NCBI GenBank assembly: GCA_947446635.1
Contig: CANFHF010000009.1
Span: forward strand, 494-64,493
Direction: 5' to 3'
Length of the DNA: 64,000 bases
Origin: Flavobacteriaceae bacterium
GTDB taxonomy: Bacteria > Bacteroidota > Bacteroidia > Flavobacteriales > Flavobacteriaceae
The position numbers and the translations under genes are program-made. The notes under the pieces are model-generated. The model made no database searches. It was not told where the DNA came from and was given only the letters and a program-made list of their open reading frames with translations. This document shows positions 1 to 64,000 of this stretch, piece after piece. How positions within the stretch are numbered: the stretch's first letter is position 1; each line of letters begins with the position of its first letter.

Positions 1-55
1 CGTTCAGTTATGGTTCGCCTTTGTTTCTATTTCACCTTATTACATTAAATCCAAT

Positions 56-2458
56 CTAATCAAAATTAATTTCGGGATATTTACAAATCTTTTTGGTTTT
101 TCTCACTATTAATCCACTGTTAATTTCGTCAACTATGTTGTGATATTTATGATATTCCTTTAAAAAAATATCCCCTTTATAATATGCGTCTTCAATTGAT
201 ACGTGATTGAATACACTATTTTTTAAATCTGTATCAAAAACATTTTCAATGTCGGTAACCACTTTTATTGAGTGCGTTTTGTACGCTTTATCAAATTGCT
301 TTGCGCCCGCCTTAATGTCATTGTTATCGGTTTTGTTAATCATATTCATTAATTCGGCTTTGAGTTGGTTTTGAATATCGACTTCTTTATTAATTTGTAA
401 ATCGCTATCACGTCCAGCAACCTCACAAAGAATTAAAAACAGTTGTTGTGCCGTGGCTCTATTATTTACTAACCGATTCAATGCCTTTAATTCATTTTCG
501 TAACTCGAAACCCTTTTCTTTAAAAATGCGTTTTGTTGTTGTGGTTTTAACGATATGCACTTAAAAGTTACGCTCTTTATACTACTATTATAAAGAGAGT
601 AACTCTTAACTCGTTTTCGTCCTTGCCTATGTAATCCACTACATAAAATATTAAACTTTTTAATAATAGCATACGTCAATAAGTTGTTGATTTTACGCCC
701 TGTTATTATAGCTTCATTCAAAAAACCATAATCATTGTTTGTTATGCGTTCCTGTAATAAATCATACAATTCAAAGTAATTATTTTTAATTGTCATTTTG
801 CCCCGTGCTTCATTTAATGCGTTAAGAAAATCAATTCTGTATTGAAAATTTAAGTTTTCTATTAAATCAAAATCCCTGGTCTTTGTTGTAATAAGTGAAG
901 CATTATATTGATACTTCATAACCTTAAAAAACATAGCACGAACATTAAAAACGTTATTACTAAATTCTCTAATGTGTTTCAATATTAAATAGACGTGCAT
1001 CGGGTTTGTAGGTTGTTTGTTTAAATATTCTAATGTAGAAAACATAACAGTGCAATTATAATTAAACGTGTCGGAATTGGCTTTAAAATTGTTTGTATTA
1101 AATCCCGCGCTTATGTATTCATACTTTGAATTGTAAAATTTAAAACCGTTTGCCGTGCCTTTAACTTTAGGTTTGATTGCTTCATACTTTGACGTTAAAT
1201 TTAAACCCTGTGGAATACTTCCGATATAAGCATAAGGCAAACGTTTATTTGACAAACTAAAACTTTCTTTTATAGCTGGGCGGTTAAGTTCTTTATATCC
1301 AAAATCACAATTTGGAATAACTTTTAAATTATAACATTCGGCTTTTGTCTTTGTGTCTATAAAATATAAAGCATCGTGCAACCGTGCGCCCCGTTCTAAA
1401 TTGTTTTGAGCGACAAAGGTCTTTATTGCTTTGTCTTCTCGACGTGTCATAAATTGAAAAAACTTTAAATGGTCATTGTGCGTGAAATACAATAACATTG
1501 TAATATGTTTTGACGCATAACCACACGATAAAAAAAAGTCAGCCGTAAAGTCTTTGGTTTTATATTCTCGACTGTTGCAAATGGTGTTATACATTTTCTT
1601 TGCTTCGCTTCGTGAAATATTTTTTGACTTCATTAAATCATTATAAACGTGGTCTTTTTGCTTTGCTCCCGTTAATGCGTCCAAGAAAGTAGGGAATGCG
1701 CTCTTTATATCACATTCAATTATTTTAAATGGCGTTAATGGTCGCAATTGTCGTGACGTTTTCGTTAATGGGTTGTATTCTCGATTATCTTTAATCAATA
1801 TATTAAAATGTGTTGTAGGTAATTTTAATTCTTTACATACCATAAACAAAATATAATAATACCATTGATTAACTAATGTAAAACCATTTATAGGTATATT
1901 TTCAGTCGTTGCCGTGTCAATATCATTGTACTTTTTATCTAAATAATTTCGATCAAAATTATAGTTGTCAATAGGTAGCTTTTGGCCTGTCGTTATGTAG
2001 TGGTTTAAATAGTCAATGTGTTGGTGATGTCCAAAATATTGCGAATTAAAAAACCACGCACTTTGAATTATTAACCAGCAATGTTTGAATAGTGGTGCAT
2101 CATTCAATTTATAAAAAGGCACGTCTATTTCGTGTATTGCCGTGTATGTGGTTAAGTTGTTCGCATCAAAAAAACCCTTTACCATTTCAACGGTGTAATA
2201 ACTATCTTTTATTTTATCCGTGAATATCTCACTATAAAAATAAGCCAATGCCAAACGCGTAATATCTGAAAACGAAACCCCGTAACCGTTTTTATTATCG
2301 CCCCGTATATCATTCAAAGCTTTTATAAATTCGGTTTCGATATTAACCGAAATTCGGTTTTGTATATCGGTTTTTAAATTAGAATAATTAAAAAAATCTA
2401 ATTCAATCCATTTTGCAATATAGGTTTTTGGCACGGCTGGTGTTGTTGCCGTGCTCAT
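56..2458 (-). CDS. 800-aa protein with a putative PolA/T7-RNAP-superfamily (TV-Pol-like) polymerase domain
   Basis: Ordered motifs REYNPLTKTSRQLR (aa 226-239), IECDIKSAFP (D250, motif A), RSEAKK (R283/K287, motif B), RLHDALYF (H361/D362, motif C). Flanking regions not recognised. Confidence 0.6.
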   Translation of the reverse strand: MSTATTPAVPKTYIAKWIELDFFNYSNLKTDIQNRISVNIETEFIKALNDIRGDNKNGYGVSFSDITRLALAYFYSEIFTDKIKDSYYTVEMVKGFFDANNLTTYTAIHEIDVPFYKLNDAPLFKHCWLIIQSAWFFNSQYFGHHQHIDYLNHYITTGQKLPIDNYNFDRNYLDKKYNDIDTATTENIPINGFTLVNQWYYYILFMVCKELKLPTTHFNILIKDNREYNPLTKTSRQLRPLTPFKIIECDIKSAFPTFLDALTGAKQKDHVYNDLMKSKNISRSEAKKMYNTICNSREYKTKDFTADFFLSCGYASKHITMLLYFTHNDHLKFFQFMTRREDKAIKTFVAQNNLERGARLHDALYFIDTKTKAECYNLKVIPNCDFGYKELNRPAIKESFSLSNKRLPYAYIGSIPQGLNLTSKYEAIKPKVKGTANGFKFYNSKYEYISAGFNTNNFKANSDTFNYNCTVMFSTLEYLNKQPTNPMHVYLILKHIREFSNNVFNVRAMFFKVMKYQYNASLITTKTRDFDLIENLNFQYRIDFLNALNEARGKMTIKNNYFELYDLLQERITNNDYGFLNEAIITGRKINNLLTYAIIKKFNILCSGLHRQGRKRVKSYSLYNSSIKSVTFKCISLKPQQQNAFLKKRVSSYENELKALNRLVNNRATAQQLFLILCEVAGRDSDLQINKEVDIQNQLKAELMNMINKTDNNDIKAGAKQFDKAYKTHSIKVVTDIENVFDTDLKNSVFNHVSIEDAYYKGDIFLKEYHKYHNIVDEINSGLIVRKTKKICKYPEINFD

Positions 2459-2462
2459 AAGT

Positions 2463-2744
2463 TTACACGTTTAAAGGTTGTAAACTTGCCTCAATTTCAC
2501 TGCGTAAAAAGTAAACGCGCGAACCAATGCCAAGCGGGTTTAATCGTTTTGACTTGCACCAGTTGTGTACCGTGCTAATGTCAACACTGAACATTTTTGC
2601 CACGTCTGAGCGTGTCAAATATTCCTTTGGTTGAACAGGGGCAAAATGTTTTAAAAAGTCGTCTAAAACTACTTTTACATCTGCTGTAATTTCATTTTTT
2701 AAATCTTGTGGCGAGGTTGCCACGAATTGAACTGTTGCGCTCAT
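2463..2744 (-). CDS. Helix-turn-helix DNA-binding protein, excisionase-like (HTH_17/MerR-like)
   Basis: YLTRSDVAKMFSVDISTVHNWCKSKRL...GSRVYFLRSEI is the typical excisionase winged-HTH pattern; lies inside the integrase-bearing element. Confidence 0.85.
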   Translation of the reverse strand: MSATVQFVATSPQDLKNEITADVKVVLDDFLKHFAPVQPKEYLTRSDVAKMFSVDISTVHNWCKSKRLNPLGIGSRVYFLRSEIEASLQPLNV

Positions 2745-2827
2745 AACTTAAGTTTTTATGTTATGAGAGCAAAGGGAATTGTTCGCTTGTTCCTTGTGAA
2801 GTACGGAATTGTACTTTTTACGGTACG

Positions 2828-3529
2828 TTATTTATTTTGAGGTTTAAACCAATCTAATGCGCTCGAATAGTCTTTTTTTCTTTGTGGACTTGTGGCTTGT
2901 AGTTTGGTTTTTATTTTTGTAAACTCCTCGCCGTATGTTTCAATAAACCATAATCTAAATGGTTCGGGTTTTTGATGTATAAATTTATCTTCAAATAAAC
3001 ATCTGTAATAATAACTTAAATCTTCATAACGCCCTGTTGTGTTTTTTGGCTTAACGTAATCGTTTAAGATATATTCAAACAATTTAAAACCATTATTTGA
3101 AAACATTTCACCATGTGGTTCATTTATTATTGTAATGTTGTTTTCGATTGTTGAGGTGTTTGATAAATTGAGGTTTTCGGGAATGGTTGTTTTACTAAAA
3201 ATACTATCTGATGCTGTTTCAAGTTCTGATTTTTTAATTTCTAAAAATGACATAATTTTATTGTAACTCGACAAATCTAATTCTATCACCCATTTTTTTA
3301 AATCAAGCTCTCCTATTTCTTCAAGTTCGCTTTTTTGATTTTCCGCTATTGGTCTGATATATTCTTTTATATATCTTATTTCGCTGTCAATAAAATTAAT
3401 TTCATCATTATCAATATGTCGTTTTATATAATATTCAATTAAATTAGGGTAATCACTTATATATTCCTCTAATGTTTTACCCCTGAAACTATCTGAATTG
3501 TCGGAATTATTTAATTTTAGATTTCTCAT
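2828..3529 (-). CDS. Hypothetical protein (233 aa) between integrase and excisionase
   Basis: Long acidic ORF co-oriented with its neighbours; no family recognised. Confidence 0.7.
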   Translation of the reverse strand: MRNLKLNNSDNSDSFRGKTLEEYISDYPNLIEYYIKRHIDNDEINFIDSEIRYIKEYIRPIAENQKSELEEIGELDLKKWVIELDLSSYNKIMSFLEIKKSELETASDSIFSKTTIPENLNLSNTSTIENNITIINEPHGEMFSNNGFKLFEYILNDYVKPKNTTGRYEDLSYYYRCLFEDKFIHQKPEPFRLWFIETYGEEFTKIKTKLQATSPQRKKDYSSALDWFKPQNK

Positions 3530-3557
3530 TCGCTATTTCTTTTAAATCTTAATAGTA

Positions 3558-4880
3558 TTAACATACAGTGCCATTTTTAATTACTTTCATTTCGGGTGCT
3601 TTGTCTTTATGTATGTCATTGTAAAACTTCATAAACAAATCGGCATTTTCGTCTGTATCCTCCGGGGCATTAATATAAACCCTAAAAATTGATTCTTTGC
3701 TATGTCCTGAAATGCCCATTAAAACGGGTGTCGGTATCTTTTTATAGTAGTTAGTACAAAAAGAACGCCTAAAAGAATGGGTAGTTATTAGTTTGTGTTT
3801 TTCATATTTATTAAAAACTTTACGCCCTGTTTTCGCATCATATATTTTACCCTCTGTCATTGTATTTATTTTGGCAATTTCGCAAACTTTTTTAATATGG
3901 TCATTTAGTTTTTGAGTTGAGATTTTATAAGGAAAACCGTTTTCAATTATATCAATAACGTGCGGAGCGATTATTCCAATTGTTATAGGTTTTTTCGTTT
4001 TTGTTTGCACTATGTCTAAATACATATTACCGCCTTTGTATCTTATATTGTCAGGTGTGATGTCGAGTAAATCCCCACCACGTTGTCCAATTTCACATCC
4101 TATCAACAACCATTTACGGGCGTTTTGATACGCTTCACTTTTTATTTCCGCTTTCCTTATTTCATCTAATTCCGAAAAAGATAAAGTTTGAATATATCGG
4201 TCTTCATCGCTTTCTGTCGCTATGGTAATTTGTTTAGCATACGAATTAACTTGAATACCTTTGTTTTCGGCTTCAATGCAGACAGTCTTAATATTAGCTA
4301 TATGTTTTGAGGATGTATTTATAGCATAATTCTTGGTTTTAAGAAGCCAATTTTCAAACTTATCGATTAATATTTGATTTATATCGATAAAGTGAATTTG
4401 CTTTTTTGCTTTGGCTTCGTATTCCTTTAAAATATTTTTTGTCGCTATGTAACTATTTTTTCTACTCAGTGATAGTCCGTGTTTGTAACCTCCTTTTACT
4501 TTTACTTTTCGGGTGTCGGCAGTATCGATAATATTTTGAATGTAGTTTGTGATTAATCCCTCATCAGTCTTCAATACCCTTTCAAAACAATCATTAATTT
4601 TCGAATTTAGCCAAAAAGAATCTATTACAATGGTTTCGCCCAAATCATTATTTAGGCTCTTAAAAAGGAATGATTCCAATTTTTTAAGGTTGTTGAAAAT
4701 TACTTTGTTTTCAGTATTGTTTTGTTTTGGTAGGTCAGTGCTTTCGCTCCAATCTTTAGGATTAATTGAAAATCCGGTATTCAGTTCAAGGTCTTGTTTT
4801 CCTCGACCTAAAATGAGACGGACTTTAATTGAAACATTTTTGTCGGCTGTACTTCTTAATCTGAATTTAATAGATGCCAT
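3558..4880 (-). CDS. int: Site-specific tyrosine recombinase/integrase
   Basis: Catalytic set GQRGGDL (R), QTKT (K), THSFRRSF (HxxR), SGHS (H), FRVY (Y); N-terminal arm-binding-like beta region. Start placed at ATG 4880 (MASIKFRLR) because a TAnnTTTG box lies at 4907-4914. Confidence 0.95.
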   Translation of the reverse strand: MASIKFRLRSTADKNVSIKVRLILGRGKQDLELNTGFSINPKDWSESTDLPKQNNTENKVIFNNLKKLESFLFKSLNNDLGETIVIDSFWLNSKINDCFERVLKTDEGLITNYIQNIIDTADTRKVKVKGGYKHGLSLSRKNSYIATKNILKEYEAKAKKQIHFIDINQILIDKFENWLLKTKNYAINTSSKHIANIKTVCIEAENKGIQVNSYAKQITIATESDEDRYIQTLSFSELDEIRKAEIKSEAYQNARKWLLIGCEIGQRGGDLLDITPDNIRYKGGNMYLDIVQTKTKKPITIGIIAPHVIDIIENGFPYKISTQKLNDHIKKVCEIAKINTMTEGKIYDAKTGRKVFNKYEKHKLITTHSFRRSFCTNYYKKIPTPVLMGISGHSKESIFRVYINAPEDTDENADLFMKFYNDIHKDKAPEMKVIKNGTVC

Positions 4881-4906
4881 ATTTAATTTTGAAAGGTTAA
4901 TCAAGG

Positions 4907-4914
4907 CAAAGATA
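4907..4914 (-). promoter_or_regulatory. Bacteroidota -7 promoter box of the integrase
   Basis: Minus strand TATCTTTG matches TAnnTTTG, 27 nt before the ATG. Confidence 0.6.
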
Positions 4915-4940
4915 TTCATTTTACAATACGATTCCAAAAG

Positions 4941-4962
4941 TTGCCCGACATTTGCCCGACAT
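4941..4962. repeat. Perfect 11-bp tandem direct repeat TTGCCCGACAT x2, candidate integrase arm-type site
   Basis: Seen directly; lies between the integrase start and the att core. Confidence 0.65.
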
Positions 4963-5096
4963 TTTTACAATCATATTACATTTTATTCAATTTCATTCTA
5001 TCAATATGTTGTTTCAGATATTGCTATTAAGCATTGAATTTGTTGAGTTTAATAGGTTTTTATGCGATGTTTTGAGGGCTATTGAAAAATGTCAAA

Positions 5097-5126
5097 CCGT
5101 GCCGGTTCGACTCCGGCTCCGGGTAC
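5097..5126 (+). other. att site: duplicated tRNA 3' end (T-arm plus acceptor 3' strand), probably tRNA-Leu
   Basis: CCGT-GCCGG-TTCGACT-CCGGC-TCCGGGT-A-C forms a perfect T-stem/loop and acceptor 3' strand, with no matching 5' half upstream. The Leu assignment is inferred from recalled Bacteroidota tRNA-Leu ends. Confidence 0.8.
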
Positions 5127-5156
5127 AAAAACCGCTTCGAAAGAAGCGGTTTTTTT
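5127..5156 (+). terminator. Intrinsic terminator downstream of the tRNA fragment (bidirectional, also ends bioF)
   Basis: ACCGCTTC-GAAA-GAAGCGGT stem-loop flanked by A and T runs. Confidence 0.9.
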
Positions 5157-5230
5157 GTCTTCTTACTATGGATCTTCCCTAAACTTGTGAATCAAAAAAA
5201 TGAAGCAGTAATACCTGTTTCATCTCTAGT

Positions 5231-6373
5231 CTAAAAAACAAAAACACTCAACAAACCCAATACTTCCGATATTTCTTCTTTGGTATTGAAGCTATGAAGG
5301 CAAAACCGCAATCGCTCTTGCCCTTCGGGAACGGTGGGAGAGAGAATAGCTTTAACATTAAACCCTTTTCCTTGAAGTTGATTTGCCATGGCTTTTACGT
5401 TTTGGTTTCCGGGAATTATGGCGCTTTGAATTGCCGATTTACTTCGGACAAACATAGGTTTCAATCCCAACAGATTCTTTTCTTGGTTGAAATGAATGAT
5501 ATTTTCCCGAAGTTTTTCGATCGTCTGCTTTTCTGATTCCAAATGTTGATAACCCACTAAAATCGTGGCAACAGAATGCGGTGAAAGTCCCGTGGTATAA
5601 ATGAAACTTCGGGCGAAATTGAGGAGATAATCCTTCAATTTTTGCGAACCTAATATTGCTGCTCCATGACAACCCAATCCTTTTCCGAAAGTCATTATTC
5701 GGGTAAAAACTCGGTCTTGTAAACCCAATAGTTGAACCAATCCTTCTCCTTTATCGCCGAAAACCCCCAATGCATGCGCTTCATCAATTACTAAATTACA
5801 CTTGTATTTTTCGGAAATTTGTGTTAATTCTTCAAGATTTGGCGTGTCGCCATCCATAGAGAAAACACTTTCGGTGACGACGTAGACTTCTATAAGCTCA
5901 GTCTGAAAGCGTTGGATGAGTTTTTCTAGGTCTTCGAAATCATGATGCTGAAACTTATAGGATTTGGCATTCGAAAGTTGGATTCCATCTCGAATGGAAG
6001 CATGGCACAATTCATCATACAAAACCACATCGCCTTTTTGTGGAACCGAACTAAAAAAACCCACATTAGCATCGTAACCCGAATTGAAAATCAAAGCACT
6101 TTCCGTTTGATGAAATTGGGCGATACTATTTTCCGCTTCTTGATAGACTTTGTGGTTTCCGGATAATAACCGAGAACCCGTTGCTCCGTTTTGAACACAA
6201 TTATTTTCAATTAGATACCGATGCGTTTTATCGAAAATAGCTTTGTTTTTAGAAAATCCAATATAATCATTCGATGCAAAATCGATTAAATCATTAGGCA
6301 AAGACAATTTCCGTAAAGCATTGTTTTGCTTGCGAATTTCGAGTTTAGCGGAGAGACTTTTCGGAAACTTCAT
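5231..6373 (-). CDS. bioF: 8-amino-7-oxononanoate synthase family PLP enzyme
   Basis: DFASNDYIG, GATGSRLLSGN, DELCHASIRDG, SVFSMDGD, DEAHALG, TFGKGLG motifs. Confidence 0.9.
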   Translation of the reverse strand: MKFPKSLSAKLEIRKQNNALRKLSLPNDLIDFASNDYIGFSKNKAIFDKTHRYLIENNCVQNGATGSRLLSGNHKVYQEAENSIAQFHQTESALIFNSGYDANVGFFSSVPQKGDVVLYDELCHASIRDGIQLSNAKSYKFQHHDFEDLEKLIQRFQTELIEVYVVTESVFSMDGDTPNLEELTQISEKYKCNLVIDEAHALGVFGDKGEGLVQLLGLQDRVFTRIMTFGKGLGCHGAAILGSQKLKDYLLNFARSFIYTTGLSPHSVATILVGYQHLESEKQTIEKLRENIIHFNQEKNLLGLKPMFVRSKSAIQSAIIPGNQNVKAMANQLQGKGFNVKAILSPTVPEGQERLRFCLHSFNTKEEISEVLGLLSVFVF

Positions 6374-6493
6374 AAGGGCAAAGTTATTGATTTAATGTTT
6401 AAAAATCCCGCAAAATACTAATTGCCATAAGGAAACTCCAAAAAAAAAAGTCACACATTGCTGTATGACTTTATAATTTATTTGGAATTGCTT

Positions 6494-6775
6494 TTAGTCT
6501 GCTAACACAATTACTTTATTGTCTTTCATTTCTATGGTTCCAGATTCAATAGCAAGGGTGTAGTTCTGCTCGTTCACTTTCGTGAATAAATTTTCAGATT
6601 CTTTGCTGAATTTGAAACTCGGAGCCGTAATCTTTACGGTTCCCTTTTGAAGCAAAGAAACTATTGGGGCGTGATTATTTAGCATTTGAAAATGACCATT
6701 AACTCCTGGAAGGGAAACGGAAGTCACTTCGCCTGAAAATAATTTTGCTTCTGGTGATACTATTTCTAAAATCAT
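6494..6775 (-). CDS. atpC: ATP synthase F1 epsilon subunit
   Basis: LEIVSPE...LPG..G.FQMLNNHAPIVS; directly downstream of atpD. Confidence 0.93.
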   Translation of the reverse strand: MILEIVSPEAKLFSGEVTSVSLPGVNGHFQMLNNHAPIVSLLQKGTVKITAPSFKFSKESENLFTKVNEQNYTLAIESGTIEMKDNKVIVLAD

Positions 6776-6835
6776 TTTTTAATTGATAATTGATAATTGA
6801 TAATTTTCACATTATCAATTATCCATTGTTAATTG

Positions 6836-8350
<1,515 letters not shown>

Positions 8351-8430
8351 TTATGTATTTATTATATAGCTATTCCGATTTATGAAGCACACCAAATCGA
8401 AACTTTTCTATTAGATGCTTTTTCAGTGCG

Positions 8431-8438
8431 CAAAGGTA
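8431..8438 (-). promoter_or_regulatory. -7 promoter box of atpDC
   Basis: TACCTTTG on the minus strand upstream of atpD. Confidence 0.6.
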
Positions 8439-8542
8439 ATTTTTTAAAATATAAAAATCAACACTTTTTTTATAAAAAATGAAGTGCTTTTTGTAGGATT
8501 GTTTGTAAATAGAAACTAAATCAAGAAAAGTGCTTGTAAAAC

Positions 8543-8573
8543 AAAAAACCATCCCGCGATACGAGATGGTTTT
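8543..8573 (-). terminator. Intrinsic terminator of the TonB-dependent receptor gene
   Basis: AAAACCATC...GATGGTTTT hairpin with a T run on the minus strand. Confidence 0.75.
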
Positions 8574-8594
8574 AAAACTATTGTGATTCTACTT

Positions 8595-11306
8595 TTATGG
8601 ATTAATCGTCAAAGAAGCAAAATATTGCTGTCCTATTGCTCCCGCTCCTAATACTTGGGTATATTCCTTACCACCAATATTGGTAGCGCCAATTTTTAGT
8701 ACTGATTTTAATTTAGGAAGTCCATAATTAATTTGAGCATCAATAACAGTAGCAGCATCAATCATTCCATCAGCCATGGTAGATTGCCATAAATATTCGC
8801 TATTCCATCTTCCGCTTAGGTTAAACCCAAAGTTTGCGAATAAATTAGTATTGCCAAAACTCGCTTTTACTCTGTGTTTTGGGGTGTTAAATTGAGTTTC
8901 GAAACTTGGGTCTTTGGCTTGGTCAAATTTAAATTCAGCGTAGTTGTAATTAGCGCTGATTTCATAATTTCCAAAAACCTTTCTAGACACCCCCAATCCA
9001 AAACCTAAGGATTGAATTTCTGGAGTTGTATTGGTGTACAATTGATACGCTCTGTAGTTTCCATTTGCAAGAGCATGTAGTGATTGAACCGCTGGATTTG
9101 TCATATAGGCTATAGGCGAGTCTGTTGCTCCTTGAGCAAAATTGATAGACTCACTTGCTGTTCCATACAAAGGAGCAACAACAGTTAAGTTGCCAATAAA
9201 GTCATTATAAATATTATAATACCCATTTACGTCAACATAAAAATCTTTTATCTCAGATCGATAGCCTAACTCAAATGCTTTTACTTGTTCCGGTTTGACA
9301 TAACCAACGTTGGTTTTTTTCAACAAAGCGGCTGCTCCGGGAGTATTTCCAGGATTAGCTGCGGCAAATGCCCCAAACGCCCCTACTGATGCAGCAGTAT
9401 ACGAATTGGAATATGCATTTACTCCTGTCATATTTACACTGTTAGCAGGAGTAGTTATACCCCCGCCCGCATATATTTTTCCTATAGCAGGATCTCCTTC
9501 GGCTACGGGTAATGTTTCTGAATATCGTAATAAATTATCGGGTGCTGAGCCAATTAATACCGCATTTCCAACATTAAACCCGATGTATTGATCTTGTGTG
9601 CTTGGATTTCTGAAGCCTGTTTGGAAAGAGGCTCTAATATTATGTTGTTTGTTTTGACCCGCGGAATATGCTAAAGCAATTCTTGGAGAATAACTACCGT
9701 CAAAATTTTTGGATTTATCATAACGAATAGATCCCGTAAGTTTCAATTTTTCGTCCAATACTTTTTTGGTTACTTGAGTATACACTCCGTATTCGTTATA
9801 AAAAATAGGGCTATTCGCATCCGTATAAATTCGGCCATGCGAGTTCAGTTCATATTCTCTGAAAGAACCGCCCACTTGAATTTCTGCAAATTTAGCAAGG
9901 TCTTTGAAGTTGTAATTAGCATCGGAATGGTATATCCTAGAATTGTCTACCAATTTTGAACCTGACAACACGCTTGCCTCTGCGGTTACTTTATCAAAAG
10001 CATTGTTGAAAGTGGTTGTCCCAGGAATAAATCTACCCACATCTGCAGCGCCTCGGGCAAGTGCATGAGAAGCAGACGCATTGCTTGTATAAATTGGGCC
10101 AAATAAGCCAGCAAAAGCTTGGGCATAAGCTCCTGCATAGGTTCCAAACCAAGTGGCGTCTGGTTTCCATTCTCTATTGATATTGATTCCTGTAAATAAC
10201 ATATCGTATGATTTCCCCCCATCTTCGGTAGTGGTATATCCTCTTACGAAAAAGTTTTTTCCTTTTATTTCTAATTTATGCTGTTGCATAAAAAAGTCAT
10301 TCAAATAATATCTATTGGCTCCTTGATAAACCGCATTTCCGAATCCAAATTTACTTTGCCAAATAATTTCAGTATCATTCGCCCAAGGTTTAAAATGAAG
10401 AGAAAAATCTATCTTGGCGTTTCTGGCTTTATTATCTGTTAAATCGGTTTCGTTATATCCTGTCCTTGATACATTTTCATTTGGTAATAATGCTGCAAGT
10501 CCTGATGGCAATAGATTATCAGCAACCATTTTCTGCCCAACATTATAAAGATTTGTGCTCACCTCATCCCCATACACATTGATCCCATCATAATTCTGAT
10601 CACTTCTAGATATTCCTTGTCCTTGTCTATTCTTATCATCATAATTTGTGGCATACCAATCTGTTCCTTCCATGTAAGTATAGTTTGCTTTGGCGGCGAA
10701 GTATTTGTTAAAAGTGTGTGCCACTCTTATGCCGTAATCGTGAAAGTCATTAGAACCTGCTGCTTTTTGGTTGGTATTTCCGTATTTGACATAAGCCGAA
10801 ATCCCTTCAGAAGTAAAAGGACTTTTACTATTCATGAACAAAATTCCGTTAAAAGCATTGGCTCCATACAAGGCAGAAGACGCTCCCGGTAACAATTCCA
10901 CACTTTGAACATCTAGTTCCGAAATTCCAATCATATTTCCCAATACAAAGTTCAATAATGGAGAAGAATTATCCATTCCGTCTACTAATTGCATAAATCG
11001 AACATTAGAAACTGTAGCAAAACCACGAGTGTTTATAGATTTGAAAGTCAAACTGCTGGTGTTCATGTTAACTTCTTTCAGGTTTTCTAAACCGTCATAA
11101 AAAGAAGGGGAAGCCGTCTTTTTGATGTCTTTAATGGTCATTCTTTCAATAGTAACTGGGGATTCTCTAACTCTTTCTGGAGTTCTTGAGGCAGAAACAA
11201 CAATCTCATCTAGAGGTGTTGTTGCTTTAATGGAATCTGAAACTGTTTTTTGAGCAAAAGTGATGCTACAAAAAAACAAAGATAAAGTAAGTAGATACGT
11301 TCTCAT
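8595..11306 (-). CDS. TonB-dependent outer-membrane receptor
   Basis: Signal peptide, LDEIVVSASR TonB-box-like segment, plug domain (INTRGF, VELLPGASSALYG), beta-barrel C terminus. Confidence 0.92.
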   Translation of the reverse strand: MRTYLLTLSLFFCSITFAQKTVSDSIKATTPLDEIVVSASRTPERVRESPVTIERMTIKDIKKTASPSFYDGLENLKEVNMNTSSLTFKSINTRGFATVSNVRFMQLVDGMDNSSPLLNFVLGNMIGISELDVQSVELLPGASSALYGANAFNGILFMNSKSPFTSEGISAYVKYGNTNQKAAGSNDFHDYGIRVAHTFNKYFAAKANYTYMEGTDWYATNYDDKNRQGQGISRSDQNYDGINVYGDEVSTNLYNVGQKMVADNLLPSGLAALLPNENVSRTGYNETDLTDNKARNAKIDFSLHFKPWANDTEIIWQSKFGFGNAVYQGANRYYLNDFFMQQHKLEIKGKNFFVRGYTTTEDGGKSYDMLFTGININREWKPDATWFGTYAGAYAQAFAGLFGPIYTSNASASHALARGAADVGRFIPGTTTFNNAFDKVTAEASVLSGSKLVDNSRIYHSDANYNFKDLAKFAEIQVGGSFREYELNSHGRIYTDANSPIFYNEYGVYTQVTKKVLDEKLKLTGSIRYDKSKNFDGSYSPRIALAYSAGQNKQHNIRASFQTGFRNPSTQDQYIGFNVGNAVLIGSAPDNLLRYSETLPVAEGDPAIGKIYAGGGITTPANSVNMTGVNAYSNSYTAASVGAFGAFAAANPGNTPGAAALLKKTNVGYVKPEQVKAFELGYRSEIKDFYVDVNGYYNIYNDFIGNLTVVAPLYGTASESINFAQGATDSPIAYMTNPAVQSLHALANGNYRAYQLYTNTTPEIQSLGFGLGVSRKVFGNYEISANYNYAEFKFDQAKDPSFETQFNTPKHRVKASFGNTNLFANFGFNLSGRWNSEYLWQSTMADGMIDAATVIDAQINYGLPKLKSVLKIGATNIGGKEYTQVLGAGAIGQQYFASLTINP

Positions 11307-11362
11307 TTGATTAAAATTTGTTGGTTAATTAGAGCCAAAGTACAAATAATATCCATATTAAC

Positions 11363-11392
11363 AAAAAAAAGAGAGGTATTTTCCTCTCTTTT
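11363..11392 (-). terminator. Intrinsic terminator of glmS
   Basis: AAAAGAGAGG-loop-CCTCTCTTTT hairpin. Confidence 0.75.
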
Positions 11393-11416
11393 GATACAAT
11401 AGTTACTAAAATGCTA

Positions 11417-13261
11417 TTATTCCACGGTTACTGATTTAGCCAAATTTCTAGGCTGATCCACATTACACCCTCTCATCACAGCAATGTGATAGGACAATAA
11501 TTGCAAAGGAATAGTGGTTATCAAAGGGGATAAAGCGTCCGAAGTTTCAGGAATTTCAATAATATAATCTGCCAACTCACGAACTTGCGTATCGCCTTTG
11601 GTTACCACGGCAATGATTATTCCGCTACGGGATTTAATTTCCTGAATGTTGCTCACAATTTTGTCATAATGTCCTTGCTTTGGAGCAATGACAACTACAG
11701 GCATGCGTTCGTCAATCAAGGCGATTGGGCCGTGCTTCATTTCTGCTGCGGGATAACCCTCAGCATGGATATACGAAATTTCTTTGAGTTTCAACGCGCC
11801 TTCTAGAGCAACAGGAAAGTTATATCCTCTACCTAAATAGAGACAATTATGTGAATCTTTGAAAACAGAAGCAATTTCTTTTGCTTTATTGTTGGTTTCC
11901 AAAGCCTCTTTTACTTTTTCAGGAATGATTTTCAATTCTTGTAAATACTTGTGTAAATCCGTCTTAGACAACGTTCCTTTGGCTTGTGCCAATCGCAAGG
12001 CCATCATCGTTAGAACTGTGATTTGGGTAGTAAATGCTTTGGTAGATGCCACTCCAATTTCTGGACCCGCATGGGTATAAGCTCCCGCATGACTTTCTCT
12101 GGAAATAGAAGAACCCACTACATTACAAACTCCAAAAACAAAGGCTCCTTTTTCTTTGGCCAATTTTATGGCCGCCATAGTATCAGCTGTTTCACCAGAT
12201 TGTGATATGGCTATTACCACGTCTTTGCTATTTATTATAGGATTTCTATATCTAAATTCAGACGCATATTCAACTTCTACGGGAATTCGGGTAAATTCTT
12301 CAAAAATATATTCTGCTACCAAACCGGCGTGCCAAGAGGTGCCACAGGCGATAATAATAATTCTGTCGGCATTCAGAAATTTCTCTAAATTATCCTCAAT
12401 ACCTGACATTTTGATTATTCCTTCGTTGGCATTAAGTCTTCCGCGATAGGTGTCTTTTATAACGCTAGGTTGTTCGTAGATCTCCTTCAACATGAAATGG
12501 TCATAACCCCCTTTTTCAATTTGCTCCAAGTTCATTTGAAGTTCTTGAATATAAGGATCAACCAAAGAATCATCTTTAATTTTTCGAACTTTTATAGGTT
12601 TGTGCAACCTAATATTTGCCATTTCCCCGTCTTCTAAGTAAACGGCATTTGAGGTGTATTCTATAAATGGAGAAGCATCAGACGCAATGAAATATTCTTC
12701 TTCTCCAATGCCTATTGCTAAAGGACTTCCCAATCGGGCAACAACAATTTCATCTGGGTTTTTTTTGTCAAAAACAGCTATTGCGTAGGCTCCTACCACT
12801 TGATTTAATGCCACTTGAACCGCTTTCCCTAATTTTAGTTTTTCTTTTTTCTGAATTTCTTCAATAAGGTTTACCAATACTTCTGTATCGGTATCGGAGT
12901 GAAAAACATAGCCTCTTTTTAGTAGTTCCTTTTTAAGTGGGGCGTAGTTTTCAATGATTCCGTTATGAATTATTGCCAAATCGCCAGAATTAGAAAGATG
13001 TGGATGAGAATTCACATCGTTTGGCACTCCATGAGTTGCCCAACGGGTGTGCCCTATTCCAATAGTTCCGGTTATAGTAATTTCTTTGGATTGCTCTTCA
13101 AGGTCTGAAACCTTTCCTTTTGTTTTAGACAGCTTGATGTTGTTTCCATCATATAACATGACTCCTGCACTATCATATCCTCTGTATTCAAGCCTTTTTA
13201 ACCCTTTTATAACAATAGGAAAAGCCTCTCTATAGCCAATATATCCAACAATTCCACACAT
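11417..13261 (-). CDS. glmS: Glutamine--fructose-6-phosphate transaminase
   Basis: MCGIVG N-terminal nucleophile, GHTRWATHG, SQSGETADT, C-terminal PRNLAKSVTVE. Confidence 0.99.
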   Translation of the reverse strand: MCGIVGYIGYREAFPIVIKGLKRLEYRGYDSAGVMLYDGNNIKLSKTKGKVSDLEEQSKEITITGTIGIGHTRWATHGVPNDVNSHPHLSNSGDLAIIHNGIIENYAPLKKELLKRGYVFHSDTDTEVLVNLIEEIQKKEKLKLGKAVQVALNQVVGAYAIAVFDKKNPDEIVVARLGSPLAIGIGEEEYFIASDASPFIEYTSNAVYLEDGEMANIRLHKPIKVRKIKDDSLVDPYIQELQMNLEQIEKGGYDHFMLKEIYEQPSVIKDTYRGRLNANEGIIKMSGIEDNLEKFLNADRIIIIACGTSWHAGLVAEYIFEEFTRIPVEVEYASEFRYRNPIINSKDVVIAISQSGETADTMAAIKLAKEKGAFVFGVCNVVGSSISRESHAGAYTHAGPEIGVASTKAFTTQITVLTMMALRLAQAKGTLSKTDLHKYLQELKIIPEKVKEALETNNKAKEIASVFKDSHNCLYLGRGYNFPVALEGALKLKEISYIHAEGYPAAEMKHGPIALIDERMPVVVIAPKQGHYDKIVSNIQEIKSRSGIIIAVVTKGDTQVRELADYIIEIPETSDALSPLITTIPLQLLSYHIAVMRGCNVDQPRNLAKSVTVE

Positions 13262-13270
13262 AATTTTGAG

Positions 13271-14809
13271 TTAATTAGGTTTTGTATAATAAATTTCTAA
13301 TTTCAATCTTTTATCATAATTAGGGTCACTAGAAAGAATTTTATTTCCATATAGTATGGTTCCAAGAGGATTCATAACGCTTGTTTTTGGCGCAAAACCA
13401 GTTTTATCTTTAAATTCACTGAAGATAGCAGTATTTATATCTTCCGTAACCACAACTCCTAATTTTACATTATTTTTTGTAGCATCATTGATGAGATTTC
13501 TGATATGATTTGTGATTCTGATGGTGTAGGTTGATTTGGTTTTATTTAGAATCCCATCAAATACTAATTTTCCATTTTTGGAGCTGCTCCCTGAAGTAAA
13601 ATCGTTGTAATAATCGGATATGGGAACATTATTCGTCATATCGTACAAATAAATTCGTTGAGGATTTGGACTACCTCCCATGGCATCGGCATCAATATGA
13701 AAAACAAGATTTGCTTCGTTGATTAACCATTTATTGGCTCTAAGTGTTTCTAATTCCCCTGGAGTATCAAAAAGACTAATTACAGCCATAGAACCCTCGC
13801 CACCTTTTAGATATAATTTTTCATCACCAAGTGTTGTACTTGCTGAACTGATAGCAGAAGTATAAGCTTGTTTTGTATTGGATTGTTCCAACAAACTTAC
13901 GGTGTTCCCACTCAGGTTAAGAACGATAGATTTTTCCACTCTGGTTGCATCAGTTGTTGAAGTATCTTCTTTATAGGTAATAGTAATTACCCCTTTCGAA
14001 AAATCCATCATAGCCATGCTGCCCGCATCGATTCCCGATTTTTCCACTTTAAAATACAGACCTCTAAAATATTCTTTGAAAGACTCGTTAGTTAACAATT
14101 TTGCAGATGCCGCATTCGCAATTTTGGAATCAAAAAAACTTTTATTTAAATTTAATTGCATTCCCGGAGCTGTTCGCGTTGTTGTAACTGCATCTGTACT
14201 TGTTGCAACATGTTCAGCAGGATCAAAGAAAAAAGCATCATTCTGGGCAATGTTTGAATCATCATTTAAACGATTGCCAATTTTAAAATTTTCAAAATCG
14301 GTTTGATCAGTGTAATATTTTTGTGCGTTTTGAAAACCCCCAACAGGATCTAGATCTCGCATAAAATAACCCGATTCATAAATGCTTAGTTTAATTTTAG
14401 CAGTGCTTGCACCATATATCGAATCCAATTCGTACACATGACTTCCGTCGGCATTCGTTGTTTTTAAAGTGCTAAAATAAGGAATCGTCAAAACTACACT
14501 TTCCACCACAGGATTTTTCCCTATTGTTGGATTAACAGTAGCCAATGATAATTGTGTCGCAAAACTTGCCGTTGTTTTACCAAAAGCAGGATTGTCATAA
14601 ATTCCTAGGGCATTAACAGGAAGATTGTTAGATTGTATAGGTCCAATTTTTTGATTGTAGGCCACCACACTATAGTTTTCCTTATTTAGATCAAAATGAT
14701 TTGTGCCAATTAAATCCGATCCAATTTCATTATAATCTTTATCGCAGGAAGCGAAAATAATAACAACCGCCACGAATAGAACTTGCTTTAAAAAAGAATT
14801 ATTGTACAT
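13271..14809 (-). CDS. DUF4270-like lipoprotein
   Basis: Lipobox FASC; C-terminal RLKLEIYYT; usual Bacteroidota position between the glgA-like gene and glmS. Confidence 0.75.
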   Translation of the reverse strand: MYNNSFLKQVLFVAVVIIFASCDKDYNEIGSDLIGTNHFDLNKENYSVVAYNQKIGPIQSNNLPVNALGIYDNPAFGKTTASFATQLSLATVNPTIGKNPVVESVVLTIPYFSTLKTTNADGSHVYELDSIYGASTAKIKLSIYESGYFMRDLDPVGGFQNAQKYYTDQTDFENFKIGNRLNDDSNIAQNDAFFFDPAEHVATSTDAVTTTRTAPGMQLNLNKSFFDSKIANAASAKLLTNESFKEYFRGLYFKVEKSGIDAGSMAMMDFSKGVITITYKEDTSTTDATRVEKSIVLNLSGNTVSLLEQSNTKQAYTSAISSASTTLGDEKLYLKGGEGSMAVISLFDTPGELETLRANKWLINEANLVFHIDADAMGGSPNPQRIYLYDMTNNVPISDYYNDFTSGSSSKNGKLVFDGILNKTKSTYTIRITNHIRNLINDATKNNVKLGVVVTEDINTAIFSEFKDKTGFAPKTSVMNPLGTILYGNKILSSDPNYDKRLKLEIYYTKPN

Positions 14810-14832
14810 ATCTAAAGGGAAAAAAGTTTAAT

Positions 14833-15639
14833 TTATAGAACGCTGTTTTTGTAGAAATCAGTATACGCTTCAGCGAATTTTTCTTTCGGAGTGAAAGGTA
14901 AAAAAGGTTTTCCTGAAGATTCTATAAATTTTGTTAAACTTGAAGATACCTGCTCTGAAGCAATGATTACAGCATCCGAATGATTGATGGTTGCTTTCAT
15001 AATGCTTTCGTAATCAGGGTTTTTAAGATCTAGAATTGCCTCATTAGGAATGCCGTCAAACAACACCTTATTAATCATTTCAATATTTAAAGTTCCTTCA
15101 AAAGACTGACTATAAACAGATGTAACAATCTTTGTTTCCGAAAACAAAGCCTCATTTTTGTAAAAATGTTTCATATAAATAGGCAACATGGCTGCCATCC
15201 ATCCATGAACATGAATAATGTCTGGAACCCAATTGAGTTTTTTTACGGTTTCGACAACCCCTTTTGCAAAGAAAATGGCTCGCTCATCATTATCGGGAAA
15301 CATAACCCCTTCTTCATCGGTAAAAGTAGCTTTCCGTTTAAAATATTCATCGTTGTCAATAAAATAGACTTGTATTCTTTCTTTTGGAATAGAAGCAACT
15401 TTTATAATCAAGGGCATATCCAAGTCATTGACTACCAAATTCATCCCTGAAAGACGAATTACTTCGTGCAATTGATGCCTTCTTTCATTTATATTCCCAT
15501 ATCTTGGCATGAAAATTCGTAATTGCCCTCCCTGATTATTAATCATTTTTGGTGCTTCATAAGACATTGAAGACACCTCATTTTCAGCTAGATAAGGCAC
15601 CACTTCAGATGATACATATAATATTCTCTTACCTTCCAT
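14833..15639 (-). CDS. Glycogen/starch synthase N-terminal-domain protein (Glyco_transf_5 only)
   Basis: RILYVSSEVVPY, IFMPRYG, WVPDIIHVHGW; too short to include the C-terminal GT domain. Start placed at ATG 15639. Confidence 0.85.
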   Translation of the reverse strand: MEGKRILYVSSEVVPYLAENEVSSMSYEAPKMINNQGGQLRIFMPRYGNINERRHQLHEVIRLSGMNLVVNDLDMPLIIKVASIPKERIQVYFIDNDEYFKRKATFTDEEGVMFPDNDERAIFFAKGVVETVKKLNWVPDIIHVHGWMAAMLPIYMKHFYKNEALFSETKIVTSVYSQSFEGTLNIEMINKVLFDGIPNEAILDLKNPDYESIMKATINHSDAVIIASEQVSSSLTKFIESSGKPFLPFTPKEKFAEAYTDFYKNSVL

Positions 15640-15716
15640 ATTGTAAATTACTTGATTAATTGGCAATTAAAACCATGCAAAATTACGAAAATTTATGCAG
15701 TTATGGACTAAAATAT

Positions 15717-15724
15717 TATGTTTG
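15717..15724 (+). promoter_or_regulatory. -7 promoter box of panCD
   Basis: TATGTTTG; supports a start at ATG 15748 rather than 15718. Confidence 0.6.
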
Positions 15725-15747
15725 CAGTTAATTTCAATAAAATAGCC

Positions 15748-16596
15748 ATGTACATTTTCTATGGAAATGAAGCTTTAATAGCCTACTTAAAATCTATTAA
15801 AACCAGCCATTCCACCATTGGGTTTGTTCCAACTATGGGTGCTTTACACCAAGGGCATTTATCGTTGATGCAAAAATCATTGTCAGAAAATGAATGTACC
15901 GTTGTGAGTATTTTTGTGAATCCCACCCAATTCAATAATCCAGAAGACTTAGCAAAATATCCTAGAGCACTTGAAAACGATATAAAAAAAATTGCCGCAT
16001 TAAGCCCTGAAATCATAGTATATGCGCCCCCTATTGAGGATATCTATGTAGGAAAGCCTAGTTCACAATTCTTTGATTTTGATGGATTAGAAAACCAAAT
16101 GGAAGGCAAATTCAGGCCCGGGCATTTCAATGGCGTTGGCACCATTGTAAAGCGACTTTTTGAAATTGTAACCCCAACCAATGCCTATTTTGGAGAGAAA
16201 GATTTCCAGCAATTACAAATTATAAAAAAATTAGTAGCAAAAAATTATTTGAAAGTTGCTATCCAAAGCTGTCCTATTTATAGGGAGCCTAATAATTTGG
16301 CCATGAGTTCCCGAAATGAACTCTTATCCTCAAAAGAAAAACAAGAGGCTTCCTTAATTTACAAAACATTAGTTGGCGCCAAGGAAAAATTGAAAACAAC
16401 CAGCGCTGCAACTGTTGTCAAATGGGTCCAAAAATCATTTGAAAAAAATCCTAGTTTTACATTAGACTATTTTCAAATTGCTGACGAGGCAACACTTTTG
16501 CCTTGTGTGAGAAAAAACAAAAACAAAAAATACCGTGCTTTTATAGCTGTATTCGTCAACAATATCCGATTGATTGACACCCTTTCATTAAATTAA
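15748..16596 (+). CDS. panC: Pantoate--beta-alanine ligase
   Basis: [45 protein letters not shown]. Confidence 0.97.
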
Positions 16597-16610
16597 CTTA
16601 CTTTTGTAGG

Positions 16611-16961
16611 ATGCAAATTCAAGTCGTAAAATCAAAAATTCACCGGGTAAAAGTAACTGGAGCCGATTTAAATTATATTGGTAGCATTACCATTGACGAA
16701 GCGTTAATGGACGCCTCCAATATCATTGAAGGCGAGAAAGTTTCAATTGTTAACATCAATAATGGCGAACGATTTGAAACTTATGCCATCAAAGGGGCAA
16801 AAAATTCGGGGGAAATAACACTCAACGGACCCGCTGCGAGAAAAGTACAAAAGGACGATATCATCATCATCATTTCCTATGCTACATTAGACTTTGAAGA
16901 AGCCAAAACTTTCCACCCATGGATTATTTTCCCGAATGAAAAAGACAATTCCTTAACTTAA
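16611..16961 (+). CDS. panD: Aspartate 1-decarboxylase
   Basis: [17 protein letters not shown] self-cleavage site, [15 protein letters not shown]. Confidence 0.97.
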
Positions 16962-17045
16962 AGGGAACAAGGTTTTTTAATAAAATAAATTCTTTTTTTT
17001 GAATATTCTTTAGCTTAAATTTGGATTTAATTTAGTGGATAAATA

Positions 17046-18407
17046 ATGTCAAAAGTAAAAACCTCCTTTTTTTGCCAGAACTGTGGCGCTCAATACTCTA
17101 AATGGCAAGGCCAATGCAATTCTTGCAAAGAATGGAATACTATTGCAGAAGAAATTATTCAAAAAGAAGAAAAATCAGCTTGGAAAAGCGAATCAGTTTC
17201 CGCCACCAAAGCGCCAAAGCCCTTAAAAATAAACGAAATTGATTCTAGCCAGGAAATCCGAATGGACACCACCGACGGAGAACTCAACCGTGTGCTCGGT
17301 GGTGGCATTGTCCCTGGATCTTTAATCCTTTTGGGCGGCGAACCCGGCATTGGAAAAAGCACCCTTTTACTTCAAATATCCTTAAAACTGCCTTATAAAA
17401 CCTTATATGTTTCAGGCGAAGAAAGCCAAAAGCAAATCAAAATGCGTGCCGAAAGAATCACGCCAAATAGCGACAATTGCTACATTCTTACAGAAACCAA
17501 AACCCAAAACATCTTCAAACAAATTGAAGCCATCGAACCTGAAATCGTCATCATCGATTCCATTCAAACGCTTCATACGGACTATATCGACTCTACTCCG
17601 GGAAGTATTTCCCAAATTCGCGAAACTACTGCCGAACTGATAAAATTTGCCAAAGAAACCAATATTCCTGTGATTCTTATTGGTCATATTACTAAGGATG
17701 GAAACATCGCAGGGCCCAAAATTTTGGAACACATGGTTGATACTGTCTTGCAATTCGAAGGAGACCGCAATCATGTGTACCGCATTTTGCGCTCGCTAAA
17801 AAATCGTTTCGGCTCCACTGCCGAAATTGGAATTTATGAAATGTTAGGGAATGGTTTACGCGAAGTATCCAACCCATCAGAAATATTGATTTCACACAAA
17901 GACGAAGAATTATCAGGAACCGCCATCGCCTCCACTCTCGAAGGCATGCGTCCGCTGATGATTGAAATACAATCATTAGTAAGTACGGCAGTTTACGGAA
18001 CTCCACAGCGCAGCACAACAGGTTATAATGCCAAAAGGCTCAATATGATTTTAGCAGTTTTAGAAAAACGTGCTGGTTTTCGGCTTGGCGCAAAAGATGT
18101 TTTCCTTAATATTACAGGCGGAATTTCGGTAGATGACCCTGCCATCGATTTAGCAGTTGTTGCAGCCATTTTATCATCAAATGAAGATATTCCGGTAAAT
18201 AAAGATTTTTGTTTTGCGGGTGAAGTAGGACTTTCAGGTGAAATTCGTCCTGTAAACCGGGTGGATCAACGCATTCAAGAAGCAGAAAAGTTGGGGTTTT
18301 CGACCATTTTTGTATCCAAATACAATAAAATTTCCTTGAAAAATACTCTGATTAAAATTCGTTTGGTCGCTAAAATTGAAGATGTGGCTAGCGAATTGTT
18401 TGGCTAG
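17046..18407 (+). CDS. radA: DNA repair protein RadA/Sms
   Basis: CQNCG...CNSC zinc finger, GGEPGIGKST, KNRFG motif, Lon-like C terminus. Confidence 0.98.
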   Translation: MSKVKTSFFCQNCGAQYSKWQGQCNSCKEWNTIAEEIIQKEEKSAWKSESVSATKAPKPLKINEIDSSQEIRMDTTDGELNRVLGGGIVPGSLILLGGEPGIGKSTLLLQISLKLPYKTLYVSGEESQKQIKMRAERITPNSDNCYILTETKTQNIFKQIEAIEPEIVIIDSIQTLHTDYIDSTPGSISQIRETTAELIKFAKETNIPVILIGHITKDGNIAGPKILEHMVDTVLQFEGDRNHVYRILRSLKNRFGSTAEIGIYEMLGNGLREVSNPSEILISHKDEELSGTAIASTLEGMRPLMIEIQSLVSTAVYGTPQRSTTGYNAKRLNMILAVLEKRAGFRLGAKDVFLNITGGISVDDPAIDLAVVAAILSSNEDIPVNKDFCFAGEVGLSGEIRPVNRVDQRIQEAEKLGFSTIFVSKYNKISLKNTLIKIRLVAKIEDVASELFG

Positions 18408-18600
18408 CATTCTTTTATATGAAACGTTAAATTTCATAAAAGGGCTTCATTTACCTCCTCAATTCCATTTAAGTTCCATTATTTTTTCTTAAATTTAGGT
18501 GTTATTTTCTACAATAAGAAAAATTAAGCTTTATAAAACCCTTGCTTCATAAACTAAAGCTTTTTGAAATTAATTTATTTTTAACCTAATAAATAATATC

Positions 18601-19047
18601 ATGGAAAAACAAGTCGGCATCTGGATAGACTCCAAAAAAGCAATAATTGTAACTCTTGATGGTCAAAAAGAAGTCAAAATTACCGAAATAGATTCTGAGG
18701 TAGAAAATGGTGTTTACCACAACAAAGAAGGCAATAAAGGAACCTTTTCTGGAATTCATCATAGTGATAGCGAAACGAAATTTGCCAACCGAAAAAAAGA
18801 AGAGCTTAATTATTTTCTTAAATCGGTGATGTCTTATATTAAAGGATCAGATTATCTGTATGTTTTTGGCCCTGCTGAAACAAAAATAAAGTTAGAACAA
18901 AAATTACGAGCGGAAAAATCCCTTGGCAACATCAAACTTAAGGCGGTTGAAACTTCCGATAATATGACTTTAAACGAAATTGTAGCTAAGGTTAAGGATT
19001 TTTATAATCCAGTACAGCGCAAAATCAATTTGGCTAGTCAGCAATAA
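18601..19047 (+). CDS. Hypothetical protein, possible host-attachment/baeRF (eRF1-like) domain
   Basis: GIWIDSKKAIIV N terminus and YVFGPAETK segment resemble that family; assignment tentative. Confidence 0.5.
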   Translation: MEKQVGIWIDSKKAIIVTLDGQKEVKITEIDSEVENGVYHNKEGNKGTFSGIHHSDSETKFANRKKEELNYFLKSVMSYIKGSDYLYVFGPAETKIKLEQKLRAEKSLGNIKLKAVETSDNMTLNEIVAKVKDFYNPVQRKINLASQQ

Positions 19048-19050
19048 GCT

Positions 19051-19085
19051 GTAACCTTAATCCAAATTCAAACCGTAACCTTAAT
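19051..19085. repeat. Direct repeat GTAACCTTAAT x2 (19051-19061, 19075-19085)
   Basis: Seen directly at the left edge of the accessory islet. Confidence 0.7.
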
Positions 19086-19287
19086 GTTCTGGTTTTTTGC
19101 GTTTTAATTCTTAATTGAAGTCCCGTACTTTAATTGTACAATAGTACAAACAAAAAATCCGTAAAGCCTTTATATAAGCTATTACGGATTTTATTCGTAG
19201 CAAACATTACACTTACTTGCTAGTAGCATCTATATTTTAAGCAAGCCTTATTTTACTAGGGTTGGTGTTTTTTAAGTAATGCGAAAT

Positions 19288-19307
19288 CGTGCATTTTCGT
19301 GCATTTT
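19288..19307. repeat. Tandem repeat CGTGCATTTT x2
   Basis: Seen directly; followed by GCCACCTA (19308-19315). Confidence 0.7.
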
Positions 19308-19350
19308 GCCACCTATTAAGTACACCCAAGATAAATTTACAATTAAGCAT

Positions 19351-19377
19351 AAAAAAAGCTCTATCTCGAGAGCTTTT
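19351..19377 (-). terminator. Terminator after the HigA-like gene
   Basis: AAAAGCTCT...AGAGCTTTT hairpin with a T run on the minus strand. Confidence 0.7.
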
Positions 19378-19380
19378 ATT

Positions 19381-19848
19381 TTAGATTTCAACTAAATTTC
19401 GGTAGTCATATTTTTGATAATTAGCTGTCTTTTGTTTTTCTTTATTCAACTCAATGAGTTCGTTCTTAATTTGAACTCTATACCAATGTTCAGGTTTAGT
19501 ATGCGAAAAAGCACTAAGCTTCAATACCACTTCTGCATTTAATTTTCTTTCACCCGAAAGATATTTTTGAAGATTACTATCTCGCATTTCAAAATAAGTT
19601 GCCAATTTCTTTTTGGTCAAATTAAGTGCCTTCAAATACATCTTAACGAAGTCAAGAATTTTCAGCACTTCTTCGTCATCACTATCATTTTGAATATAAT
19701 CTTCTAATTTATATTGAATTGAAAGTAATTTATTGGTCAACAACCGTTCTTTGGATTGCTTAGCAGAGTGGGAACTTATAAATTCCTTTACTCCTTCTTT
19801 CTTTTTATCATTCCAAATTTCTTCAAACTGAATTTCTTTATTTTTCAT
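19381..19848 (-). CDS. XRE-family HTH protein, HigA/VapI antitoxin-like
   Basis: LTKKKLATYFEMRDSNLQKYLSGERKLNAEVVLKLS...PEHWYRVQ matches the HigA HTH and its W..Q C-terminal signature; ATGA overlap with the upstream gene. Confidence 0.75.
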   Translation of the reverse strand: MKNKEIQFEEIWNDKKKEGVKEFISSHSAKQSKERLLTNKLLSIQYKLEDYIQNDSDDEEVLKILDFVKMYLKALNLTKKKLATYFEMRDSNLQKYLSGERKLNAEVVLKLSAFSHTKPEHWYRVQIKNELIELNKEKQKTANYQKYDYRNLVEI

Positions 19849-20372
19849 AATCCGTTATAATTTAAAAATTCATTTATTAATTTTTCACCACCTTCTGGAG
19901 GTATAACCATAGTTCTTGTTTCTCCGTATCGCAAAGCATTATATTTAGTTGAATATAGTGCCATTAATTTTATTTCATCTGCTTTATCTTCTTCAAAAAC
20001 ATCAAATGCGAGCCAGCCTTTATAATCATCGTTTCCTTTCATAAAACTTAATCTACATGCAAAAGAAATGAGACAACCAGCAACCCTTTCATTCTCTTTA
20101 TTTTTACCTTGATTATGTGGTGCCGCTTCAACAAATGCCATATAAGGTTCGGTTTTGTCTTTCATCTCAAAAATCAAACAACCTTCAACAATCTTTGGTG
20201 TTTCTTCTTTCACAAGAACATAAATTTCAAAACCTTTGTTTTTACTATGCTTATTGAAATTAAATCGCCAACCATTAGCGAAAGAAGGAAGCACTATTTT
20301 AAAAGATTTTGAATCTAAAATTCGAGCATCTATTAATGTGTTGTTGCTAATCTTTAGAATCTTTACCTTCAT
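19845..20372 (-). CDS. Putative GNAT-fold acetyltransferase (candidate toxin)
   Basis: GCLIFE...YMAFVEAAPHNQG...VAGCLISFAC...WLAFD...LYSTKYNA resembles GNAT motifs A and B. Confidence 0.55.
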   Translation of the reverse strand: MKVKILKISNNTLIDARILDSKSFKIVLPSFANGWRFNFNKHSKNKGFEIYVLVKEETPKIVEGCLIFEMKDKTEPYMAFVEAAPHNQGKNKENERVAGCLISFACRLSFMKGNDDYKGWLAFDVFEEDKADEIKLMALYSTKYNALRYGETRTMVIPPEGGEKLINEFLNYNGL

Positions 20373-20393
20373 TCAGACTTTTTTTATCTAAAG

Positions 20394-20428
20394 CAAATAT
20401 ACAAATTAATTATACAATTTGTATAATT
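20394..20428 (-). promoter_or_regulatory. -7 box (TATATTTG, 20394-20401) plus perfect palindrome AATTATACAA-T-TTGTATAATT (20408-20428)
   Basis: Seen directly, immediately upstream of the GNAT-HigA operon. Confidence 0.65.
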
Positions 20429-20822
20429 TAATTTTTAGTTAAATTTCTACAAACTAAAAATCATTTATCAACTATCTTTCATTATTGATTTTAACTTTGA
20501 TTTACTTTACCAAAAAACGTTTTTAACGAAATTGCACATCAAGACAGGTTTTTTACAAAGCATGGGATACCAGAAATCGGAGAAGGTTACGTTGGGTAAT
20601 TATATTGATAAAGTTGAGGTGGTGAGGGAAGTGAATAGACAGGGATTTTCTTATTTTGGGGTTAACTTTTCATGCCAAAAAATGAGCCCAACAAAATTAT
20701 GTTGAGCTCATTAGTTTTGATTCCAATAGAATAAAGGAATTATTCTCTAGTTTGAGTTTAAATCATACTTATATTTTGATGACAACTTACAAAAGTCTAA
20801 ATTTTTTCAAAATAAATAACTA

Positions 20823-21029
20823 TCATTTTGTTGAAGCCATTCGAATGAAAAAACAATATACCAATATTAACCAAATGGAATGATTAAATGGTAATATAGA
20901 ATACAAAAAAGGATACCTTGCCCTTCTTCCTGATATATACATTTGTTCTCCTTGTGTAGTTTGAAAATAAGAAACAACACAGGCAATTAAGTAAAAAATT
21001 ATCCCTAATATGTAATATACTATTTTCAT
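20823..21029 (-). CDS. Small membrane protein (68 aa)
   Basis: Two hydrophobic segments; ATGA-coupled to the upstream 58-aa HTH ORF. Confidence 0.55.
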   Translation of the reverse strand: MKIVYYILGIIFYLIACVVSYFQTTQGEQMYISGRRARYPFLYSILPFNHSIWLILVYCFFIRMASTK

Positions 21030-21202
21030 TTTTTTAAATATTCATATATTCTACTTTCACTTAGCCCCAATTTTTTAGCAATTTCAGCAACCGTTAAACC
21101 TTTAGTTTTGAGTTCTTGAGCCCTTTTTGATTTATTCAATATTTCTTCGCTTTTAATATTGGTATAAATTCCTGATTTTGAATCCCAATTTTTTCCACTC
21201 AT
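21026..21202 (-). CDS. Small HTH protein (58 aa), absent from the supplied ORF track
   Basis: Hand translation gives MSGKNWDSKSGIYTNIKSEEILNKSKRAQELKTKGLTVAEIAKKLGLSESRIYEYLKK*, with a C-terminal G-T-EIA-KLG-S----Y-YL HTH. Confidence 0.75.
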   Translation of the reverse strand: MSGKNWDSKSGIYTNIKSEEILNKSKRAQELKTKGLTVAEIAKKLGLSESRIYEYLKK

Positions 21203-21244
21203 ATTGTTTTTAAAATTTAATTATTATGATTGCAAATAGTTTTT

Positions 21245-21775
21245 TTATTTTGTTTTCTTTTTCTTGGAATTTTCTCTAGCGATTTTCTCTTTTTCTAATT
21301 TTTCTTTTTCTAATTTTTCTTTTTCTAATTTTTCTTTTTCGGCTAATATCAATTCCATTTGAATCAACTTGTTTTTTAAATCCTCATTTTCTTGTTTTAA
21401 TTTAGTTTTTTTGAATTTATTCAAGATGCTATTTGGGTTATTTTCTTCTTCAATTCTCTCTTTTTCTAATTGTTCCTTTTCTCGTTCTTCTTTCGCTTCT
21501 TTTTCAATCCTATTTTGATTGTCTATTACTGCTTGAGCAGCATTAACTTGTGCTCTAGCTTGGATTTGAGCAGCTTCAATTTGCGATTTTCTTTGAGCAT
21601 TAGCTTGGATTGCTTGGATTGTTTGATTGGCTGAATTTCTAATATTATCTGCTGCTGTATTAGTTTGTTCTACGTGGTATATTGTTCTTCCAGTAGCTGA
21701 GCTTGGAGTAATTGTATAAGATTGAGCAATTACCGCAAAAGGAAACAAAATAAAAAGTAAAGTATATTTTTTCAT
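21245..21775 (-). CDS. Secreted coiled-coil hypothetical protein
   Basis: Signal peptide MKKYTLLFILFPFAVIAQ; Q/A-rich then E/K-rich helical body. Confidence 0.7.
   Translation of the reverse strand: MKKYTLLFILFPFAVIAQSYTITPSSATGRTIYHVEQTNTAADNIRNSANQTIQAIQANAQRKSQIEAAQIQARAQVNAAQAVIDNQNRIEKEAKEEREKEQLEKERIEEENNPNSILNKFKKTKLKQENEDLKNKLIQMELILAEKEKLEKEKLEKEKLEKEKIARENSKKKKTK
21291..21340. repeat. 15-bp tandem repeat (TTTTCTAATTTTTCT x3.3) encoding EKEKL
   Basis: Seen directly within the 176-aa ORF. Confidence 0.85.
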
Positions 21776-21782
21776 AATAAAT

Positions 21783-22598
21783 TTATTTTTTAGGATATAA
21801 TCTTAATAATTTCATATCATCCTTTTTAATATTTTCACCTTTTAATTCAATACTAACTAGACCTCCCTCTAAATTTGCAAATGTTTCTATCGAAGTTTTA
21901 TCTCCCATAAAAAACTTAGTTGAAAAAACGCCCTCAGCAGCGGTACTTTCAAAAATTGCTTTCACATCTCCTTTTTTCCATTGGAGGTAATCACTTTCAA
22001 TTATTATCGCTTTATATAAATCTCCATCTTTAAATATCCCTAATTTATAATTGGAATCCGATTGATAAGTTTTATATATACCTTCAATATCATCTATTTT
22101 TGTTGAATCAAAATAGGCTTTTAATTCATTTTCGTTTTTAGATATATTTTCTACTGTTGGAAACTCTCCCAACGATGTTAATTTTTCATCATAAGCATAA
22201 GTTGGGTTTTGGTCTAATTTTTCAAAAATTTGCAACAAAGCATCAGCATAATTTCTACCTTTAACATAAATGCTTTTTATTTTTTCCGCTTTGCAATTTA
22301 TAAATTCAATATACATATATTTTTCATTTTTTTCTACTTTAACAAATAGCCCCAAACACATATTAAATTTTAATTCTCTAGGTTTTTCAGTATCCAATCC
22401 TTTTATTACAATCATATTTTTTTTAGTAAAGTAATCCGATACTTGTTCACTAATTTTAAAATAGTCGTCTATATATTCATCGCTAGAATTAAATAAATTA
22501 CTTACTACAATATATTTATATCCATTAAACTCTTGAGCAAAATTTATGTTTGATGATAATAATATTACCAGTATTGAGATTTTTTGTATTAGTTTCAT
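21783..22598 (-). CDS. Secreted hypothetical protein (271 aa)
   Basis: Signal peptide ending NFAQ; no family confidently recognised. Confidence 0.7.
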   Translation of the reverse strand: MKLIQKISILVILLSSNINFAQEFNGYKYIVVSNLFNSSDEYIDDYFKISEQVSDYFTKKNMIVIKGLDTEKPRELKFNMCLGLFVKVEKNEKYMYIEFINCKAEKIKSIYVKGRNYADALLQIFEKLDQNPTYAYDEKLTSLGEFPTVENISKNENELKAYFDSTKIDDIEGIYKTYQSDSNYKLGIFKDGDLYKAIIIESDYLQWKKGDVKAIFESTAAEGVFSTKFFMGDKTSIETFANLEGGLVSIELKGENIKKDDMKLLRLYPKK

Positions 22599-22813
22599 AA
22601 TTTAAATTTTAAATGCGGTCAAATGATTTTAAATATTCATACTAAATTGAACTTCTGTTAAAATAGAACTTTGTTAGTCAATTCAAAGATATATTTTTTT
22701 ATTGTTTGTTTTCGGACTAATTTAGACTTTTGCACTAAAAATATATAAGTGGAGCTTCATTATTTACACTCAAACCATCAAAAAGCCACCCAATATCGCC
22801 ACCTAGACTCCAT

Positions 22814-22840
22814 AAAAAAAGCCTTACATTGCTGTAAGGC
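22814..22840 (-). terminator. Terminator of tRNA-Ala
   Basis: GCCTTACA-GCAA-TGTAAGGC followed by T7 on the minus strand. Confidence 0.8.
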
Positions 22841-22854
22841 CTTGATAATCAAAG

Positions 22855-22928
22855 TGGAGAATATCGGATTCGAACCGACCACCTCTTGCCTGCCAGGCAA
22901 GCGCTCTAGCCAAATGAGCTAATCCCCC
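22855..22928 (-). tRNA. tRNA-Ala(GGC)
   Basis: GGGGGATTAGCTCATTTGGCTAGAGCG-CTTGC-CTGGCAG-GCAAG-AGGTGGTCGGTTCGAATCCGATATTCTCCA; cloverleaf with anticodon GGC. Confidence 0.96.
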
Positions 22929-22938
22929 AATCTTGCCG

Positions 22939-22946
22939 CAAATATA
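22939..22946 (-). promoter_or_regulatory. -7 promoter box of tRNA-Ala
   Basis: TATATTTG 11 nt upstream of the tRNA 5' end. Confidence 0.7.
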
Positions 22947-23054
22947 CTATATAATTAAAGTAAAATCAAAATTTCAAAAAACAATAACACGCTATTCAAA
23001 AAAAAATGAGCTGATTTCCTTAATATTTTTAACTTTACATCAAAATCTGTGTAA

Positions 23055-23822
23055 ATGCTATCACAAAACCCAAGCGGCCTACTGCTCACGACAATCGAAA
23101 ACAACATTGCCACCCTCGAGTTTGGGCATCCGGCGAGTAATTCTTTTCCGAGTGATTTGCTGAACCGCTTGACCAACGAACTCCAGGCTTTAAGCACTAA
23201 TCCTGCTGTTTCGGTGATTGTTTTAAAAAGCAGTGGAACGGGAGCATTTTGTGCAGGGGCTTCTTTGGATGAACTTTTGGCCGTGACTAATTTGGCTGAA
23301 GCCACTGAATTTTTCTCTGGATTTGCCAATGTGATAAATGCTATGCGCCGCTGTTCGAAAATAATAGTGGGAAGAATTCATGGAAAAGCCGTGGGTGGGG
23401 GAGTAGGAATCGTGGCGGCTTGCGACTATGCCTTGGCCACTAACGAAAGCGCCCTAAAATTGCCGGAATTGGCTATCGGAATTGGGCCTTTTGTGATCGA
23501 ACCCGCCATCACTAGAAAAATAGGAAAAAGCGCTGTGGCCGAAATGGCTTTGGCCCCTCAGGAATGGAATACGGCGGAATGGGCTCTCCAAAAAGGACTG
23601 TACGCTAACGTATTTGAAAACGCGGACGCATTGGACACGGCCTTGGCTCTTTTTGTCTCAAAATTAGCCAAGAACAATCTCGAAGCGCTCACCGAATTAA
23701 AAAAAACACTTTGGGAAGGCACCGAAAAATGGGACACCTTGCTCTATGAAAGAGCTGCCATTTCCGGAAAACTCGTCCTCTCCGATTTTACCAAAAATGC
23801 CTTACGCCAAATTAATAAATAA
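23055..23822 (+). CDS. Enoyl-CoA hydratase/isomerase family protein
   Basis: AFCAGASLDEL, HGKAVGGGVGIVAACDY, LPELAIG crotonase motifs. Confidence 0.93.
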   Translation: MLSQNPSGLLLTTIENNIATLEFGHPASNSFPSDLLNRLTNELQALSTNPAVSVIVLKSSGTGAFCAGASLDELLAVTNLAEATEFFSGFANVINAMRRCSKIIVGRIHGKAVGGGVGIVAACDYALATNESALKLPELAIGIGPFVIEPAITRKIGKSAVAEMALAPQEWNTAEWALQKGLYANVFENADALDTALALFVSKLAKNNLEALTELKKTLWEGTEKWDTLLYERAAISGKLVLSDFTKNALRQINK

Positions 23823-23823
23823 A

Positions 23824-24276
23824 ATGAGCCAAATCAGAATTACCAAGCAGTTTAGTTTCGAAACCGGTCACGCCTTGTATGGCTATGACGGCAAGTGCAA
23901 AAATGTGCATGGCCACAGTTATAAATTGTCGGTTACCGTAATTGGGACGCCCATATTAGACCGAAACAACGTAAAATTTGGGATGGTGATTGATTTTACT
24001 GATTTAAAGAAAATTGTCAAAGAGGAAATTGTGGACCAGTTTGACCACGCCACAGTTTTCAACGAAACCACGCCTCATATTGAGTTGGCAAAAGAATTAA
24101 AATCGCGCGGACATCATGTAATTTTAGTTGATTACCAACCCACTAGCGAAAATATGGTAGTTGATTTTTCGAAACGCATCATCAGCCGATTGCCCGAAAA
24201 TATTGGTCTTTTTTCCTTGAAACTACAGGAAACGGAATCTTCTTTCGCCGAATGGTTCGCCAGTGACAATTTATAA
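23824..24276 (+). CDS. queD: 6-carboxytetrahydropterin synthase / PTPS family
   Basis: FETGHAL, CKNVHGHSY, VIDF, FDHA, PTSEN, LQETE. Start placed at ATG 23824. Confidence 0.9.
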   Translation: MSQIRITKQFSFETGHALYGYDGKCKNVHGHSYKLSVTVIGTPILDRNNVKFGMVIDFTDLKKIVKEEIVDQFDHATVFNETTPHIELAKELKSRGHHVILVDYQPTSENMVVDFSKRIISRLPENIGLFSLKLQETESSFAEWFASDNL

Positions 24277-24299
24277 TTCAAAATCCCTACTTTAGCTTT

Positions 24300-25052
24300 A
24301 TGCAAATCACGCCCAACAAAAAAATATATTTTGCCTCCGACCAGCATTTTGGTGCGCCAACTCCCGAATTGAGTTTTCCAAGAGAACAAAAATTTGTGAC
24401 TTGGCTTGACGAAATAAAAGGGGATGCCGAAGCCATTTTTCTGTTAGGGGATTTATTCGACTTTTGGTTTGAATACAAAACCGTGGTACCTAAAGGATTT
24501 GTTCGGATTTTAGGAAAACTAGCCGAAATTCGAGACAGCGGCATTCCTATCTATTTCTTTGTGGGCAACCATGATTTGTGGATGAGTGATTATTTCGAAA
24601 AAGAATTGAACATCCCGGTGTATCACGATAATCAAGAATATACGTTCAACGGAAAAACGTTTCTTATCGGTCATGGCGACGGCAAAGGCCCTGGCGACAA
24701 GGGTTACAAACGCATGAAAAAAGTATTCACCCATCCGTTTTCAAAATTGGTGTTTCGATGGCTTCATCCTGATATTGGCGTGAAACTGGCGCAATACCTT
24801 TCGGTAAAAAACAAACTTATCTCCGGAGCTGAAGACGTGAAATTCCTTGGCGAAGAAAACGAATGGCTCGTCTTGTATTCAAAAAGAAAACTGGAAACCC
24901 AACACTACAATTATTTTGTTTTCGGACACCGTCATTTGCCTATGAAACTTCCTATTGGAGAAAACTCCGAGTATGTGAATCTTGGTGATTGGATAGACTA
25001 TTTTACCTATGGTGTTTTTGACGGCGAGACTTTTGAATTGAAGAAATTGTAA
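24300..25052 (+). CDS. lpxH: UDP-2,3-diacylglucosamine diphosphatase
   Basis: SDQH, GDLFDFW, GNHD, HGDG, FGHRH, NLGDW metallophosphoesterase motifs. Confidence 0.88.
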   Translation: MQITPNKKIYFASDQHFGAPTPELSFPREQKFVTWLDEIKGDAEAIFLLGDLFDFWFEYKTVVPKGFVRILGKLAEIRDSGIPIYFFVGNHDLWMSDYFEKELNIPVYHDNQEYTFNGKTFLIGHGDGKGPGDKGYKRMKKVFTHPFSKLVFRWLHPDIGVKLAQYLSVKNKLISGAEDVKFLGEENEWLVLYSKRKLETQHYNYFVFGHRHLPMKLPIGENSEYVNLGDWIDYFTYGVFDGETFELKKL

Positions 25053-26321
25053 TCACTCCTGATTTTCATGTTCGTCCAAGTCTTTTTGCAAGTCTAGATT
25101 TCTAAATGCCGGCAATTTGATTCCAGTAAAAATAACAACCAAAAGGGTCATGCTGCCGCCAAAAACAACTGCGGTAACTGTGCCCATGAGCTTGGCGGTC
25201 AATCCACTTTCGAAAGCGCCCAGCTCATTCGAAGACCCCACAAATATGGAGTTTACTGCTGCCACACGCCCTCGCATGGCATCTGGGGTTTTCAATTGCA
25301 GAATCGTTTGACGGATGACCACCGAAATCCCGTCGGCAACACCACTCAAAAATAAAGCGAGTACCGAAATCCAAAACACGGTGGAAATTCCAAAAATGAT
25401 GATGCAAACCCCAAAGGCAAAAATGGCGCCTAAAAGTTTTATGCCCGCATCTTTATATAAAGGTACGTGAGCCGAAATAAACATCGTTAACAAAGAACCG
25501 ATCGCTGGTGCCGCTCTTAAAAAACCAAAACCTTCGGGTCCCACTTTTAAAATATCTTGGGCAAATATGGGCAAAAGCGCCACCGCTCCTCCAAAAAGCA
25601 CGGCAACCATATCGAGCGACAAAGCGCCTAAAATGGTCTTATTGTAGTAAACAAACTTTACGCCTTCTTTCAAACTCTCCATTATAGGTTCCCCAATTTT
25701 AGGATTTAAGATGGGTTTGGTTTCTATTTGGGTTAAAGCGAGGAGTGACAAAAGTGAACACACCACCACGAAAGCCATTGACCAGTGAATTCCGATCAAA
25801 GTGATTGAAAAACCAGCTAATGCAGGACCTACAACAGCTGCCGTTTGCCATACCGAGCTGCTCCAGGTCGCAGCGTTGGGATACACTTTTTTAGGGACAA
25901 TCAAGGACAAAAGCGAAAAAATGGTGGGCCCTAGAAAGGCACGAACCAATCCACCCAAAAACACCAAAAAGTATATGCCATATAAAATTTTGTTGATTGA
26001 AAGGCCGGATGTAATTCTGGGCCAAGTCAACAAAAACATGCCAAAACTGATTGCCGAAAAAGCCAAAATACATTTAAAAAGCATGTCTTTCTTTTCGTTT
26101 TGGTCGACAATATGCCCTGCAAATAGAGCCATCGCAATGGCCGGAATCACTTCCATTAATCCAATAATTCCTAGTGAAAGGGGATTTTTGGTCATGCTGT
26201 AGACAACCCATTCAATTACGATAAATTGCATCGACCAGGCAAAAACCATGGCGAAACGCAACACTAAAAACATGTTGAATTCTTTATAACGCAAAGCGGC
26301 GTAGGGGTCTTTTATCTTCAT
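25053..26321 (-). CDS. MFS transporter (MFS_3/EntS-like)
   Basis: About 12 hydrophobic segments; LDMVAVLFGG, RGRVAAVN, SSNELGAFESG. Confidence 0.9.
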   Translation of the reverse strand: MKIKDPYAALRYKEFNMFLVLRFAMVFAWSMQFIVIEWVVYSMTKNPLSLGIIGLMEVIPAIAMALFAGHIVDQNEKKDMLFKCILAFSAISFGMFLLTWPRITSGLSINKILYGIYFLVFLGGLVRAFLGPTIFSLLSLIVPKKVYPNAATWSSSVWQTAAVVGPALAGFSITLIGIHWSMAFVVVCSLLSLLALTQIETKPILNPKIGEPIMESLKEGVKFVYYNKTILGALSLDMVAVLFGGAVALLPIFAQDILKVGPEGFGFLRAAPAIGSLLTMFISAHVPLYKDAGIKLLGAIFAFGVCIIIFGISTVFWISVLALFLSGVADGISVVIRQTILQLKTPDAMRGRVAAVNSIFVGSSNELGAFESGLTAKLMGTVTAVVFGGSMTLLVVIFTGIKLPAFRNLDLQKDLDEHENQE

Positions 26322-26328
26322 TTGATAA

Positions 26329-28023
26329 TTATGGCTTAATATCTTTCAATCGCAATTGAACGGAAGTTTTTCCATTCCATTCGTTTTCGTCAATACAATA
26401 TACCGCTTCAAACGATTTTTTATCGGTTGTCATTTCCATTTTGTTGCCAAGTCCAAATCCAATGGCAGCCATCCCTTCGGAGTTGTCTTGTCTCACAAAA
26501 AGTTTTAAATGTTCTTCATTGGTCCCTAATTTTTGGGCATAGCCGGTGTCCTTCACGTTTTTTGTCAAGAAAACGGGCGTCATGTTTTGGGGGCCAAAAG
26601 GTTCGAATTGTTGGAGAATCCGTAGCAGTTTTGGAGTGATGTCAGAGAAATTTATTTCCGCATCAATTGAAATTTCGGGAGTTAAGCAATCGGGGTGAAT
26701 GGTTTCTTCGACCACTTTTTCGAAGGCATCCTTGAATGATTGGTAATTCTCTTGCAATAAAGTCATTCCGGCGGCATACATATGTCCGCCAAACTGCTCG
26801 AGATGTTCCGAACAACTTTCCAAGGCATTGTACACATCAAACCCTTTGACAGAGCGTGCCGAAGCGGCATATTTATCGCCACTTTTGGTAAAAACCAATG
26901 TTGGACGGTAATACGTTTCTATCAATCTCGAAGCCACAATACCAATTACGCCTTTGTGCCAATCTTCCTGAAAAACCACCGTTGTAAATCGCTCTTTCTC
27001 TAAATTTTCTTCAATTTGAAGCAGCGCTTCTTTGGTGATTTGTTTGTCCAAATCTTTTCTTTCGGAATTGTACGCCTCGATTTCCGACGCAAATTGTTGT
27101 GCTTGCTCAAAGTCAAATTCTGTCAACAATTCCACTGCATGATTGCCGTGTTTGATTCTTCCAGCGGCATTAATTCGTGGGGCTATGATAAAAACCACAT
27201 CGGTTATGTCTAAGGTTTTCTTTTTTATTTGATGAATCAAAGCCTTGATTCCGGGTCTTGGATCGGAGTTGATTACTTGCAATCCAAAATACGCCAATAT
27301 TCTGTTTTCGCCCGTCATCGGAACAATGTCGGCGGCAATTGCCGTTGCAACCAAATCCAGATAAGAAGTCAAATCTTCGATGGTTTGATTTCGGTTTTCG
27401 CCTAAGGCTTGAATCAATTTAAAACCAATTCCACAACCGCACAATTCATCATATGGATAACTACAATCCTCCCGTTTTGGATCTAAAACGGCCACAGCTT
27501 CTGGCAAAACGGCTCCCGGTCTGTGGTGGTCGCAAATGATAAAATCGATGTTTCGTTCTTTGGCATAGGCCACATGATCGATGGATTTAATCCCACAATC
27601 CAAGGCGATAATCAACGAAAAACCATTGTCGTCGGCATAATCAATTCCCTTGAAAGAGATGCCGTAGCCTTCGTCATAACGGTCGGGAATATACGTTGCA
27701 ATATTTGGGTAATACGTTTTTAAATAGGAGGAAACGAGCGAAACCGCCGTGGTTCCATCCACATCATAATCACCAAAAATCAGGATGCTTTCTTGGTTTT
27801 CAATTGCCAGTTCGATGCGTTTGACGGCTTTGTCCATATCTTTCATCAGATACGGATTGTGTAGATCGGCTAAAGTTGGTCTGAAAAACCGGCGTGCTTC
27901 CTCGAAAGTTTGAATACCACGCTGCACGAGCAGTGTTGCTACAAATTCTTCGACTTTTAAAGCCTGAGCAAGCCCTTTGACTTTGTCTTCCGAAGGTTTT
28001 GGTTTTAAGGTCCAACGCATCAT
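26329..28023 (-). CDS. recJ: Single-stranded DNA-specific exonuclease RecJ
   Basis: GDYDVDG, DCG, ICDHH (DHH), PRINAAGR, GGHMYAAG. Confidence 0.98.
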   Translation of the reverse strand: MMRWTLKPKPSEDKVKGLAQALKVEEFVATLLVQRGIQTFEEARRFFRPTLADLHNPYLMKDMDKAVKRIELAIENQESILIFGDYDVDGTTAVSLVSSYLKTYYPNIATYIPDRYDEGYGISFKGIDYADDNGFSLIIALDCGIKSIDHVAYAKERNIDFIICDHHRPGAVLPEAVAVLDPKREDCSYPYDELCGCGIGFKLIQALGENRNQTIEDLTSYLDLVATAIAADIVPMTGENRILAYFGLQVINSDPRPGIKALIHQIKKKTLDITDVVFIIAPRINAAGRIKHGNHAVELLTEFDFEQAQQFASEIEAYNSERKDLDKQITKEALLQIEENLEKERFTTVVFQEDWHKGVIGIVASRLIETYYRPTLVFTKSGDKYAASARSVKGFDVYNALESCSEHLEQFGGHMYAAGMTLLQENYQSFKDAFEKVVEETIHPDCLTPEISIDAEINFSDITPKLLRILQQFEPFGPQNMTPVFLTKNVKDTGYAQKLGTNEEHLKLFVRQDNSEGMAAIGFGLGNKMEMTTDKKSFEAVYCIDENEWNGKTSVQLRLKDIKP

Positions 28024-28240
28024 TAATTACGAATTGAGAATTAGAAAAGAGATTGAAGTGTTTAGACAAAAATAGTTTAAAACATTCAATAATTCTAAGA
28101 GATTCATTTCAAACTTTTTCAATTTTCCAACCACCTTAATTTCATACTTTAATACTAGCTCATGAATACAAATAGCCATACGATTTTAAAACAAAAAATC
28201 CCTAACTACTTATTTATAAAGTGATTAGGGAAATTTTTTG

Positions 28241-28313
28241 TGGTACCTCCAGGGATCGAACCAGGGACACATGGATTTTCAGTCCATTGCTCTACCATCT
28301 GAGCTAAGGTACC
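28241..28313 (-). tRNA. tRNA-Phe(GAA)
   Basis: GGTACCTTAGCTCAGATGGTAGAGCA-ATGGA-CTGAAAA-TCCAT-GTGTCCCTGGTTCGATCCCTGGAGGTACCA. Confidence 0.97.
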
Positions 28314-28374
28314 ATTGTTATTAGCTCACTAGACTTCTATTTTTAAAGGAGTTCGCTGAACTTGTTTGCGGGTG

Positions 28375-28382
28375 CAAATATA
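28375..28382 (-). promoter_or_regulatory. -7 promoter box of tRNA-Phe
   Basis: TATATTTG on the minus strand upstream of the tRNA. Confidence 0.6.
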
Positions 28383-28456
28383 GGATGATTTTTAATTTTT
28401 CCAAACTAAATTTTAAAAAAAATCAATTCGTACCTTCGCCTCGTTATATACAAATT

Positions 28457-29191
28457 ATGATTCTAACTATTGACGTTGGGAATACCCGAATTAAAGGAGC
28501 TGTGTTTGAGGGGGATACTCTCTTGAATACCTTTGTCTTTTTAAAAACGGAACTCCAAAAAAGCATTTGGGGGATCTTAAAAGCTCATAAAGAGCTTACG
28601 GATTTAGTGATTGCATCGGTTTCCGATGTCGAGAAACAGTCTTTTTCTATTTTTAATGAAGCTGTAAATGTCCATTTTGTATCACCTAAAGATCCCTTTC
28701 CGTTTGTCAATAGGTATGAAACTCCCCAAACTTTAGGAATCGACAGAATGGTTCTTGCTACTGGAGCAACCTTAGTATACCCTAATCAAAACCGACTGGT
28801 TATCGATGTAGGAACCTGCGTAACCTATGACTTTATTGACGAAAACGATAATTATCTGGGAGGAGCCATCAGTCCGGGATTGCGTTTGCGCTATGCGGCA
28901 TTACATAATTATACGGAGAAACTACCGTTGCTGTCCTTAGAAAGTCCAAAACATTTCATAGGAAACTCCACCTCCGAGTCGCTTCATTCGGGAGTGGTTA
29001 ATGGGTTGGCTCTTGAAATTGACGGCTTCATCAATCAATATAAGGAGCAATATTCAAACTTTATAATAATTTTAACGGGTGGAGACTCTGAATTTTTGGC
29101 TAACCGATTAAAAAATACCATATTTGCCAATTCAAATTTCCTTCTAGAAAGTTTGAACCAAACATTTCAATATAAAATCGAAAATGATTAA
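28457..29191 (+). CDS. coaX: Type III pantothenate kinase
   Basis: IDVGNTRIK, LGIDR, IDVGTCVT, GGAISPG, TGGD. Start placed at ATG 28457. Confidence 0.95.
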   Translation: MILTIDVGNTRIKGAVFEGDTLLNTFVFLKTELQKSIWGILKAHKELTDLVIASVSDVEKQSFSIFNEAVNVHFVSPKDPFPFVNRYETPQTLGIDRMVLATGATLVYPNQNRLVIDVGTCVTYDFIDENDNYLGGAISPGLRLRYAALHNYTEKLPLLSLESPKHFIGNSTSESLHSGVVNGLALEIDGFINQYKEQYSNFIIILTGGDSEFLANRLKNTIFANSNFLLESLNQTFQYKIEND

Positions 29192-30410
29192 AAAAATTAT
29201 ATTAAGCGCCTGTTTGTTTTTGTCATTAGCCTCTTTTGCGCAAGAAGGAACATCGTCACCCTATTCTTTTTATGGAATTGGAGACATACGCTTCAAGGGA
29301 GCCATAGAAAATCGTTCGATGGCGGGATTGTCAATAGCGCCCGATAGTATTCATATCAATTTGCAAAATCCAGCGGGTTATTCCGATTTAAAACTGACGA
29401 ATTTCTCCCTTGGAGGAACTTACAATACAACTCGCCAAAAAACAGATAGCCAATCCGGAAGCGCCAGAAGAACCACCTTAGATTATTTGGCTGTTGGATT
29501 GCCGTTAGGAAAATTAGGAATGGGCTTTGGATTGATTCCTTATTCTTCGGTTGGGTATAAAATAAAAACGGTTAATTTGGATGGAATTAGTAAGATTCTT
29601 GACGGGTCTGGCGGGATGAATAAGGTTTTTTTAGGATTTGGATACAAATTAGGGGAGAACCTAAGTGTTGGTGCAGACGCACAGTATAATTTCGGCAAAA
29701 TTAAAACTACAAATTTTGAGTTAGATTCTGGAAGTTCTAACGGAACAAGTGAAGTAAACACAGCAATATTGTCTGGAATAAATTTTAATCTTGGTGTGAT
29801 GTATCAAGCAAAAATTACTAAAAAAATGACTTTGTTTAGTAGTTTTGCCTTTTCTCCAGAAAGTACTTTAGCATCTCAAAACACAAGACTAACTTCTACA
29901 TCGGTTGACGACACTTCTACGTTAAATGATGCTAGATCACTAAAGTTGCCTAGCAAATTATCTTTTGGAGTAGGAGTAGGAGAGACTAGAAAGTGGCTTG
30001 TAGGCGCAGAAGTAAGTATGCAAAACACAGGTAATTTAGTCAATTTTTACAATGAAGTAAACAACCCTGCCTTCAATGTAGTTTATGGGAAAAGTTCAAA
30101 GTACACTATTGGGGGTTGTTTCACCCCAAATTATAAATCCTATACTAGCTACGCTAAAAGAATAACCTATAAAGGAGGTCTTAAATACGAAAAAACGGGA
30201 TTGGTAATCAATTCGGAATCGATAAACGACATAGGATTGACTCTAGGAATAGGATTGCCTTTATCTGGTACTTTTTCTAATATAAATTTTGGATTTGAGT
30301 TAGGAAAAAAGGGAACTACTGCAGCTAACTTAGTTCAAGAAAACTATGCCAATTTGAACATTGGGTTTTCACTTAACGATAAATGGTTTCAAAAAAGAAA
30401 ATTTGACTAG
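29184..30410 (+). CDS. Outer-membrane beta-barrel protein (FadL-like, conserved in the coaX-lptC cluster)
   Basis: Signal peptide, SSPYSFYGIG, NPAGY, C-terminal LNDKWFQKRKFD. Confidence 0.75.
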   Translation: MIKKIILSACLFLSLASFAQEGTSSPYSFYGIGDIRFKGAIENRSMAGLSIAPDSIHINLQNPAGYSDLKLTNFSLGGTYNTTRQKTDSQSGSARRTTLDYLAVGLPLGKLGMGFGLIPYSSVGYKIKTVNLDGISKILDGSGGMNKVFLGFGYKLGENLSVGADAQYNFGKIKTTNFELDSGSSNGTSEVNTAILSGINFNLGVMYQAKITKKMTLFSSFAFSPESTLASQNTRLTSTSVDDTSTLNDARSLKLPSKLSFGVGVGETRKWLVGAEVSMQNTGNLVNFYNEVNNPAFNVVYGKSSKYTIGGCFTPNYKSYTSYAKRITYKGGLKYEKTGLVINSESINDIGLTLGIGLPLSGTFSNINFGFELGKKGTTAANLVQENYANLNIGFSLNDKWFQKRKFD

Positions 30411-30458
30411 AGCCCAAAACGATCTTTATATCAACTATAACTTTGTCAAGTACAGCAT

Positions 30459-31013
30459 ATGACTTTACTGAAAAATTATAAAATTATTCCAGTTGTCACG
30501 GTTATTGCCGTGACACTGTTTTTTGGATGCGAAAGTAATTTTAAGGAAGTGCAAAAAATTAATTTCTCTGAATTTGTACCTAGCGGCGAAGCAGAAAAAA
30601 TTAACCTGAAATACACCGATTCGGGGCGTATAAAAGCTATTTTGATGAGTCCTAAAATGCTCGATTTTGCTAGTGTTAATTTTCCTTTTACGGAATTTCC
30701 AAAAGGAATCGACGTCATTTTATATGACGATAAAGGAAAGCGGACTTTCGTAAAATCAGACTATGCGGTTTCGTACAAGACAACTGGGATTATTGATTTG
30801 CAGAGAAATGTAAAAATCACATCACAAGACAGGCAAGTCCTTGAAACCCAACAATTGTATTACGACCAAAAAAACGAATGGTTTTTTACCGAAAAAAGCT
30901 TTAAATTTACAGACACAAAAGGAGTTTCAAACGGACAGGGAATCGATTTTAGTAAAGATTTTAAGATTATTAATTCACAAAAAATAACGGGCGAACTTGA
31001 TTCGACCGAATAA
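30459..31013 (+). CDS. lptC: LPS export periplasmic protein LptC
   Basis: Lipobox-like FFGC; YTDSG, FPFTEFPKG, QLYYDQKNEWFFT. Confidence 0.8.
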   Translation: MTLLKNYKIIPVVTVIAVTLFFGCESNFKEVQKINFSEFVPSGEAEKINLKYTDSGRIKAILMSPKMLDFASVNFPFTEFPKGIDVILYDDKGKRTFVKSDYAVSYKTTGIIDLQRNVKITSQDRQVLETQQLYYDQKNEWFFTEKSFKFTDTKGVSNGQGIDFSKDFKIINSQKITGELDSTE

Positions 31014-31029
31014 AATTCAAAAAGAGAGT

Positions 31030-31224
31030 ATGAGTTATTTAAAATACACACAGTACGTTTACCTTGTAGCCGCTGTTTTTTTTACATTCAAAGCGGTAGA
31101 AATTTGGAACGAAGAGAACGATCAGCATTTTCTTTTTCTAGGAATTGCAATCCTCTCTGTTTTTATGTTTTTTTTTAGACGAAGATTCGCCAAGAAATTT
31201 GAAGACAGAAATAACAAATCCTAG
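31030..31224 (+). CDS. Small membrane protein
   Basis: Two TM segments followed by FFFRRRF; tightly packed in the operon. Confidence 0.7.
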   Translation: MSYLKYTQYVYLVAAVFFTFKAVEIWNEENDQHFLFLGIAILSVFMFFFRRRFAKKFEDRNNKS

Positions 31225-31227
31225 TGT

Positions 31228-32487
31228 ATGGAAATTAGCATTATAATAGTATGTATAATACTATGTGCCTTTTTCTCTGGAATGGAAATTGCCTTCATTT
31301 CCTCCAATAAAATATACCTCGAAATAGAGAAAAAACAGGATAGTTTTCTTTCTACTATTTTAACAAAACTTACTGAAAAACCGTCTAAGTTTATTGCTGC
31401 GATGCTTATTGGAAACAATATAGCGCTCGTAATTTATGGATTTTTTATGGGTGAATTATTGATGCGCTGGATTGAAACCTTGGAATATCATTTTTCGGAG
31501 TTATTAAATTTACTAATTCAAACCCTTATATCTACAGCAATAGTTTTGATTACGGCGGAGTTTTTGCCAAAAGTCTTTTTCCAAATTTATGCCAATACTT
31601 TAATTAAATTCTTTGCCTTCCCAGCTTATATTTTTTACCTATTATTTTATTTTATATCCTCTTTTTTCATCTGGATTTCCGATTTTGTGCTAAGGCGATT
31701 TTTTAAAACCGAAGGAGATCAAGTGCCTTTGTATTTTAGCAAGGCAGAACTGGGTAATTATATTACCGAACAAATGAGTACCGTTGAAGATCACGAACAA
31801 ATGGACTCTGAGATTCAAATGTTTCAAAATGCATTGGAGTTTTCCGGGGTCAAAGCCAGAGATGTGATGAGTCCTAGAACAGAGATTGTAGCTATTGATT
31901 TGTTTGATTCTGTTGCCGATCTGAAACAATTATTTATCGAAACGGGATATTCTAAAATTGTAGTGTTTCAGAACTCCTTAGACGATATTATAGGCTACGC
32001 CCATTCCTTTGATTTATTCAAGAAACCTAAAAACATCAAATCGATTGTTATTCCTATCGAGTTCGTTCCTGAAACAATTTATATTAAGGATGCCATGAAT
32101 TTGCTTACTAAAAAGCGAAAAAGTGTAGCCGTTGTTCTGGACGAATACGGAGGAACATCGGGAATCATAACCATAGAAGATATTGTAGAAGAGCTTTTTG
32201 GCGAAATCGAAGACGAACACGATTTAGACGAGGAATTGATAGAAAAAGAACTGGGCGATGGCGTTTATATTTTTTCGGCACGCTTGGATGTGGAATATAT
32301 AAACCAAACCTATAAACTCACTATTCCCGAAAGTGATTCTTACGGAACACTCGGTGGTTTTATTGTAGATTCTACTAAAGAAATCCCTCAAAAAGGAGAT
32401 TCAATCGCTATAGGAATCTATCATTTTATCATCGAAGAGGCCACAAATAAAAAAATTGAATTGGTTAAAATGACCATAAAAGATTGA
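31228..32487 (+). CDS. Hemolysin/CNNM (TlyC/CorC) family protein
   Basis: AFFSGMEIA, EFLPK, CBS pair, VLDEYGGTSG.ITIEDIVEELFGEIEDEHD. Confidence 0.93.
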   Translation: MEISIIIVCIILCAFFSGMEIAFISSNKIYLEIEKKQDSFLSTILTKLTEKPSKFIAAMLIGNNIALVIYGFFMGELLMRWIETLEYHFSELLNLLIQTLISTAIVLITAEFLPKVFFQIYANTLIKFFAFPAYIFYLLFYFISSFFIWISDFVLRRFFKTEGDQVPLYFSKAELGNYITEQMSTVEDHEQMDSEIQMFQNALEFSGVKARDVMSPRTEIVAIDLFDSVADLKQLFIETGYSKIVVFQNSLDDIIGYAHSFDLFKKPKNIKSIVIPIEFVPETIYIKDAMNLLTKKRKSVAVVLDEYGGTSGIITIEDIVEELFGEIEDEHDLDEELIEKELGDGVYIFSARLDVEYINQTYKLTIPESDSYGTLGGFIVDSTKEIPQKGDSIAIGIYHFIIEEATNKKIELVKMTIKD

Positions 32488-32596
32488 TTTTTTTTTCTTA
32501 ATTTGATTTTTCTTGTAAAATATACCCTGACTTTTATAATTATTAATTAGATAATTGTATTTTCGCAGACTGAATATAAAATTAACAACAATAAAA

Positions 32597-34693
32597 ATGG
32601 CAGTTTTAGCAAAAATTAGACAACGTTCCGCTTTAATGATAGTAGTTATTGCACTAGCATTATTTGCATTTATAGCTGGAGATCTTTTTAAGAAAGGAAA
32701 TTTTGGTAAAAGTTCAAAAGATGTAGGAAGCATCAACGGAAAAGATATTTCATTTGAAGAATTTAGAGTTAAAGTAAGCAATGTTGAAAAAAGTCAAGAA
32801 GGAATGACTTCGACAGCAGCGGCTAATAGAGTTTGGGACCAAGAGGTTTCCATAGCGTTGCTTACGGCTGAATTTGATAAATTAGGATTGAGAGTTGGAC
32901 CGAAACACATCATGGAAGTCTTGAAAGCAGATCAAAACATTGGGAAAAACCCACTTTTTTTGAATGCAGCAGGCGTTTTTGACGAAGCAAAATTCAAGGA
33001 ATACTTCAAGTCCAATCCAGAACAAGCCCAAGTTTTAAAAGATAGAGAAAAAGATGCGGAGCTTAATGCAAAATATCAAATCTATAATACTTTGGTAAAA
33101 GCTGGTATCTATACAACCGAAAGCGAAGGGAAGCTGAAATATGAAATGGAATCCAACAAAGTAAATTTTGCATACGTTGCCGGTCTATATTCTTCGATTA
33201 AGGACGATAAAGTAAAGGTTACCGATACCGAGATTGAAGATTTCATGAAAAAGAATGAAAAAAAATATAAAGCAGATGCCACTCGCGAAATAGAGTATGT
33301 TTTGATTGAAGACAAAGCTTCTGCAGAAGATGAAAATGAGATTAAAAACAAAGTGAACGGATTGTTGTCAGGAAGTGTTGTTTATAACCAAGCCACCAGT
33401 AAAAATGATACTTTGCAAGGATTCAAATCAGCTGCAAACACAATTGAGTTTGTAAATTCAAATTCAGACATTCCTTACGATTCTACTTATGTTGCCAAAA
33501 AGGATTTGCCGGCTGCCGATGCTGAGCAATTATACAACTTGGCTCCAGGAGCCATTTATGGTCCTTATATGAATGGAAAATACTATTGCATTTCAAAATC
33601 ATTGGGCAGAAAAGTAGGTGTAAATGCAAAGGCAAGCCATATATTGATTAGTTATGAAGGAACACAAGTTCCTAATAAAAAAGAACAAAGAACGAAAGAA
33701 CAAGCTAAAGCCAAAGCAGAAGCACTTTTGGCTCAGGTTAAGGCAAATCCAGATAGTTTCTTAATGTTAGCTTTCACAGCTTCTGATGATTCATCTTCTC
33801 AACAAGGTGGTGATTTGGGTTATTTTGGTCCAAACCAAATGGTAAAACCATTTAATGATTTTGTATTCAACAATCCTGTTGGCACCCTTGGATTGGTAGA
33901 AACTCCTTTTGGTTTTCATATCATCAAAGTAACCGATAAGCAGGACGGTGTTCGTTTGGCTACCATATCTCAGAAAATTGAGGCTTCAGAGGCAACTTCG
34001 GATAAAATATTTACCCAGGCAACTAAATTTGAAATGGATGCGGCTGACAAAGATTTTGAAAAATTGGCTAAGGAGACGAAGCTTTCGGTGGCGCCAGCAA
34101 TTACTGCAAAAGTGATGGATGAATCTTTCGGTTCTTTGGGTAACCAAAGAAATATCGTAAGATGGGCTTTCGAAGATGAAACGAATGTAGGTGATGTGAA
34201 GCGATTTGAAGTAGCCAATTTAGGGCACATTATTGCCAAAGTTAAAAAAGCAAATCCAGAAGGATTGATGGCTGTTGATTTGGTTAGACCTTCTATAGAG
34301 CCAATTCTTAAAAACAAGAAAAAAGCCGAGTTGATCAAAGCAAAAATGACTGGAACTTCATTAGAAGCGATTGCTAAAGCTTCGGGTTATGGGGTTCAAC
34401 AAGCAGTAGGTGTGACAATGGAAAATCCAGTGGTGACCGGTGGTGGCCAAGAACCTAAAGTGGTTGGAAATGCATTTGCATTGGCAACGAACCAACTTTC
34501 TGCCCCTATTGAAGGAAACGGAGGGGTTTATGTTGTAAAAAATATAAATACTATAAAAGCTCCAACATTGAAAGATCATGCGCCTTATGTAGCAAAATTA
34601 AAAGCGCAAAGCGCAGGAGATAGCAATAGAGTGATTACTGCGTTAAAAGCAAATGCTAAAATCGAAGACAACAGAAGCCAATTTAATTATTAG
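32597..34693 (+). CDS. ppiD: Peptidylprolyl isomerase (PpiD-like, SurA N-terminal plus rotamase)
   Basis: MAVLAKIRQR, ASHILI, GGDLGYF, VETPFGFHII. Start placed at ATG 32597. Confidence 0.85.
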   Translation: MAVLAKIRQRSALMIVVIALALFAFIAGDLFKKGNFGKSSKDVGSINGKDISFEEFRVKVSNVEKSQEGMTSTAAANRVWDQEVSIALLTAEFDKLGLRVGPKHIMEVLKADQNIGKNPLFLNAAGVFDEAKFKEYFKSNPEQAQVLKDREKDAELNAKYQIYNTLVKAGIYTTESEGKLKYEMESNKVNFAYVAGLYSSIKDDKVKVTDTEIEDFMKKNEKKYKADATREIEYVLIEDKASAEDENEIKNKVNGLLSGSVVYNQATSKNDTLQGFKSAANTIEFVNSNSDIPYDSTYVAKKDLPAADAEQLYNLAPGAIYGPYMNGKYYCISKSLGRKVGVNAKASHILISYEGTQVPNKKEQRTKEQAKAKAEALLAQVKANPDSFLMLAFTASDDSSSQQGGDLGYFGPNQMVKPFNDFVFNNPVGTLGLVETPFGFHIIKVTDKQDGVRLATISQKIEASEATSDKIFTQATKFEMDAADKDFEKLAKETKLSVAPAITAKVMDESFGSLGNQRNIVRWAFEDETNVGDVKRFEVANLGHIIAKVKKANPEGLMAVDLVRPSIEPILKNKKKAELIKAKMTGTSLEAIAKASGYGVQQAVGVTMENPVVTGGGQEPKVVGNAFALATNQLSAPIEGNGGVYVVKNINTIKAPTLKDHAPYVAKLKAQSAGDSNRVITALKANAKIEDNRSQFNY

Positions 34694-34713
34694 ATTGCAA
34701 CTTCATTGAATAC

Positions 34714-34741
34714 AAAATCCCGATTTATTCGGGATTTTTTT
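34714..34741. terminator. Bidirectional terminator between ppiD and the GHMP kinase gene
   Basis: AAAATCCCGA-loop-TCGGGATTTT. Confidence 0.85.
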
Positions 34742-34743
34742 GT

Positions 34744-35661
34744 TTATAAGACCATCTCTTTGTATGAAATTATGGTTCGAAATCCTTTTTCCTTGAAATA
34801 GTCTGTCGGATTTTCGGTTGCAATTACCAAAACAAAATCGCCTCCCCAAGCGCCAAGACTTTTTACCGTGCCCTCGAAGTCTGAAAACAAAGATTCTTTT
34901 ACGGTCTCAATTTTAAGAATAGCGCTCATTTCGTTTTCGTGTTTTTCTATTGCCCAAGCGAATGCCTCGAGGTTTTTTGCGTTTAAAACTTCTTGTGTTA
35001 TTTTGTCATTTCCGGCAATGGCTTTTGCCAAATCGTTTTTCAGATTATCATAATAAGAGGCGATAGCCGCTTTACTGCTTTGTTTTTTATCGAGATAAAT
35101 AAAATATAGATTTTCAGAAAATATGGGGTCGAAAGCTACTCTTTCGACAATAGGATTCCCGTTTTCTAAATGATACAAAATAGGGCAATTGTTTTGAGCA
35201 CAGGCAATATCATAACCGCTACCGCCAAAACTATTTTTGAGTAAAACAAAGGCGTCAATTTGCAACCATTGTGCAATATTATTGATCAATGTCGATGAGG
35301 TTCCCAAACCCCAATTTTTGGGAAAACTAAGTTCAGTTGTAATATGATAGCCTTCAGATTGATTCATAAAATCAGGATTTAACTCAGAAGCTTCGCGAAG
35401 AATTGTTATCAAGGTGTTTCTAACCGATGTTGTTTTTTCGACCTTGTCTTTTCTGGAAATATCCTTAAATAAAAAAGTGTCTTCATACCAAACACTTCCA
35501 TCCGAATCAAAACTGGTCCATTTTATTTCTTGATTAACACCTTCCGTAACAATTAAATTTTGTCCAAATTTTGTGGGTACCGCCAAGGCTTTAGCCCCGT
35601 CCAAAACTAGATATTCCCCTGTGATTAATAGTTTTCCGTTGCTGTAAAATTCTTTTTTCAT
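34744..35661 (-). CDS. GYDIA-family GHMP kinase (mevalonate-pathway kinase)
   Basis: NGKLLITGEY, WGLGTSS, GSGYDIACA, KSLGAWGGDF. Confidence 0.9.
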   Translation of the reverse strand: MKKEFYSNGKLLITGEYLVLDGAKALAVPTKFGQNLIVTEGVNQEIKWTSFDSDGSVWYEDTFLFKDISRKDKVEKTTSVRNTLITILREASELNPDFMNQSEGYHITTELSFPKNWGLGTSSTLINNIAQWLQIDAFVLLKNSFGGSGYDIACAQNNCPILYHLENGNPIVERVAFDPIFSENLYFIYLDKKQSSKAAIASYYDNLKNDLAKAIAGNDKITQEVLNAKNLEAFAWAIEKHENEMSAILKIETVKESLFSDFEGTVKSLGAWGGDFVLVIATENPTDYFKEKGFRTIISYKEMVL

Positions 35662-35708
35662 TTGTTAGTTAGCCTTTCAGGGTTTTAAACCATGTAAGGA
35701 GTAATGTG

Positions 35709-37031
35709 TTATATTTGTCTCCTTAAATTTTGAATATAATCCACAACGCCACTGTGTGAAACAATATGGTGTTTGAAATGCTTCCGAATCAAAATGCATT
35801 CTTCTTCAGTAGCTTCCAATTGATTGAGAATGTTATTCAGGTGCATCTTCATGTGACCATCCTGAATTCCGGTAGTGGTCAACGAGCGCAAGGCGGCAAA
35901 ATTTTGTGCCAAACCTGCTACGGCTACAAATTGCATCAACTCCTCTGCGGAAGGATTTTCGAGCATTTCCAGTGAGAATTTTGACAAGGGATGGAGTGAT
36001 GTCAAGCCTCCGATTGTACCTAAAGCTAAAGGCACTTCTAGCCAAAAAGTAAAAATGCCATTTTCAATTTTGGCATGGGACAAACTAGAATAGTTTCCAT
36101 TTCGTGACGCATAGGCATGAATTCCAGCTTCAACAGCTCGAAAATCATTGCCCGTAGCAAGCACTACGGCGTCGATTCCGTTCATAATTCCCTTGTTGTG
36201 GGTTACAGCTCGGAAAGGCTCTACTTCTGCGATTTGAACCGCTTGAAGGAATCGTTTGGCAAATGCTTGAGGATTTGGAATGTGTTTTTCCACTAAGTCC
36301 TCAACTAGACAAGAAACTTCGGCACGAACAAGGCAATTGGGCACATAATTCGAGAGAATGCTCATCACAACTTCAATGTCTTTTTCTTCCTCTGAAAATA
36401 AGTCGTAGGCTGACGCTTCTTCTTTCAAGGTTTTGGCAAATTGCTCTAAACAGGAATTGATAAAATTAGCACCCATACTGTCTTTGGTGTCAAAGGTGGC
36501 GTGTAATTGAAAATAATTAGGCAGCAAATTGATTTTGTCTTTTAGTGTAATGTCAAGAATTCCACCACCGCGTTTTTGCATGTTTTTAGTAATGCTTTCC
36601 GTATCGGTAAAAAATTGGGCTTTGGTTTGGGCGAAGAATAATTCTAGTTTTGATTCGTCTCCTTTGAACGTAAAGTGGACTTGTCCTACTTTTTCTGTAT
36701 TGATGACGCTACTTTTAAATCCGCCACGAGTAGACCAAAATTTAGCGGCTTTTGATGCCGCAGCCACCACCGAACTTTCCTCAATTGCCATAGGAATAGT
36801 GCTGTATTTTCCATTTATAAGAAAATTAGGCGCAACGCCAAATGGAATGTAGAAATTCGTTAGCGTATTTTCGATGAATTCATCGTGCAGTTTTTGGATT
36901 TTTTCATCAGAATTCCAGTAGCTTTTTAGCAATGAAAAGGCTTCCGAAGGATTTGAAAAGTATTCCTTGGCAATCCAGTTTATTTTTTCTTCTTTGGATA
37001 ATTTTGAAAATCCGGCAACGGTTTTTTTCAT
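35709..37031 (-). CDS. mvaA: Hydroxymethylglutaryl-CoA reductase, class II (degradative type)
   Basis: ENT, PMAIEESSVVAA, DSMGANFIN, THNKGIMNG, QDGHMKMH. Start placed at ATG 37031. Confidence 0.95.
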   Translation of the reverse strand: MKKTVAGFSKLSKEEKINWIAKEYFSNPSEAFSLLKSYWNSDEKIQKLHDEFIENTLTNFYIPFGVAPNFLINGKYSTIPMAIEESSVVAAASKAAKFWSTRGGFKSSVINTEKVGQVHFTFKGDESKLELFFAQTKAQFFTDTESITKNMQKRGGGILDITLKDKINLLPNYFQLHATFDTKDSMGANFINSCLEQFAKTLKEEASAYDLFSEEEKDIEVVMSILSNYVPNCLVRAEVSCLVEDLVEKHIPNPQAFAKRFLQAVQIAEVEPFRAVTHNKGIMNGIDAVVLATGNDFRAVEAGIHAYASRNGNYSSLSHAKIENGIFTFWLEVPLALGTIGGLTSLHPLSKFSLEMLENPSAEELMQFVAVAGLAQNFAALRSLTTTGIQDGHMKMHLNNILNQLEATEEECILIRKHFKHHIVSHSGVVDYIQNLRRQI

Positions 37032-37225
37032 TCTCAAATTATTATAGGATGGTTGTTTGCAAATATACGGTTTTAGCTGTTTTATTTGCAGTCTATAAAA
37101 AGCTGCTGTCGATTTTATTTTATCATTTAACAGTTGAAATGTGAAATAAGTCTAAATTTTTCACTAAAATTGATGTTTATTATTCAAGAACTCCTGGCAT
37201 CATAAATAATTTACAATCCAATCGT

Positions 37226-38764
37226 ATGATTAACGAATCCCAATTGCATAAAAATGATTTTTTTGGACACCCACGCGCCCTTTTTATTTTATTTTTTACC
37301 GAAATGTGGGAACGTTTTTCGTTCTATGGGATGAAAGCTTTGCTTATTTTTTACCTTACAAAATATTATTTATTTTCTGATGAAGCAGGGAATTTACTCA
37401 TTGGGAGTTATGCTGCATTGGTATATGCCATTCCGGTTGTTGGGGGTTTTATAGCGGATAGGTATTTAGGGTTTAGAAAAGCGATTGTTTTTGGGGGAAT
37501 ATTGTTAGTGTTGGGTCACCTCGGAATGGCTCATGAAGGAAATGCCACTACCAAATCATTGACCGGGGAAATTGTAAGGGATGATTTTGCATTGCAAATA
37601 TTTTATTTGTCCTTGGCTTTTATTGTTATGGGTGTTGGCTTTTTGAAAGCTAATATTTCATCGCTCGTGGGCGAGTTGTACCCCGTAGGCGATAAACGAA
37701 GAGATTCCGGATTTACCATTTTTTATATGGGAATCAATCTTGGTTCCTTTTTGGCTACGCTAATTTGCGTTTGGCTTGGCGAAGCCTATGGTTGGAGTTA
37801 TGGATTCGCGGCTGCCGGAGTTGGAATGTCTTTTGGGTTAATCACCTTCATTTCAGGAAGGAAATTATTATTGGGCAAAGGGGAATCCAAAGTGCCCGAA
37901 TTTCTGGCCGAAAAAACCATTGGCATCAAAAACGAATGGTGTATTTATGGGGCAAGTGTCGGATCGATACTAGTGATATGGCAAATGGTTCAAAGCCATA
38001 GCGTAGTTCAAAATTTGCTTATTGTTGCTGGGTCCATTTCATTTGTTTACATACTCTATTATGCCATAACACAATTGGATAAAATTGCCAGAGAACGTTT
38101 GTTTTCTCTCACTATTTTAATTGTTTTTACGGTTATTTTCTGGGCCTTGTTCGAGCAGGCGTATACTTCTTTGAATCTTTTTGCCGATAGAATTTTAGAT
38201 CGTGGCGCTATACCTGCGGGTAATTTCTTGAGTTTAAATGCTCTTTTTATTGTTTTGTTGGCTCCTGTTTTTGCCTGGTTTTGGGTGAAATTGGGGAAAT
38301 ACAACCCGAACACGGCGGTCAAATTTTCAATTGCCTTATTGCTGGTGGGACTCGGATTCGGGTCCTTGGTATTTGGTATCAACATTTCTGAAATGGGTAA
38401 AGTAAGTATGTTTTGGTTGGTGTTAACGTATTTCCTCCACACTTGTGCGGAGCTTTGTTTATCGCCTGTCGGACTGTCTGCGGTCACCAAATTGTCACCC
38501 ATAAAAATTGTTGGTTTTATGATGGGAGTATGGTTTTTAGCCACCGCAGGATCCGAATTTATAGCCTCCATATTGGCCAATATTGCCTCTGTGGATACCT
38601 CAAACGGGGAAGCGCCCGATTTGAATTTGGCAAAACAAAGCTATTTGAAACTTTTCGAATACTTATTTTATACCGGAATAGGGTTTGGAATTGTACTTTT
38701 GGCACTATCACGACCAATCAACAAATTAATGCACGGAGTAGATAAAGAATTAAACAATGAATGA
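37226..38764 (+). CDS. Proton-dependent oligopeptide transporter (POT/PTR2), copy 1
   Basis: FFTEMWERFSFYGM, FYMGINLGS, ELCLSPVGLS. Confidence 0.95.
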   Translation: MINESQLHKNDFFGHPRALFILFFTEMWERFSFYGMKALLIFYLTKYYLFSDEAGNLLIGSYAALVYAIPVVGGFIADRYLGFRKAIVFGGILLVLGHLGMAHEGNATTKSLTGEIVRDDFALQIFYLSLAFIVMGVGFLKANISSLVGELYPVGDKRRDSGFTIFYMGINLGSFLATLICVWLGEAYGWSYGFAAAGVGMSFGLITFISGRKLLLGKGESKVPEFLAEKTIGIKNEWCIYGASVGSILVIWQMVQSHSVVQNLLIVAGSISFVYILYYAITQLDKIARERLFSLTILIVFTVIFWALFEQAYTSLNLFADRILDRGAIPAGNFLSLNALFIVLLAPVFAWFWVKLGKYNPNTAVKFSIALLLVGLGFGSLVFGINISEMGKVSMFWLVLTYFLHTCAELCLSPVGLSAVTKLSPIKIVGFMMGVWFLATAGSEFIASILANIASVDTSNGEAPDLNLAKQSYLKLFEYLFYTGIGFGIVLLALSRPINKLMHGVDKELNNE

Positions 38765-40571
38765 TATGAACCAAAATTCAACCGACCATTTTTTTAAAAA
38801 TCCAGTTTTAGGACACCCAGCGGGATTATTTGTTTTGTTTTTTACCGAAATGTGGGAACGATTCTCCTTCTATGGGATGCGTTCCTTGCTTATTTTATTC
38901 TTGACCACTTCCTTTGCTGATGGGGGCTGGGAATGGACAAGAGAAAATGCTTCGGCTCTTTTTGGGTCTTATGTTGGCTTGGTTTATTTGTCAACGATGC
39001 TAGGCGGCTATTTTGCCGATAAGATAATCGGTTTCCGATGGGCTATCGTGCTTGGTGCTACTCTAATGACACTAGGGCATGCCTCGATGGCAATGGAAAC
39101 GGAATTTTCCATCTACCTTGGATTGGTGTTATTGGTTTTCGGCAACGGATTTTTCAAACCCAATATGACTTCGATAATTTCGGAAATGTATAAAGATAGA
39201 CCCGAGAAAAAAGATGGCGCTTATACTTTGTTTTATATGGGTGTTAATGCGGGTGCCTTTTTCGGAATATTGCTTTGCGGTTATTTAGGAGAAAAAGTGG
39301 GTTGGAGCTACGGTTTCGGCTTAGCAGGAGTTTTTATGTTTTTTGGAACCTTGCAGTTTTGGTTGTCCCAAAATATCTTTGGTGAGATTGGTTTAAAACC
39401 AAGTGCCGCAAGTAAGGCAAAAGCGGAAGCCATGGACACCGACAAAAGAAATCCATTTACCCCAATACAATTGAGTGTTATAGCAATAACCTGTCTTTTG
39501 GGATTGCTCTGGATTCTGAACGATCCAGCATCAAAAATTTCGGGAGGCAAAATAAATGTTTTTGGCTTTCTGGGCGAAAACGGAAATTCCATTGCCATTG
39601 TGACGGCCCTTATTCTATTTATCATGTTGCTGATGTACCGATTTACTCAATACTCCCAAATCACGAAAGAGAAATTAATAGCGGTGACATTTTTCGCTTT
39701 TTTGACCACTTTCTTTTGGGCGATTTTTGAACAGTCTCCCAATAGTTTAACCATTTTCGCCAGCGATTATACGAATAGGGTTTTGGAAGGAAACTGGAGC
39801 ATCACCTTTTTAGTGATTAACTCCTTGATTACGATATTGCCATTGGCCATTATCACTTGGGTTCTCTATTTATTGTTCAAGCAAACTTTCAAAAATTATG
39901 CTGTAGCCAATGTGATTTTAAGCACCAGTTTCGTGATTATTTGGACAATTTCCCTTTGGATGTTGGCCAAGGATTATTATACGGCAGGCTATTTGTCTCT
40001 GTCTGACGGAACTTTGGAACTTTTAAAAATTGATAAAGTAACCACACCATTAACCGAAGTTCCCGCTACTTGGTTTTCGACTCTAAACTCCCTATTTATC
40101 ATCACATTGGCACCCTTATTTTCCAAATGGTGGGAAAGCAAATACAATCCTTCCGCAAATTTAAAATTCGGAATAGGGATGTCCTTGCTGGCTTTGGGAA
40201 TGGCTTGCGTTGCTTTTGGTGCAGACGGCATACTTCCAGGAGCTAAAACGGCATCGGTAAGCATGATCTGGCTTATCCTGGTCTATCTTTTCCATACGAT
40301 GGCCGAATTGTGTATTTCTCCGGTGGGATTATCTTATGTGAGCAAATTAGTTCCCGCCAGAATGATTGCATTTATGTTTGGAGTTTGGTATCTTGCGGTC
40401 GCAATTGGAATGAAGGGAGCCGGGATGTTCGGAGAAAACATCGATACCATTGCAAATGAACACGGATTGAGTTATTTCTTTTGGATGTTAACCCTTGTTT
40501 CTATGGCAGTGGCGGTGTTTTCGATAGTCATGTCGCCCGTCATCAAAAAATTAATGCACGGTGTTCGATAA
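38757..40571 (+). CDS. Proton-dependent oligopeptide transporter (POT/PTR2), copy 2
   Basis: FFTEMWERFSFYGM, FYMGVNAGA, ELCISPVGLS. Confidence 0.95.
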   Translation: MNDMNQNSTDHFFKNPVLGHPAGLFVLFFTEMWERFSFYGMRSLLILFLTTSFADGGWEWTRENASALFGSYVGLVYLSTMLGGYFADKIIGFRWAIVLGATLMTLGHASMAMETEFSIYLGLVLLVFGNGFFKPNMTSIISEMYKDRPEKKDGAYTLFYMGVNAGAFFGILLCGYLGEKVGWSYGFGLAGVFMFFGTLQFWLSQNIFGEIGLKPSAASKAKAEAMDTDKRNPFTPIQLSVIAITCLLGLLWILNDPASKISGGKINVFGFLGENGNSIAIVTALILFIMLLMYRFTQYSQITKEKLIAVTFFAFLTTFFWAIFEQSPNSLTIFASDYTNRVLEGNWSITFLVINSLITILPLAIITWVLYLLFKQTFKNYAVANVILSTSFVIIWTISLWMLAKDYYTAGYLSLSDGTLELLKIDKVTTPLTEVPATWFSTLNSLFIITLAPLFSKWWESKYNPSANLKFGIGMSLLALGMACVAFGADGILPGAKTASVSMIWLILVYLFHTMAELCISPVGLSYVSKLVPARMIAFMFGVWYLAVAIGMKGAGMFGENIDTIANEHGLSYFFWMLTLVSMAVAVFSIVMSPVIKKLMHGVR

Positions 40572-40610
40572 TGGCACCATTTTTGAAAAATAAATTTAAA
40601 ATTATATACA

Positions 40611-41162
40611 ATGAAATCTAAAGTTCTACTATTATTGTTCTTGGGAATGCTGCAGCTTCAGGCTCAAACTGCTAAAAAAACAGCTTCAACCAAAAAGCCG
40701 ATTCCAGCTAAAACAACAACTGAAACGTCAAAAGAATCGGGCGATAGCGAACAGTCCAAGGAATTGGTTTGGCAGACGGATATGAACAAAGCCATTGCGA
40801 TGAGCAATAAAGCCAAAAAGCCCATGTTGTTGTTTTTTACGGGTAGCGATTGGTGCGGCTGGTGCATCCGCTTGCAGAATGAAGTTTTGAAAACTCCTGA
40901 ATTTGCTGCTTGGGCCAATAAAAACGTGATTTTGGTGGAGTTGGATTACCCAAGAAGAACCCCGCAATCCCCAGAGATTCAAAAGCAAAACGCGGAATTG
41001 CAGAACGCTTTTGGAATTCAAGGATTCCCTACGGTATGGTTTGCCAATGCGGAATCTAGAGAAGGGAAAGTAAATTTTGCACCCTTAGACAAAACAGGGT
41101 ACGTTGCCGGAGGGCCTGTAGCCTGGCTGGCAGTAGCCGATGGAATTCTAAATAAGAAATAA
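40611..41162 (+). CDS. Exported thioredoxin-family protein
   Basis: Signal peptide; FTGSDWCGWC CxxC; IQGFPT cis-Pro loop. Confidence 0.9.
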   Translation: MKSKVLLLLFLGMLQLQAQTAKKTASTKKPIPAKTTTETSKESGDSEQSKELVWQTDMNKAIAMSNKAKKPMLLFFTGSDWCGWCIRLQNEVLKTPEFAAWANKNVILVELDYPRRTPQSPEIQKQNAELQNAFGIQGFPTVWFANAESREGKVNFAPLDKTGYVAGGPVAWLAVADGILNKK

Positions 41163-41242
41163 TTTTTTTTACTCCAATCTAAAAAATCCCTTTTCGCCAG
41201 TTGAGTGAAAAGGGATTTTGTTTTTCTCGCAACTAGCTTCCC
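41136..41242. repeat. Direct repeat copy 1: thioredoxin 3' end, terminator and orphan comEC 3' end
   Basis: Matches 42767-42869: first 27 nt identical, comEC part 61/74 identical by hand alignment. Confidence 0.9.
41181..41219 (+). terminator. Terminator of the thioredoxin gene
   Basis: AAAATCCCTTTTC...GAAAAGGGATTTT hairpin. Confidence 0.8.
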
Positions 41243-41244
41243 CC

Positions 41245-41346
41245 GCTAGCGCGAGCGTCACGCTCGTGACAACAATCTCTTACAGGCACGAGTTAGAAGC
41301 TCGCGCTAGCTGGGGGGTGGGTCACGAGCTTGAAGTTCGCTAGAGC
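41245..41346. repeat. REP cluster 1: inverted doublet (41245-41268, 41287-41310) plus a degenerate unit (41323-41346)
   Basis: Unit GCTAGCGCGAGC-N6-CTCGTG (24 nt) with internal hairpin CGAGCG-TCA-CGCTCG. Confidence 0.9.
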
Positions 41347-41353
41347 AGAAGGA

Positions 41354-41905
41354 TCACGAGGATTGATTTTCCCAAAATCCAATGAATGAAGTCTGAGATT
41401 TTGCATGTTTTATCGCAAATATAATTCCGATGATAAATGAAATTAAGTAAAATCCACCAATCCCGCCCCTATTGATGTAAAATAAATCTAACAAACCTGC
41501 CAATAAATCATTTTCTGTATAAGAAATTTTTATATAATAAATAAAGAAGTGGGCTGAGACAAGAAATATACTTAAAACATATGCTATTAATACTTTAAAT
41601 TTTGGTGCCATATAACTACTTGCATTCACAAAAGTGTAGCTTGTAAAAATAGGTAAAATGATAAATGCAACAATACCAATGTTTACATGACCTCCATTAT
41701 CATCCTGCGATTCAGGAACAAAAGCCAATAGTAATCTTATTGCCAAGCCTAGAACAACAAATGCAATTAATGAATAAGGTAAAATCAGAATATATCTAAG
41801 AATAATAGGTAGTTTATTAACTTTTTTTGTGATTATCCAAAATAAATAACCCAATGTTAAAATTGATATTATTATAGCATAATTAGTAATTGTATCTGTA
41901 GTCAT
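41354..41905 (-). CDS. AT-rich multi-pass membrane protein (cargo, 183 aa)
   Basis: About 5 hydrophobic segments; bracketed by REP doublets; no family recognised. Confidence 0.7.
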   Translation of the reverse strand: MTTDTITNYAIIISILTLGYLFWIITKKVNKLPIILRYILILPYSLIAFVVLGLAIRLLLAFVPESQDDNGGHVNIGIVAFIILPIFTSYTFVNASSYMAPKFKVLIAYVLSIFLVSAHFFIYYIKISYTENDLLAGLLDLFYINRGGIGGFYLISFIIGIIFAIKHAKSQTSFIGFWENQSS

Positions 41906-41977
41906 AAAATTATTATTTTAAGTTTTTAAGTATAAAAATGTAAACTTATTTTAGGACGAGACATTAAATTTGCCCCC

Positions 41978-42043
41978 GCTAGCGCGAGCGTCACGCTCGT
42001 GCCAACAATCTCTTGCGTGCACGAGCTATAAGCTCGCGCTAGC
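41978..42043. repeat. REP cluster 2: inverted doublet (41978-42001, 42020-42043)
   Basis: First unit identical to 41245-41268; spacer CCAACAATCTCTTGCGTG similar to that of cluster 1; both doublets preceded by CCCCC. Confidence 0.92.
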
Positions 42044-42062
42044 ATTAGACCCACAATATCAA

Positions 42063-42611
42063 TCAATTTAAATCTATCTCTAAAACAGTATGGTCGTCAT
42101 TGCCATAATTTCTTGCACTGCTATATTTCCAATCTATAGGGTCGGTTACAAATCCTGTTTCTACTGGATTGTTATGAATATATTCCAACTTTTGTTCAAA
42201 AACTTTTAAGGACCAAATCTCAATTGGTTTATTATTTTGTTGCCAAAATTGTCTAAATTTAACATTACTGTTTTTCTTTCCGGCTCTTTCAAACATCCAG
42301 AGCATCCATTCGCGTCTGCTTTCTTGATTATTTTCTTCAATAAATTTCAACATTTTTCTGGAAGTAAAACCTTTAAAATCTCTTATCAATCCAGATGGAT
42401 CACCTAATGTTGACCTGAAAATTAAATGAATATGACTTGGCATAATGCAATACCCATAAATGTCCATTCCTTTATTTTTTCTACAAAAGTCGAGCGATTC
42501 AATGATAATATCAAAATAATCTACTCTCGTAAACACATCTATCCAATATACCGTTGAAAAACTTATAAAATAGGCTCCTTCTTTTTCGCCAAATTTATAT
42601 TTTCTGCTCAT
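42063..42611 (-). CDS. rayT: REP-associated tyrosine transposase (RAYT, Y1 HUH family)
   Basis: YFISFSTVYW, GYCIMPSHIHLI (HUH), FWQ, KLEYIHNNPV (catalytic Y), DWKYSSA. Confidence 0.93.
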   Translation of the reverse strand: MSRKYKFGEKEGAYFISFSTVYWIDVFTRVDYFDIIIESLDFCRKNKGMDIYGYCIMPSHIHLIFRSTLGDPSGLIRDFKGFTSRKMLKFIEENNQESRREWMLWMFERAGKKNSNVKFRQFWQQNNKPIEIWSLKVFEQKLEYIHNNPVETGFVTDPIDWKYSSARNYGNDDHTVLEIDLN

Positions 42612-42622
42612 GGTCTTTTTTT

Positions 42623-42630
42623 CAAATATA
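42623..42630 (-). promoter_or_regulatory. -7 promoter box of rayT
   Basis: TATATTTG 12 nt upstream of the ATG. Confidence 0.6.
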
Positions 42631-42699
42631 AATATTTATAAAACAACAAACTACAACTTTTTTGGGTTGTAGTTGGTTTTGTTTGCTTTTGTTAGTGGG

Positions 42700-42757
42700 C
42701 ACGAGCTAGAGGCTCGCGCTAGCATTAGAACTACACGAGTTTGAAGTTCGCACCAGT
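42700..42757. repeat. REP cluster 3: one unit (42700-42723) plus a degenerate unit (42734-42757)
   Basis: CACGAGCTAGAGGCTCGCGCTAGC and CACGAGTTTGAAGTTCGCACCAGT. Confidence 0.85.
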
Positions 42758-42766
42758 AATAAGTTT

Positions 42767-42869
42767 GCCGATGGAATTCTAAATAAGAAATAATTTCAAT
42801 CCAATCTATAAAATCCCTTTTTTCCCGTCGCATGAAAAGGGATTTTCATTTTCAGGCAACTAGCTTCCC
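42767..42869. repeat. Direct repeat copy 2: orphan thioredoxin 3' end plus the functional comEC 3' end
   Basis: GCCGATGGAATTCTAAATAAGAAATAA (ADGILNKK*) identical to 41136-41162. Confidence 0.9.
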
Positions 42870-44832
42870 AAAGGCTAATATACGTTTTATAATTAGAACC
42901 ATCAGCTACCACCATTTCAGGTTTTAGGGTTTGAAACATCCGCTCCAGATTTATTTTTGGGGATTGGGTCAGCACCACAATATCAGGAGTACTGTTTTTT
43001 GGATACACGCCCAAACTATCCAAAACTAAAATCTTTTTGTCCTGGAAATAAAGGGTGTTTTGTAGCTTTTTTTTCGATTTCAAATGACTGAAATTGCCCA
43101 TTAGGTAGGAGGTTAGCGTTTTATTTTCGGATGCGGTTTTCAAAAGGCTATCATTGGCAAACAGGGTACTATTTTCTCCATTTCGTTCCGTAATCAGCGT
43201 GTTTTTTTTCGAGTGGAAAATGACGAATTCTTTTTGGCTTTGATTCGTCCAATGGGTTTCGAAATAGGTGATTTGTAAAATAAAAATGGCGATCAAAGAA
43301 AGTGCGAGTCTATTGAAACTTGGTTTTTTGAACCAAAGAACCAAGCTGACAATCAACAAATAAAAACTCACTAATAAAGGCCAGTTGAACGGAATATCCC
43401 GAATGATAAATTGCTCTAATGAGGCAATGGCGTTGATGATTTTGTTCAAAATTAAAATGCTCCATTCGAATCCTTTGGCAAGAAACAACGGCACATAATC
43501 GAAGGCCGCCAATACCATGACCAAAACGCCCAAGCCCATAATGAGGCTCAAAAATGGAATAATCACCAAATTGGTCACAAAAAACAAGCCCGGAAACTGG
43601 TGAAAATAGTAAATGCTCAACGGGAATGCGCCAATTTGCGCGGCGAAAGAAACCGTGAGAATTTCCCAAAAGTAATTTGTTACTTTATTTTTAGGCACCC
43701 AAAGTTGGGCCAATAAAGGTTGTAACCAAAGAATAAAAAATAGGGCGATATAACTTAACTGAAAACCCACGTCAAACAAAAACGAAGGTTGGAATAGCAA
43801 AATAAGCAATATCGAAACCAATAAAGTATGGTAAATGTTGGTGCTTCTTCTTAAATACATGCCAATAGCCACAAACGAAAACATCGCCACGGAACGCACC
43901 ACCGAAGGAGCCAATCCTGCAATTAATCCGAAGAGCGATAACGACAGCAGAATAATTATCAACTTGATGAAAGAACCTCGCCTGGTATTAGGAAAAGGCT
44001 TGAGGAGGAAAGTCACAAAAAGCAGTATAAACCCAATGTGCAATCCCGAAACCGACAAAATATGTACGGCACCGGCATATTGGTAATCCCGAATAATATC
44101 GGGCGAAATCTCCTGTTGCTGTCCCAGAATTAAAGCAATGGCAACGTTGAGTTCTGCTTTGTTGAAATGGTTTTTTTCTAGATTATGAATAATTTTCGTG
44201 CGCAATTTAGACGTATAGTACCAAGGGTCTTTGTCCAGTCGAGAACCCGTTTGAATTTCGGCTGCATCGGCGTAGAGTTGGGCGTAGATTTGTTTGTTTT
44301 CGAGGTATTTGCCATAATCAAATTGGTTCGGATTTTTCGCTAGACTATTTTTATAAAGTGCGCCCTTGATGCGCAAATGAGTCCCTATTTCGAAAGGATG
44401 ATTCAAGCTGTCTTTTCGGACATTCAGGAGAATTCTGCCCGAATGTTTCTTGGTGTCGATTTTGTTTACAATCGCAATATAGCGGTCGTTATAAGCGGAA
44501 CTTCTGAGTTTTTCCCGAACAGTAACCGATATAAGATGCGGTTTTTCGAAAATCGTCGGGTCATGGACATAATTCGATTGCTGATAAGAATCGGTGTGGA
44601 TAATTTGTGTGGTGGCGCCTATTCCCATAGCAAGAAAATAAGTGGCAAAACCAAAATAGAGCGGATTTATGGTGATTTGTTTCGAAAGAAAATAAGTAAT
44701 ACTAAAGACGATTCCTGCGAGCAGCAGCAGGATAAATATACATTCGGGATTGGGGTTTAGATAATAAGCGCCAAGTATGCCCGCCACAAACCCAATCGTA
44801 ATTCTCGCTAAAGGGAATGTTAATATGCTCAT
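42796..44832 (-). CDS. comEC: ComEC/Rec2 competence protein
   Basis: NPNQFDYGKYL, GAVHILSVSGLH, PSVVRS, DVGFQLSY, FSSAQ-like SFAAQIGAFPL. Confidence 0.93.
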   Translation of the reverse strand: MSILTFPLARITIGFVAGILGAYYLNPNPECIFILLLLAGIVFSITYFLSKQITINPLYFGFATYFLAMGIGATTQIIHTDSYQQSNYVHDPTIFEKPHLISVTVREKLRSSAYNDRYIAIVNKIDTKKHSGRILLNVRKDSLNHPFEIGTHLRIKGALYKNSLAKNPNQFDYGKYLENKQIYAQLYADAAEIQTGSRLDKDPWYYTSKLRTKIIHNLEKNHFNKAELNVAIALILGQQQEISPDIIRDYQYAGAVHILSVSGLHIGFILLFVTFLLKPFPNTRRGSFIKLIIILLSLSLFGLIAGLAPSVVRSVAMFSFVAIGMYLRRSTNIYHTLLVSILLILLFQPSFLFDVGFQLSYIALFFILWLQPLLAQLWVPKNKVTNYFWEILTVSFAAQIGAFPLSIYYFHQFPGLFFVTNLVIIPFLSLIMGLGVLVMVLAAFDYVPLFLAKGFEWSILILNKIINAIASLEQFIIRDIPFNWPLLVSFYLLIVSLVLWFKKPSFNRLALSLIAIFILQITYFETHWTNQSQKEFVIFHSKKNTLITERNGENSTLFANDSLLKTASENKTLTSYLMGNFSHLKSKKKLQNTLYFQDKKILVLDSLGVYPKNSTPDIVVLTQSPKINLERMFQTLKPEMVVADGSNYKTYISLWEASCLKMKIPFHATGKKGFYRLD

Positions 44833-44877
44833 ACTATTAAAAGTACAAATTTTTTAACACAAAATAACTTTTAGTTT

Positions 44878-45507
44878 TTACAATTGTATCCTATTGACCT
44901 GAGCAAATGATTTTTGATAATAGGGTTCTTTTGTCGAAGATACAATTACACCGCTGGAAGTGGCAGAATGGATGAATTTTATCTCGTCAGCGGTTACTTC
45001 AACTACCATTCCCACATGGTTGATTTGATTTCTGCCGTTGGTTCTGAAGAATATTAAATCCCCTTTTTTACTATTTTCCCGTTCGATGACAGTCCCTAAT
45101 TTGGATTGTTCCAACGAACTGTGTGGGAGTTTTATATGGTACAAATCAAAGATGTTGTACATGAATCCGGAACAGTCAAATCCCTCGTCAGTAATACCGC
45201 CACTTTTATAATTGGCACCTATTTTATTTGACGCCGAATTAATTAATTGTTCCACCAGATAGCTCGAATCGGCTGCGTTTGCAATATAATCCGAATCTTC
45301 AACTTCAATGATTTTACTCTTTTTGGCAGTTTCCTTTTTCTTTTCGGCTTTAGTGTGGGTTTCCTTTTTAGCAATTGTTTTTTTTGCAACGGGAATGGTA
45401 TAGATTCCTTTGTCTTCGGCTTCTTTCTTGGAGGTTATAATTGCCGAAGTGGGTTTGCAGGCAGTGAAAAATAATACTAAAAAAAAGAGGGATGCTATTC
45501 GTTTCAA
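44878..45507 (-). CDS. NlpC/P60 (C40) cell-wall peptidase lipoprotein
   Basis: Lipobox FTAC, FDCSGF, GDLIFF, HVGMV, FIHSATS. Confidence 0.93.
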   Translation of the reverse strand: MKRIASLFFLVLFFTACKPTSAIITSKKEAEDKGIYTIPVAKKTIAKKETHTKAEKKKETAKKSKIIEVEDSDYIANAADSSYLVEQLINSASNKIGANYKSGGITDEGFDCSGFMYNIFDLYHIKLPHSSLEQSKLGTVIERENSKKGDLIFFRTNGRNQINHVGMVVEVTADEIKFIHSATSSGVIVSSTKEPYYQKSFAQVNRIQL

Positions 45508-45551
45508 AAGAGTTTATTTTTGGCAAATTTAAACATTTTAAATCAAATAGA

Positions 45552-46664
45552 TTATTTCAAATCGGCCACAATTAATTTTGCTGTTTTTTGGCTGGCGCCA
45601 ATACCGCCTAATTTTTCTTCTAACACATCATATTTTCCCAAAAGAGTTTTGCGATAATCGGGTTCAATGATTTTTTTTAACTCTTCACTAATTCGTTTTT
45701 TAGTGCAGTCATCTTGGATTAACTCCGTGACCACTTCCTCATCCATAATCAGGTTGACCAACGAAATATATTTCAGGGTAATAATGCGTTTGGCAATTTG
45801 GTACGAAGCCCAACTGCCCTTGTAGCAAACTACTTCAGGAACTTTAAATAGGGCCGTTTCCAGTGTTGCCGTACCCGAAGTGACCAATGCTGCACTGGCA
45901 ATGCGCAATAAATCATAGGTTTTATTCGAGACAAATTTGATGTTTTCATTGGTAATAAAACCTTCATAAAAGGAATATTCCTGGCTGGGTGCTCCGGCAA
46001 TCACAAATTGATAGTCCAGAAAATCATCGATCACGCTCAACATCACCGATAGCATTTTGGTAATTTCTTGTTTTCGGCTACCGGGCAAAATGGCAACAAT
46101 GGGTTTTCCGTTTAATTGATTTTCTTTTCTAAAAGCGGCAGCATCAATTATAGGTTGGTTGTTAATGGCATCAATTAGCGGATGACCCACAAACTCAACC
46201 GGAAAATGATGCTTCACTTCGTAAAAATCTTTTTCAAAAGGGAGTATGACATACATTTTATCGACATCTTGTTTGATGTCTGTAATTCGGCTTTCTTTCC
46301 AAGCCCATATCTGTGGGGAAATATAGTAGTGGGTTTTAAAGCCGAGTTCTTTTGCCCATTTTGCAATGCGCAAGTTGAATCCGGGATAATCAATGAAAAT
46401 AATAGCATCTGGCTTAAAAGCGGCAATGTCTTTTTTGCACATTTTGATGTTATTCAGTATTGTTTTTAAATGGAAAAGGACTTCAATAAATCCCATAAAA
46501 GCCAAATCGCGGTAATGTTTCACCAAGGTTCCGCCAACAGCCTGCATCAAGTCGCCTCCCCAAAATCGGATGTCTGCGGCAGGGTCTTCTTTGTACAATG
46601 CTTTCATTAAATTAGCGCCATGCAAATCTCCCGAAGCCTCTCCTGCTATAATGTAGTATTTCAT
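45552..46664 (-). CDS. lpxB: Lipid-A-disaccharide synthase
   Basis: AGEASGDLHG, IDYPGFN, SPQIWAW, VGHPL, LPGSR, TSGTATLE. Confidence 0.97.
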   Translation of the reverse strand: MKYYIIAGEASGDLHGANLMKALYKEDPAADIRFWGGDLMQAVGGTLVKHYRDLAFMGFIEVLFHLKTILNNIKMCKKDIAAFKPDAIIFIDYPGFNLRIAKWAKELGFKTHYYISPQIWAWKESRITDIKQDVDKMYVILPFEKDFYEVKHHFPVEFVGHPLIDAINNQPIIDAAAFRKENQLNGKPIVAILPGSRKQEITKMLSVMLSVIDDFLDYQFVIAGAPSQEYSFYEGFITNENIKFVSNKTYDLLRIASAALVTSGTATLETALFKVPEVVCYKGSWASYQIAKRIITLKYISLVNLIMDEEVVTELIQDDCTKKRISEELKKIIEPDYRKTLLGKYDVLEEKLGGIGASQKTAKLIVADLK

Positions 46665-46789
46665 CTGTTTATACTATTTGTTTTTTATCGGTCAGGTGGA
46701 ACACCTATAATCATCTCCTTGTGTGTGATGAACTATTGTTACTGGTGTTTCATTTTTACTCTTTAATTGATTTGTTCTTGAAAATAAAT

Positions 46790-47062
46790 TTATGCAAATA
46801 AGGTTATAATCGCAATACAAATAACGGCCAAAACTACCCCACGAGCCATCATTTCCTTATCTAATTTCAATAAAACGGCAAAAACCACGAGATCAAGAAT
46901 GGCCCCTAATGTAATTAATTTGCCTAATTTACCCTCTGATTTCATCGTGTATATTCCGGTCATAAAATCAAAGCCGGTAAAGAAGGTGATGAAAAGATAA
47001 CTCCCCAAAATTGAGGCTATAATCCCAATTGTAAATCCTATTAACAAATCTATTTTAGTCAT
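46790..47062 (-). CDS. Small conserved membrane protein
   Basis: Three TM segments, GKLITLGA, ARGVVLA; overlaps the surE stop. Confidence 0.75.
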   Translation of the reverse strand: MTKIDLLIGFTIGIIASILGSYLFITFFTGFDFMTGIYTMKSEGKLGKLITLGAILDLVVFAVLLKLDKEMMARGVVLAVICIAIITLFA

Positions 47063-47855
47063 TCCATTTCCAGGTATTAAGTTGTTGTATGGCATGGTGC
47101 GCAGTCAAGTCAAACTGCACCGGAACTACTGAAACATAGCCATTGGCCAATGCCCATTCATCGGTGTCTTCTCCTTTGTCTTGATTTACAAATTCACCAG
47201 TCAGCCAGTAATAATCCCTTCCTTGTGGTGTTTTTCGTTTGTCGAATTTCTCCATCCAAATGGCTTTTGCCTGCCTACAAATTTTTATGCCTCGAATTTC
47301 TTTTTCTTTCAATTTTGGAAAATTAACATTCAAAACCACACTTTCGGGAAGACCATTTTCCAGAACTCCAAGGGTGATGGTTCGAATAAATGATTTTATA
47401 GGTTCAAAATTGGCATTCCAATCGTAATCCAACAAGGAAAAACCAATAGCGGGAATGCCTTCGATACCGGCTTCAACTGCAGCACTCATCGTTCCGGAAT
47501 AGATGACATTTATCGAAGAATTAGATCCGTGATTAATCCCTGACACACACAAATCCGGTTTTCTTTTCAGGATTTCATTTACCGCTAGCTTGACCGAGTC
47601 CACCGGAGTTCCGGAACAGCTGTATTCTAGAATGGGGTCGTTATCTTTAGAAATCTTGTTGATATATAAGGTGTCGTTTATGGTAATGGAATGACCCGTA
47701 GCACTTTGGGCGCTATCAGGAGCCACCACCACCACTGTCCCTATTTCTGACATAACGGCGATTAATGCCCTGATTCCGGGAGCCAAAATCCCGTCGTCAT
47801 TGGTTACTAGGATTAAAGGCTTGGTCTTTTTTTCTGGGGATGTTTTCAAAATCAT
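47055..47855 (-). CDS. surE: 5'/3'-nucleotidase SurE
   Basis: LVTNDDG, VAPD..QSA, SGTPVD.V, SGINHGSN, YSGTMSAAVEA. Confidence 0.97.
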   Translation of the reverse strand: MILKTSPEKKTKPLILVTNDDGILAPGIRALIAVMSEIGTVVVVAPDSAQSATGHSITINDTLYINKISKDNDPILEYSCSGTPVDSVKLAVNEILKRKPDLCVSGINHGSNSSINVIYSGTMSAAVEAGIEGIPAIGFSLLDYDWNANFEPIKSFIRTITLGVLENGLPESVVLNVNFPKLKEKEIRGIKICRQAKAIWMEKFDKRKTPQGRDYYWLTGEFVNQDKGEDTDEWALANGYVSVVPVQFDLTAHHAIQQLNTWKWND

Positions 47856-48040
47856 TTTTTTAAATTTTCAAAAAAGTGGAAGCCATACAAATGTCTTCAG
47901 CAAACAAAGAAAACAAAATTAATTTACTTGAATGATTAATCCCGAAACAAAAAAAACAATTTTATATCTTTAACAAAATTTTATGTGAGCCTTGTATTTG
48001 TTGGCATAGTTTTTACCGTAATTTAGTTTTTTAAATATTT

Positions 48041-50299
48041 ATGAATACTATTGTTAATTTTATGAAAAGAAATTATAAAATACTCCTTGTCATTCTATGT
48101 CTTTCGGTGACCCTATTTGCGTTTAAAATAGAGTCGAGCAAAGATGCTGATCCAGGAAGAGATAAAATGCTTTTAGAGTTATTGACTTTTGTGATTGAGA
48201 AAGGGCATTATAGTCCTGCGGTAATAGACGACACCTTCTCTAAAGGGATATATAAAGATTATATTCAGGCGTTGGATCCTTCTAAGCGATTTTTTCTCCA
48301 ATCAGACATTGACGAATTTTCGAAATTTGAAACGGAATTGGACGACGAGTTGCTTAATAAGGACTTGACTTTTTTTGACCTTACTTACAACCGTTTGAAA
48401 AAGAGGATGGCAGAGAACCAAAAACTCTACAAAGAACTATTGGCTAGCCCTTTTGATTATTCGGTTGATGAGACTTTTAATACCGATTATGAAAAGGCGC
48501 CTTATGCCCAAAATGCAGAAGAGTTAAAAGAAAGATGGCGCAAACAAATAAAATTGTCATCATTGTCATCATTGGTTGATCGTTTAAATATTCAGGAAAA
48601 TAAAGAGAAAGGGATTGTTGATAAAGATCCTAAAAGCACTTCAGATTTATTAAATCAAGGGGGATTCCAGAATTCTGTAGAGAAGGAAAAAACAGATAAA
48701 ACTCTTGATAGCGGCAAACCAAAAACTTTTGAAGAACTAGAAAAAATTACCCGTGAAAGTACCGCAAAATCTTTGGACGAGTATTTTGGATTCATGAAAG
48801 AATTAGATAGAGAGGATTGGTTTTCGATCTATGTCAATTCAATTGCAGCTCGTTTTGATCCACACACTAGTTATTTCGCCCCCGATGATAAAGAACGTTT
48901 TGACGTGAGTATCAGCGGAAAATTTGAAGGAATTGGGGCCCGTCTTCAAAAGAAGAATGACTTTACCGAAATTACGGAACTGATATCTGGAGGTCCAGCT
49001 TGGAGAGGAAAACAACTCGAGGCGGGTGATGTACTATTGAAGGTGGCTCAAGGAAATAATGAACCAGTTGATATTGTTGGGATGCGTTTGGACGATGTGG
49101 TAAAAAAAATTAAGGGACCTAAAGGTTCCGAAGTGCGTCTTACCGTTAAGAAAGTAGATGGAACGATTAAAACCATTTCTATCATACGCGATATTGTCGA
49201 AATCGAAGAAACGTATGCAAAATCTAGCGTTGTAGAAAGAAACGGAATGAAATACGGGGTGATTTATTTGCCAAAATTCTATATTGATTTTGAAAACAAA
49301 GATGGTAGAGATGCCGGTAAAGATATTGCCATAGAAGTAGAATCCTTAAAAAAAGCAGGGGTCAATGGAATAGTATTGGATGTTCGGGATGATGGTGGTG
49401 GATCCTTATCTACTGTTGTAGATATTGCAGGATTGTTTATCGAGCAAGGACCCATTGTACAAATAAAATCGGCGGGAAAAAAGAAAGAGGTGCTGTTTGA
49501 CCGAGATAAAAAAATCGAATGGGACGGTCCTTTGGTAATCATGGTTAATAATTTCTCTGCATCGGCATCCGAGATTTTGGCAGCCGCTATTCAGGATTAT
49601 AAAAGGGGAATTATCCTTGGGAGTAAGCAAACTTATGGTAAAGGAACGGTGCAAAACGTGATTGATTTGAATCAATTTGTACGCAGTAGCGACATGGGGG
49701 ATTTAGGAGCTTTAAAAACCACCACTCAAAAATTTTATAGAATAAATGGAGGTTCTACCCAATTAGATGGTGTGAGTAGCGATGTGGTTATGCCCGATAA
49801 ATACTCCTATTTAAAAATGGGAGAGCGTGATGAAGATAATGCTATGCCTTGGGATAAAATAGATCCAGCCGAATATAATGTTTGGAATAAAACGGAAAAT
49901 TTTGATAAAGCAATCGCCAATAGCAAAAGAAGAATTGCCCAGAATTCTCGATTTCAGTTGGTTGAAGAAAACGCAAAATGGGTGGACAAACGAAGCCATG
50001 AATATGACTATAGTTTGAAATTCGATAATTTCAAGAAAGATCAGAAAAAATTAGAAGAAGCTAGCAAAAAATTTAAATCAATTGCTGATTATGACTACCA
50101 TCAAAAGTTTTCTTCATTGCCTTTAGAAGCAGCATTAATGGATAAGGACGCCTCTCTTAAAGAGAAAAGGGACAGATGGCATGAAAGTTTGTCCAAGGAC
50201 ATATACGTGGAAGAAGCTTTGAATGTGTTGGATGATTTGCAAGCTAAACCAGTTGTTAAAAAAAGTAATATAAGCAAAGGGAAGTTAGTTAAATCATAA
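48041..50299 (+). CDS. prc: Carboxy-terminal processing protease (Prc/Tsp, S41)
   Basis: DPHTSYF, PDZ GIGA, DVRDDGGG, SASASEI, YGKGTVQ. Confidence 0.95.
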   Translation: MNTIVNFMKRNYKILLVILCLSVTLFAFKIESSKDADPGRDKMLLELLTFVIEKGHYSPAVIDDTFSKGIYKDYIQALDPSKRFFLQSDIDEFSKFETELDDELLNKDLTFFDLTYNRLKKRMAENQKLYKELLASPFDYSVDETFNTDYEKAPYAQNAEELKERWRKQIKLSSLSSLVDRLNIQENKEKGIVDKDPKSTSDLLNQGGFQNSVEKEKTDKTLDSGKPKTFEELEKITRESTAKSLDEYFGFMKELDREDWFSIYVNSIAARFDPHTSYFAPDDKERFDVSISGKFEGIGARLQKKNDFTEITELISGGPAWRGKQLEAGDVLLKVAQGNNEPVDIVGMRLDDVVKKIKGPKGSEVRLTVKKVDGTIKTISIIRDIVEIEETYAKSSVVERNGMKYGVIYLPKFYIDFENKDGRDAGKDIAIEVESLKKAGVNGIVLDVRDDGGGSLSTVVDIAGLFIEQGPIVQIKSAGKKKEVLFDRDKKIEWDGPLVIMVNNFSASASEILAAAIQDYKRGIILGSKQTYGKGTVQNVIDLNQFVRSSDMGDLGALKTTTQKFYRINGGSTQLDGVSSDVVMPDKYSYLKMGERDEDNAMPWDKIDPAEYNVWNKTENFDKAIANSKRRIAQNSRFQLVEENAKWVDKRSHEYDYSLKFDNFKKDQKKLEEASKKFKSIADYDYHQKFSSLPLEAALMDKDASLKEKRDRWHESLSKDIYVEEALNVLDDLQAKPVVKKSNISKGKLVKS

Positions 50300-50324
50300 A
50301 GAATTTAATCTGACAGCTTAATCT

Positions 50325-50360
50325 AAAAACGCCCTAGAGATATTTTTAGGGCGTTTTTTT
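50325..50360. terminator. Bidirectional terminator between prc and rodA
   Basis: AAAAACGCCCTA...TAGGGCGTTTTT. Confidence 0.85.
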
Positions 50361-50497
50361 GTAAACCTATTATAATTTGACTAGCAATATGTTTTTCGCT
50401 ACCATTGGTGTCAAAGGGGAAGTGTAATTAGAAAAAAGCTACACTTTAAAGTTGGGTTTCTTGGCAAACTATATTATTCTGACACCATTAGAAATAA

Positions 50498-51733
50498 CTA
50501 CCATTCATTGACTTTATTGGCATCCATTTTTATAAAAATAAAGAGCAAAATGGTGAATCCCCAAAGTCCCGAGCCTCCATAAGAAAAGAAAGGTAGTGGC
50601 ACTCCAATTGTTGGGAATATACCTAATACCATGGCAATATTTACAAAGAAATGAATGAATAAAATCCCAGCCACACAATAGCCATATACCCTGCTAAATT
50701 TTGTTTTTTGTCTTTCGGCTAGATAAATTATTCTAAGGAACAGCCCCACAAACAAACCAATTACAAATAAAGACCCTATAAATCCCCATTCTTCGCCTAC
50801 GGTTGTAAAGATATAGTCGGTATGTTGTTCGGGTACAAATCCACCTTTGGTTTGTGTTCCTTCCAGGAAGCCTTTCCCAAACCATCCTCCAGATCCAATA
50901 GCTATCTCGGATTGATTGGTATTGTATCCAATACCTTTTGTATCTACCGATTTACCCAGTAATATGTTAAAACGGTCGCGGTGATGCTGCTTGAACACAT
51001 GGGTAAACACATAATTTACTGACAGCACAAAACTAGAAATTAGCACAAAAAGAATACTGCTTAAAGCTATATTTCTTTCAGACAGCCTTGATTTGAAATG
51101 AACAAACACAAGGGTCACTAATGCCAAAATAATTACATATTGGGGTTGCATAATGAGCGTTAATACAAACAGCAAAATAGTCAAAAAACCTGTCCAAACA
51201 TACCAAGAAGGCAAACCTTCGCGATACAGAATAATAATAAAGATACTGTAGATCAAGGCGCTTCCTGGATCGGGCTGTGGTAATATTAGCATTACGGGTA
51301 AAAAAACAATAATCAATGCTTGTATTTGTCTATTGACATCCTTTAAATGGATTTGGGAATCACTTAAATATTTGGCTAATGCCAGCGCAGTTGCGGCTTT
51401 GGCAAATTCCGATGGCTGCAGCGTAAAACTTCCAATGGCATACCAACAGCGTTGTCCCGCTATAGTTTTACCAGCAACAAACAAACCGGCTAGTGATAGT
51501 AAGGAAATCCCGAAAAAGATGCTCGCATATTTTTCGTAAAATTTTCCGTCAACAGATAGTATAATAAAGATTAATGGAATCGTTAATGCAATAAAGATAA
51601 GCTGTTTTTCATAAGTGCCTTCCGTAGAGGATAACGAGGAAGAATAGATATTCAACCAACCCATGAGCACTAATAACCCATAGATAATGATACAGATCCA
51701 GTCTAGATTGTTGGTTATACTTTGATTTTTCAT
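50498..51733 (-). CDS. rodA: Rod shape-determining protein RodA
   Basis: LQPSEFAK, QPDPG, GYNTNQS.IAIGSGG, VPEQHTDYIF, LPFFSYGGS. Confidence 0.97.
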   Translation of the reverse strand: MKNQSITNNLDWICIIIYGLLVLMGWLNIYSSSLSSTEGTYEKQLIFIALTIPLIFIILSVDGKFYEKYASIFFGISLLSLAGLFVAGKTIAGQRCWYAIGSFTLQPSEFAKAATALALAKYLSDSQIHLKDVNRQIQALIIVFLPVMLILPQPDPGSALIYSIFIIILYREGLPSWYVWTGFLTILLFVLTLIMQPQYVIILALVTLVFVHFKSRLSERNIALSSILFVLISSFVLSVNYVFTHVFKQHHRDRFNILLGKSVDTKGIGYNTNQSEIAIGSGGWFGKGFLEGTQTKGGFVPEQHTDYIFTTVGEEWGFIGSLFVIGLFVGLFLRIIYLAERQKTKFSRVYGYCVAGILFIHFFVNIAMVLGIFPTIGVPLPFFSYGGSGLWGFTILLFIFIKMDANKVNEW

Positions 51734-51750
51734 TTTAAATGAATCGCTTA

Positions 51751-53682
51751 TTAATTTTCTTTAGCAGCATCTGCTTTTGGCAATGACATGGTTATATTCT
51801 TTTTTAGAATGGAATCCCTTTTTCTCATCTCAAGTTTAACAGCCGCAGATTGCCCGCCTAATTTTGCATAGCGATCCTGTAAACTTCTCTCCAGTATTCT
51901 TTTTTCCAAGTCGGTTCTCGTTATTTTATGTCTAAGGTATTTTTCAATCATCAAGCTGGCGATTGGCCCCGCAATTGTAGCTCCAAACCCACCATTTTCA
52001 ACCAAAATGGCTATGGCAATTTTCGGATTATCTTTTGGCGCAAAAGCTACAAAAATAGAGTGGTCTTCTAGTTTTGTTCTTACGCCGCCAATCTTAGCAA
52101 AATTTTCAGCAGTTCCCGTTTTGCCACAAATATCAATGCCTTCAACATTTAATCCATGCGCTGTGCCAAAATTATAAACATCAAACAACCCACTTATCAT
52201 AGGGGCAAAGTATTTTTTGTCTATTGAGGTTAGGTGTTTTGTAGTGTATTTAGGATCAATTTTCTCGCCTTTAATTCTCTTAATAATATGTGGAGTATAA
52301 TAATACCCCTCATTGGCCACGGCCGACATCATGTTGGCGAGTTGAATGGGTGTCGCCAAGACTTCGCCTTGCCCAATAGCATTAGAAACAATGGTTTTAC
52401 TATCCCATCGCCAATCAGGATACATTTTTTTATAGGTTTTTGAATCTGGTATTTTTCCTTTTCTACCCGTTGGTAAGTCGTATCCCATAAATTGTCCAAG
52501 TCCAAAACTTTTCACGTGTTCACTCCATATATCTACCGCATGAGGGGCGCTCACATATTTATTAATGGTTCGCATGTACACATTGGCAAAATAGGTATTA
52601 CAAGAATTGTATATTCCGTTATGTAATTGATGTGGCCCAAAACCATGACATTTCATGAAGCGCCCTCTGGCATAACTAAAACCATGATGACACATAAAAG
52701 TAGTTTGTTCATTTATTACTTTTTCTTGTAGCCCAACTAATCCGGTCATTATTTTAAAAGGAGATCCTGGAGGATATTCCGCCAAAAGCCCTCTGTCATA
52801 AAGTGGTTTTGCTATTGAATCATGGTACAATAAAGTGTAGTTTTTTGATCGTTGACGACCTACTAATATAGAAGGATCATAAGAAGGCGCAGTAATCAAA
52901 GCCAGTATCTCGCCAGTCTTGGGTTCGATAGCGACAATTCCGCCCCTCTTATTAATCATTAATTCCTCGCCATATTTTTGAAGTTCGAGGTCAATACTAA
53001 GATTAATGTCTTTGCCCTGAACCGCTACAGTGTCGAATTCTCCTTCTTTATACGATCCTATTTCACGATTGAACTTGTCTTTTTGATAATATTTTACTCC
53101 TTTTACACCACGCAGCACCTCTTCATAGCTTTCTTCAACGCCTTGTTTTCCAATTAAATCACCACTATTATAGTAAGGGTTTTTAGCAATTAATTTGTCA
53201 TTAACTTGGGTGATGAACCCAAATACGTTGGCTCCAAAATTTACTTGATAATCTCGTAGTGACCGTTTCTGAAAATAAAACCCTTCGAATTTTCGTATTT
53301 TTTCTTGAAATGCGGCAAATTCTTTTTTATTTAATTGGGCTAAAAACACTGATGGTAATCGAGGACTATACACTGTGGCCTTGGCAATTTTTTTAATAAA
53401 ATCTTCTTTGGTGACATCCAATAATTCACAAAACTCCAAGGTGTCTATGTTTTTTATGTCTTTTGGAATGACCATAATATCATAAGAAGGCTGGTTGGCA
53501 ACCAATAACTTCCCCTTTCGATCATAAATATATCCCCTTTCAGGATAATCATATTTTATTTTAATGGCATTATTGTCTGATTTTAATTTGAAGGTATCAT
53601 TAACCACTTGCAAATAGAATAATCTCAAGACCAATAATGAGGTTGCAATAATAATTAAGGAAGGGAACAAGATTTTTCTCAT
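51751..53682 (-). CDS. mrdA: Penicillin-binding protein 2
   Basis: PERGYIYDR, PPGSPFK (SxxK), SCN (SxN), GKTGTAEN (KTG). Confidence 0.96.
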   Translation of the reverse strand: MRKILFPSLIIIATSLLVLRLFYLQVVNDTFKLKSDNNAIKIKYDYPERGYIYDRKGKLLVANQPSYDIMVIPKDIKNIDTLEFCELLDVTKEDFIKKIAKATVYSPRLPSVFLAQLNKKEFAAFQEKIRKFEGFYFQKRSLRDYQVNFGANVFGFITQVNDKLIAKNPYYNSGDLIGKQGVEESYEEVLRGVKGVKYYQKDKFNREIGSYKEGEFDTVAVQGKDINLSIDLELQKYGEELMINKRGGIVAIEPKTGEILALITAPSYDPSILVGRQRSKNYTLLYHDSIAKPLYDRGLLAEYPPGSPFKIMTGLVGLQEKVINEQTTFMCHHGFSYARGRFMKCHGFGPHQLHNGIYNSCNTYFANVYMRTINKYVSAPHAVDIWSEHVKSFGLGQFMGYDLPTGRKGKIPDSKTYKKMYPDWRWDSKTIVSNAIGQGEVLATPIQLANMMSAVANEGYYYTPHIIKRIKGEKIDPKYTTKHLTSIDKKYFAPMISGLFDVYNFGTAHGLNVEGIDICGKTGTAENFAKIGGVRTKLEDHSIFVAFAPKDNPKIAIAILVENGGFGATIAGPIASLMIEKYLRHKITRTDLEKRILERSLQDRYAKLGGQSAAVKLEMRKRDSILKKNITMSLPKADAAKEN

Positions 53683-54185
53683 CTTCTATTCGGCTTAGTA
53701 AGGTATATGATTATCAGGCAGAGAAGAATGGTAAAAATAGAACTCAACAGGGTTCGAAGTAAAATGTCCCAAAAGAAACTGATTCGAAAAGTTTCTAGTA
53801 TAAACAAGATGGAGTGATGAATGACAACCGACAGCAATATAAAAGAAAATCTTTCGGGTGTTAGAACATCATTTAATTTTATGGTTTGGTATTCATAACT
53901 TAATCCGAAGGCAAATCGGAATAAATATGGTCTGTAATAGGCCAAAATGACACAGGCTGCTGCATGAATTCCACCTGAATTACTAAACATATCTAAAATG
54001 AGTCCGAGTAGAAAACTAGCAAAAAGCAATCCAAATTTATTCCCGTTAACTGGGTATAAGATGATGAAAAGAATATATGGGAACGGACTGATATAGCCCA
54101 AAAAATTCATATTATTAAAAATAATGATTTGAGCCGTCAACAACAGTATAAAACGAAAAATATTGACGAACAAAGTACTATTCAT
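53679..54185 (-). CDS. mreD: Rod shape-determining protein MreD
   Basis: Hydrophobic protein between mreC and mrdA. Confidence 0.88.
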   Translation of the reverse strand: MNSTLFVNIFRFILLLTAQIIIFNNMNFLGYISPFPYILFIILYPVNGNKFGLLFASFLLGLILDMFSNSGGIHAAACVILAYYRPYLFRFAFGLSYEYQTIKLNDVLTPERFSFILLSVVIHHSILFILETFRISFFWDILLRTLLSSIFTILLCLIIIYLTKPNRR

Positions 54186-55002
54186 TTTTCTCTCTCTTTT
54201 CTAGGTTTATAATTTCTTCCCGATCTTTACTTTTTATAATATACACGTGACCCAGATTAGTCATGTCGTTAAAAAGTTTTATGTCCAAAGTGTAATAATT
54301 GGTTTGATTGTCAATGTAAATTTTGTCAACAGTTCCGATATTAAGATTTTCTGGAAAGATAACCGATTGTCCGCCCGTTACAATAGTGTCCCCTTTTCGG
54401 ATGGCGGCTAATCTCGGAATGTCAATCAACTGAACAAAACCAGTGCTTTTACCGTTCCAAACTAACGATCCAAAGTGGTTTGATTTTTTAATTTTTGCGT
54501 TTATTTGAGACTTTATATTCAATAGGCTAATTACAGTTGCATACTTTGGAGAAGTGTTGTCTATGATTCCAACAATGCCCTGGCTATTGATAACCCCCAT
54601 GTCCGATTTTACGCCTTGCAGGCTTCCGGAATTGATAGTCAAATAATTTTCATACGAATCATAGGAGTTGTGAATTACTTTTGAAACGATGATATTCGCG
54701 GGACGCAATCCTTTTATACTATCCATTTTTGGGACAGAGGCGGTGTCTTTTGCATTAAAAAGAATACTTCTCAATGCTGCATTTTCTTGTGCAAGAGCAG
54801 CATTTTGAGTTTTTAAATTCAAATATTCACTAACGTTGTTGATTCTTTCATAGACGCCTCCGGTCAAACAATTAGCAGAACTGATTATTTTGCTTTTATG
54901 ATAGGAATGAGATTGAATCGTTAGGGACAACGAAATACCCAAAAGCAGCAAAAACAGCAATCGATTACTGTTTTTAAAAATAAAGTTAAATATTTGCTGC
55001 AT
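54178..55002 (-). CDS. mreC: Rod shape-determining protein MreC
   Basis: TM plus coiled coil, MGVINSQGIVG, GDTIVTGG..IFP. Confidence 0.93.
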   Translation of the reverse strand: MQQIFNFIFKNSNRLLFLLLLGISLSLTIQSHSYHKSKIISSANCLTGGVYERINNVSEYLNLKTQNAALAQENAALRSILFNAKDTASVPKMDSIKGLRPANIIVSKVIHNSYDSYENYLTINSGSLQGVKSDMGVINSQGIVGIIDNTSPKYATVISLLNIKSQINAKIKKSNHFGSLVWNGKSTGFVQLIDIPRLAAIRKGDTIVTGGQSVIFPENLNIGTVDKIYIDNQTNYYTLDIKLFNDMTNLGHVYIIKSKDREEIINLEKREKNE

Positions 55003-55078
55003 TGTGTAAAATTAAAATGTAAAATGCCAATTTATGCATCCAAAAGAAACTAAATTGGAATTTGAAATTTAGTCTTTG

Positions 55079-56107
55079 TTATTTTATAAGGATACTTTTA
55101 AATTTTTGTAGGTTTTTAAGCGCCATCCCCGTCCCTCGAACTACAGCTCTTAAAGGGTCTTCGGCGATATAAACGGGTAAATCTGTTTTTTGTGAAATTC
55201 TTTTATCAAGCCCTCTCAACATCGATCCCCCACCTGCAAGGTAAATACCCGTATTGTAGATATCCGCTGCTAATTCTGGAGGTGTTTGAGATAAAGTTTC
55301 CATTACTGCATCTTCAATTCGTTGAATTGATTTGTCTAATGCTTTTGCGATTTCGCGATAAGAAACAGCTACTTGTTTTGGTTTTCCAGTAAGTAAATCT
55401 CTTCCTTGAACCGACATTTCTTCTGGAGGAGTTTCTAAATCTTCTACGGCAGCTCCAACTTCTATTTTTATTTTTTCGGCAGTACTTTCTCCAACAAAAA
55501 GGTTGTGCTGGGTACGCATGTAATACACGATGTCATTGGTAAAAACATCACCTGCAATTTTTACTGATTTGTCACACACAATTCCGCCTAAAGCGATAAC
55601 CGCGATTTCGGTGGTTCCACCGCCGATATCAACAATCATATTTCCTTTAGGTTGCATGATGTCAATGCCAATACCTATGGCGGCTGCCATTGGCTCATGA
55701 ATCAAATATACTTCCTTGCCATTTACTCTTTCGCAAGATTCTTTCACCGCTCTCATCTCCACTTCAGTTATGCCAGAAGGAATACAAACCACCATTCTTA
55801 ATGCTGGTGTAAACATTCTTTTTTTCAATGCAGGAATGCTTTTTATGAGCATGCTAATCATTTTTTCGGAAGCATCAAAATCAGCAATTACCCCATCCTT
55901 TAAGGGTCTTATCGTCTTAATATTTTCATGGGTTTTACCTTGCATCATGTTGGCTTCCTTGCCAACGGCAATGATTTTCCCGGTAATTCTATCGCGGGCA
56001 ACTATGGAAGGACTGTCTATAACGACTTTATCATTGTGAATGATTAATGTGTTTGCGGTACCAAGGTCTATCGCAATATCCTCGGTCATGAAATCAAAAA
56101 ATCCCAT
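55079..56107 (-). CDS. mreB: Actin-like MreB
   Basis: IDLGTANT, RPLKDGVIADF, EPMAAAIG, DIGGGTTE, LAGGGS. Confidence 0.98.
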   Translation of the reverse strand: MGFFDFMTEDIAIDLGTANTLIIHNDKVVIDSPSIVARDRITGKIIAVGKEANMMQGKTHENIKTIRPLKDGVIADFDASEKMISMLIKSIPALKKRMFTPALRMVVCIPSGITEVEMRAVKESCERVNGKEVYLIHEPMAAAIGIGIDIMQPKGNMIVDIGGGTTEIAVIALGGIVCDKSVKIAGDVFTNDIVYYMRTQHNLFVGESTAEKIKIEVGAAVEDLETPPEEMSVQGRDLLTGKPKQVAVSYREIAKALDKSIQRIEDAVMETLSQTPPELAADIYNTGIYLAGGGSMLRGLDKRISQKTDLPVYIAEDPLRAVVRGTGMALKNLQKFKSILIK

Positions 56108-56161
56108 ACGTTTTTTTGGGTTTAATAGTTATAAATTTCTTAACGTACAAATCTAAACAAA

Positions 56162-57688
56162 TTAATGTTTGAAATGACGCGTTCCTGTAAATACCATTGC
56201 AACTTTATTTTCATTACAATAATTAATGCTCAATTCATCTTTTATAGACCCTCCAGGCTGAATCACAGCGGTTATACCCGCCTCTTTTGCCAAGGCGACA
56301 CAATCCGGGAAAGGGAAAAAAGCGTCACTCGCCATAGAAGCCCCTTTTAGGCTAAATCCAAAAACTTTTGCTTTCTCAATGGCTTGCAACAAAGCATCTA
56401 CTCTTGAAGTTTGACCTGTTCCAGACGAAATTAAAGTTCCGTTTTTAGCGAAAACGATGGTATTTGATTTGGTATTTTTACACACTTTTGAAGCAAATAG
56501 CAGGTCTTTAATTTCTTGTTCGCTAGGCGCAGTTAAGGTCACGGTTCGTAAGTCTTCTTTTGCGTCAGTGATGGCATTTCTTTCTTGAACTAAAATCCCG
56601 TTGAGGCAAGTTCGTACTTGTTTTTGTGGCAATTCCACTTCGTTTTGCACCAATATAATTCTGTTTTTCTTTTCCTGCAAAAGGCTAAGAGCGGCAGCAT
56701 CATAACTTGGAGCGATTACCACCTCGCAAAATAATTTGTTGATTTCAGTGGCAGTGGTTCCATCAATTTTTGTGTTTGCAATCAAAACCCCGCCAAATGC
56801 CGAAGTTGGGTCGCACGCCAAAGCGACAGCATAGGCCTCGCTAATGGTTTCTCTTGTTGCTAATCCACAAGCATTATTGTGTTTTAATATGGCAAATGTA
56901 GGGCCGTCATTTTTGAATTCAGCAATCAGATTTACCGCCGCATCTACATCAAGCAGGTTGTTGTAAGACAGCTCTTTTCCGTGAAGTTTTTGGAACATAG
57001 CCTCAAAATCCCCAAAGAAAAACCCTTTTTGATGGGGGTTTTCGCCGTATCTCAAAATCTGCCCATCGGCAATACTTACTTTATGAATCGTTTCGTCCGT
57101 GTTGAAATAGTTGAAAATGGCCGTGTCGTAATGAGAAGAAACATGAAATGCTTTTGTGGCAAACAGTTTTCTATTTTCTAATGTAGTAGCTCCGTTTTGA
57201 CGACTAATTAAATCCAAAAGCAACCCATATTCAGCAACAGATGGCACGATCACGGTGTCTTTGAAGTTTTTTGCCGCGGCACGAATTAACGAAATACCAC
57301 CAATATCTATTTTTTCGATAATGTCTTCTTCGCTAGCGCCAGAAGCCACCGTTTTTTCAAAAGGATACAAGTCCACAATAACCAAATCAATTTGCGGAAT
57401 ATTGTATTCCTGCATTTGCTGCACGTCGGATGCGTTGTCTTGACGGTTTAAAATACCACCAAAAACTTTTGGGTGCAACGTTTTTACCCTTCCCCCTAGA
57501 ATGGATGGGTAGGAGGTGACGTCTTCAACCGGAATCACCGGAATACCCAGATTTTTGATGAATTCTTCAGTGCCTCCAGTGGAGTAAAAAGTCACGTTTT
57601 GCTCGTGTAATTTTCGTATAATTGGTTCCAAGCCCTCTTTTGAAAAGACTGAAATTAAAGCCGACTGGATCGTTTTTGTAGTATTCAT
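56162..57688 (-). CDS. purH: Bifunctional AICAR transformylase/IMP cyclohydrolase
   Basis: GGRVKTLHP, IDIGG, LRYGENPHQ, KHNNACG, SDAFFPF, FTGTRHFKH. Start placed at ATG 57688. Confidence 0.98.
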   Translation of the reverse strand: MNTTKTIQSALISVFSKEGLEPIIRKLHEQNVTFYSTGGTEEFIKNLGIPVIPVEDVTSYPSILGGRVKTLHPKVFGGILNRQDNASDVQQMQEYNIPQIDLVIVDLYPFEKTVASGASEEDIIEKIDIGGISLIRAAAKNFKDTVIVPSVAEYGLLLDLISRQNGATTLENRKLFATKAFHVSSHYDTAIFNYFNTDETIHKVSIADGQILRYGENPHQKGFFFGDFEAMFQKLHGKELSYNNLLDVDAAVNLIAEFKNDGPTFAILKHNNACGLATRETISEAYAVALACDPTSAFGGVLIANTKIDGTTATEINKLFCEVVIAPSYDAAALSLLQEKKNRIILVQNEVELPQKQVRTCLNGILVQERNAITDAKEDLRTVTLTAPSEQEIKDLLFASKVCKNTKSNTIVFAKNGTLISSGTGQTSRVDALLQAIEKAKVFGFSLKGASMASDAFFPFPDCVALAKEAGITAVIQPGGSIKDELSINYCNENKVAMVFTGTRHFKH

Positions 57689-57850
57689 CGCGTAGTTAAA
57701 ATTTAATCGTGCAAAAGTAGTTTTTTTGGATAAAAATCCAATGAATTTGATTGACAATATTTTAAATATTCCTCTAAATTTTCCAGCAGAATTTCATTAG
57801 GTTCTTCAGAAATTTTTACGGAATTTTACACTTAGACAAAGCCAGTGTAT

Positions 57851-59101
57851 ATGTTGATTTATTTTCGATTGCTAATAGAGAGTTTCCGTTTTGCAACAAA
57901 TGCCTTGCGAAATAATAAATTGCGTACCCTTTTGTCGTTGTTGGGCGTGACCATTGGAATATTTTCAATTATTGCGGTACTGGCTGCCGTGGATTCCTTA
58001 AACAGAAAAATTACCAAAGATTTAAGCTCTTTAGATAAAAACACTATTTATTTGATGAAATTTTCCTTTGGCCCATCCGAAATTCCGGAATGGAAAAGGG
58101 AGCAATTCCCCAATGTAAATTATGCGGAATATATTTATTTGAAAGGGTCAATGACCCATACCGACCAATTGGGTTATCAAATTTTTACCAAAAAAGAATC
58201 CGTAAAATACGAATCCAATACGGTGACAGAGGTGAATATCATTCCGGTTTCCCACGAGTTTATAGACATCCAAGGCCTAGAATTTGAAAAGGGAAGGTTT
58301 TACACCGAATCTGAGGCCAATTCCGCCACGCGAGTGATTGTTATAGGCGACGAAATTGCCAAATCATTGTTTGGAAATGAAGAGTCATTGGGAAAAAAAG
58401 TGCGGCTGTACGGTCAACGTTTCACGGTCATTGGAGTTTTAAAAAAACAGGGGGCGGGTGTTTTTGGCGATAGCAAAGACAGTTCGGCCTACATCCCCGT
58501 TAATTTTGTCAGACAATTGTATGGCGACAATAATAAGGCAATAGTAAATGTTATTATTTTTAAACCCCAAATGGGAGTTGATATGGAAGCCTACAAAGCC
58601 GAAATCACCCAAAAAGTAAGAAGCTTTCGGGGGTTGAAATCCGGAACCATCGACACTTTTTTTATTAATGTTTTCTCGGGCTTTACCGATTTAATTGACG
58701 GAATTATCTCCCAGATGAATCTTGTGGGCTGGATCATTAGTGGTTTTTCGCTTTTGGTGGGTGGATTTGGCATTGCCAACATCATGTTTGTCTCAGTAAA
58801 AGAACGCACCAATCTCATCGGGATTCAAAAATCATTGGGCGCCAAAAACAAATTCATCCTGTTTCAGTTTCTATTCGAAGCCATTATTCTTTCTGTAATA
58901 GGCGGCCTCATAGGGTTGTTCTTGGTTTGGGTTATCGCCTTAGTTTTGACCAAGATCTTCGATTTTGAATTTATTTTAGGAATGGGAAATATTCTTTTAG
59001 GCACCGGATTAGCGGCTTTTATTGGGCTAATTTCAGGTATTTTACCCGCGATTGCCGCCTCAAAACTAGATCCTGTAGAAGCCATTAGAACCGGACTTTA
59101 G
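57851..59101 (+). CDS. ABC transporter permease (MacB/FtsX family)
   Basis: RTLLSLLGVTIGI, GGFGIANIMFVSVKERT, ASKLDPVEAIR. Confidence 0.93.
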   Translation: MLIYFRLLIESFRFATNALRNNKLRTLLSLLGVTIGIFSIIAVLAAVDSLNRKITKDLSSLDKNTIYLMKFSFGPSEIPEWKREQFPNVNYAEYIYLKGSMTHTDQLGYQIFTKKESVKYESNTVTEVNIIPVSHEFIDIQGLEFEKGRFYTESEANSATRVIVIGDEIAKSLFGNEESLGKKVRLYGQRFTVIGVLKKQGAGVFGDSKDSSAYIPVNFVRQLYGDNNKAIVNVIIFKPQMGVDMEAYKAEITQKVRSFRGLKSGTIDTFFINVFSGFTDLIDGIISQMNLVGWIISGFSLLVGGFGIANIMFVSVKERTNLIGIQKSLGAKNKFILFQFLFEAIILSVIGGLIGLFLVWVIALVLTKIFDFEFILGMGNILLGTGLAAFIGLISGILPAIAASKLDPVEAIRTGL

Positions 59102-59162
59102 TCTCGTTGTATTAAGGCCAAATACTGCTAACTTTGACAAAACTTTTTATTACATAAATACA

Positions 59163-59822
59163 TTAGGCTAGCATCATCTCCGGAATTTCACCTTCGATAA
59201 TCAAAGTAGCTTCGGTGGAATCGATAATTTGTTCAACAGAAACCCCTGGTGCCCGTTCCAAGAGCTTAAACCCTTTTGGAGTCACTTCAAGAACGGCCAA
59301 TTCGGTCACTACTTTTTTCACGCAGCCCACGCCGGTTAAAGGCAAAGTACATCGTTTCAAAATCTTTGATTCGCCAGCTTTGTTCACGTGCATCATGGCT
59401 ACAATGATGTTATCGGCCGAGGCCACTAAATCCATAGCGCCTCCCATTCCCTTGACCATTTTTCCGGGGATTTTCCAGTTGGCAATATCTCCGTTTTCGG
59501 CCACTTCCATAGCGCCCAAAATAGTCAAATCGACGTGTTGCCCGCGAATCATCCCGAAACTCATTGCCGAGTCAAAAAAACTAGCTCCCGGCAAGGTGGT
59601 TATGGTTTGTTTTCCGGCATTAATCACGTCTGGATCTTCCTCCCCTTCATAAGGAAAAGGTCCCATTCCCAGAACGCCGTTCTCGCTTTGAAACTCTACA
59701 TCAATTCCTTTGGGGATATAATTGGCCACAAGCGTTGGAATACCAATTCCCAGGTTTACATAATAATTATTTTGAACTTCTTGTGATATTCGTTTTGCGA
59801 TTTGATTTTTATCTATAGCCAT
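59163..59822 (-). CDS. scoB: 3-oxoacid CoA-transferase subunit B
   Basis: NLGIGIP, SENG, NAGKQ, GMGGAMDL. Confidence 0.95.
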   Translation of the reverse strand: MAIDKNQIAKRISQEVQNNYYVNLGIGIPTLVANYIPKGIDVEFQSENGVLGMGPFPYEGEEDPDVINAGKQTITTLPGASFFDSAMSFGMIRGQHVDLTILGAMEVAENGDIANWKIPGKMVKGMGGAMDLVASADNIIVAMMHVNKAGESKILKRCTLPLTGVGCVKKVVTELAVLEVTPKGFKLLERAPGVSVEQIIDSTEATLIIEGEIPEMMLA

Positions 59823-59824
59823 GT

Positions 59825-60526
59825 CTATGCTCTTTTACGAGTGGTAAGTTGCTCAATCCTCTTTTCGTATTTTTCGCCTTGAAAGATTCTTTGAACAAAA
59901 ATTCCGGGAGTATGAATTTGGTTAGGGTCTAGTGTTCCCGCGGGTACCAATTCTTCTACTTCGGCTATGGTGATTTTTGCGGCACCGGCCATACACGGGT
60001 TCAAATTTCGGGCTGTTCCTTTGAAAATGAGGTTTCCTGCGGTGTCGCCTTTCCAAGCTTTTACAATGGCAAAATCAGCTTTGAAAGCGAGTTCCATTAC
60101 ATGCATTTTTCCGTTGAACTCTCTAGTTTCTTTGCCAATGGCGACTTCGGTTCCAAAACCGGCAGGTGTAAAAAAAGCGGGTATGCCAGTTTGTGCTGCG
60201 CGACAACGTTCTGCTAAAGTTCCTTGGGGAAGGAGTTCTACTTCGAGTTCGCCCGAAAGCATTTGGCGTTCGAATTCATCGTTTTCTCCCACATAGGAAG
60301 AAATCATTTTTTTGATTTGTTTTTTTTGAAGTAATAACCCCAATCCAAAATCATCGACGCCCGCATTGTTAGAAATACAGCAGAGATTATGGGTTTGTTT
60401 TTTTACTAGTTCGGCAATCGCATTTTCAGGAATACCACACAATCCGAAACCACCCAGCATTAAGGTCATCCCGTTTTCGATTCCCGCGAGTGCCTCTTGA
60501 ACGTTGTTTACTTTTTTGTTGATCAT
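59825..60526 (-). CDS. scoA: 3-oxoacid CoA-transferase subunit A
   Basis: [32 protein letters not shown]. Start placed at ATG 60526. Confidence 0.95.
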
Positions 60527-60538
60527 AGCGTCTTTTTT

Positions 60539-60599
60539 TAGCCCGGGTAGAAGAGGAAAACCTTCAAATTTTCCAGCCTCGGGCGCTGGAAATAGCTCC
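60539..60599. repeat. Possible degenerate Flavobacterium intergenic repeat (TAGCCC...GGAAATAGCTCC type)
   Basis: Terminal motifs resemble a repeat recalled from Flavobacteriaceae; single copy in this window. Confidence 0.4.
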
Positions 60600-60649
60600 T
60601 CATTATACAAATCAATAACAAAAAATTGCTGCGTTCCTCGCCAAGACAA

Positions 60650-62959
60650 TTACAACTCGAATTCCCCTGTATCTTGTTGAATGTCAGTGCTATCTTTCAC
60701 TTTTGGGGCGGAATAACAATCGACTTTTATAGAAAGATTTGGGGGTCTGTCGAAATCTTCTTTAGACACCTTAAGTCCGGCATCAGCATAACAAAGTTTC
60801 ATAAAATAACCCCAAACGGGTAATGCAGCTGTTGCTCCTTGGCCATAAGTAATGGTTTTGAATCGCGCCGAACGATCTTCGCATCCTACCCAAACCCCAG
60901 TAACTAGATTGGGAACCATTCCCATAAACCATCCATCCGATTGGTTTTGTGTGGTCCCTGTTTTACCCGCAATTGGATTAGTAAAGGAATAAGGGTAGCC
61001 TGTCCAACGATTGTCCCCATTGCCGCCACCTTGGGTACGCAATCGGGCACCAGACCCTCCTTCGGTAACGCCTTCGAGTAATTTGATGACTGCAAAAGCG
61101 ATATCTTTATTCAACACATCATGCGATTCTGGAATGGGTTCGTAGATGACCACGCCACTTTTGTCTTCTATTCGGGTAACGAATTGTGGTTTGATGTAAA
61201 CGCCTTGGTTGGCAAAGGTGCTGTATGCTGCTACCATATCTTCTACGGTAATATCAACCGCTCCTAAAGCAATGGATGGTTGCACGGGAATTTCGGATTT
61301 TACCCCTAATTTATGCGCCAATTCAACAACGGCCTCAGGACCTGTTTTATCGATTAATTTAGCTGAAATGGTGTTGATAGAATTAGCCAATGCTTGTTTA
61401 AGCGTTACCATCCCGCGGTATTTGTTGTCGGAATTTCTTGGTTCCCAATCCTCGGTCACGTGATGGCGTCCTTTACGAATGATAAAGGGTCCGTCGACAA
61501 TGGTGTCACAAGGCGACATGCCCAATTGTTCGATGGCAGTGGCGTAAACAAAAGGCTTGAATGTGGAGCCCACTTGTCTTGCTCCTTGCCCTACGTGGTC
61601 GTACTGGAAATATTTGTAATTGATACCGCCGACCCAAGCTTTTATGCTACCCGTTTGTGGTTCCATAGCCATAAGACCGGATTGCAGAAAGTGTTTGTAA
61701 TATCGTATAGAATCCAAAGGGGTCATGATGGTATCCCTTTCTCCTTTCCAAGTGAAGACCGTCATTTTTGCCTTTTTGCTGAAAGAGGCAATGATTTCCT
61801 CATCGCTTTTGTCTTGATCTTTTAAAACGGTCCATCTATAGGATGCTTTCATCGCTTGTTTGAGGATGCGTTGGGTTTCGGCATCAGAGATGTTTACAAA
61901 AGGAGCGTTTTTATTGGTTTTGGCCTCAATGAAAAATTGTTCCTGAAGATTTGCCATATGTTTTTCAACGGCTTCTTCGGCATGTAATTGCATTCTGGAA
62001 TCGATGGTCGTGTAAATTTTCAAGCCGTCTTTATAGATATTATAATCCGAACCATCCTCTTTTTTGTTTTCCTCTACCCATTTTTTCATATAATCCCGTA
62101 AATATTCTCTGAAATAGGTAGCGGTTCCTTCGCGGTGGCTTTCCAATTTAAAATGTAAGGTGATAGGCAAGTTTTGCAATTTTTCTTTTTGCCCTTTGGT
62201 AATGAGGTTTCCTTTCTCCATCTGGGCAAGGACCACATTCCTTCGGTTTTTAACCCCTTGAGCGTTTTTTACAGGATTATACAAACCTGAATTTTTAAAC
62301 ATACCCACTAATATTGCCGATTCGTCAATGGTTAAGTCCTTTGGCTCTTTAGAAAAATAAGTTTTCGCGGCGGAACTTACCCCCACAGAATAATTCCCAA
62401 AATCATAGACATTGCAATACATGGCGATGATTTCATTTTTAGTATATTGTCTTTCTAGTCGAATGGCAATAATCCATTCTTTTACTTTTTGAACCATTCT
62501 AAAAGGTAAAAACTTAGAACCTTCACCATGGAACAATTGTTTTGCCAACTGTTGCGTCAAAGTGCTCGCACCACCGCTTGTTCCTAAACTAGCAATAGCT
62601 CTCAAAGTTCCTCTGCCATCGATGCCTGAATGTTCGTAAAAACGCTCGTCTTCGGTCGCAACTAATGCTTGAACAAGGGTTTTAGGCAAGTCGGAATATT
62701 TTAGTTGCGACCTATTTGTTTCGAAATATTTTCCCAAAACAACTCCGTCGGCCGAGATGATTTCAGTAGCTAAATTGGAGTCTGGATTTTCTAAATCTTC
62801 GAAGGAAGGCATTGAGCCAAAAAGTCCCCAAGAGGCAAATAAGAAAAACACTAATAGGCCACCCAAGCCATAAAAGAAAAATTTCCAAAATTTCTTTTTA
62901 TAATGATCGATGTCTTTTGCTATATCTTTTGCCGAGGCATTGTTTTTTTGAGCCGCCAT
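60650..62959 (-). CDS. mrcA: Class A penicillin-binding protein 1A
   Basis: EDERFYEH.GID, GGASTLTQQLAK, GSTFKP (SxxK), SIN, GKTGTT. Confidence 0.93.
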   Translation of the reverse strand: MAAQKNNASAKDIAKDIDHYKKKFWKFFFYGLGGLLVFFLFASWGLFGSMPSFEDLENPDSNLATEIISADGVVLGKYFETNRSQLKYSDLPKTLVQALVATEDERFYEHSGIDGRGTLRAIASLGTSGGASTLTQQLAKQLFHGEGSKFLPFRMVQKVKEWIIAIRLERQYTKNEIIAMYCNVYDFGNYSVGVSSAAKTYFSKEPKDLTIDESAILVGMFKNSGLYNPVKNAQGVKNRRNVVLAQMEKGNLITKGQKEKLQNLPITLHFKLESHREGTATYFREYLRDYMKKWVEENKKEDGSDYNIYKDGLKIYTTIDSRMQLHAEEAVEKHMANLQEQFFIEAKTNKNAPFVNISDAETQRILKQAMKASYRWTVLKDQDKSDEEIIASFSKKAKMTVFTWKGERDTIMTPLDSIRYYKHFLQSGLMAMEPQTGSIKAWVGGINYKYFQYDHVGQGARQVGSTFKPFVYATAIEQLGMSPCDTIVDGPFIIRKGRHHVTEDWEPRNSDNKYRGMVTLKQALANSINTISAKLIDKTGPEAVVELAHKLGVKSEIPVQPSIALGAVDITVEDMVAAYSTFANQGVYIKPQFVTRIEDKSGVVIYEPIPESHDVLNKDIAFAVIKLLEGVTEGGSGARLRTQGGGNGDNRWTGYPYSFTNPIAGKTGTTQNQSDGWFMGMVPNLVTGVWVGCEDRSARFKTITYGQGATAALPVWGYFMKLCYADAGLKVSKEDFDRPPNLSIKVDCYSAPKVKDSTDIQQDTGEFEL

Positions 62960-62968
62960 AATATTGTT

Positions 62969-63448
62969 TTAATCTATTTTTTCTATTCTAAAACCCACTT
63001 CAGTAATTCCATCTAAATCCTCCACCCCGGGTACTTTTCCGTTTTCTCGGACCGCTTGTTTGATGTGAACTTTATACTTTCCTTTTAAATTTATTTTTTC
63101 TTTGAAAAACAACTTACTTTCCTTAAGATCAGAAAAACCATCGCCTAGAAGCGTTCCGTCGGAATTTGCCATTTGGTACTCAAGCGTATCCACTTTTGTA
63201 AATCCATTAGGTCTTTCCATCGCCACAATTAAAAAGAGATTGTTAAAAGGATAGCTATTATTAGCTCTCAAATTAACGAATAAATTGTAGTTTTTTGTGG
63301 AATCCAATACGGGTAATTCGAATGTTACAATGCTGTCTTTATTCCATGTATTTCCCACGGATTTGTATTCGTCAAAAACTCTTTTTTTATCACATGAAAA
63401 AAAGAGAAATACCACTAGAAGTAGTAATACACTATTCTTTATTCTCAT
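62969..63448 (-). CDS. gldH: Gliding motility lipoprotein GldH
   Basis: Lipobox FFSCD; YPFNNLFL, DTLEY, G.LLG.GF, GITEVG.RIE; follows the PSP1-domain gene as is usual in Flavobacteriia. Confidence 0.88.
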   Translation of the reverse strand: MRIKNSVLLLLVVFLFFSCDKKRVFDEYKSVGNTWNKDSIVTFELPVLDSTKNYNLFVNLRANNSYPFNNLFLIVAMERPNGFTKVDTLEYQMANSDGTLLGDGFSDLKESKLFFKEKINLKGKYKVHIKQAVRENGKVPGVEDLDGITEVGFRIEKID

Positions 63449-64000
63449 TTTTAGTGATTATAATGGGTTTTCTAGCTATTACGGGTTTTGCCTCCTCTTT
63501 TCTATTAGGCCTAGAATTACTGTTTGGTTTGTTGTTATTATTATTGGCAACAATCAGATTTTCTCCGCCTGATTTGCGTTTATTATTTGATTTTTTCTTT
63601 TTCTTGGGTTGGTCAAAACGGGTTAGGCTTTCCTGACCCATGGCGTTATTAAAATGTTTTTCTGGTTCTTGAACAATTTCAATAGCATAATCTTCAAGGG
63701 AAGTGACTTTATTTTTTAGCTTGTTTTCAGAGAGAATTTCTTTTACCTGTTCGATTTTTAACACATGCCAATTGGCAAAATCATTGGTGTAAGCAAACCA
63801 CATTAATCCCTTGAAAATATCCTGTTTTTGGCAAATAGCATCTCCTTTTTCGGTTACTAATTTAGTGTCAAAATCAGGAAACCCTTTTAGGGCGTCCATA
63901 TAAGTGTCAAGTTCATAATTCAAGCAGCATTTTAATTTGCCACATTGTCCGGCTAGTTTCTGAGGGTTTAGAGATAGTTGTTGGTAACGCGCCGCGGAAG
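63432..64000 (-). CDS. PSP1/RicT-domain protein, 5' end outside the window
   Basis: The frame extends to the window edge as SAARYQQLSLNPQKLAGQCGKLKCCLNYELD. Confidence 0.9.
   Translation of the reverse strand, partial: SAARYQQLSLNPQKLAGQCGKLKCCLNYELDTYMDALKGFPDFDTKLVTEKGDAICQKQDIFKGLMWFAYTNDFANWHVLKIEQVKEILSENKLKNKVTSLEDYAIEIVQEPEKHFNNAMGQESLTRFDQPKKKKKSNNKRKSGGENLIVANNNNNKPNSNSRPNRKEEAKPVIARKPIIITKNENKE

Follow-up and report, generated by a model that had tools for sequence, protein, structure and literature searches.

A probable integrative element at tRNA-Leu(CAA) of a Flavobacterium, with a TV-Pol-type protein in its conserved core

The window analysed here is a stretch of 64,000 nucleotides from a Flavobacterium genome, namely positions 494-64493 of contig C9, so that it begins 493 nt inside this contig (assembly size 2.4 Mb). 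At its left-hand end lie genes for a tyrosine integrase, a variable-slot protein, an HTH_17 protein and an 800-aa protein, bordered on the right by an att core and a terminator hairpin (Table 1). The initial annotation had described four co-oriented genes, a 4-nt gap between the HTH and polymerase-like genes, intact integrase catalytic residues, and an att core and tandem repeat at the right end, all of which we could confirm. Indeed, all four frames lie on the minus strand, and the HTH stop codon (TAA, 2463-2465) and the start codon of the 800-aa frame (ATG, 2456-2458) are separated by exactly 4 nt (2459-2462).

Table 1. Features of the element and its border, in window coordinates
Feature	Position	Strand	Evidence or content
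Element interior, continuing leftwards beyond the window	1..55	.	C9 contig coordinates, GC
800-aa TV-Pol-type protein	56..2458	-	All-helical N-terminal region, minimal family-A palm/fingers, ~400-aa C-terminal extension
C-terminal extension, residues 400-800	59..1261	-	Residues 400-610 at pLDDT 80-90 in full-length model
Catalytic core, residues 194-394	1277..1879	-	R226, D250 (motif A), D260, R283-x3-K287, H361-D362 (motif C)
HTH_17 DNA-binding protein	2463..2744	-	Pfam HTH_17 1e-10; PHROG 66 'excisionase and transcriptional regulator' 5e-7
Variable-slot gene ('orphan'), 233 aa	2828..3529	-	ORF call
Tyrosine integrase	3558..4937	-	Pfam Phage_integrase (PF00589) 1.5e-9, Phage_int_SAM_5 1.2e-9, PHROG 1 1e-22
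Tandem TTGCCCGAC(AT) repeat adjoining the int gene	4941..4964	+	TRF: TTGCCCGACAT, period 11, 2.2 copies, 100% match
attR core, 34-nt duplicate of tRNA-Leu(CAA) 3' end	5094..5127	+	Identical to C17:41608-41641
Native terminator hairpin of tRNA-Leu (AAAACCGCTTCGAAAGAAGCGGTTTTTTTG), chromosomal flank	5128..5160	+	Directly after intact tRNA-Leu(CAA) in 4 related genomes

The integrase retains the catalytic residues R286, H387-x-x-R390, H412 and Y421, and additionally gives a weak Pfam match to Arm-DNA-bind_5. On its sequence it is classed as a tyrosine (lambda-type) enzyme, since both the R...HxxR...H/W...Y pattern and a tRNA-derived att core are present. Its true start is likely the ATG of 'MASIKF' at position 4880, giving a protein of 440 aa as in its relatives, and the assembly holds no second integrase of this type. 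The orphan matched nothing in Pfam, PHROGs, NCBIfam or PADLOC; in relatives, this slot is occupied by proteins of 234-626 aa with weak or no relationship, a C-terminal module of approximately 90 aa being common to five of nine such proteins. The HTH_17 gene is present in all nine elements compared, and its product is, judging from its sequence matches, a probable excisionase or regulator.

The att core occurs twice in the 2.4-Mb assembly, with no third copy: once in the window and once on contig C17 (41608-41641), where ARAGORN identifies an intact tRNA-Leu(CAA) gene at 41560-41640. An upstream partner of the core, as sought following the initial annotation, has thereby been located. In four related genomes (L059, L060, L062 and L064) the attB site is empty, the tRNA-Leu(CAA) gene being followed directly by the same hairpin that borders the core here. 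The tandem TTGCCCGAC repeat probably provides the integrase with arm-type binding sites that overlie the promoter region of int, and the sole other tandem pair of this motif in the genome (C17:41698/41709) lies 57 nt inside the opposite end of the element. Three relatives (L017, L004 and L069) bear their own analogous repeats in both arms.

The locations of the intact tRNA gene and of the second TTGCCCGAC pair on C17 imply that the element extends past the left edge of the window. It is a small mobile island of a Flavobacterium with its right-hand end in the window; rather than stopping at window position 1, it crosses an assembly gap to C17, where its other end lies 2.4 kb from the end of the contig. 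The contig breaks at the start of C9 because C9:1-107, which encodes a T9SS-type secreted protein tail, is repeated where the reverse complement of C8 begins. The GC content is 31.3% both in the window part and in C17:41642-44056, versus ~36.5% in the flanks. What had been described as a compact four-gene unit is thus, in this genome, an element that spans 8 kb or more, includes an assembly gap and carries cargo, namely a UmuC-like gene, a TPR fragment and the T9SS-tail gene; since its middle is unassembled, it may be larger or tandem in structure. The tRNA-proximal TPR gene has no start codon, and the cargo differs from that of most relatives. In related genomes, elements devoid of TV-Pol occupy tRNA-Leu(CAA), which is a hot spot, and the gene order past the terminator hairpin differs between this genome and its relatives.

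A search for the four-gene synteny revealed the same order (int, variable ORF, HTH_17, 800-aa gene) in Flavobacterium, Aequorivita and Algoriella loci, the module being conserved in many delimited elements integrated at tRNA or tmRNA genes. Eight relatives could be delimited; these measure 7.1-11.8 kb, are bounded by 13-32-nt repeats of tRNA-Arg, tRNA-Leu or tmRNA ends, and have core genes in common and cargo that varies. An integrase lies upstream in every locus of the family, a resolvase is found in two (one cargo gene being a serine resolvase), and presence is patchy, at 15 of 301 genomes of the genus. Relatives of the 800-aa protein were absent from 50,697 phage records, IMG/VR contigs and the plasmid collections searched.

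In the metagenome contig L070, the right and left arms of element L069 meet at a single 13-nt core, with neither tRNA body nor chromosomal flank, i.e. a precise attP. The family therefore excises or forms tandems; the junction could alternatively derive from a head-to-tail tandem, and the integrase gene of L070 has a 40-nt frameshifting deletion. Judging from these sequences, the element is real and probably active, and the earlier proposal of an active family with a PolA-like enzyme is supported by the conserved module, the empty sites, the attP junction and the family-A fold described below. As regards a complete prophage or ICE upstream as the source of these genes, no conjugation or virion gene set was found in the eight fully delimited relatives (7-12 kb), and Bac_Flav_CT_G (the Bacteroidetes-type TraG/VirB4 conjugation ATPase) is absent from the host assembly and present in a control genome; the middle of the element is unassembled here.

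The 800-aa protein belongs to no family in Pfam, PHROG, NCBIfam or PADLOC, and its homologues, more than 200 in number, are all named 'hypothetical'. Scanning of 35 family members against Pfam returned no domain anywhere, and hence no exonuclease domain, while the PF00476 profile did not detect the gene. An hhalign comparison with 30 Bacteroidota PolA domains reached a probability of 17.7%, out of register, and no significant hit came from a profile search of the PDB. Alignments of 35, 40 and 97 sequences revealed D250, K287, H361 and D362 to be invariant and put the conservation of D260 and R283 at 90% or more, with R226 invariant in the two smaller sets and at least 90% conserved in the largest.

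An AF2 model of residues 194-394 (pLDDT 95.5, pTM 0.88) places these residues in a recognizable arrangement: R226 lies in a β-hairpin formed by strands 221-223 and 226-228, D250 ends strand 246-251, H361-D362 fall within hairpin 358-367, and K287 is located in helix 283-294. Foldseek analysis of this region against the PDB yielded family-A DNA polymerases for all of the best 46 matches (probability 0.5-0.99, query-normalised TM 0.34-0.55), with E values of only 0.03-0.3. Against BFVD the best E value was 2.7e-6, with four matches at E <= 1e-3; the matches include small phage PolA-like proteins, a virophage helicase/primase/polymerase and the barbavirus divPolA2. The model thus supports a catalytic region predicted to fold as the palm and fingers of a family-A polymerase. 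In motif A (DIKSAFP), the Glu that acts as steric gate in PolA DNA polymerases is missing. Residues 1-215 are predicted to be all-helical in a full-length AlphaFold model that is poor overall (pLDDT 68). The C-terminal extension has no PDB match by fold or profile, contains no Walker A motif and is kept only within the closer part of the family; in distant relatives, the catalytic domain is fused to SF2 helicases.

The Transposon-Virus polymerase (TV-Pol) family and its mobile elements were predicted computationally in 2008 (Biol Direct 3:39; PMC2579912) and are still almost untested. Assignment of the 800-aa protein as TV-Pol-type is supported by a comparison with the published definition of the family, which it fits. 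The protein combines a superfamily-A catalytic core fold (Foldseek), a β-hairpin with a conserved Arg (R226) upstream of the palm, an RRM-like palm with two metal-binding Asp residues in motifs A and C (D250, D362), and fingers, inserted behind the first palm strand, that carry a conserved Asp (D260) and the RxxxK helix (R283-x3-K287). Furthermore, it has no exonuclease, an all-helical N-terminus as in the integrase-linked subset, and an integrase/resolvase neighbourhood. The helices after the K287 helix bear a weak, non-significant likeness to TetR HTH domains (E 0.27), which fits the HTH core of TV-Pol fingers in that study.

We therefore regard it as likely that window positions 1-5127 belong to an element integrated site-specifically in the 3' end of tRNA-Leu(CAA) and form its integrase-proximal part, the core of the element consisting of the int, variable ORF, HTH_17 and 800-aa TV-Pol genes. 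The integrase would bind the tandem arm repeats of both arms and recombine within the 34-nt tRNA-derived core, with the HTH_17 protein probably aiding excision. The excised circle would then be copied using TV-Pol, the gene of which would be translationally coupled to the HTH gene. Sequence, structural model and analogy support a PolA-like enzyme in the replication slot, TV-Pol being most likely a primase-polymerase or replication initiator; we infer such a role from its fold, its invariant catalytic residues, its gene position and the primase activity described for CcPol-MP. The segment between TV-Pol and the tRNA would act as a variable cargo bay, containing here the T9SS-secreted protein gene, the UmuC-like gene and the TPR fragment. 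Counting against this reading, neither a helicase nor an origin nor a transfer function was identified.

A more far-reaching version, in which the 800-aa protein is a self-sufficient replication initiator built on a PolA fold, appears somewhat doubtful. If true, its helical N-terminal and ~400-aa C-terminal domains would handle origin recognition and the template, tasks that elsewhere fall to an ssDNA-binding partner and a helicase. The integrase and one further gene would then represent a minimal 'integrative plasmid' replicon of Bacteroidota, and L070, with its attP junction and frameshifted integrase gene, could be the free episome of such an element.

It is unlikely that TV-Pol is not the replicase at all, serving instead in repair/translesion, T7-like transcription, anti-phage defence or addiction, with the element kept by integration only. 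Such a role would accord with the UmuC-like gene on the element, with the missing Glu steric gate, and with the fact that no helicase or origin was found in the element; moreover, repair or RNA polymerase roles were considered by the authors for the structurally related divPolA2 (PMC11348598). However, primase/replication genes hold this gene's position in other integrative elements, an excisionase-like gene is coupled to it, the domain is fused to helicases in relatives, PADLOC gives no match, and the sole TV-Pol member tested, CcPol-MP, is a primase according to the summary in PMC10061031.

That this copy is a fixed, immobile remnant, or part of a composite island built by successive tRNA-Leu insertions, is similarly improbable: none of the four core ORFs is disrupted, the 34-nt repeats match perfectly, corresponding arm repeats occur on both arms, GC content is equal in both parts, and neither a third core copy nor a second integrase occurs in the assembly. 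In favour of a remnant or composite are the unassembled middle and the start-less TPR gene, together with the cargo unlike that of most relatives, the TV-Pol-less elements at the same hot spot and the differing synteny past the terminator.

NBU-type integrative mobilizable elements (IMEs) likewise carry int, small ORFs and a primase, a gene set that resembles the present layout. The element could perhaps be an IME of the NBU1 or Tn4555 kind, moved by a co-resident conjugative element, with the 800-aa protein in the primase/relaxase slot; its integrase is of the Bacteroidota SAM_5/arm-binding type, and a serine resolvase is one cargo gene in relatives. We consider this quite unlikely, as no relaxase or Mob domain was found in any core or accessory protein scanned and a non-systematic search identified no oriT, both of which count against an IME; in addition, the host assembly, unlike the control genome, is without the conjugation ATPase, and the 800-aa protein is modelled with a polymerase rather than a relaxase fold.

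Least probable, and indeed very unlikely, is the satellite-like character initially suggested, i.e. a PICI-like element induced by a helper phage, replicated by TV-Pol and packaged in helper capsids: while the small size (7-12 kb), tRNA integration, PICI-like order (int, X, xis-like, replication) and the ImmA-like Peptidase_M78 and P63C domains of some relatives, frequent in phage regulatory regions, would suit it, the absence of terminase, capsid-remodelling or other packaging/hijacking genes from the delimited relatives (PHROG, Pfam) and of a recognised divergent repressor beside int, the four core genes being co-oriented in every locus, counts against a PICI, as does the lack of any match in the phage and virome collections.

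PICIs and NBU1-type IMEs share with the integrative element proposed here a small size, tRNA integration and the order integrase, small ORFs, excisionase-like gene and replication gene, but they place an AEP or DnaG primase-helicase in the replication slot, which here holds a PolA-fold enzyme. The Riemerella anatipestifer 10K genomic island (PMC6764341), a ~10-kb island of Flavobacteriales in tRNA-Arg with an IntN1-like tyrosine integrase, provides a precedent only for the activity of this integrase type, its excision and integration having been demonstrated experimentally; the section consulted mentions no polymerase-like gene. Pipolins (PMC11551731) are likewise self-synthesising integrative elements and often lie at tRNA genes; they encode a priming polymerase, a tyrosine recombinase and an excisionase-like protein, along with variable cargo. 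However, their polymerase is a primer-independent PolB (family B, not A), and they are larger, bimodular and known platforms for defence genes, none of which PADLOC recognised in the present element.

Among polymerases, the divPolA2 of barbaviruses and further small PolA-like phage proteins (Yutin et al. 2024, PMC11348598) are structural neighbours of the catalytic core in BFVD. They have palm motifs A-C, no exonuclease, and a non-homologous N-terminal domain replacing the normal thumb; yet they reside in phage genomes of 80-85 kb beside a regular PolB, without integrase linkage, and tblastn detected no sequence similarity between such phage proteins and the 800-aa protein. CcPol-MP of staphylococcal SCCmec, placed in TV-Pol by Iyer et al., offers a parallel as an A-family polymerase domain in an integrative element, beside a recombinase gene; in the work of Bebel et al. 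2020, as summarised by Rice 2023 (PMC10061031), it was shown experimentally to prime and extend DNA. By the same summary, CcPol is without the N-terminal TV-Pol domain and depends on MP, a separate OB-fold partner, with a helicase coming after it, while SCC elements rely on large serine recombinases and integrate at a site other than a tRNA gene; none of these features is seen in the present element.

The closest agreement is with the TV-Pol elements of Iyer, Abhiman and Aravind 2008 (PMC2579912), members of which include Flavobacteriales, Polaribacter, Psychroflexus and Cytophaga. The minimal family-A core, the hairpin Arg, the two palm Asp residues, the fingers Asp and RxxxK helix, the neighbouring lambda-type integrase and, in some relatives, the resolvase are all held in common. 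That study proposed 'replicative transposons' and defined neither att sites, tRNA targets nor the int, X, HTH_17, TV-Pol module, nor did it describe the ~400-aa C-terminal extension. Given these earlier TV-Pol mobile elements the idea is not new, and the present element adds to a known, poorly studied kind.

Four open reading frames, all on the minus strand, fill positions 56-4937 of the window, and the features that the initial annotation had described there were all recovered: four co-oriented genes, a spacer of exactly 4 nt between the stop of the HTH_17 gene and the start of the 800-aa gene, an integrase that retains its catalytic residues (R286, H387, R390, H412 and Y421), an att core and a tandem repeat. 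The genome in question is a 2.4 Mb assembly of 93 contigs, in which the window corresponds to C9:494-64493. The stretch at 5094-5127 resembles the 3' half of a tRNA (T-arm and acceptor), and ARAGORN calls no tRNA there. The ORF between the integrase and HTH_17 genes (the orphan) matches no family in Pfam, PHROGs, NCBIfam or PADLOC. Across the window and eight loci of relatives (L001, L004, L008, L010, L011, L017, L021 and L022), this slot is hypervariable in sequence and encodes proteins of 233-626 aa; a C-terminal module of ~90 aa is common to five of the nine, and no library family matches the slot.

Features of the element and catalytic motifs of the 800-aa protein (gene and repeat positions refer to the window, except for C17, another contig of the same assembly; motif positions are residues)
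Feature	Position	Strand	Evidence or setting
Tyrosine integrase	3558-4937	-	Pfam Phage_integrase + Phage_int_SAM_5; PHROG 1, 1e-22
233-aa ORF (orphan)	2828-3529	-	no family
HTH_17 protein, 93 aa	2463-2744	-	Pfam HTH_17
800-aa ORF	56-2458	-	no library family
Tandem repeat TTGCCCGACAT x2.2	4941-4964		TRF
UmuC-type Y-family polymerase gene	C17:43009-44056, runs off contig		IMS, IMS_C, DUF4113
Motif A	D250		strand end, then helix (model)
Motif B	R283-x3-K287		within helix (model)
Motif C	H361-D362		beta-hairpin (model)
Conserved arginine	R226		upstream hairpin (model)

The attL expected upstream was located on contig C17. The genome holds exactly two copies of the 22-nt centre of the tRNA-like stretch. 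The one outside the window lies within an intact tRNA-Leu(CAA) gene (C17:41560-41640), where identity to the window att core extends over 34 nt; no third copy is present in the genome, even with mismatches allowed. A TTGCCCGAC tandem pair, in the same orientation and the sole other such pair in the genome, lies 57 nt inside the element from this tRNA, and the GC content is 31.3% in both assembled parts of the element versus ~36.5% in the flanks. Furthermore, AAAACCGCTTCGAAAGAAGCGGTTTTTTTG stands directly after an intact tRNA-Leu(CAA) in four related genomes, an arrangement that is the empty attB, and the same hairpin follows the 34-nt copy at window positions 5128-5160. The two-copy att core, the paired tandem repeats, the matching GC content and the empty attB therefore place the element from the C17 tRNA to the end of that contig and, across an assembly gap, over positions 1-5620 of the window's own contig (C9). 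Its size is at least 8 kb, of which 2.4 kb run from the tRNA to the end of C17; the two contigs share no end overlap by which to join them. The assembly holds one integrase of this type and a single copy of each core gene. The core genes of the compact four-gene layout proposed initially are thus real, but the element in this genome exceeds them and carries cargo.

Within window positions 5128-5232, past the ~30-nt terminator, synteny with relatives breaks. The bioF-like aminotransferase gene (window positions 5231-6373) is found in many genomes of the genus 17-26 kb from tRNA-Leu(CAA), where it is inverted and stands across the tRNA from its position in the window; this points to a rearrangement that ended at the att site or close to it.

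The assembled cargo on C17 comprises a TPR gene fragment and the UmuC-type polymerase gene; neither the UmuC N-terminus nor any umuD partner was found on other contigs. At its start, just left of the window, C9 encodes the last part of a secreted protein of the T9SS type. The end of this gene (its last 35 codons and the terminator) is repeated, C9:1-149 being identical over 149 nt to the start of the reverse complement of contig C8, while a diverged copy lies on a further contig (C19:2200). The contig breaks inside the element because of this 149-nt repeat common to C9 and C8.

The tRNA-Leu(CAA) gene is a hot spot, with differing DNA after it in three related genomes (L058 in G114, L061 in G042 and L063 in G119), two of these loci bearing tandem repeats of their own (TTGCCAAACC x2 and AAGGGTGGC x2). 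Directly after the tRNA, G042 (over ~50 nt) and G114 (over ~100 nt) match the tRNA-proximal arm of the window element, and all three genomes lack a gene for TV-Pol, the family-A polymerase relative to which we assign the 800-aa protein. This tRNA-proximal stretch is either common to other elements or a scar.

More than 200 homologues of the 800-aa protein (53-75% identity), all named 'hypothetical', come from Flavobacterium, Aequorivita, Algoriella and metagenomes, and no Pfam domain was found in those scanned. The shared synteny that had been anticipated is borne out at loci from all of these sources: where enough DNA is available, the order is constantly integrase, a variable ORF of 234-626 aa, HTH_17, often an ORF of 86-123 aa, and the 800-aa gene, with variable small genes on its 3' side. 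Direct repeats of 13-32 nt, corresponding to the 3' end of a tRNA-Arg, tRNA-Leu or tmRNA gene, set the limits of eight elements, which measure 7.1-11.8 kb; as in the window, the partial copy of the RNA gene is always next to the integrase and the intact one is found past the polymerase gene. Several relatives (L017, L004 and L069) possess their own tandem repeats in both arms. The cargo of L010, whose HTH protein is the nearest to that of the window (51% identity), includes a gene for a 1055-aa T9SS-secreted protein; this gene and the polymerase gene are convergent, the same arrangement as in the window genome. Almost all accessory genes of the relatives are without a known family, apart from one resolvase and some HTH proteins, and no relaxase, terminase, capsid or defence families occur among them; the contigs of the closest homologues (P0004 and P0006) end ~1.5 kb past the TV-Pol gene and do not cover the cargo region. 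Of the 301 species genomes of the genus, 15 encode the catalytic domain, usually in a single copy, and such a patchy distribution is the pattern a mobile element would give. No relatives of the 800-aa protein were detected in phages and plasmids by tblastn or in a scan of IMG/VR.

The cargo region of one family member (L074-L076) encodes ImmA-like Peptidase_M78, P63C and DUF1508, domains that are typical of phage regulatory modules. In L069, a 137-aa ORF after the polymerase gene (L069:5936-6349) consists mostly of 60-nt (20-aa) tandem repeats (4.7 copies, 79% match); these were rejected as a candidate origin downstream of TV-Pol, because they form part of a repetitive ORF and have no counterpart in the window.

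Evidence of activity comes from P0013, a homologue 64% identical to the window's 800-aa protein, which is encoded in identical form on two metagenome contigs from different samples. In L069 (10.4 kb) the element is integrated, with flank, core GTGACCTTGACTG, integrase, polymerase, and 130-aa and 194-aa genes, followed by the same core in a tRNA-Arg(ACG). The second contig, L070, starts with the 130-aa and 194-aa genes, is 100% identical up to the right-hand core and passes from there without interruption to the left arm and on to the integrase gene, without tRNA body and without chromosomal flank. This junction is a precise attP, so the sample of L070 must have contained either the excised circle or copies joined head to tail. 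In L070 a 40-nt deletion (L070:2340-2360 versus L069:1240-1281) shifts the reading frame of the integrase gene, giving 313 + 86 aa versus 433; the element could be locked as an episome, this could be a tandem copy that is defective, or the assembly could be wrong here. The copy in the window genome is presumably mobile.

The 800-aa protein has no family in Pfam, PHROG, NCBIfam or PADLOC, profile searches of PDB sequences with full-length and domain alignments returned nothing significant, and PF00476 detects the host's own polA while missing the 800-aa gene. An exhaustive HMMER search yielded 192 cluster representatives, in which residues ~217-370 are the only part common to all; in many, the domain is C-terminal in proteins of 840-930 aa whose N-terminus is a DEAD/ResIII SF2 helicase. 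Such fusions were seen in P0167, P0175, P0180, P0210 and P0236, mostly with the core C-terminal; P0180 has the reverse order, an N-terminal core and then the helicase. Conserved in 97 diverse members are R226, R239, D250, A254, D260, Y272, R283, K287, N295, E341, R359, H361 and D362.

The full-length AlphaFold model (pLDDT 68, catalytic segments <50), for which Foldseek found no structural neighbour, was replaced by a model of residues 194-394 built from a more diverse alignment of 40 sequences (pLDDT 95.5, pTM 0.88). The best 46 PDB matches of this domain model are all family-A DNA polymerases, including Bst, Taq, Klenow, T7, apicoplast Pol, Pol nu, Pol theta and mycobacterial Pol1, with probability up to 0.99, E-values of only 0.03-0.3 and a query-normalised TM of ~0.45-0.55. 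Among predicted viral structures, four matches reached E <= 1e-3 (best 2.7e-6), all ~400-aa phage proteins, one annotated 'putative DNA polymerase I'; weaker matches beyond that threshold include a virophage 'helicase/primase/polymerase' and a barbavirus polymerase. Alignment of the domain to 30 Bacteroidota PolA domains with hhalign gave 17.7% probability and was out of motif register; the case for homology to PolA is therefore made by the fold and the geometry of the motifs, without support from sequence statistics. As modelled, the protein has a PolA-type fold with conserved catalytic residues. Its C-terminal extension of ~400 aa is without fold or profile match and without a Walker motif.

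The best reading of these data is a site-specific integrative element, with its boundaries, its empty site, the synteny of its family and the attP junction of a relative directly observed. Recombination by the integrase, which has arm sites at either end of the element, would take place in the core derived from the tRNA. Directing excision or regulating the operon is the probable task of the HTH_17 protein, and priming or copying the circle after excision that of TV-Pol; the stretch from TV-Pol to the tRNA would form a cargo bay. A non-replicative role for the polymerase is possible, as is a decayed or composite state of the copy in the window genome. The initial proposal of a satellite-like, active element family with a PolA-like enzyme in the replication slot was right in substance, in view of the synteny, the attP in a relative and the fold; a satellite lifestyle is unsupported but conceivable, no packaging genes, repressor or virome copies having been found. 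Conjugative mobilisation is likewise unsupported but conceivable, no relaxase having been found and the host assembly being devoid of a Bacteroidetes-type conjugation ATPase in a search in which a control genome scored.

None of the annotation libraries searched recognises the 800-aa subfamily, and many 'hypothetical' 800-aa proteins of Flavobacterium mark mobile islands whose cargo includes secreted proteins and a translesion polymerase. Small elements, precise att sites, a natural attP junction, a conserved four-gene core and culturable hosts make the Flavobacteriaceae subfamily a clean genetic model in which to study the initiation of DNA synthesis by an enzyme of the PolA fold, as well as the replication of a small island that has no recognisable helicase. 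To our knowledge, TV-Pol is a large, almost untested branch of family A, the sole member shown to prime DNA being the distant CcPol-MP of SCCmec.

TV-Pol was defined by Iyer, Abhiman and Aravind in 2008 by a thumb, a hairpin with an invariant Arg, two palm Asp residues, a fingers Asp and RxxxK in an HTH, and the lack of nuclease domains (PMC2579912). A subset has an all-helical N-terminal domain and adjoins lambda-type integrases, resolvases or transposases in mobile elements; members from Flavobacteriales, Polaribacter, Psychroflexus and Cytophaga are among those given, and primase-polymerase activity was predicted (PMC2579912). CcPol of SCCmec is a TV-Pol member that, as summarised in PMC10061031, was later found to prime DNA with a small OB-fold partner, and divPolA2 comprises structurally related phage enzymes described in 2024 (PMC11348598). 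Every structural and contextual feature of TV-Pol that was tested is found in the 800-aa protein, an assignment set by features and not by a sequence link to the named members. The element is real; it is a well-delimited new member of a class already predicted in 2008 and does not represent a class of its own. Compared with the published TV-Pol, the window protein is 800 aa long with the C-terminal extension, and its family has defined tRNA or tmRNA att sites and a conserved int - X - HTH_17 - TV-Pol module; furthermore, the fusions described for TV-Pol are to D5-type (SF3) helicases, from which the SF2 fusion in distant relatives differs.

Follow-up and report, generated by a model that had tools for sequence, protein, structure and literature searches.

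A predicted family-A-type polymerase core of about 180 residues encoded by integrative elements of Flavobacteriaceae

The window, by which we mean the whole stretch of 64,000 nucleotides analysed here, begins with four genes that lie together on the reverse strand. The leftmost is an open reading frame for an 800-aa protein (56..2458), made up of a helical N-terminal region, a miniature PolA-like core and a C-terminal half of about 400 aa. Four nucleotides upstream of it lies a gene for a 93-aa HTH_17 protein of the excisionase/AlpA-like kind (2463..2744; Pfam PF12728, E 1e-10), followed by a gene for 233 aa without a match (2828..3529), in a slot whose gene varies among relatives and is not conserved, and by the gene for a tyrosine recombinase, the integrase (3558..4937; Pfam Phage_integrase and Phage_int_SAM_5; phrog_1, E 1e-22). 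On the forward strand, positions 5101..5126 resemble the 3' half of a tRNA (T-arm and acceptor, GCCGGTTCGACTCCGGCTCCGGGTAC) and are followed by a terminator hairpin. No complete tRNA was found at this site, which is probably an att remnant at which the element ends on the integrase side. The window's own element extends past the left end of the window; no att repeats were found for it, repeats and tRNAs alike being absent from the 485 bases beyond the left edge. An Rfam scan of positions 1-6500 gave nothing meaningful, and a search for iterons in positions 1-5300 gave nothing convincing.

The relatives define the element more sharply. A genome scan with an alignment of the close family yielded 23 Flavobacteriaceae loci, most of which share the gene order integrase, variable gene, HTH_17 gene and polymerase gene; the HTH_17 gene stands upstream in about 20 of them and the integrase is syntenic in 18. 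At six of the 23, direct repeats correspond to the 3' end of a tRNA-Arg, tRNA-Leu or tmRNA gene. The relatives' elements measure 7.4-11 kb and are inserted in tRNA or tmRNA genes, with the 3'-end repeats at both element ends. The element has a GC content of 30-31%, its flanks 36-38%. The polymerase gene, the integrase and the HTH_17 gene form the constant core of the element rather than variable cargo, and the four complete related elements contain no other recognisable replication gene. A small ORF of 98-123 aa lies nearby in relatives. An earlier note on this DNA had placed the 800-aa protein in an integrative element, and the integrase, the HTH_17 gene, the synteny in relatives and the tRNA/tmRNA repeats all bear this out.

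The N-terminal region of the protein (aa 1-210; 1829..2458) is all-helical in the AF2 secondary structure. Because these 210 residues contain helices only, with no RNase-H-like alpha/beta fold in the full-length model, there is no RNase-H-like exonuclease domain, as the earlier note had supposed. The last two helices of the region, aa 170-185 and aa 194-210 (1829-1951), directly precede the first hairpin of the core and are candidates for a thumb; they are partly common to other architectures, profile positions of about 130-215 being shared by the 800-aa family and a group fused to SF3 helicases. The predicted palm and fingers occupy aa 215-392 (1283..1816, about 180 aa), a little more than the stretch marked in the earlier note, as delimited by the domain's occurrence as a free-standing module elsewhere, by AF2 and by Foldseek. 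The C-terminal half (aa 393-800; 59..1282) is beta-rich to about residue 450 and then consists of long helices. It has no P-loop and no database match, and a C-terminal helicase was rejected on the absence of the P-loop; the role of this half may lie in origin binding or in the recruitment of host helicase or replication factors.

Within the core, the motifs of interest follow each other closely, aa 226 beginning at window position 1783 and aa 362 finishing at 1373, so that 1373..1783 is exactly aa 226-362. A beta-hairpin at aa 221-228 (1775..1798), with strands 221-223 and 226-228 in both AF2 models, carries the invariant R226 and is followed by the near-invariant R239, matching a described feature of the TV-Pol family (PMC2579912). 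The motif A strand (aa 246-251; 1706..1723) has D250 at its end (codon 1709-1711), and downstream of it helix 254-263 carries A254 and D260 (AF2 models and alignment). The motif B helix (aa 283-295; 1574..1612) reads R283-x2-A286-K287-x3-N291-x3-N295, with N291 at K287+4 and N295 at K287+8. A long helix with the invariant E341 (aa 333-352; 1403..1462) appears in the alignment and the full-length model, and the motif C beta-hairpin (aa 358-367; 1358..1387) presents R359-x-H361-D362 at its turn. The residues named earlier (R226, Y228, D250, R283, K287, E341, H361 and D362) all sit at the positions given for them, and the contexts IECDIKSAFP, RSEAKKMYN, FFQFMTRRE and RLHDALYF were all found in the protein. 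The secondary structure once assigned to them stood in part: in the AF2 models D250 closes strand 246-251, R283 and K287 lie within helix 283-294, and H361-D362 are at the turn of hairpin 358-360/363-367, but E341 falls in the middle of helix 333-352 and not at a helix end.

Conservation was assessed in 105 representatives of clusters at 50% identity, reaching down to about 25% identity. R226, D250, Y272, K287, N295, E341 and D362 are invariant in 105/105, and several others are nearly so: H361 and R359 in 104/105 each, R239 in 100/105, D260 in 99/105 and R283 in 92 of 95 ungapped sequences. A254, four residues after D250, is a nearly invariant small residue. The seven invariant and six near-invariant positions are residues of the motif A/B/C type. 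After the Asp of motif C comes Ala, Gly or Ser, so that this motif reads H-D-(A/G/S). The residues singled out beforehand proved invariant or nearly so in these distant homologues, eight of the ten falling within the 17 of 137 positions that are at least 88% conserved (hypergeometric P = 4e-7). Across the whole protein, in 50 full-length relatives, 14 of 15 invariant columns fall in aa 226-362. That exactly the presumptive metal-ligand and phosphate-binding residues stay the same in such divergent sequences argues for catalysis. The label of orphan, on the other hand, has to be dropped, since more than 200 homologue clusters exist; the expectation that the protein would be annotated only as hypothetical was correct, all homologues being unnamed or called 'hypothetical'.

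The AF2 model of the domain has a pLDDT of 93.5 and a pTM of 0.84, and the full-length model a pLDDT of 86.9. In these models aa ~215-392 is a separable domain of about 180 residues with family-A palm and fingers topology, the order in the domain model being hairpin (with the Arg), strand (with the Asp), six helices (RxxxK in the third) and hairpin (with HD), as in the palm and fingers of Pol I. The palm/fingers fold on which the earlier reading depended is predicted at high confidence. Foldseek against BFVD placed 403-409-aa phage proteins at the top (E 1.2e-4 and 1.1e-3, probability 1.0, TMq 0.67-0.69), one of them named 'Putative DNA polymerase I' (E 1.1e-3, TMq 0.69). Next came Aeromonas and Rheinheimera phage proteins of about 430 aa (E 0.017-0.43), the size of the divPolA2 class; the Rheinheimera match also belongs to the divPolA2 phage group (PMC11348598). 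Against the 350,542 PDB chains, all 50 matches listed for the full-length model are family-A polymerases, among them Bst, Klenow, KlenTaq, apicoplast Pol, M. smegmatis Pol1, Aquifex Pol I and Pol theta, at E 0.022-0.3 and probabilities up to 0.97 over 305-508 aligned columns; TM-scores are low, rmsd values are high, and no PDB match falls below E 0.001. The domain model by itself (161 aa) gave nothing significant against the PDB (best E = 1; PolA entries at E ~3).

Sequence comparison gives fainter signals. Scans of the protein and distant members with Pfam (for the protein at E <= 1), NCBIfam, PHROGs and PADLOC found nothing relevant, and none of 56 domain members matches Pfam DNA_pol_A (PF00476) even at E <= 10. 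Among PDB sequences, phmmer and a profile search found no polymerase and only weak TetR-HTH matches, the TetR-type HTH covering aa ~303-352 at E ~0.3. Profile alignment by hhalign to divPolA2 gives P = 0.01-0.03 and is collinear across all motifs, pairing R226, R239, D250, Y272, R283, K287 and D362 with an Arg, R242, D256, Y278, R291, K295 and D394 of divPolA2, which are invariant or near-invariant. Against a T7 gp5 family alignment drawn from 78 viral contigs the result is not significant (P 0.19), with motif B alone in register; R283/K287 fall opposite R518/K522 of T7 gp5, as they do opposite R291/K295 of divPolA2. A homologue search with the domain alignment returned 9 fragments only. Two other polymerase classes were considered and set aside. 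The family-B DNA polymerases were suggested by D250-x-x-S-A-x-P and K287-x3-N291, which resemble their motifs A and B; motif C is HD and not DTD, and no family-B structure is among the Foldseek PDB matches listed for the domain-only and full-length models. For an AEP/PrimPol there is no Pfam, PHROG or NCBIfam primase match and no AEP structure among the Foldseek matches listed.

Elsewhere the same core domain has a helicase as its fusion partner, of the SF3 (D5-like) kind in one group and an SF2-like module in another, and core-domain genes are always accompanied by an integrase or HTH_17 gene. In the SF3 group the core occupies the usual primase slot, N-terminal to a helicase with the motifs GGRGKS, YIIDDV and ITTN and weak DUF5906 matches, and the fusion gene directly follows the HTH_17 gene with an integrase nearby. 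In the SF2 group the core is the C-terminal domain of the protein and the gene adjoins an integrase; these relatives lie in variable islands near AbiEii, RloB/AAA_15 and methylase genes.

Taken together, the fold prediction, the PolA-type neighbours, the conservation and the element context support the earlier proposal that the element encodes its own polymerase or primase. We consider it fairly probable that aa ~215-392 are a drastically reduced family-A polymerase core (Pol I/T7-type, TV-Pol-like) serving as the primase-polymerase of the element after excision; catalysis, the primase role and the use of dNTPs or NTPs are what we infer from these lines. R226 would meet the primer/template on the beta-hairpin; both catalytic metals would be chelated by D250, where palm strand 1 ends in motif A, and by D362 of the motif C 'HD'; the phosphates of the incoming nucleotide would be bound by R283 and K287 on an O-helix-like fingers helix; and the thumb is probably formed by the helices of aa 170-210. 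The polymerase gene is the last of a co-oriented module of integrase, variable gene, HTH_17 and polymerase, in a small element whose insertion sites are the 3' ends of tRNA/tmRNA genes. Once the element is excised, the protein would start DNA synthesis on the circle, continue it, or both, with the C-terminal half recognising an origin or recruiting host replication factors. We count against this reading, beside the weak statistical links to PolA and the departures in motifs B and C, the lack of a helicase or P-loop in the 800-aa protein and of an identified SSB-like partner. Furthermore, tblastn of the domain consensus and the full protein found no match in phages and plasmids, and a scan of IMG/VR with the family alignment found no relative; the phage, plasmid and IMG/VR collections therefore lend no independent support to autonomous replication of these elements.

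T7 RNA polymerase has 'HDS' in motif C and a Tyr, Y639, in motif B, whereas DNA polymerases have 'HDE'. The H-D-(A/G/S) of the present family resembles the former, residue D250+4 is the small and nearly invariant A254, and divPolA2, the nearest described class, has itself been proposed as a possible RNA polymerase (PMC11348598), all of which would fit a single-subunit RNA polymerase of the T7, mitochondrial or N4 type that transcribes the element's genes or makes an RNA primer or R-loop at its origin. We regard this as unlikely, given that the 50 PDB matches listed are DNA polymerases to the last (RNA polymerases are absent among the PDB matches listed for both models), that neither a promoter-recognition N-terminal domain nor a specificity loop is evident, and that Y639 has no counterpart, N295 standing in that position. 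The fusions to SF3 and SF2-like helicases are, moreover, typical of replication and not of transcription proteins.

These fusions also bear on whether a PolA-like polymerase might be put to non-replicative use, in repair or translesion synthesis or in anti-phage or addiction synthesis triggered by infection. The islands with AbiEii, RloB/AAA_15 and methylase genes around the SF2-like-helicase relatives would suit such a role, as would the small cargo genes of elements that are not seen as plasmids or in viromes, and divPolA2 is considered non-replicative in its phages (PMC11348598). However, an SF3-helicase fusion after HTH_17 is the classical replicase layout of satellites and integrative elements, the gene belongs with the integrase and HTH_17 to the constant core of the element and not to its cargo, and no PADLOC model matches, so that this use appears quite improbable. 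A protein that is no working polymerase at all, either a wrongly assigned fold with another chemistry or a dead PolA relic binding DNA as an initiator, would explain why the statistical links to PolA are weak throughout (E >= 0.02 in the PDB, P 0.01-0.19 in hhalign, no Pfam match) and why the lone hint from PDB sequences is the TetR-type HTH. Yet an HTH within the fingers is itself a described feature of family A and TV-Pol (PMC2579912), the BFVD matches are significant with TM 0.67-0.69 over the whole domain, and the PDB matches listed, 50 out of 50 from 350,542 chains, come from one enzyme family. Together with the strict invariance that the presumptive metal ligands and phosphate-binding residues keep across such divergent relatives, this makes both versions of a non-polymerase improbable.

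Should the primase-polymerase reading hold, several consequences follow. It is possible, and we offer it tentatively, that this is the smallest self-sufficient family-A-type core seen to date (~180 aa) and an unannotated lineage, so far with Flavobacteriaceae as the only named genomes, representing a third, PolA-derived kind of primase that has no SSB partner, is exchangeable with AEP or DnaG before SF3 helicases and has been fused independently to an SF2-like helicase module as a bacterial mimic of the Pol theta layout. If active, it would extend the principle of a PolA-derived primase-polymerase to a second bacterial phylum, it would mean that the Pol I palm and fingers can be stripped to about 180 residues without the O-helix aromatics, and several hundred proteins now called 'hypothetical' (225 clusters at 50% identity), which are the constant core of small elements integrating into tRNA or tmRNA genes, would gain a name and a function open to testing. 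Being so compact, the core would also be an appealing minimal scaffold on which to study how a right-hand polymerase initiates de novo.

Canonical family-A polymerases have RxxxKxxxFxxxYG as motif B and HDE as motif C, with the O-helix aromatics F762/Y766 in Klenow. Compared with Klenow, Bst, Taq, T7 gp5 and Pol theta, the modelled core has motifs A, B and C of the same kind and in the same order, with the same palm/fingers topology, and the SF2-like-helicase relatives, which begin with the helicase module and end with the polymerase core, are laid out like Pol theta. The core differs in its length of about 180 aa, against about 400 aa in these enzymes, in having no 3'-5' exonuclease domain, and in lacking the O-helix aromatics, in whose places N291 and N295 stand, the acidic residue of HDE and a Pfam DNA_pol_A match. 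In P4-like satellites, PICIs and other integrative elements an AEP or DnaG primase with a D5/SF3 helicase lies downstream of an AlpA/HTH_17 gene. The present family has the same slot and partners as these primase-helicase replicases, namely an integrase, HTH_17 and then a large replication protein, and in the SF3-fusion relatives the PolA-like core sits exactly in the primase slot; the predicted catalytic fold, on the other hand, is PolA-like and not AEP/TOPRIM, and the 800-aa protein has no helicase module.

The best structural neighbours are divPolA2, a diverged PolA of about 430 aa from barbaviruses and Vibrio phages (Yutin et al. 2024; PMC11348598), and ~400-435-aa phage proteins called 'putative DNA polymerase I' (BFVD E 1.2e-4 to 0.43). 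Palm and fingers, the lack of a canonical thumb and of an exonuclease domain, and an unassigned N-terminal domain are common to divPolA2 and the present family as modelled. However, divPolA2 belongs to phages, where its gene has varying neighbours and a regular PolB is also encoded, whereas the present family is chromosomal, integrase-linked and without a phage match; divPolA2 has FDE in motif C and YY in motif B where we find HD(A/G/S) and N291/N295. A scan of IMG/VR for relatives of divPolA2 found none. The similarity is too weak to call the two one family.

The core also resembles TV-Pol, a family of predicted primase-polymerases in mobile elements described in 2008 by Iyer, Abhiman and Aravind, whose set already held proteins from Flavobacteriales, Polaribacter, Psychroflexus and Cytophaga (PMC2579912). 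Biochemical proof of a PolA-type primase-polymerase exists for a single member, CCPol-MP of SCCmec (PMC7581432); unlike CCPol-MP, the 800-aa protein has no MP/SSB-like partner gene identified beside it. The present family also departs from TV-Pol in its smaller core of ~180 aa, its extra C-terminal half of ~400 aa, its lack of a match to any Pfam or NCBIfam model, and the N-terminal SF2-like helicase fusion, which is described for no TV-Pol (PMC2579912). The resemblance to TV-Pol takes in an exonuclease-free, minimal family-A-type core with an all-helical N-terminal region, a beta-hairpin with an invariant Arg (here R226, 105/105), an RRM-like palm with two metal-chelating Asp residues (here, by the models, D250 and D362, 105/105 each), and fingers inserted behind the first palm strand, here of six helices, that carry RxxxK and a conserved Asp, D260 in this protein. 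In TV-Pol the RxxxK motif lies in a helix of a tri-helical HTH, and the genes may also accompany a resolvase or transposase. The TV-Pol thumb consists of two antiparallel N-terminal helices, for which helices 170-185 and 194-210 are the candidate here, and in both families the genes belong to mobile elements with a lambda-type integrase or the core is fused to a D5-like SF3 helicase.

The 800-aa protein encoded on the minus strand of the window (ORF 56..2458) matches nothing in Pfam, NCBIfam, PHROGs or PDB sequences. The earlier note had read a polymerase core into positions 1373..1783, which correspond exactly to aa 226–362, and R226, Y228, D250, R283, K287, E341, H361 and D362 are all found there in the contexts it quoted. 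It had also called the protein an orphan, which does not hold: a word-indexed search returns ~200 homologue clusters, all Flavobacterium-type and, as it had anticipated, all unnamed or 'hypothetical', and a profile search run exhaustively over 1.84 billion representatives returns 225. The stretch in question forms a genuine domain that can stand apart from the rest of the protein: in the exhaustive search, profile positions ~200–390 are found alone in three other settings, namely at the C-terminus of proteins of ~800–930 aa, close to the N-terminus in others of ~800 aa, and in short proteins. Where the domain is C-terminal, only 24–35 residues, including one further conserved strand, follow the HD motif, thus placing the minimal unit at aa ~215–392, or ~180 residues. 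Among 105 representatives carrying the domain, R226, D250, Y272, K287, N295, E341 and D362 are invariant and R239, A254, D260, Y314, R359 and H361 are at least 90% conserved. Three of the four residues on which the earlier reading turned (D250, K287 and D362) are thus invariant, and the fourth, R283, is kept in 92 of 95 ungapped sequences. Eight of the ten residues named in that reading rank among the 17 most conserved positions out of 137 (P = 4e-7). When 50 relatives are compared over their full length, at identities as low as 18%, the protein has 15 invariant columns, 14 of them inside aa 226–362.

An AlphaFold2 model of the domain, built on a 56-sequence domain alignment (domain residue i is aa i+211), has a pLDDT of 93.5 and a pTM of 0.84. 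In this model, a hairpin (domain residues 10–12/15–17) bears R226 and a strand (35–39) has D250 at its end; six helices follow, of which the first holds D260, the second Y272, the third R283, K287 and N295, and the sixth E341, and a second hairpin (147–149/152–156) places H361-D362 at its turn. Iyer et al. (PMC2579912) give the same order of defining elements for the family-A/TV-Pol core. In the full-length model (pLDDT 86.9), the N-terminal 210 aa are all-helical, so that there is no exonuclease fold, as the sequence alone had suggested; helices 170–185 and 194–210, just ahead of the first hairpin, are a candidate thumb, and the C-terminal half consists of a beta-rich part and then long helices.

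In Foldseek comparisons, the domain model alone finds nothing significant in the PDB (best E = 1), although two family-A polymerases at E ~3 have the list's highest TMq (0.33–0.38). With the full-length model, on the other hand, all 50 of the 50 PDB rows listed belong to family A of the DNA polymerases (Bst, Klenow, KlenTaq, apicoplast Pol, M. smegmatis Pol1, Aquifex Pol I and Pol theta), at E 0.022–0.3, prob up to 0.97 and 305–508 aligned columns; no single E-value is compelling, but the exclusivity of one enzyme family among the rows listed is. In BFVD, the domain model matches A0A516L5C2 (409 aa; E 1.2e-4, TMq 0.67) and the 403-aa A0A8D9FR19, titled 'Putative DNA polymerase I [uncultured marine phage]' (E 1.1e-3, TMq 0.69); below these come proteins of ~430 aa from Aeromonas and Rheinheimera phages, of which one bears the name 'DNA polymerase'. 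The Rheinheimera match shares its size and phage group with divPolA2, a diverged PolA class without canonical thumb or exonuclease (PMC11348598). A 29-sequence divPolA2 profile, built from the published representative (L113:25469-26761), aligns collinearly with the domain profile in hhalign (P = 0.01), pairing R226 with R, R239 with R242, D250 with D256, Y272 with Y278, R283 with R291, K287 with K295 and D362 with D394; these divPolA2 partners are invariant or near-invariant. Against a T7 gp5 family alignment the hhalign score is not significant, motif B alone being in register.

In the window, four closely packed genes run in the same direction on the minus strand: a tyrosine recombinase (integrase; 3558-4937), a 233-aa gene matching no library (2828-3529), an HTH_17 gene (2463-2744) that ends 4 nt before the polymerase start and, last, the polymerase gene. 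This module has a GC content of 30–31% against 36–38% in the flanks, and the element extends beyond the window's left end. Just past the integrase, a tRNA 3'-half-like sequence (5101-5126, +; T-arm and acceptor, ending ..GGGTAC), with no complete tRNA there, is a probable att remnant, after which comes a strong terminator hairpin (5128-5156); the 5' acceptor strand that the remnant implies would, unusually, begin with A. Two low-complexity plus-strand ORFs, 4549-5037 (162 aa, for the most part antisense to the integrase) and 4952-5182 (76 aa, just past it), are very likely not genes.

The same gene order, integrase, variable gene, HTH_17 and polymerase, recurs in most of 23 loci found in named genomes (Flavobacterium, Algoriella, Aequorivita and Mariniflexile). 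In six of the 23, a direct repeat near the integrase agrees with the 3'-terminal part of a gene for tRNA-Arg, tRNA-Leu or tmRNA that is situated 1.5–5 kb past the polymerase gene; these repeats set element limits of 7.4–11 kb. Four of these elements that were examined (7.4–8.2 kb) otherwise carry small genes, two of them with ORFs that have a signal-peptide-like start, and neither these four nor the window module contains a relaxase, a capsid gene or another replication gene. The gene between integrase and HTH_17 is conserved in neither sequence nor size (233 to 626 aa) and has no library match in the window or in loci L009-L031. Many relatives, the window's element not among them, have an extra 98–123-aa ORF between HTH_17 and polymerase genes that abuts or overlaps the polymerase start (L013 7701-7997; L022 7668-7997; L027 7621-7992; L028 7630-8001), and by analogy with MP and CCPol it could encode a subunit that partners the polymerase. 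The GC-rich palindrome TACGCG(CG)CGTA lies in one or two copies between polymerase gene and tRNA end in four elements (L013 11722/11904; L017 ~14776/14816; L018 ~14985; L028 10419/10476), is found nowhere else in 372 kb of these AT-rich loci nor in the window, and may mark an origin or operator in this subset. Just within both ends of the L022 element (4999-5019 and 12493-12513) is a 21-nt direct repeat, TGTTGACTAAATGTTGACTAA (two copies of TGTTGACTAA), possibly an integrase arm-type site.

The domain is also fused to helicases. In one group it precedes an SF3 helicase within the same protein (motif C ITTN, Walker A GGRGKS and Walker B YIIDDV; DUF5906 matches sub-threshold), whose gene directly follows an HTH_17 gene with an integrase nearby. 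The slot ahead of an SF3 helicase is usually occupied by an AEP or DnaG primase. The domain's position there thus invites the same 'in situ displacement' argument from which Iyer et al. (PMC2579912) predicted primase activity for TV-Pols. In the other group (P0166, P0182, P0198 and ~50 other representatives, 800–930 aa; loci L006-L008), the domain is at the extreme C-terminus, after an SF2-like helicase module with DEAD-family Pfam matches, DEFQ and STAT motifs and a motif I, TGIGGTT, without the Walker Lys; each of these genes closely follows an integrase, and the variable islands around them also hold AbiEii, RloB/AAA_15, resolvase and methylase genes.

The analysis shows the motifs and their conservation, the fold that is predicted, the partners and how the element is built. 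The reading that we consider best supported is a minimal, exonuclease-free, PolA/TV-Pol-like nucleotidyl transferase that would act as replication protein, in the form of a primase-polymerase, for a small integrative element. Catalysis, de novo priming and nucleotide preference are inferred, and the C-terminal half may serve in origin binding or host-factor recruitment. The main rival is an RNA polymerase or RNA-priming enzyme: in contrast to canonical Pol I, the O-helix aromatics are absent, with N291 and N295 in their place, and motif C is HD(A/G/S), so that either dNTPs or NTPs may be the substrate. A role in defence or repair, or a non-catalytic relic, is less likely.

Compared by published description, the proposed primase-polymerase fits TV-Pols in function and architecture and shares the hairpin Arg, the two conserved Asp, the RxxxK helix of the fingers and the lack of an exonuclease domain, with two helices as a candidate thumb; the 2008 set included proteins from Flavobacteriales and Cytophaga in which a helical domain stands at the N-terminus and which adjoin lambda-type integrases (PMC2579912). 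The family does not match the Pfam DNA_pol_A profile, nor does it have a match in phages, plasmids or IMG/VR. It differs from the described relatives in having so far been found in chromosomal elements only, with no SSB partner identified, and in its ~180-aa core, its additional 400-aa C-terminal half and a variant with an N-terminal helicase, in which the order of helicase and then polymerase is that of Pol theta.

Follow-up and report, generated by a model that had tools for sequence, protein, structure and literature searches.

A duplicated gene junction around a RAYT module

Between the convergent genes trx and comEC of a Flavobacteriaceae bacterium, a short accessory segment lies enclosed by two diverged copies of the gene junction itself, which raises the question of how the segment entered and which of the two copies was there before it. 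The window, i.e., the whole stretch of 64,000 nt that was analysed (contig CANFHF010000009.1), contains both genes intact: the thioredoxin-like (DsbH-like) gene trx (40611-41162, plus strand), which matches Pfam Thioredoxin_7 and Thioredoxin_2 and stays below the cut-off of the NCBIfam DsbH-like model, and comEC (42796-44832, minus strand; DUF4131 and Competence domains), the identity of which to relatives is mosaic. In most Flavobacterium loci trx is the convergent neighbor of comEC.

The first-pass annotation had described 41136-41242 and 42767-42869 as direct repeats, and alignment confirmed this (local score 130, against a shuffle mean of 19, s.d. 2.4, maximum 30). Copy A (41136-41242, 107 nt) consists of the functional trx 3′ end, a 6-nt spacer and an orphan comEC tail; copy B (42767-42869, 103 nt) consists of an orphan trx stub of 27-30 nt, a 2-nt spacer and the functional comEC tail. 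The trx part is identical as claimed, with the first 30 nt matching (27 nt of trx coding sequence including the stop, which are the last 27 nt of trx in copy A, plus 3 nt), and the distance from trx stop to comEC stop is 6 nt in A and 2 nt in B. The comEC parts (41169-41242 vs 42796-42869) differ at 13 of 74 nt without any indel, again as annotated. The orphan fragment (41169-41242, minus strand) retains 24 codons plus stop in frame, and the two tails translate as previously given to EASCEKNKIPFHSTGEKGFFRLE with stop TAA (A) and EASCLKMKIPFHATGKKGFYRLD with stop TGA (B).

Copy A is indeed joined directly to a REP: a REPIN (inverted REP doublet, 41240-41316) overlaps it by 3 nt and is followed by a further REP (41322-41358), the two together occupying 41240-41358. 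The joint reads GCTAGCGGGG at the REPIN end and then GAAGC. On the other side, the distance between the last REP and copy B had to be corrected from 9 to 15 nt when the REP hairpin 42734-42751 is used; this linker (42752-42766, reverse complement AAACTTATTACTGGT) separates the REP from the trx stub.

The inserted segment

The accessory segment of 1.63 kb consists of a REP-associated tyrosine transposase (RAYT) gene, REP/REPIN hairpins and a small ORFan membrane ORF. The RAYT gene (42063-42611, minus strand) scores 93.2 bits against the curated model NF047646 (NCBIfam, cut-off 80) and 30.7 bits against Pfam Y1_Tnp (cut-off 23), remains below the cut-off of the IS200 model and weakly matches the E. 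coli TnpA-REP structure 4er8; it thus belongs to the RAYTs. Palindromic REP units lie on both sides of it, arranged as inverted pairs, those next to copy A at 41245-41358. The REPIN at 41240-41316 folds as DNA with −30.3 kcal/mol (z −7.95), a second REPIN (41973-42043), 92% identical to 41240-41310, folds as a doublet with −26 kcal/mol (z −6), and a REP pair (42699-42751) lies on the comEC side of the gene. All five REP matches of the 64-kb window sit at the trx/comEC locus; the same REP core surrounds most of the RAYT homologs fetched, and in metagenomes REP words are 5-7 times deeper than their flanks. Low-level metatranscriptome contigs cover the RAYT gene; the two metatranscriptome runs, also inspected for termination at the hairpin of copy A, yielded fragmentary contigs from related strains.

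The ORFan cargo (41354-41905, minus strand) is a hydrophobic ORF of 183 aa that matched no Pfam or NCBIfam family and, in a search of 5.8 billion proteins, had no homolog other than a 97% identical twin. Its GC content is 28-31%, the cargo as such being of low GC, and its depth in other metagenomes is below that of the RAYT gene. No terminal inverted repeats were found in the cargo, and no integrase or site-specific recombinase was found among the scanned cargo ORFs of the window and of the contigs L088, L010, L021, L029, L110, and L126; the cargo of L180 contains an IS30-like transposase.

Independent assemblies

All sequences compared are metagenome contigs. The structure recurs with 100% identity over 5 kb in L082 (NCBI MAG GCA_947379855.1) and with 99.98% identity in L081, a 48-kb ENA contig named k141_ in MEGAHIT style; assembly words of 141 nt would be expected to span the 71-nt REP doublets. 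Since independent assemblies contain the same structure, an assembly chimera, a concern already voiced in the first-pass annotation, is excluded. An origin of the structure in assembly, with the REP repeats bridging two strain variants of the junction, would suit the purely metagenomic data and the frequent breaks of short-read contigs at REPs (L083-L087 and pieces from Logan), but it is extremely improbable given that separately assembled records from different samples span the structure in contigs of 12.7 and 48 kb, that depth is uniform at ~14x in run X1 (in two contigs overlapping by 27 nt at the REP), and that the 104-kb JGI contig L088 has an equivalent architecture.

Allele classes in close relatives

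The informative relatives were found via close homologs of trx and the contigs carrying them. A nearest-allele search in 80 GTDB species representatives, in which A matched at most 64 of 75 positions, had at first suggested drift. Among the close relatives, the empty sites that the first-pass annotation had proposed to look for exist in L001, L004, L167-L175, and L179. The functional comEC of the empty site L167 ends in GFFRLE with a TAA stop and a 6-nt spacer, which is the signature of A; it shares with A the diagnostic states TTT AGA TTr GAG TAA together with the 6-nt spacer, which is 4 nt longer than that of B. Of the 13 positions that distinguish A from B, L167 has the state of A at nine, that of B at three and neither state at one. 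The copies group with different comEC alleles: A is 91.6% identical to L167 (B 82%), and B is 99% identical to the junction copy J1 of L088. The functional tails of L179, L004, and L003 belong to the class of B (D before a TGA stop, 2-nt spacer).

The class of A (E before a TAA stop, 6-nt spacer) also occurs as orphans in L088, L176, L177, and L180. It stands beside trx with differing cargos, namely the REPIN/ORFan segment in the window, an XRE/TPR island in L088, Por_Secre_tail genes in L176/L177, and Fib_succ with the IS30-like gene in L180. Judged from these contigs, the class of A goes with trx and with none of the cargos (at least three different ones), and the left boundary of the window differs from those of L088, L176/L177, and L180. 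The converse holds for B. Between about 42993 and 42006 the window matches L088 at 98-100%, vs 78-100% in the comEC flank and about 88% in trx, the flanking genes differing by 6-12% between the two lineages, and the comEC-attached copy of L088 goes with the same RAYT module as in the window. By this comparison copy B is linked to the RAYT module. At the same site, L002 and L088 carry RAYT genes with 99% identity to that of the window, and the window matches L002 at 97-100% across the RAYT gene and its REP (42681-42006); window and L002 also share the trx stub plus linker (42752-42797), with differing comEC tails. The junction of REP linker and trx stub is common to window, L002, and L088 and, on this distribution, already existed in the donor. 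The junction of A with the REPIN was found in the window only, among the lineages compared.

All eight changes of A from the consensus occur in at least three of 71 functional alleles (P about 0.002-0.01). The repeat copies thus trace to two parental molecules, a donor and a resident allele, and copy B, which completes comEC and travels with the module, behaves as a replacement 3′ end carried by the element. The earlier claim of two alleles that evolved under coding selection, as opposed to a decayed target-site duplication, is therefore upheld by L167, L088 and the states of functional alleles, and not by the counts within the window, which fit drift as well as selection: A vs B gives a pN/pS of 0.52 with 6 of 12 coding differences at third codon positions, and A vs its inferred ancestor gives 0.70. 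A is probably the displaced comEC end of the resident, and B probably came in with the module.

These contigs also characterize the site. With its many unrelated cargos, the trx/comEC junction is an insertion hotspot across the contigs compared. Logan unitigs from mixed lake metagenomes were searched for loop-out or empty-site products of this strain; the joints that turned up (41130 to 42785 and 41219 to 42876) carry 23-29 divergent letters, by which they are empty sites of other species. In L002 the junction is present twice in tandem (J1 and J2′), with a boundary inside the hairpin loop, and by analogy with L088 there is probably a third copy beyond the end of the contig. A second hairpin copy in L071, L072, and L074 was left out of the count of independent events; it may represent a tandem duplication of the thioredoxin-like gene and not an insertion.

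The hairpin at the junction

The comEC tail contains a hairpin, a 12-bp inverted repeat with a 13-nt center, which is conserved at the nucleotide level across Flavobacterium and central to every duplication at the trx/comEC junction. In copy B it lies within the last 20 codons of comEC (42810-42846). In copy A (41183-41219, plus strand) it is followed by GTTTTTCT, and a terminator scan found a 15-pair stem followed by a T tract, with an RNA fold of −20.5 kcal/mol (z −3.9). The hairpin of copy A is accordingly predicted to act now as the intrinsic terminator of trx. In the orphan copies the stems are kept in every case, while upstream codons decay and loops and flanks vary. The resident tail A has probably been retained beside trx because the hairpin with its T tract serves as the intrinsic terminator of this gene.

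RAYT loci elsewhere

RAYT modules at Tex, nuoD/nuoH, and cmk are likewise flanked by allelic gene-end repeats, the differences between which are almost only synonymous: third codon positions account for 8 of 9 coding mismatches in L137, and all 8 mismatches in L126 are synonymous. The cmk repeat (L110) is 86 nt long; overall, repeat lengths vary from 57 to 229 nt and cargos from 0.8 to 3.7 kb. In L137, L110, L147, L002, and the window one repeat copy abuts a REP end, and wherever the gene could be assigned this copy is the orphan gene end. At one of the two junctions there is at most microhomology, with 3 nt of overlap in the window and 0-3 nt in L137, L110, L002, and L147. L126 has the topology of a circle-insertion product, with 6-7 nt of microhomology at the joined ends. 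No motif shared by the left boundaries of the RAYT loci was found. Identities within the about nine repeat pairs range from 85 to 96%; that none exceeds 96% is expected if the two copies already differed at the time of insertion.

Origin of the duplication

These observations make it likely that the segment was added at trx/comEC by recombination with DNA of a related Flavobacterium lineage, probably through one homologous exchange and one non-homologous join at a REP end. The incoming fragment would have carried its own comEC tail allele (copy B, with D before TGA and the 2-nt spacer), 27-30 nt left over from a truncated trx, the REP-RAYT-REP module and, in this lineage, the ORFan flanked by REPINs. 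One of its ends would have been exchanged homologously, within the comEC tail or slightly upstream of it. The opposite end, formed by the outer REPIN end, would have been attached with no homology at a point 74 nt upstream of the stop of the resident comEC. Such a product equals that of a single-crossover insertion of a circularized fragment: comEC would now terminate in the imported tail, and the resident tail A, displaced, would still be attached to trx. The first-pass annotation had offered two routes, integration of a circle by a single crossover or joining at a REP; both are compatible with everything seen and are backed by the analogous loci, which leaves the general proposal standing and either route as a reconstruction. 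We infer the order of events and of strand exchanges, and likewise any cleavage by the RAYT at the REP-end joint.

Some details fit this reading less smoothly. Of 75 nt, 7 separate A from L167, among them changes in two codons that are non-conservative (L to E, A to S), so that a certain amount of drift has to be postulated once A had been displaced. At the positions of GCC ACT in L167, both A and B read GCT AGT, which a wholly resident A does not predict without a crossover or gene conversion at its left edge; the same caveat applies to GAATTCC, which is present in both window copies and in the module stubs of L088 and L002, the other relatives compared having GAATGCC except L179 (GAATACC) and L003 (GAATTCT). 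None of the sampled genomes combines an empty site with a functional tail of the B type, and the homologous orphan in L088 is without four of A's changes.

Some of these details would suit the opposite polarity, in which A and the cargo came from the donor with an exchange on the trx side, B and its stub are resident, and the joint lies between trx stub and AAACTTATTA. Donors with trx, an A-type orphan and cargo do exist (L088, L176, L177, L180), the functional trx end of the window reads GAATTCC like the stub, and the window's trx is ~12% different from all relatives. We nevertheless consider this arrangement unlikely: the junction of stub and AAACTTATTA is common to window, L088, and L002 and must be older than the event in the window, the A-REPIN junction is unique to the window, and B lies with the module in a single tract of 98-100% identity between window and L088, from which A and trx are excluded. 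A duplication in situ, whether as a long target or in tandem, upon insertion of the module would leave an orphan free to drift with its hairpin kept as a terminator, and the pN/pS values of 0.52-0.70, the conserved stems amid variable loops and flanks, and the presence of GCTAGT in both copies could all be accounted for in this way. That origin is rather improbable in view of the A-specific states and the 4-nt spacer difference, which pre-exist in the functional allele of L167, and of the trx stub, which is identical at 30/30 positions next to a comEC part with 13/74 mismatches (equal rates would give this with P about 0.003). Duplication and drift would also place about 43% of differences at third positions, against which stand the third-position bias of L137 (P about 0.007) and the synonymous bias of L126 (P about 0.001), and among about nine repeat pairs there is no young one, with an identity above 96%. 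An ordinary transposon target-site duplication was rejected on the repeat lengths of 57-229 nt, the two pre-existing allele classes and the lack of terminal inverted repeats.

The hairpin itself could be thought of as an integration site, used by a tyrosine recombinase acting in trans, with the inserts being integrase-less cassettes or island remnants. An inverted repeat at the center of every duplication here, the arms of which could serve as att core, would agree with this, as would a hotspot with many unrelated cargos and the tandem copies J1 and J2′ of L002 with probably a third. We give this explanation little credence, however: the scanned cargo ORFs contained no recombinase save the IS30-like transposase of L180, the repeat boundaries differ in every event and fall inside the loop in L002, so that there is no fixed core, and the same allelic repeats occur at Tex, cmk, and nuoD/nuoH, where no such hairpin exists.

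Comparison with known systems

Elements that integrate into gene 3′ ends, such as e14 or phage 21 in E. coli icd and islands in tRNA genes, supply a diverged functional 3′ end, and the resident end persists beyond the insert as an orphan that is still in frame. The present locus differs from such prophages and islands in the absence of an integrase from the scanned cargo and of a fixed att core, in its variable boundaries and in the small cargos of 0.8-3.7 kb. The IS200/IS605 family (IS608) uses a related Y1 transposase and subterminal hairpins that define the ends; it passes through a circular single-stranded intermediate in which the right end is joined to the left end, and it inserts at a fixed tetra- or pentanucleotide target with no duplication and no host gene end. 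Here, by contrast, the left boundaries share no motif and each locus has its own local gene ends. Integron cassettes likewise gather at one hotspot as small cargos without promoters, toxin-antitoxin pairs among them, with a hairpin-forming repeat after each; at the present loci there is neither IntI nor attI, the repeat copies the end of the neighboring gene, and the orientation of the cargo varies.

The closest parallel in mechanism is homology-facilitated illegitimate or Campbell-type recombination, in which, as here, a homologous exchange combined with a non-homologous or microhomology join leaves a direct repeat of the anchor; in E. coli conjugation, single crossovers of circularized DNA gave duplications of 109-950 bp (PMC3240628). 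L126 has exactly the topology of such a single-crossover circle insertion, with its microhomology of 6-7 nt. The cases known so far were obtained in the laboratory from engineered substrates, whereas the present footprints are natural, recurrent and allelic, and the non-homologous joint of the RAYT cases lies at a REP end and not at random microhomology. The REPIN-RAYT systems (Bertels and Rainey, PMC3116915; PMC5581495) share the Y1/HUH RAYT gene and the inverted REP doublets forming long hairpins. In that literature, as we understand it, RAYTs are single-copy, mainly vertically inherited genes with no known insertion footprint, and term searches of PMC5581495 gave no passage on flanking repeats of the present kind. 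In contrast to those RAYTs, the module here is 98-100% identical between lineages the flanking genes of which differ by 6-12%, and it is surrounded by allelic gene-end repeats. We found no prior description in the literature of a RAYT in Flavobacterium or of gene-end duplications around RAYTs.

Implications

The locus represents a natural footprint of how a chromosomal hotspot gains accessory genes with no integrase involved. The incoming DNA contributes its own end of the neighboring gene, and the resident end that it displaces persists, in this case probably as the terminator of its neighbor; the allelic repeats distinguish donor from resident side and can be searched for systematically. If the REP-end joint is made by the RAYT, this would supply the missing account of how REPs and RAYTs move between genomes, and the question would be open to an assay of cleavage and strand transfer, in which cleavage of CACGAGCGTGACGCTCGCGCTAGCGGGGG is expected just 3′ of the G run. 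A more general and tentative reading, which we hold to be possible but rather doubtful, is that RAYT-REP modules spread as chromosomal fragments cut by the RAYT at the outer REP/REPIN end, with the donor's gene-end allele as homology adapter. If so, insertion would restore the gene with an imported end and leave the resident end as an orphan welded to a REP, and allelic gene-end repeats together with REP abutment would be the recognizable footprint of a kind of mobility that is assisted by recombination and new for Y1 transposase systems, in which RAYT-REP modules would not be immobile "domesticated" genes.

Two comEC ends flank the RAYT module

The insert between the convergent genes trx (thioredoxin-like, 40611..41162, plus strand) and comEC (42796..44832, minus strand) is bounded by direct repeats, as the first-pass annotation had claimed for 41136-41242 (copy A, 107 nt) and 42767-42869 (copy B, 103 nt); their alignment scores 130, compared to 19 ± 2.4 for shuffled sequence. 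The repeats start with 30 of 30 identical nucleotides, i.e., the final 27 nt of trx plus 3 nt, the spacer separating the convergent stop codons is 6 nt long in A and 2 nt in B, and the 74-nt comEC parts differ by 13 mismatches without any indel. The reading frame is intact in both comEC tails (EASCEKNKIPFHSTGEKGFFRLE plus stop in A, EASCLKMKIPFHATGKKGFYRLD plus stop in B). Each repeat has as its core a 12-bp-stem hairpin within the final 20 comEC codons (41183-41219 in copy A, 42810-42846 in copy B).

From the trx side, the insert consists of a REPIN (inverted REP doublet, 41240-41316) with a further REP beside it, a 183-aa hydrophobic ORF (41354-41905), a second REPIN (41973-42043), the gene of a REP-associated tyrosine transposase (RAYT, 42063-42611; NCBIfam NF047646, 93 bits at a cut-off of 80), a REP pair on the comEC side (42699-42751) and a 15-nt linker (42752-42766). 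Its GC content is 28-32% vs 37-47% in the flanks. For the 183-aa ORF, an ORFan between two REPINs, searches returned no family and no homologue beyond one 97% twin. The REPINs on its two sides are 92% identical to each other, it is absent in the related RAYT loci L002 and L088 (a 104-kb JGI contig), and its read depth in other lake metagenomes is far below that of RAYT, all of which suggests that it was added between the REPINs recently. A hairpin conserved between the window, L002 and L088 (9-11-bp stem, AACTACAAC...GTTGTAGTT, 42640-42685) immediately precedes the RAYT start codon. It could have a regulatory role or, as a terminator, shield RAYT from read-through out of comEC.

The data come entirely from metagenomic assemblies. 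An assembly artefact is countered by the same 5 kb in an NCBI MAG contig (L082, GCA_947379855.1; 100% identical) and in a 48-kb ENA contig (L081; 99.98%), and by a uniform depth of ~14x in sequencing run X1. Shorter contigs from four other runs end at REPs, as expected of repeats.

Elsewhere in the window, degenerate 15-nt tandem repeats at 21239-21505 (TTTTTCTAATTTTTC-like, 7 copies found) probably reflect repetitive, E/K-rich coding sequence on the opposite strand. Two tandem paralogous POT/PTR2 peptide transporter genes (37226-38764 and 38757-40571) overlap by 8 nt, and a 120-nt segment of their 5′ regions is 75% identical.

Copies A and B belong to different allele classes

Aligning all junction copies revealed two natural allele classes in the species complex. 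Class 1 (...GFYRLD, TGA, 2-nt spacer) is found on the functional comEC of L179, L004 and L003, and class 2 (...GF(F/Y)RLE, TAA, 6-nt A spacer) on that of the empty-site contig L167. Copy A falls into class 2, has the spacer length of L167 and is 91.6% identical to it over 107 nt, vs 82% for copy B; of the 13 differences between A and B, L167 sides with A in nine, with B in three and with neither in one. Copy B belongs to class 1, and the copy attached to comEC in L088 matches it at 99% identity, with the trx stub (a 27-30-nt relic of trx) and the linker AAACTTATTA included. This distinct membership argues that A and B were different alleles before they joined one molecule. The first-pass annotation had proposed exactly such a comparison with the alleles of relatives, and the outcome favours its two-allele reading; the empty sites it had proposed to look for occur in the closest relatives (L001, L004, L167-L175, L179).

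The class ending in E, TAA and 6 nt always adjoins trx, and is linked to trx rather than to cargo because the cargos alongside it vary (window, the L088 island, the L176/L177 genes, L180) and the left boundary of the window's orphan, i.e., the comEC part of copy A, differs from that common to L088, L176, L177 and L180. From ~42993 to 42006 the window matches L088 at 98-100% identity, vs 78-100% in the mosaic comEC body and ~88% in trx, which links copy B to the RAYT module. The window and L002 are 97-100% identical over RAYT and its REP and have the trx stub and linker in common, with different comEC tails. The junction of stub and linker is present in three lineages and was therefore already present in the donor. 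The junction of A and REPIN was found in the window alone and would be the new joint. Judged from this linkage, from which both the polarity and the crossover position are deduced, A is probably the displaced resident end and B arrived with the module. The mirror polarity, with A derived from the donor and B resident, seems improbable, even if two features are incompletely explained by the favoured one: both copies read GCTAGT at the left edge, and in both trx ends in GAATTCC vs GAATGCC in most relatives. This sharing could stem from the crossover, from later gene conversion or from an unsampled resident allele.

Duplication in situ followed by drift would also yield two diverged comEC ends, and codon statistics within the window are a weak test of drift against selection: comparing A with B gives a pN/pS of 0.52, comparing A with the inferred ancestor 0.70, and the value for B is 0.23, with a median of 0.31 among functional allele pairs. 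All 8 changes of A yield states present in at least 3 of 71 functional alleles, which only 45-58% of the possible substitutions would reach (P ~0.002-0.01). Equal drift is improbable given 0/30 mismatches in the trx stub vs 13/74 in the comEC tail, (1-0.176)^30 being ~0.003 by our calculation. At two other RAYT loci with gene-end repeats, the ~43% of third-position mismatches expected from drift is rejected at P ~0.007 (L137) and ~0.001 (L126), again by our calculation, and the identity of repeat pairs never exceeds 96% at any locus. Some decay of copy A since its displacement is likely; 7 of 75 nt separate A from L167, with L to E and A to S among the changes, and the homologous orphan of L088 lacks four of A's changes.

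The comEC/trx junction is an insertion hotspot

A ComEC scan with one genome per GTDB species yielded 80 Flavobacterium loci, in most of which trx and comEC are convergent with stop codons 1-10 nt apart. The final ~20 codons of comEC (KIPFHxTxEKGF) encode the 12-bp-stem hairpin, near-invariant in more than 70 Flavobacterium species (L001-L080). The hairpin keeps its nucleotides even where ComEC is only 55% identical, and appears to be a bidirectional terminator inside the coding sequence, common to the convergent trx.

This junction is a hotspot, at which unrelated cargos separate comEC from trx and a second comEC-tail hairpin adjoins trx in every case: an M66 peptidase with a T9SS sorting tail (L010:5781-8299), a PIN toxin with a small partner ORF (L021:7978-8806), two unknown genes (L029:7961-10588), Por_Secre_tail and beta-helix genes (L176/L177), a Fib_succ protein with an IS30-like gene (L180), and a RAYT with an XRE/TPR island (L088). 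The repeats are 65-105 nt long with varying boundaries. The hotspot inserts had no terminal inverted repeats, and the cargo ORFs scanned included no recombinase genes except the IS30-like transposase of L180.

Several loci carry further traces. In L003 (8037-8080) trx is deleted save its last ~40 nt, still joined to the comEC stop, and L002 (5754-5828) has a third junction copy (J2′), a half-hairpin between the RAYT REPIN and the XRE gene; these relics suggest nested events. Members of the F. johnsoniae-like group have one or two additional ~150-aa genes between comEC and trx, of which one in L071 has a weak thioredoxin-like domain match under the Pfam cut-off; in L071, L072 and L074 (~7985 and 8696) a second copy of the comEC hairpin and tail sits between them. 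This arrangement could reflect tandem duplication long ago instead of an insertion. In L025 (3678-4640), the ComEC tblastn match runs ~960 nt upstream past the intact comEC, a sign that the comEC 5′ region may be present in a second, incomplete copy.

Gene-end repeats at other RAYT loci

Scanning JGI metagenome contigs for RAYT genes found 79 loci, of which only L088 lies at comEC, the rest being in other neighbourhoods. Among the 53 tested for module-flanking repeats, several have repeats built from the end of a neighbouring gene. In L137 (3546-4907) the repeat is 229 nt long and derives from the 3′ end of a Tex-like gene; of its 9 coding mismatches, 8 are third-position and a single one changes an amino acid. 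L110 (979-2727) has an 86-nt cmk-end repeat around RAYT and a Phd/YoeB pair, and in L147 (3215-6304), a third locus, the RAYT module lies within long direct repeats. In L126 (2904-5102), RAYT and a 306-aa unknown gene sit inside the NADH dehydrogenase operon with a 57-nt nuoD-end repeat (8 mismatches, all synonymous) and a 185-nt nuoH-start repeat, in the order nuoD, cargo, nuoH-5′ orphan, nuoD-3′ orphan, nuoH. The orphan nuoD end and nuoH start are fused at a 6-7-nt microhomology, exactly the product that a circularised fragment, its ends joined at the microhomology, would leave after insertion by one crossover. Allelic gene-end repeats thus look general for RAYT modules.

At five loci (the window, L002, L137, L110 and L147), a REP directly adjoins one of the repeat copies by its outer end (...GCnAGC(N)GGGG|), overlapping it by 0-3 nt. 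Wherever the gene could be assigned, the adjoining copy is the orphan, which meets the REP at its gene-proximal boundary. The gene-side positions share no motif.

A likely route by exchange and joining

The route suggested in the first-pass annotation, arrival of the module with a piece of donor chromosome, fits all evidence. DNA from a related lineage would have entered the resident chromosome by one homologous exchange and one non-homologous join, topologically equal to circularisation of a fragment followed by single-crossover insertion. In E. coli conjugation, single crossovers of circularised DNA produced 109-950-bp duplications (PMC3240628). That a REP is not required is evident from the cargos without RAYT. 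Because REP abutment is exact in 5/6 RAYT cases, an end made by RAYT, or a break at the REP hairpin, is tentatively suggested as a frequent source of the non-homologous end.

Prophage e14 inserts into the 3′ end of icd by means of an integrase, and the replacement end is borne by the element. The window insert likewise supplies a replacement gene end, but no integrase was found in the ORFs scanned and there is no fixed core. Transposon target duplication, IS200/IS605 insertion and an integron cassette were all rejected for it. Full-text literature searches, and term searches within one RAYT paper, turned up no description of such gene-end repeats.

On the trx strand, copy A forms a 15-pair stem followed by GTTTTTCT (predicted −20.5 kcal/mol), a predicted textbook intrinsic terminator of trx. 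The stems are kept in every orphan copy, with a T-rich tract in all orphans open to inspection; the upstream codons are frameshifted in L010 and L021 and replaced in L088, L176 and L180. Selection would shape the junction repeats: because just 2-6 nt separate the stop codons and comEC itself contains the shared terminator, only joints that leave the trx hairpin and T tract would be harmless. The simplest reason for the persistence of the orphan would be that it serves as the terminator of trx.
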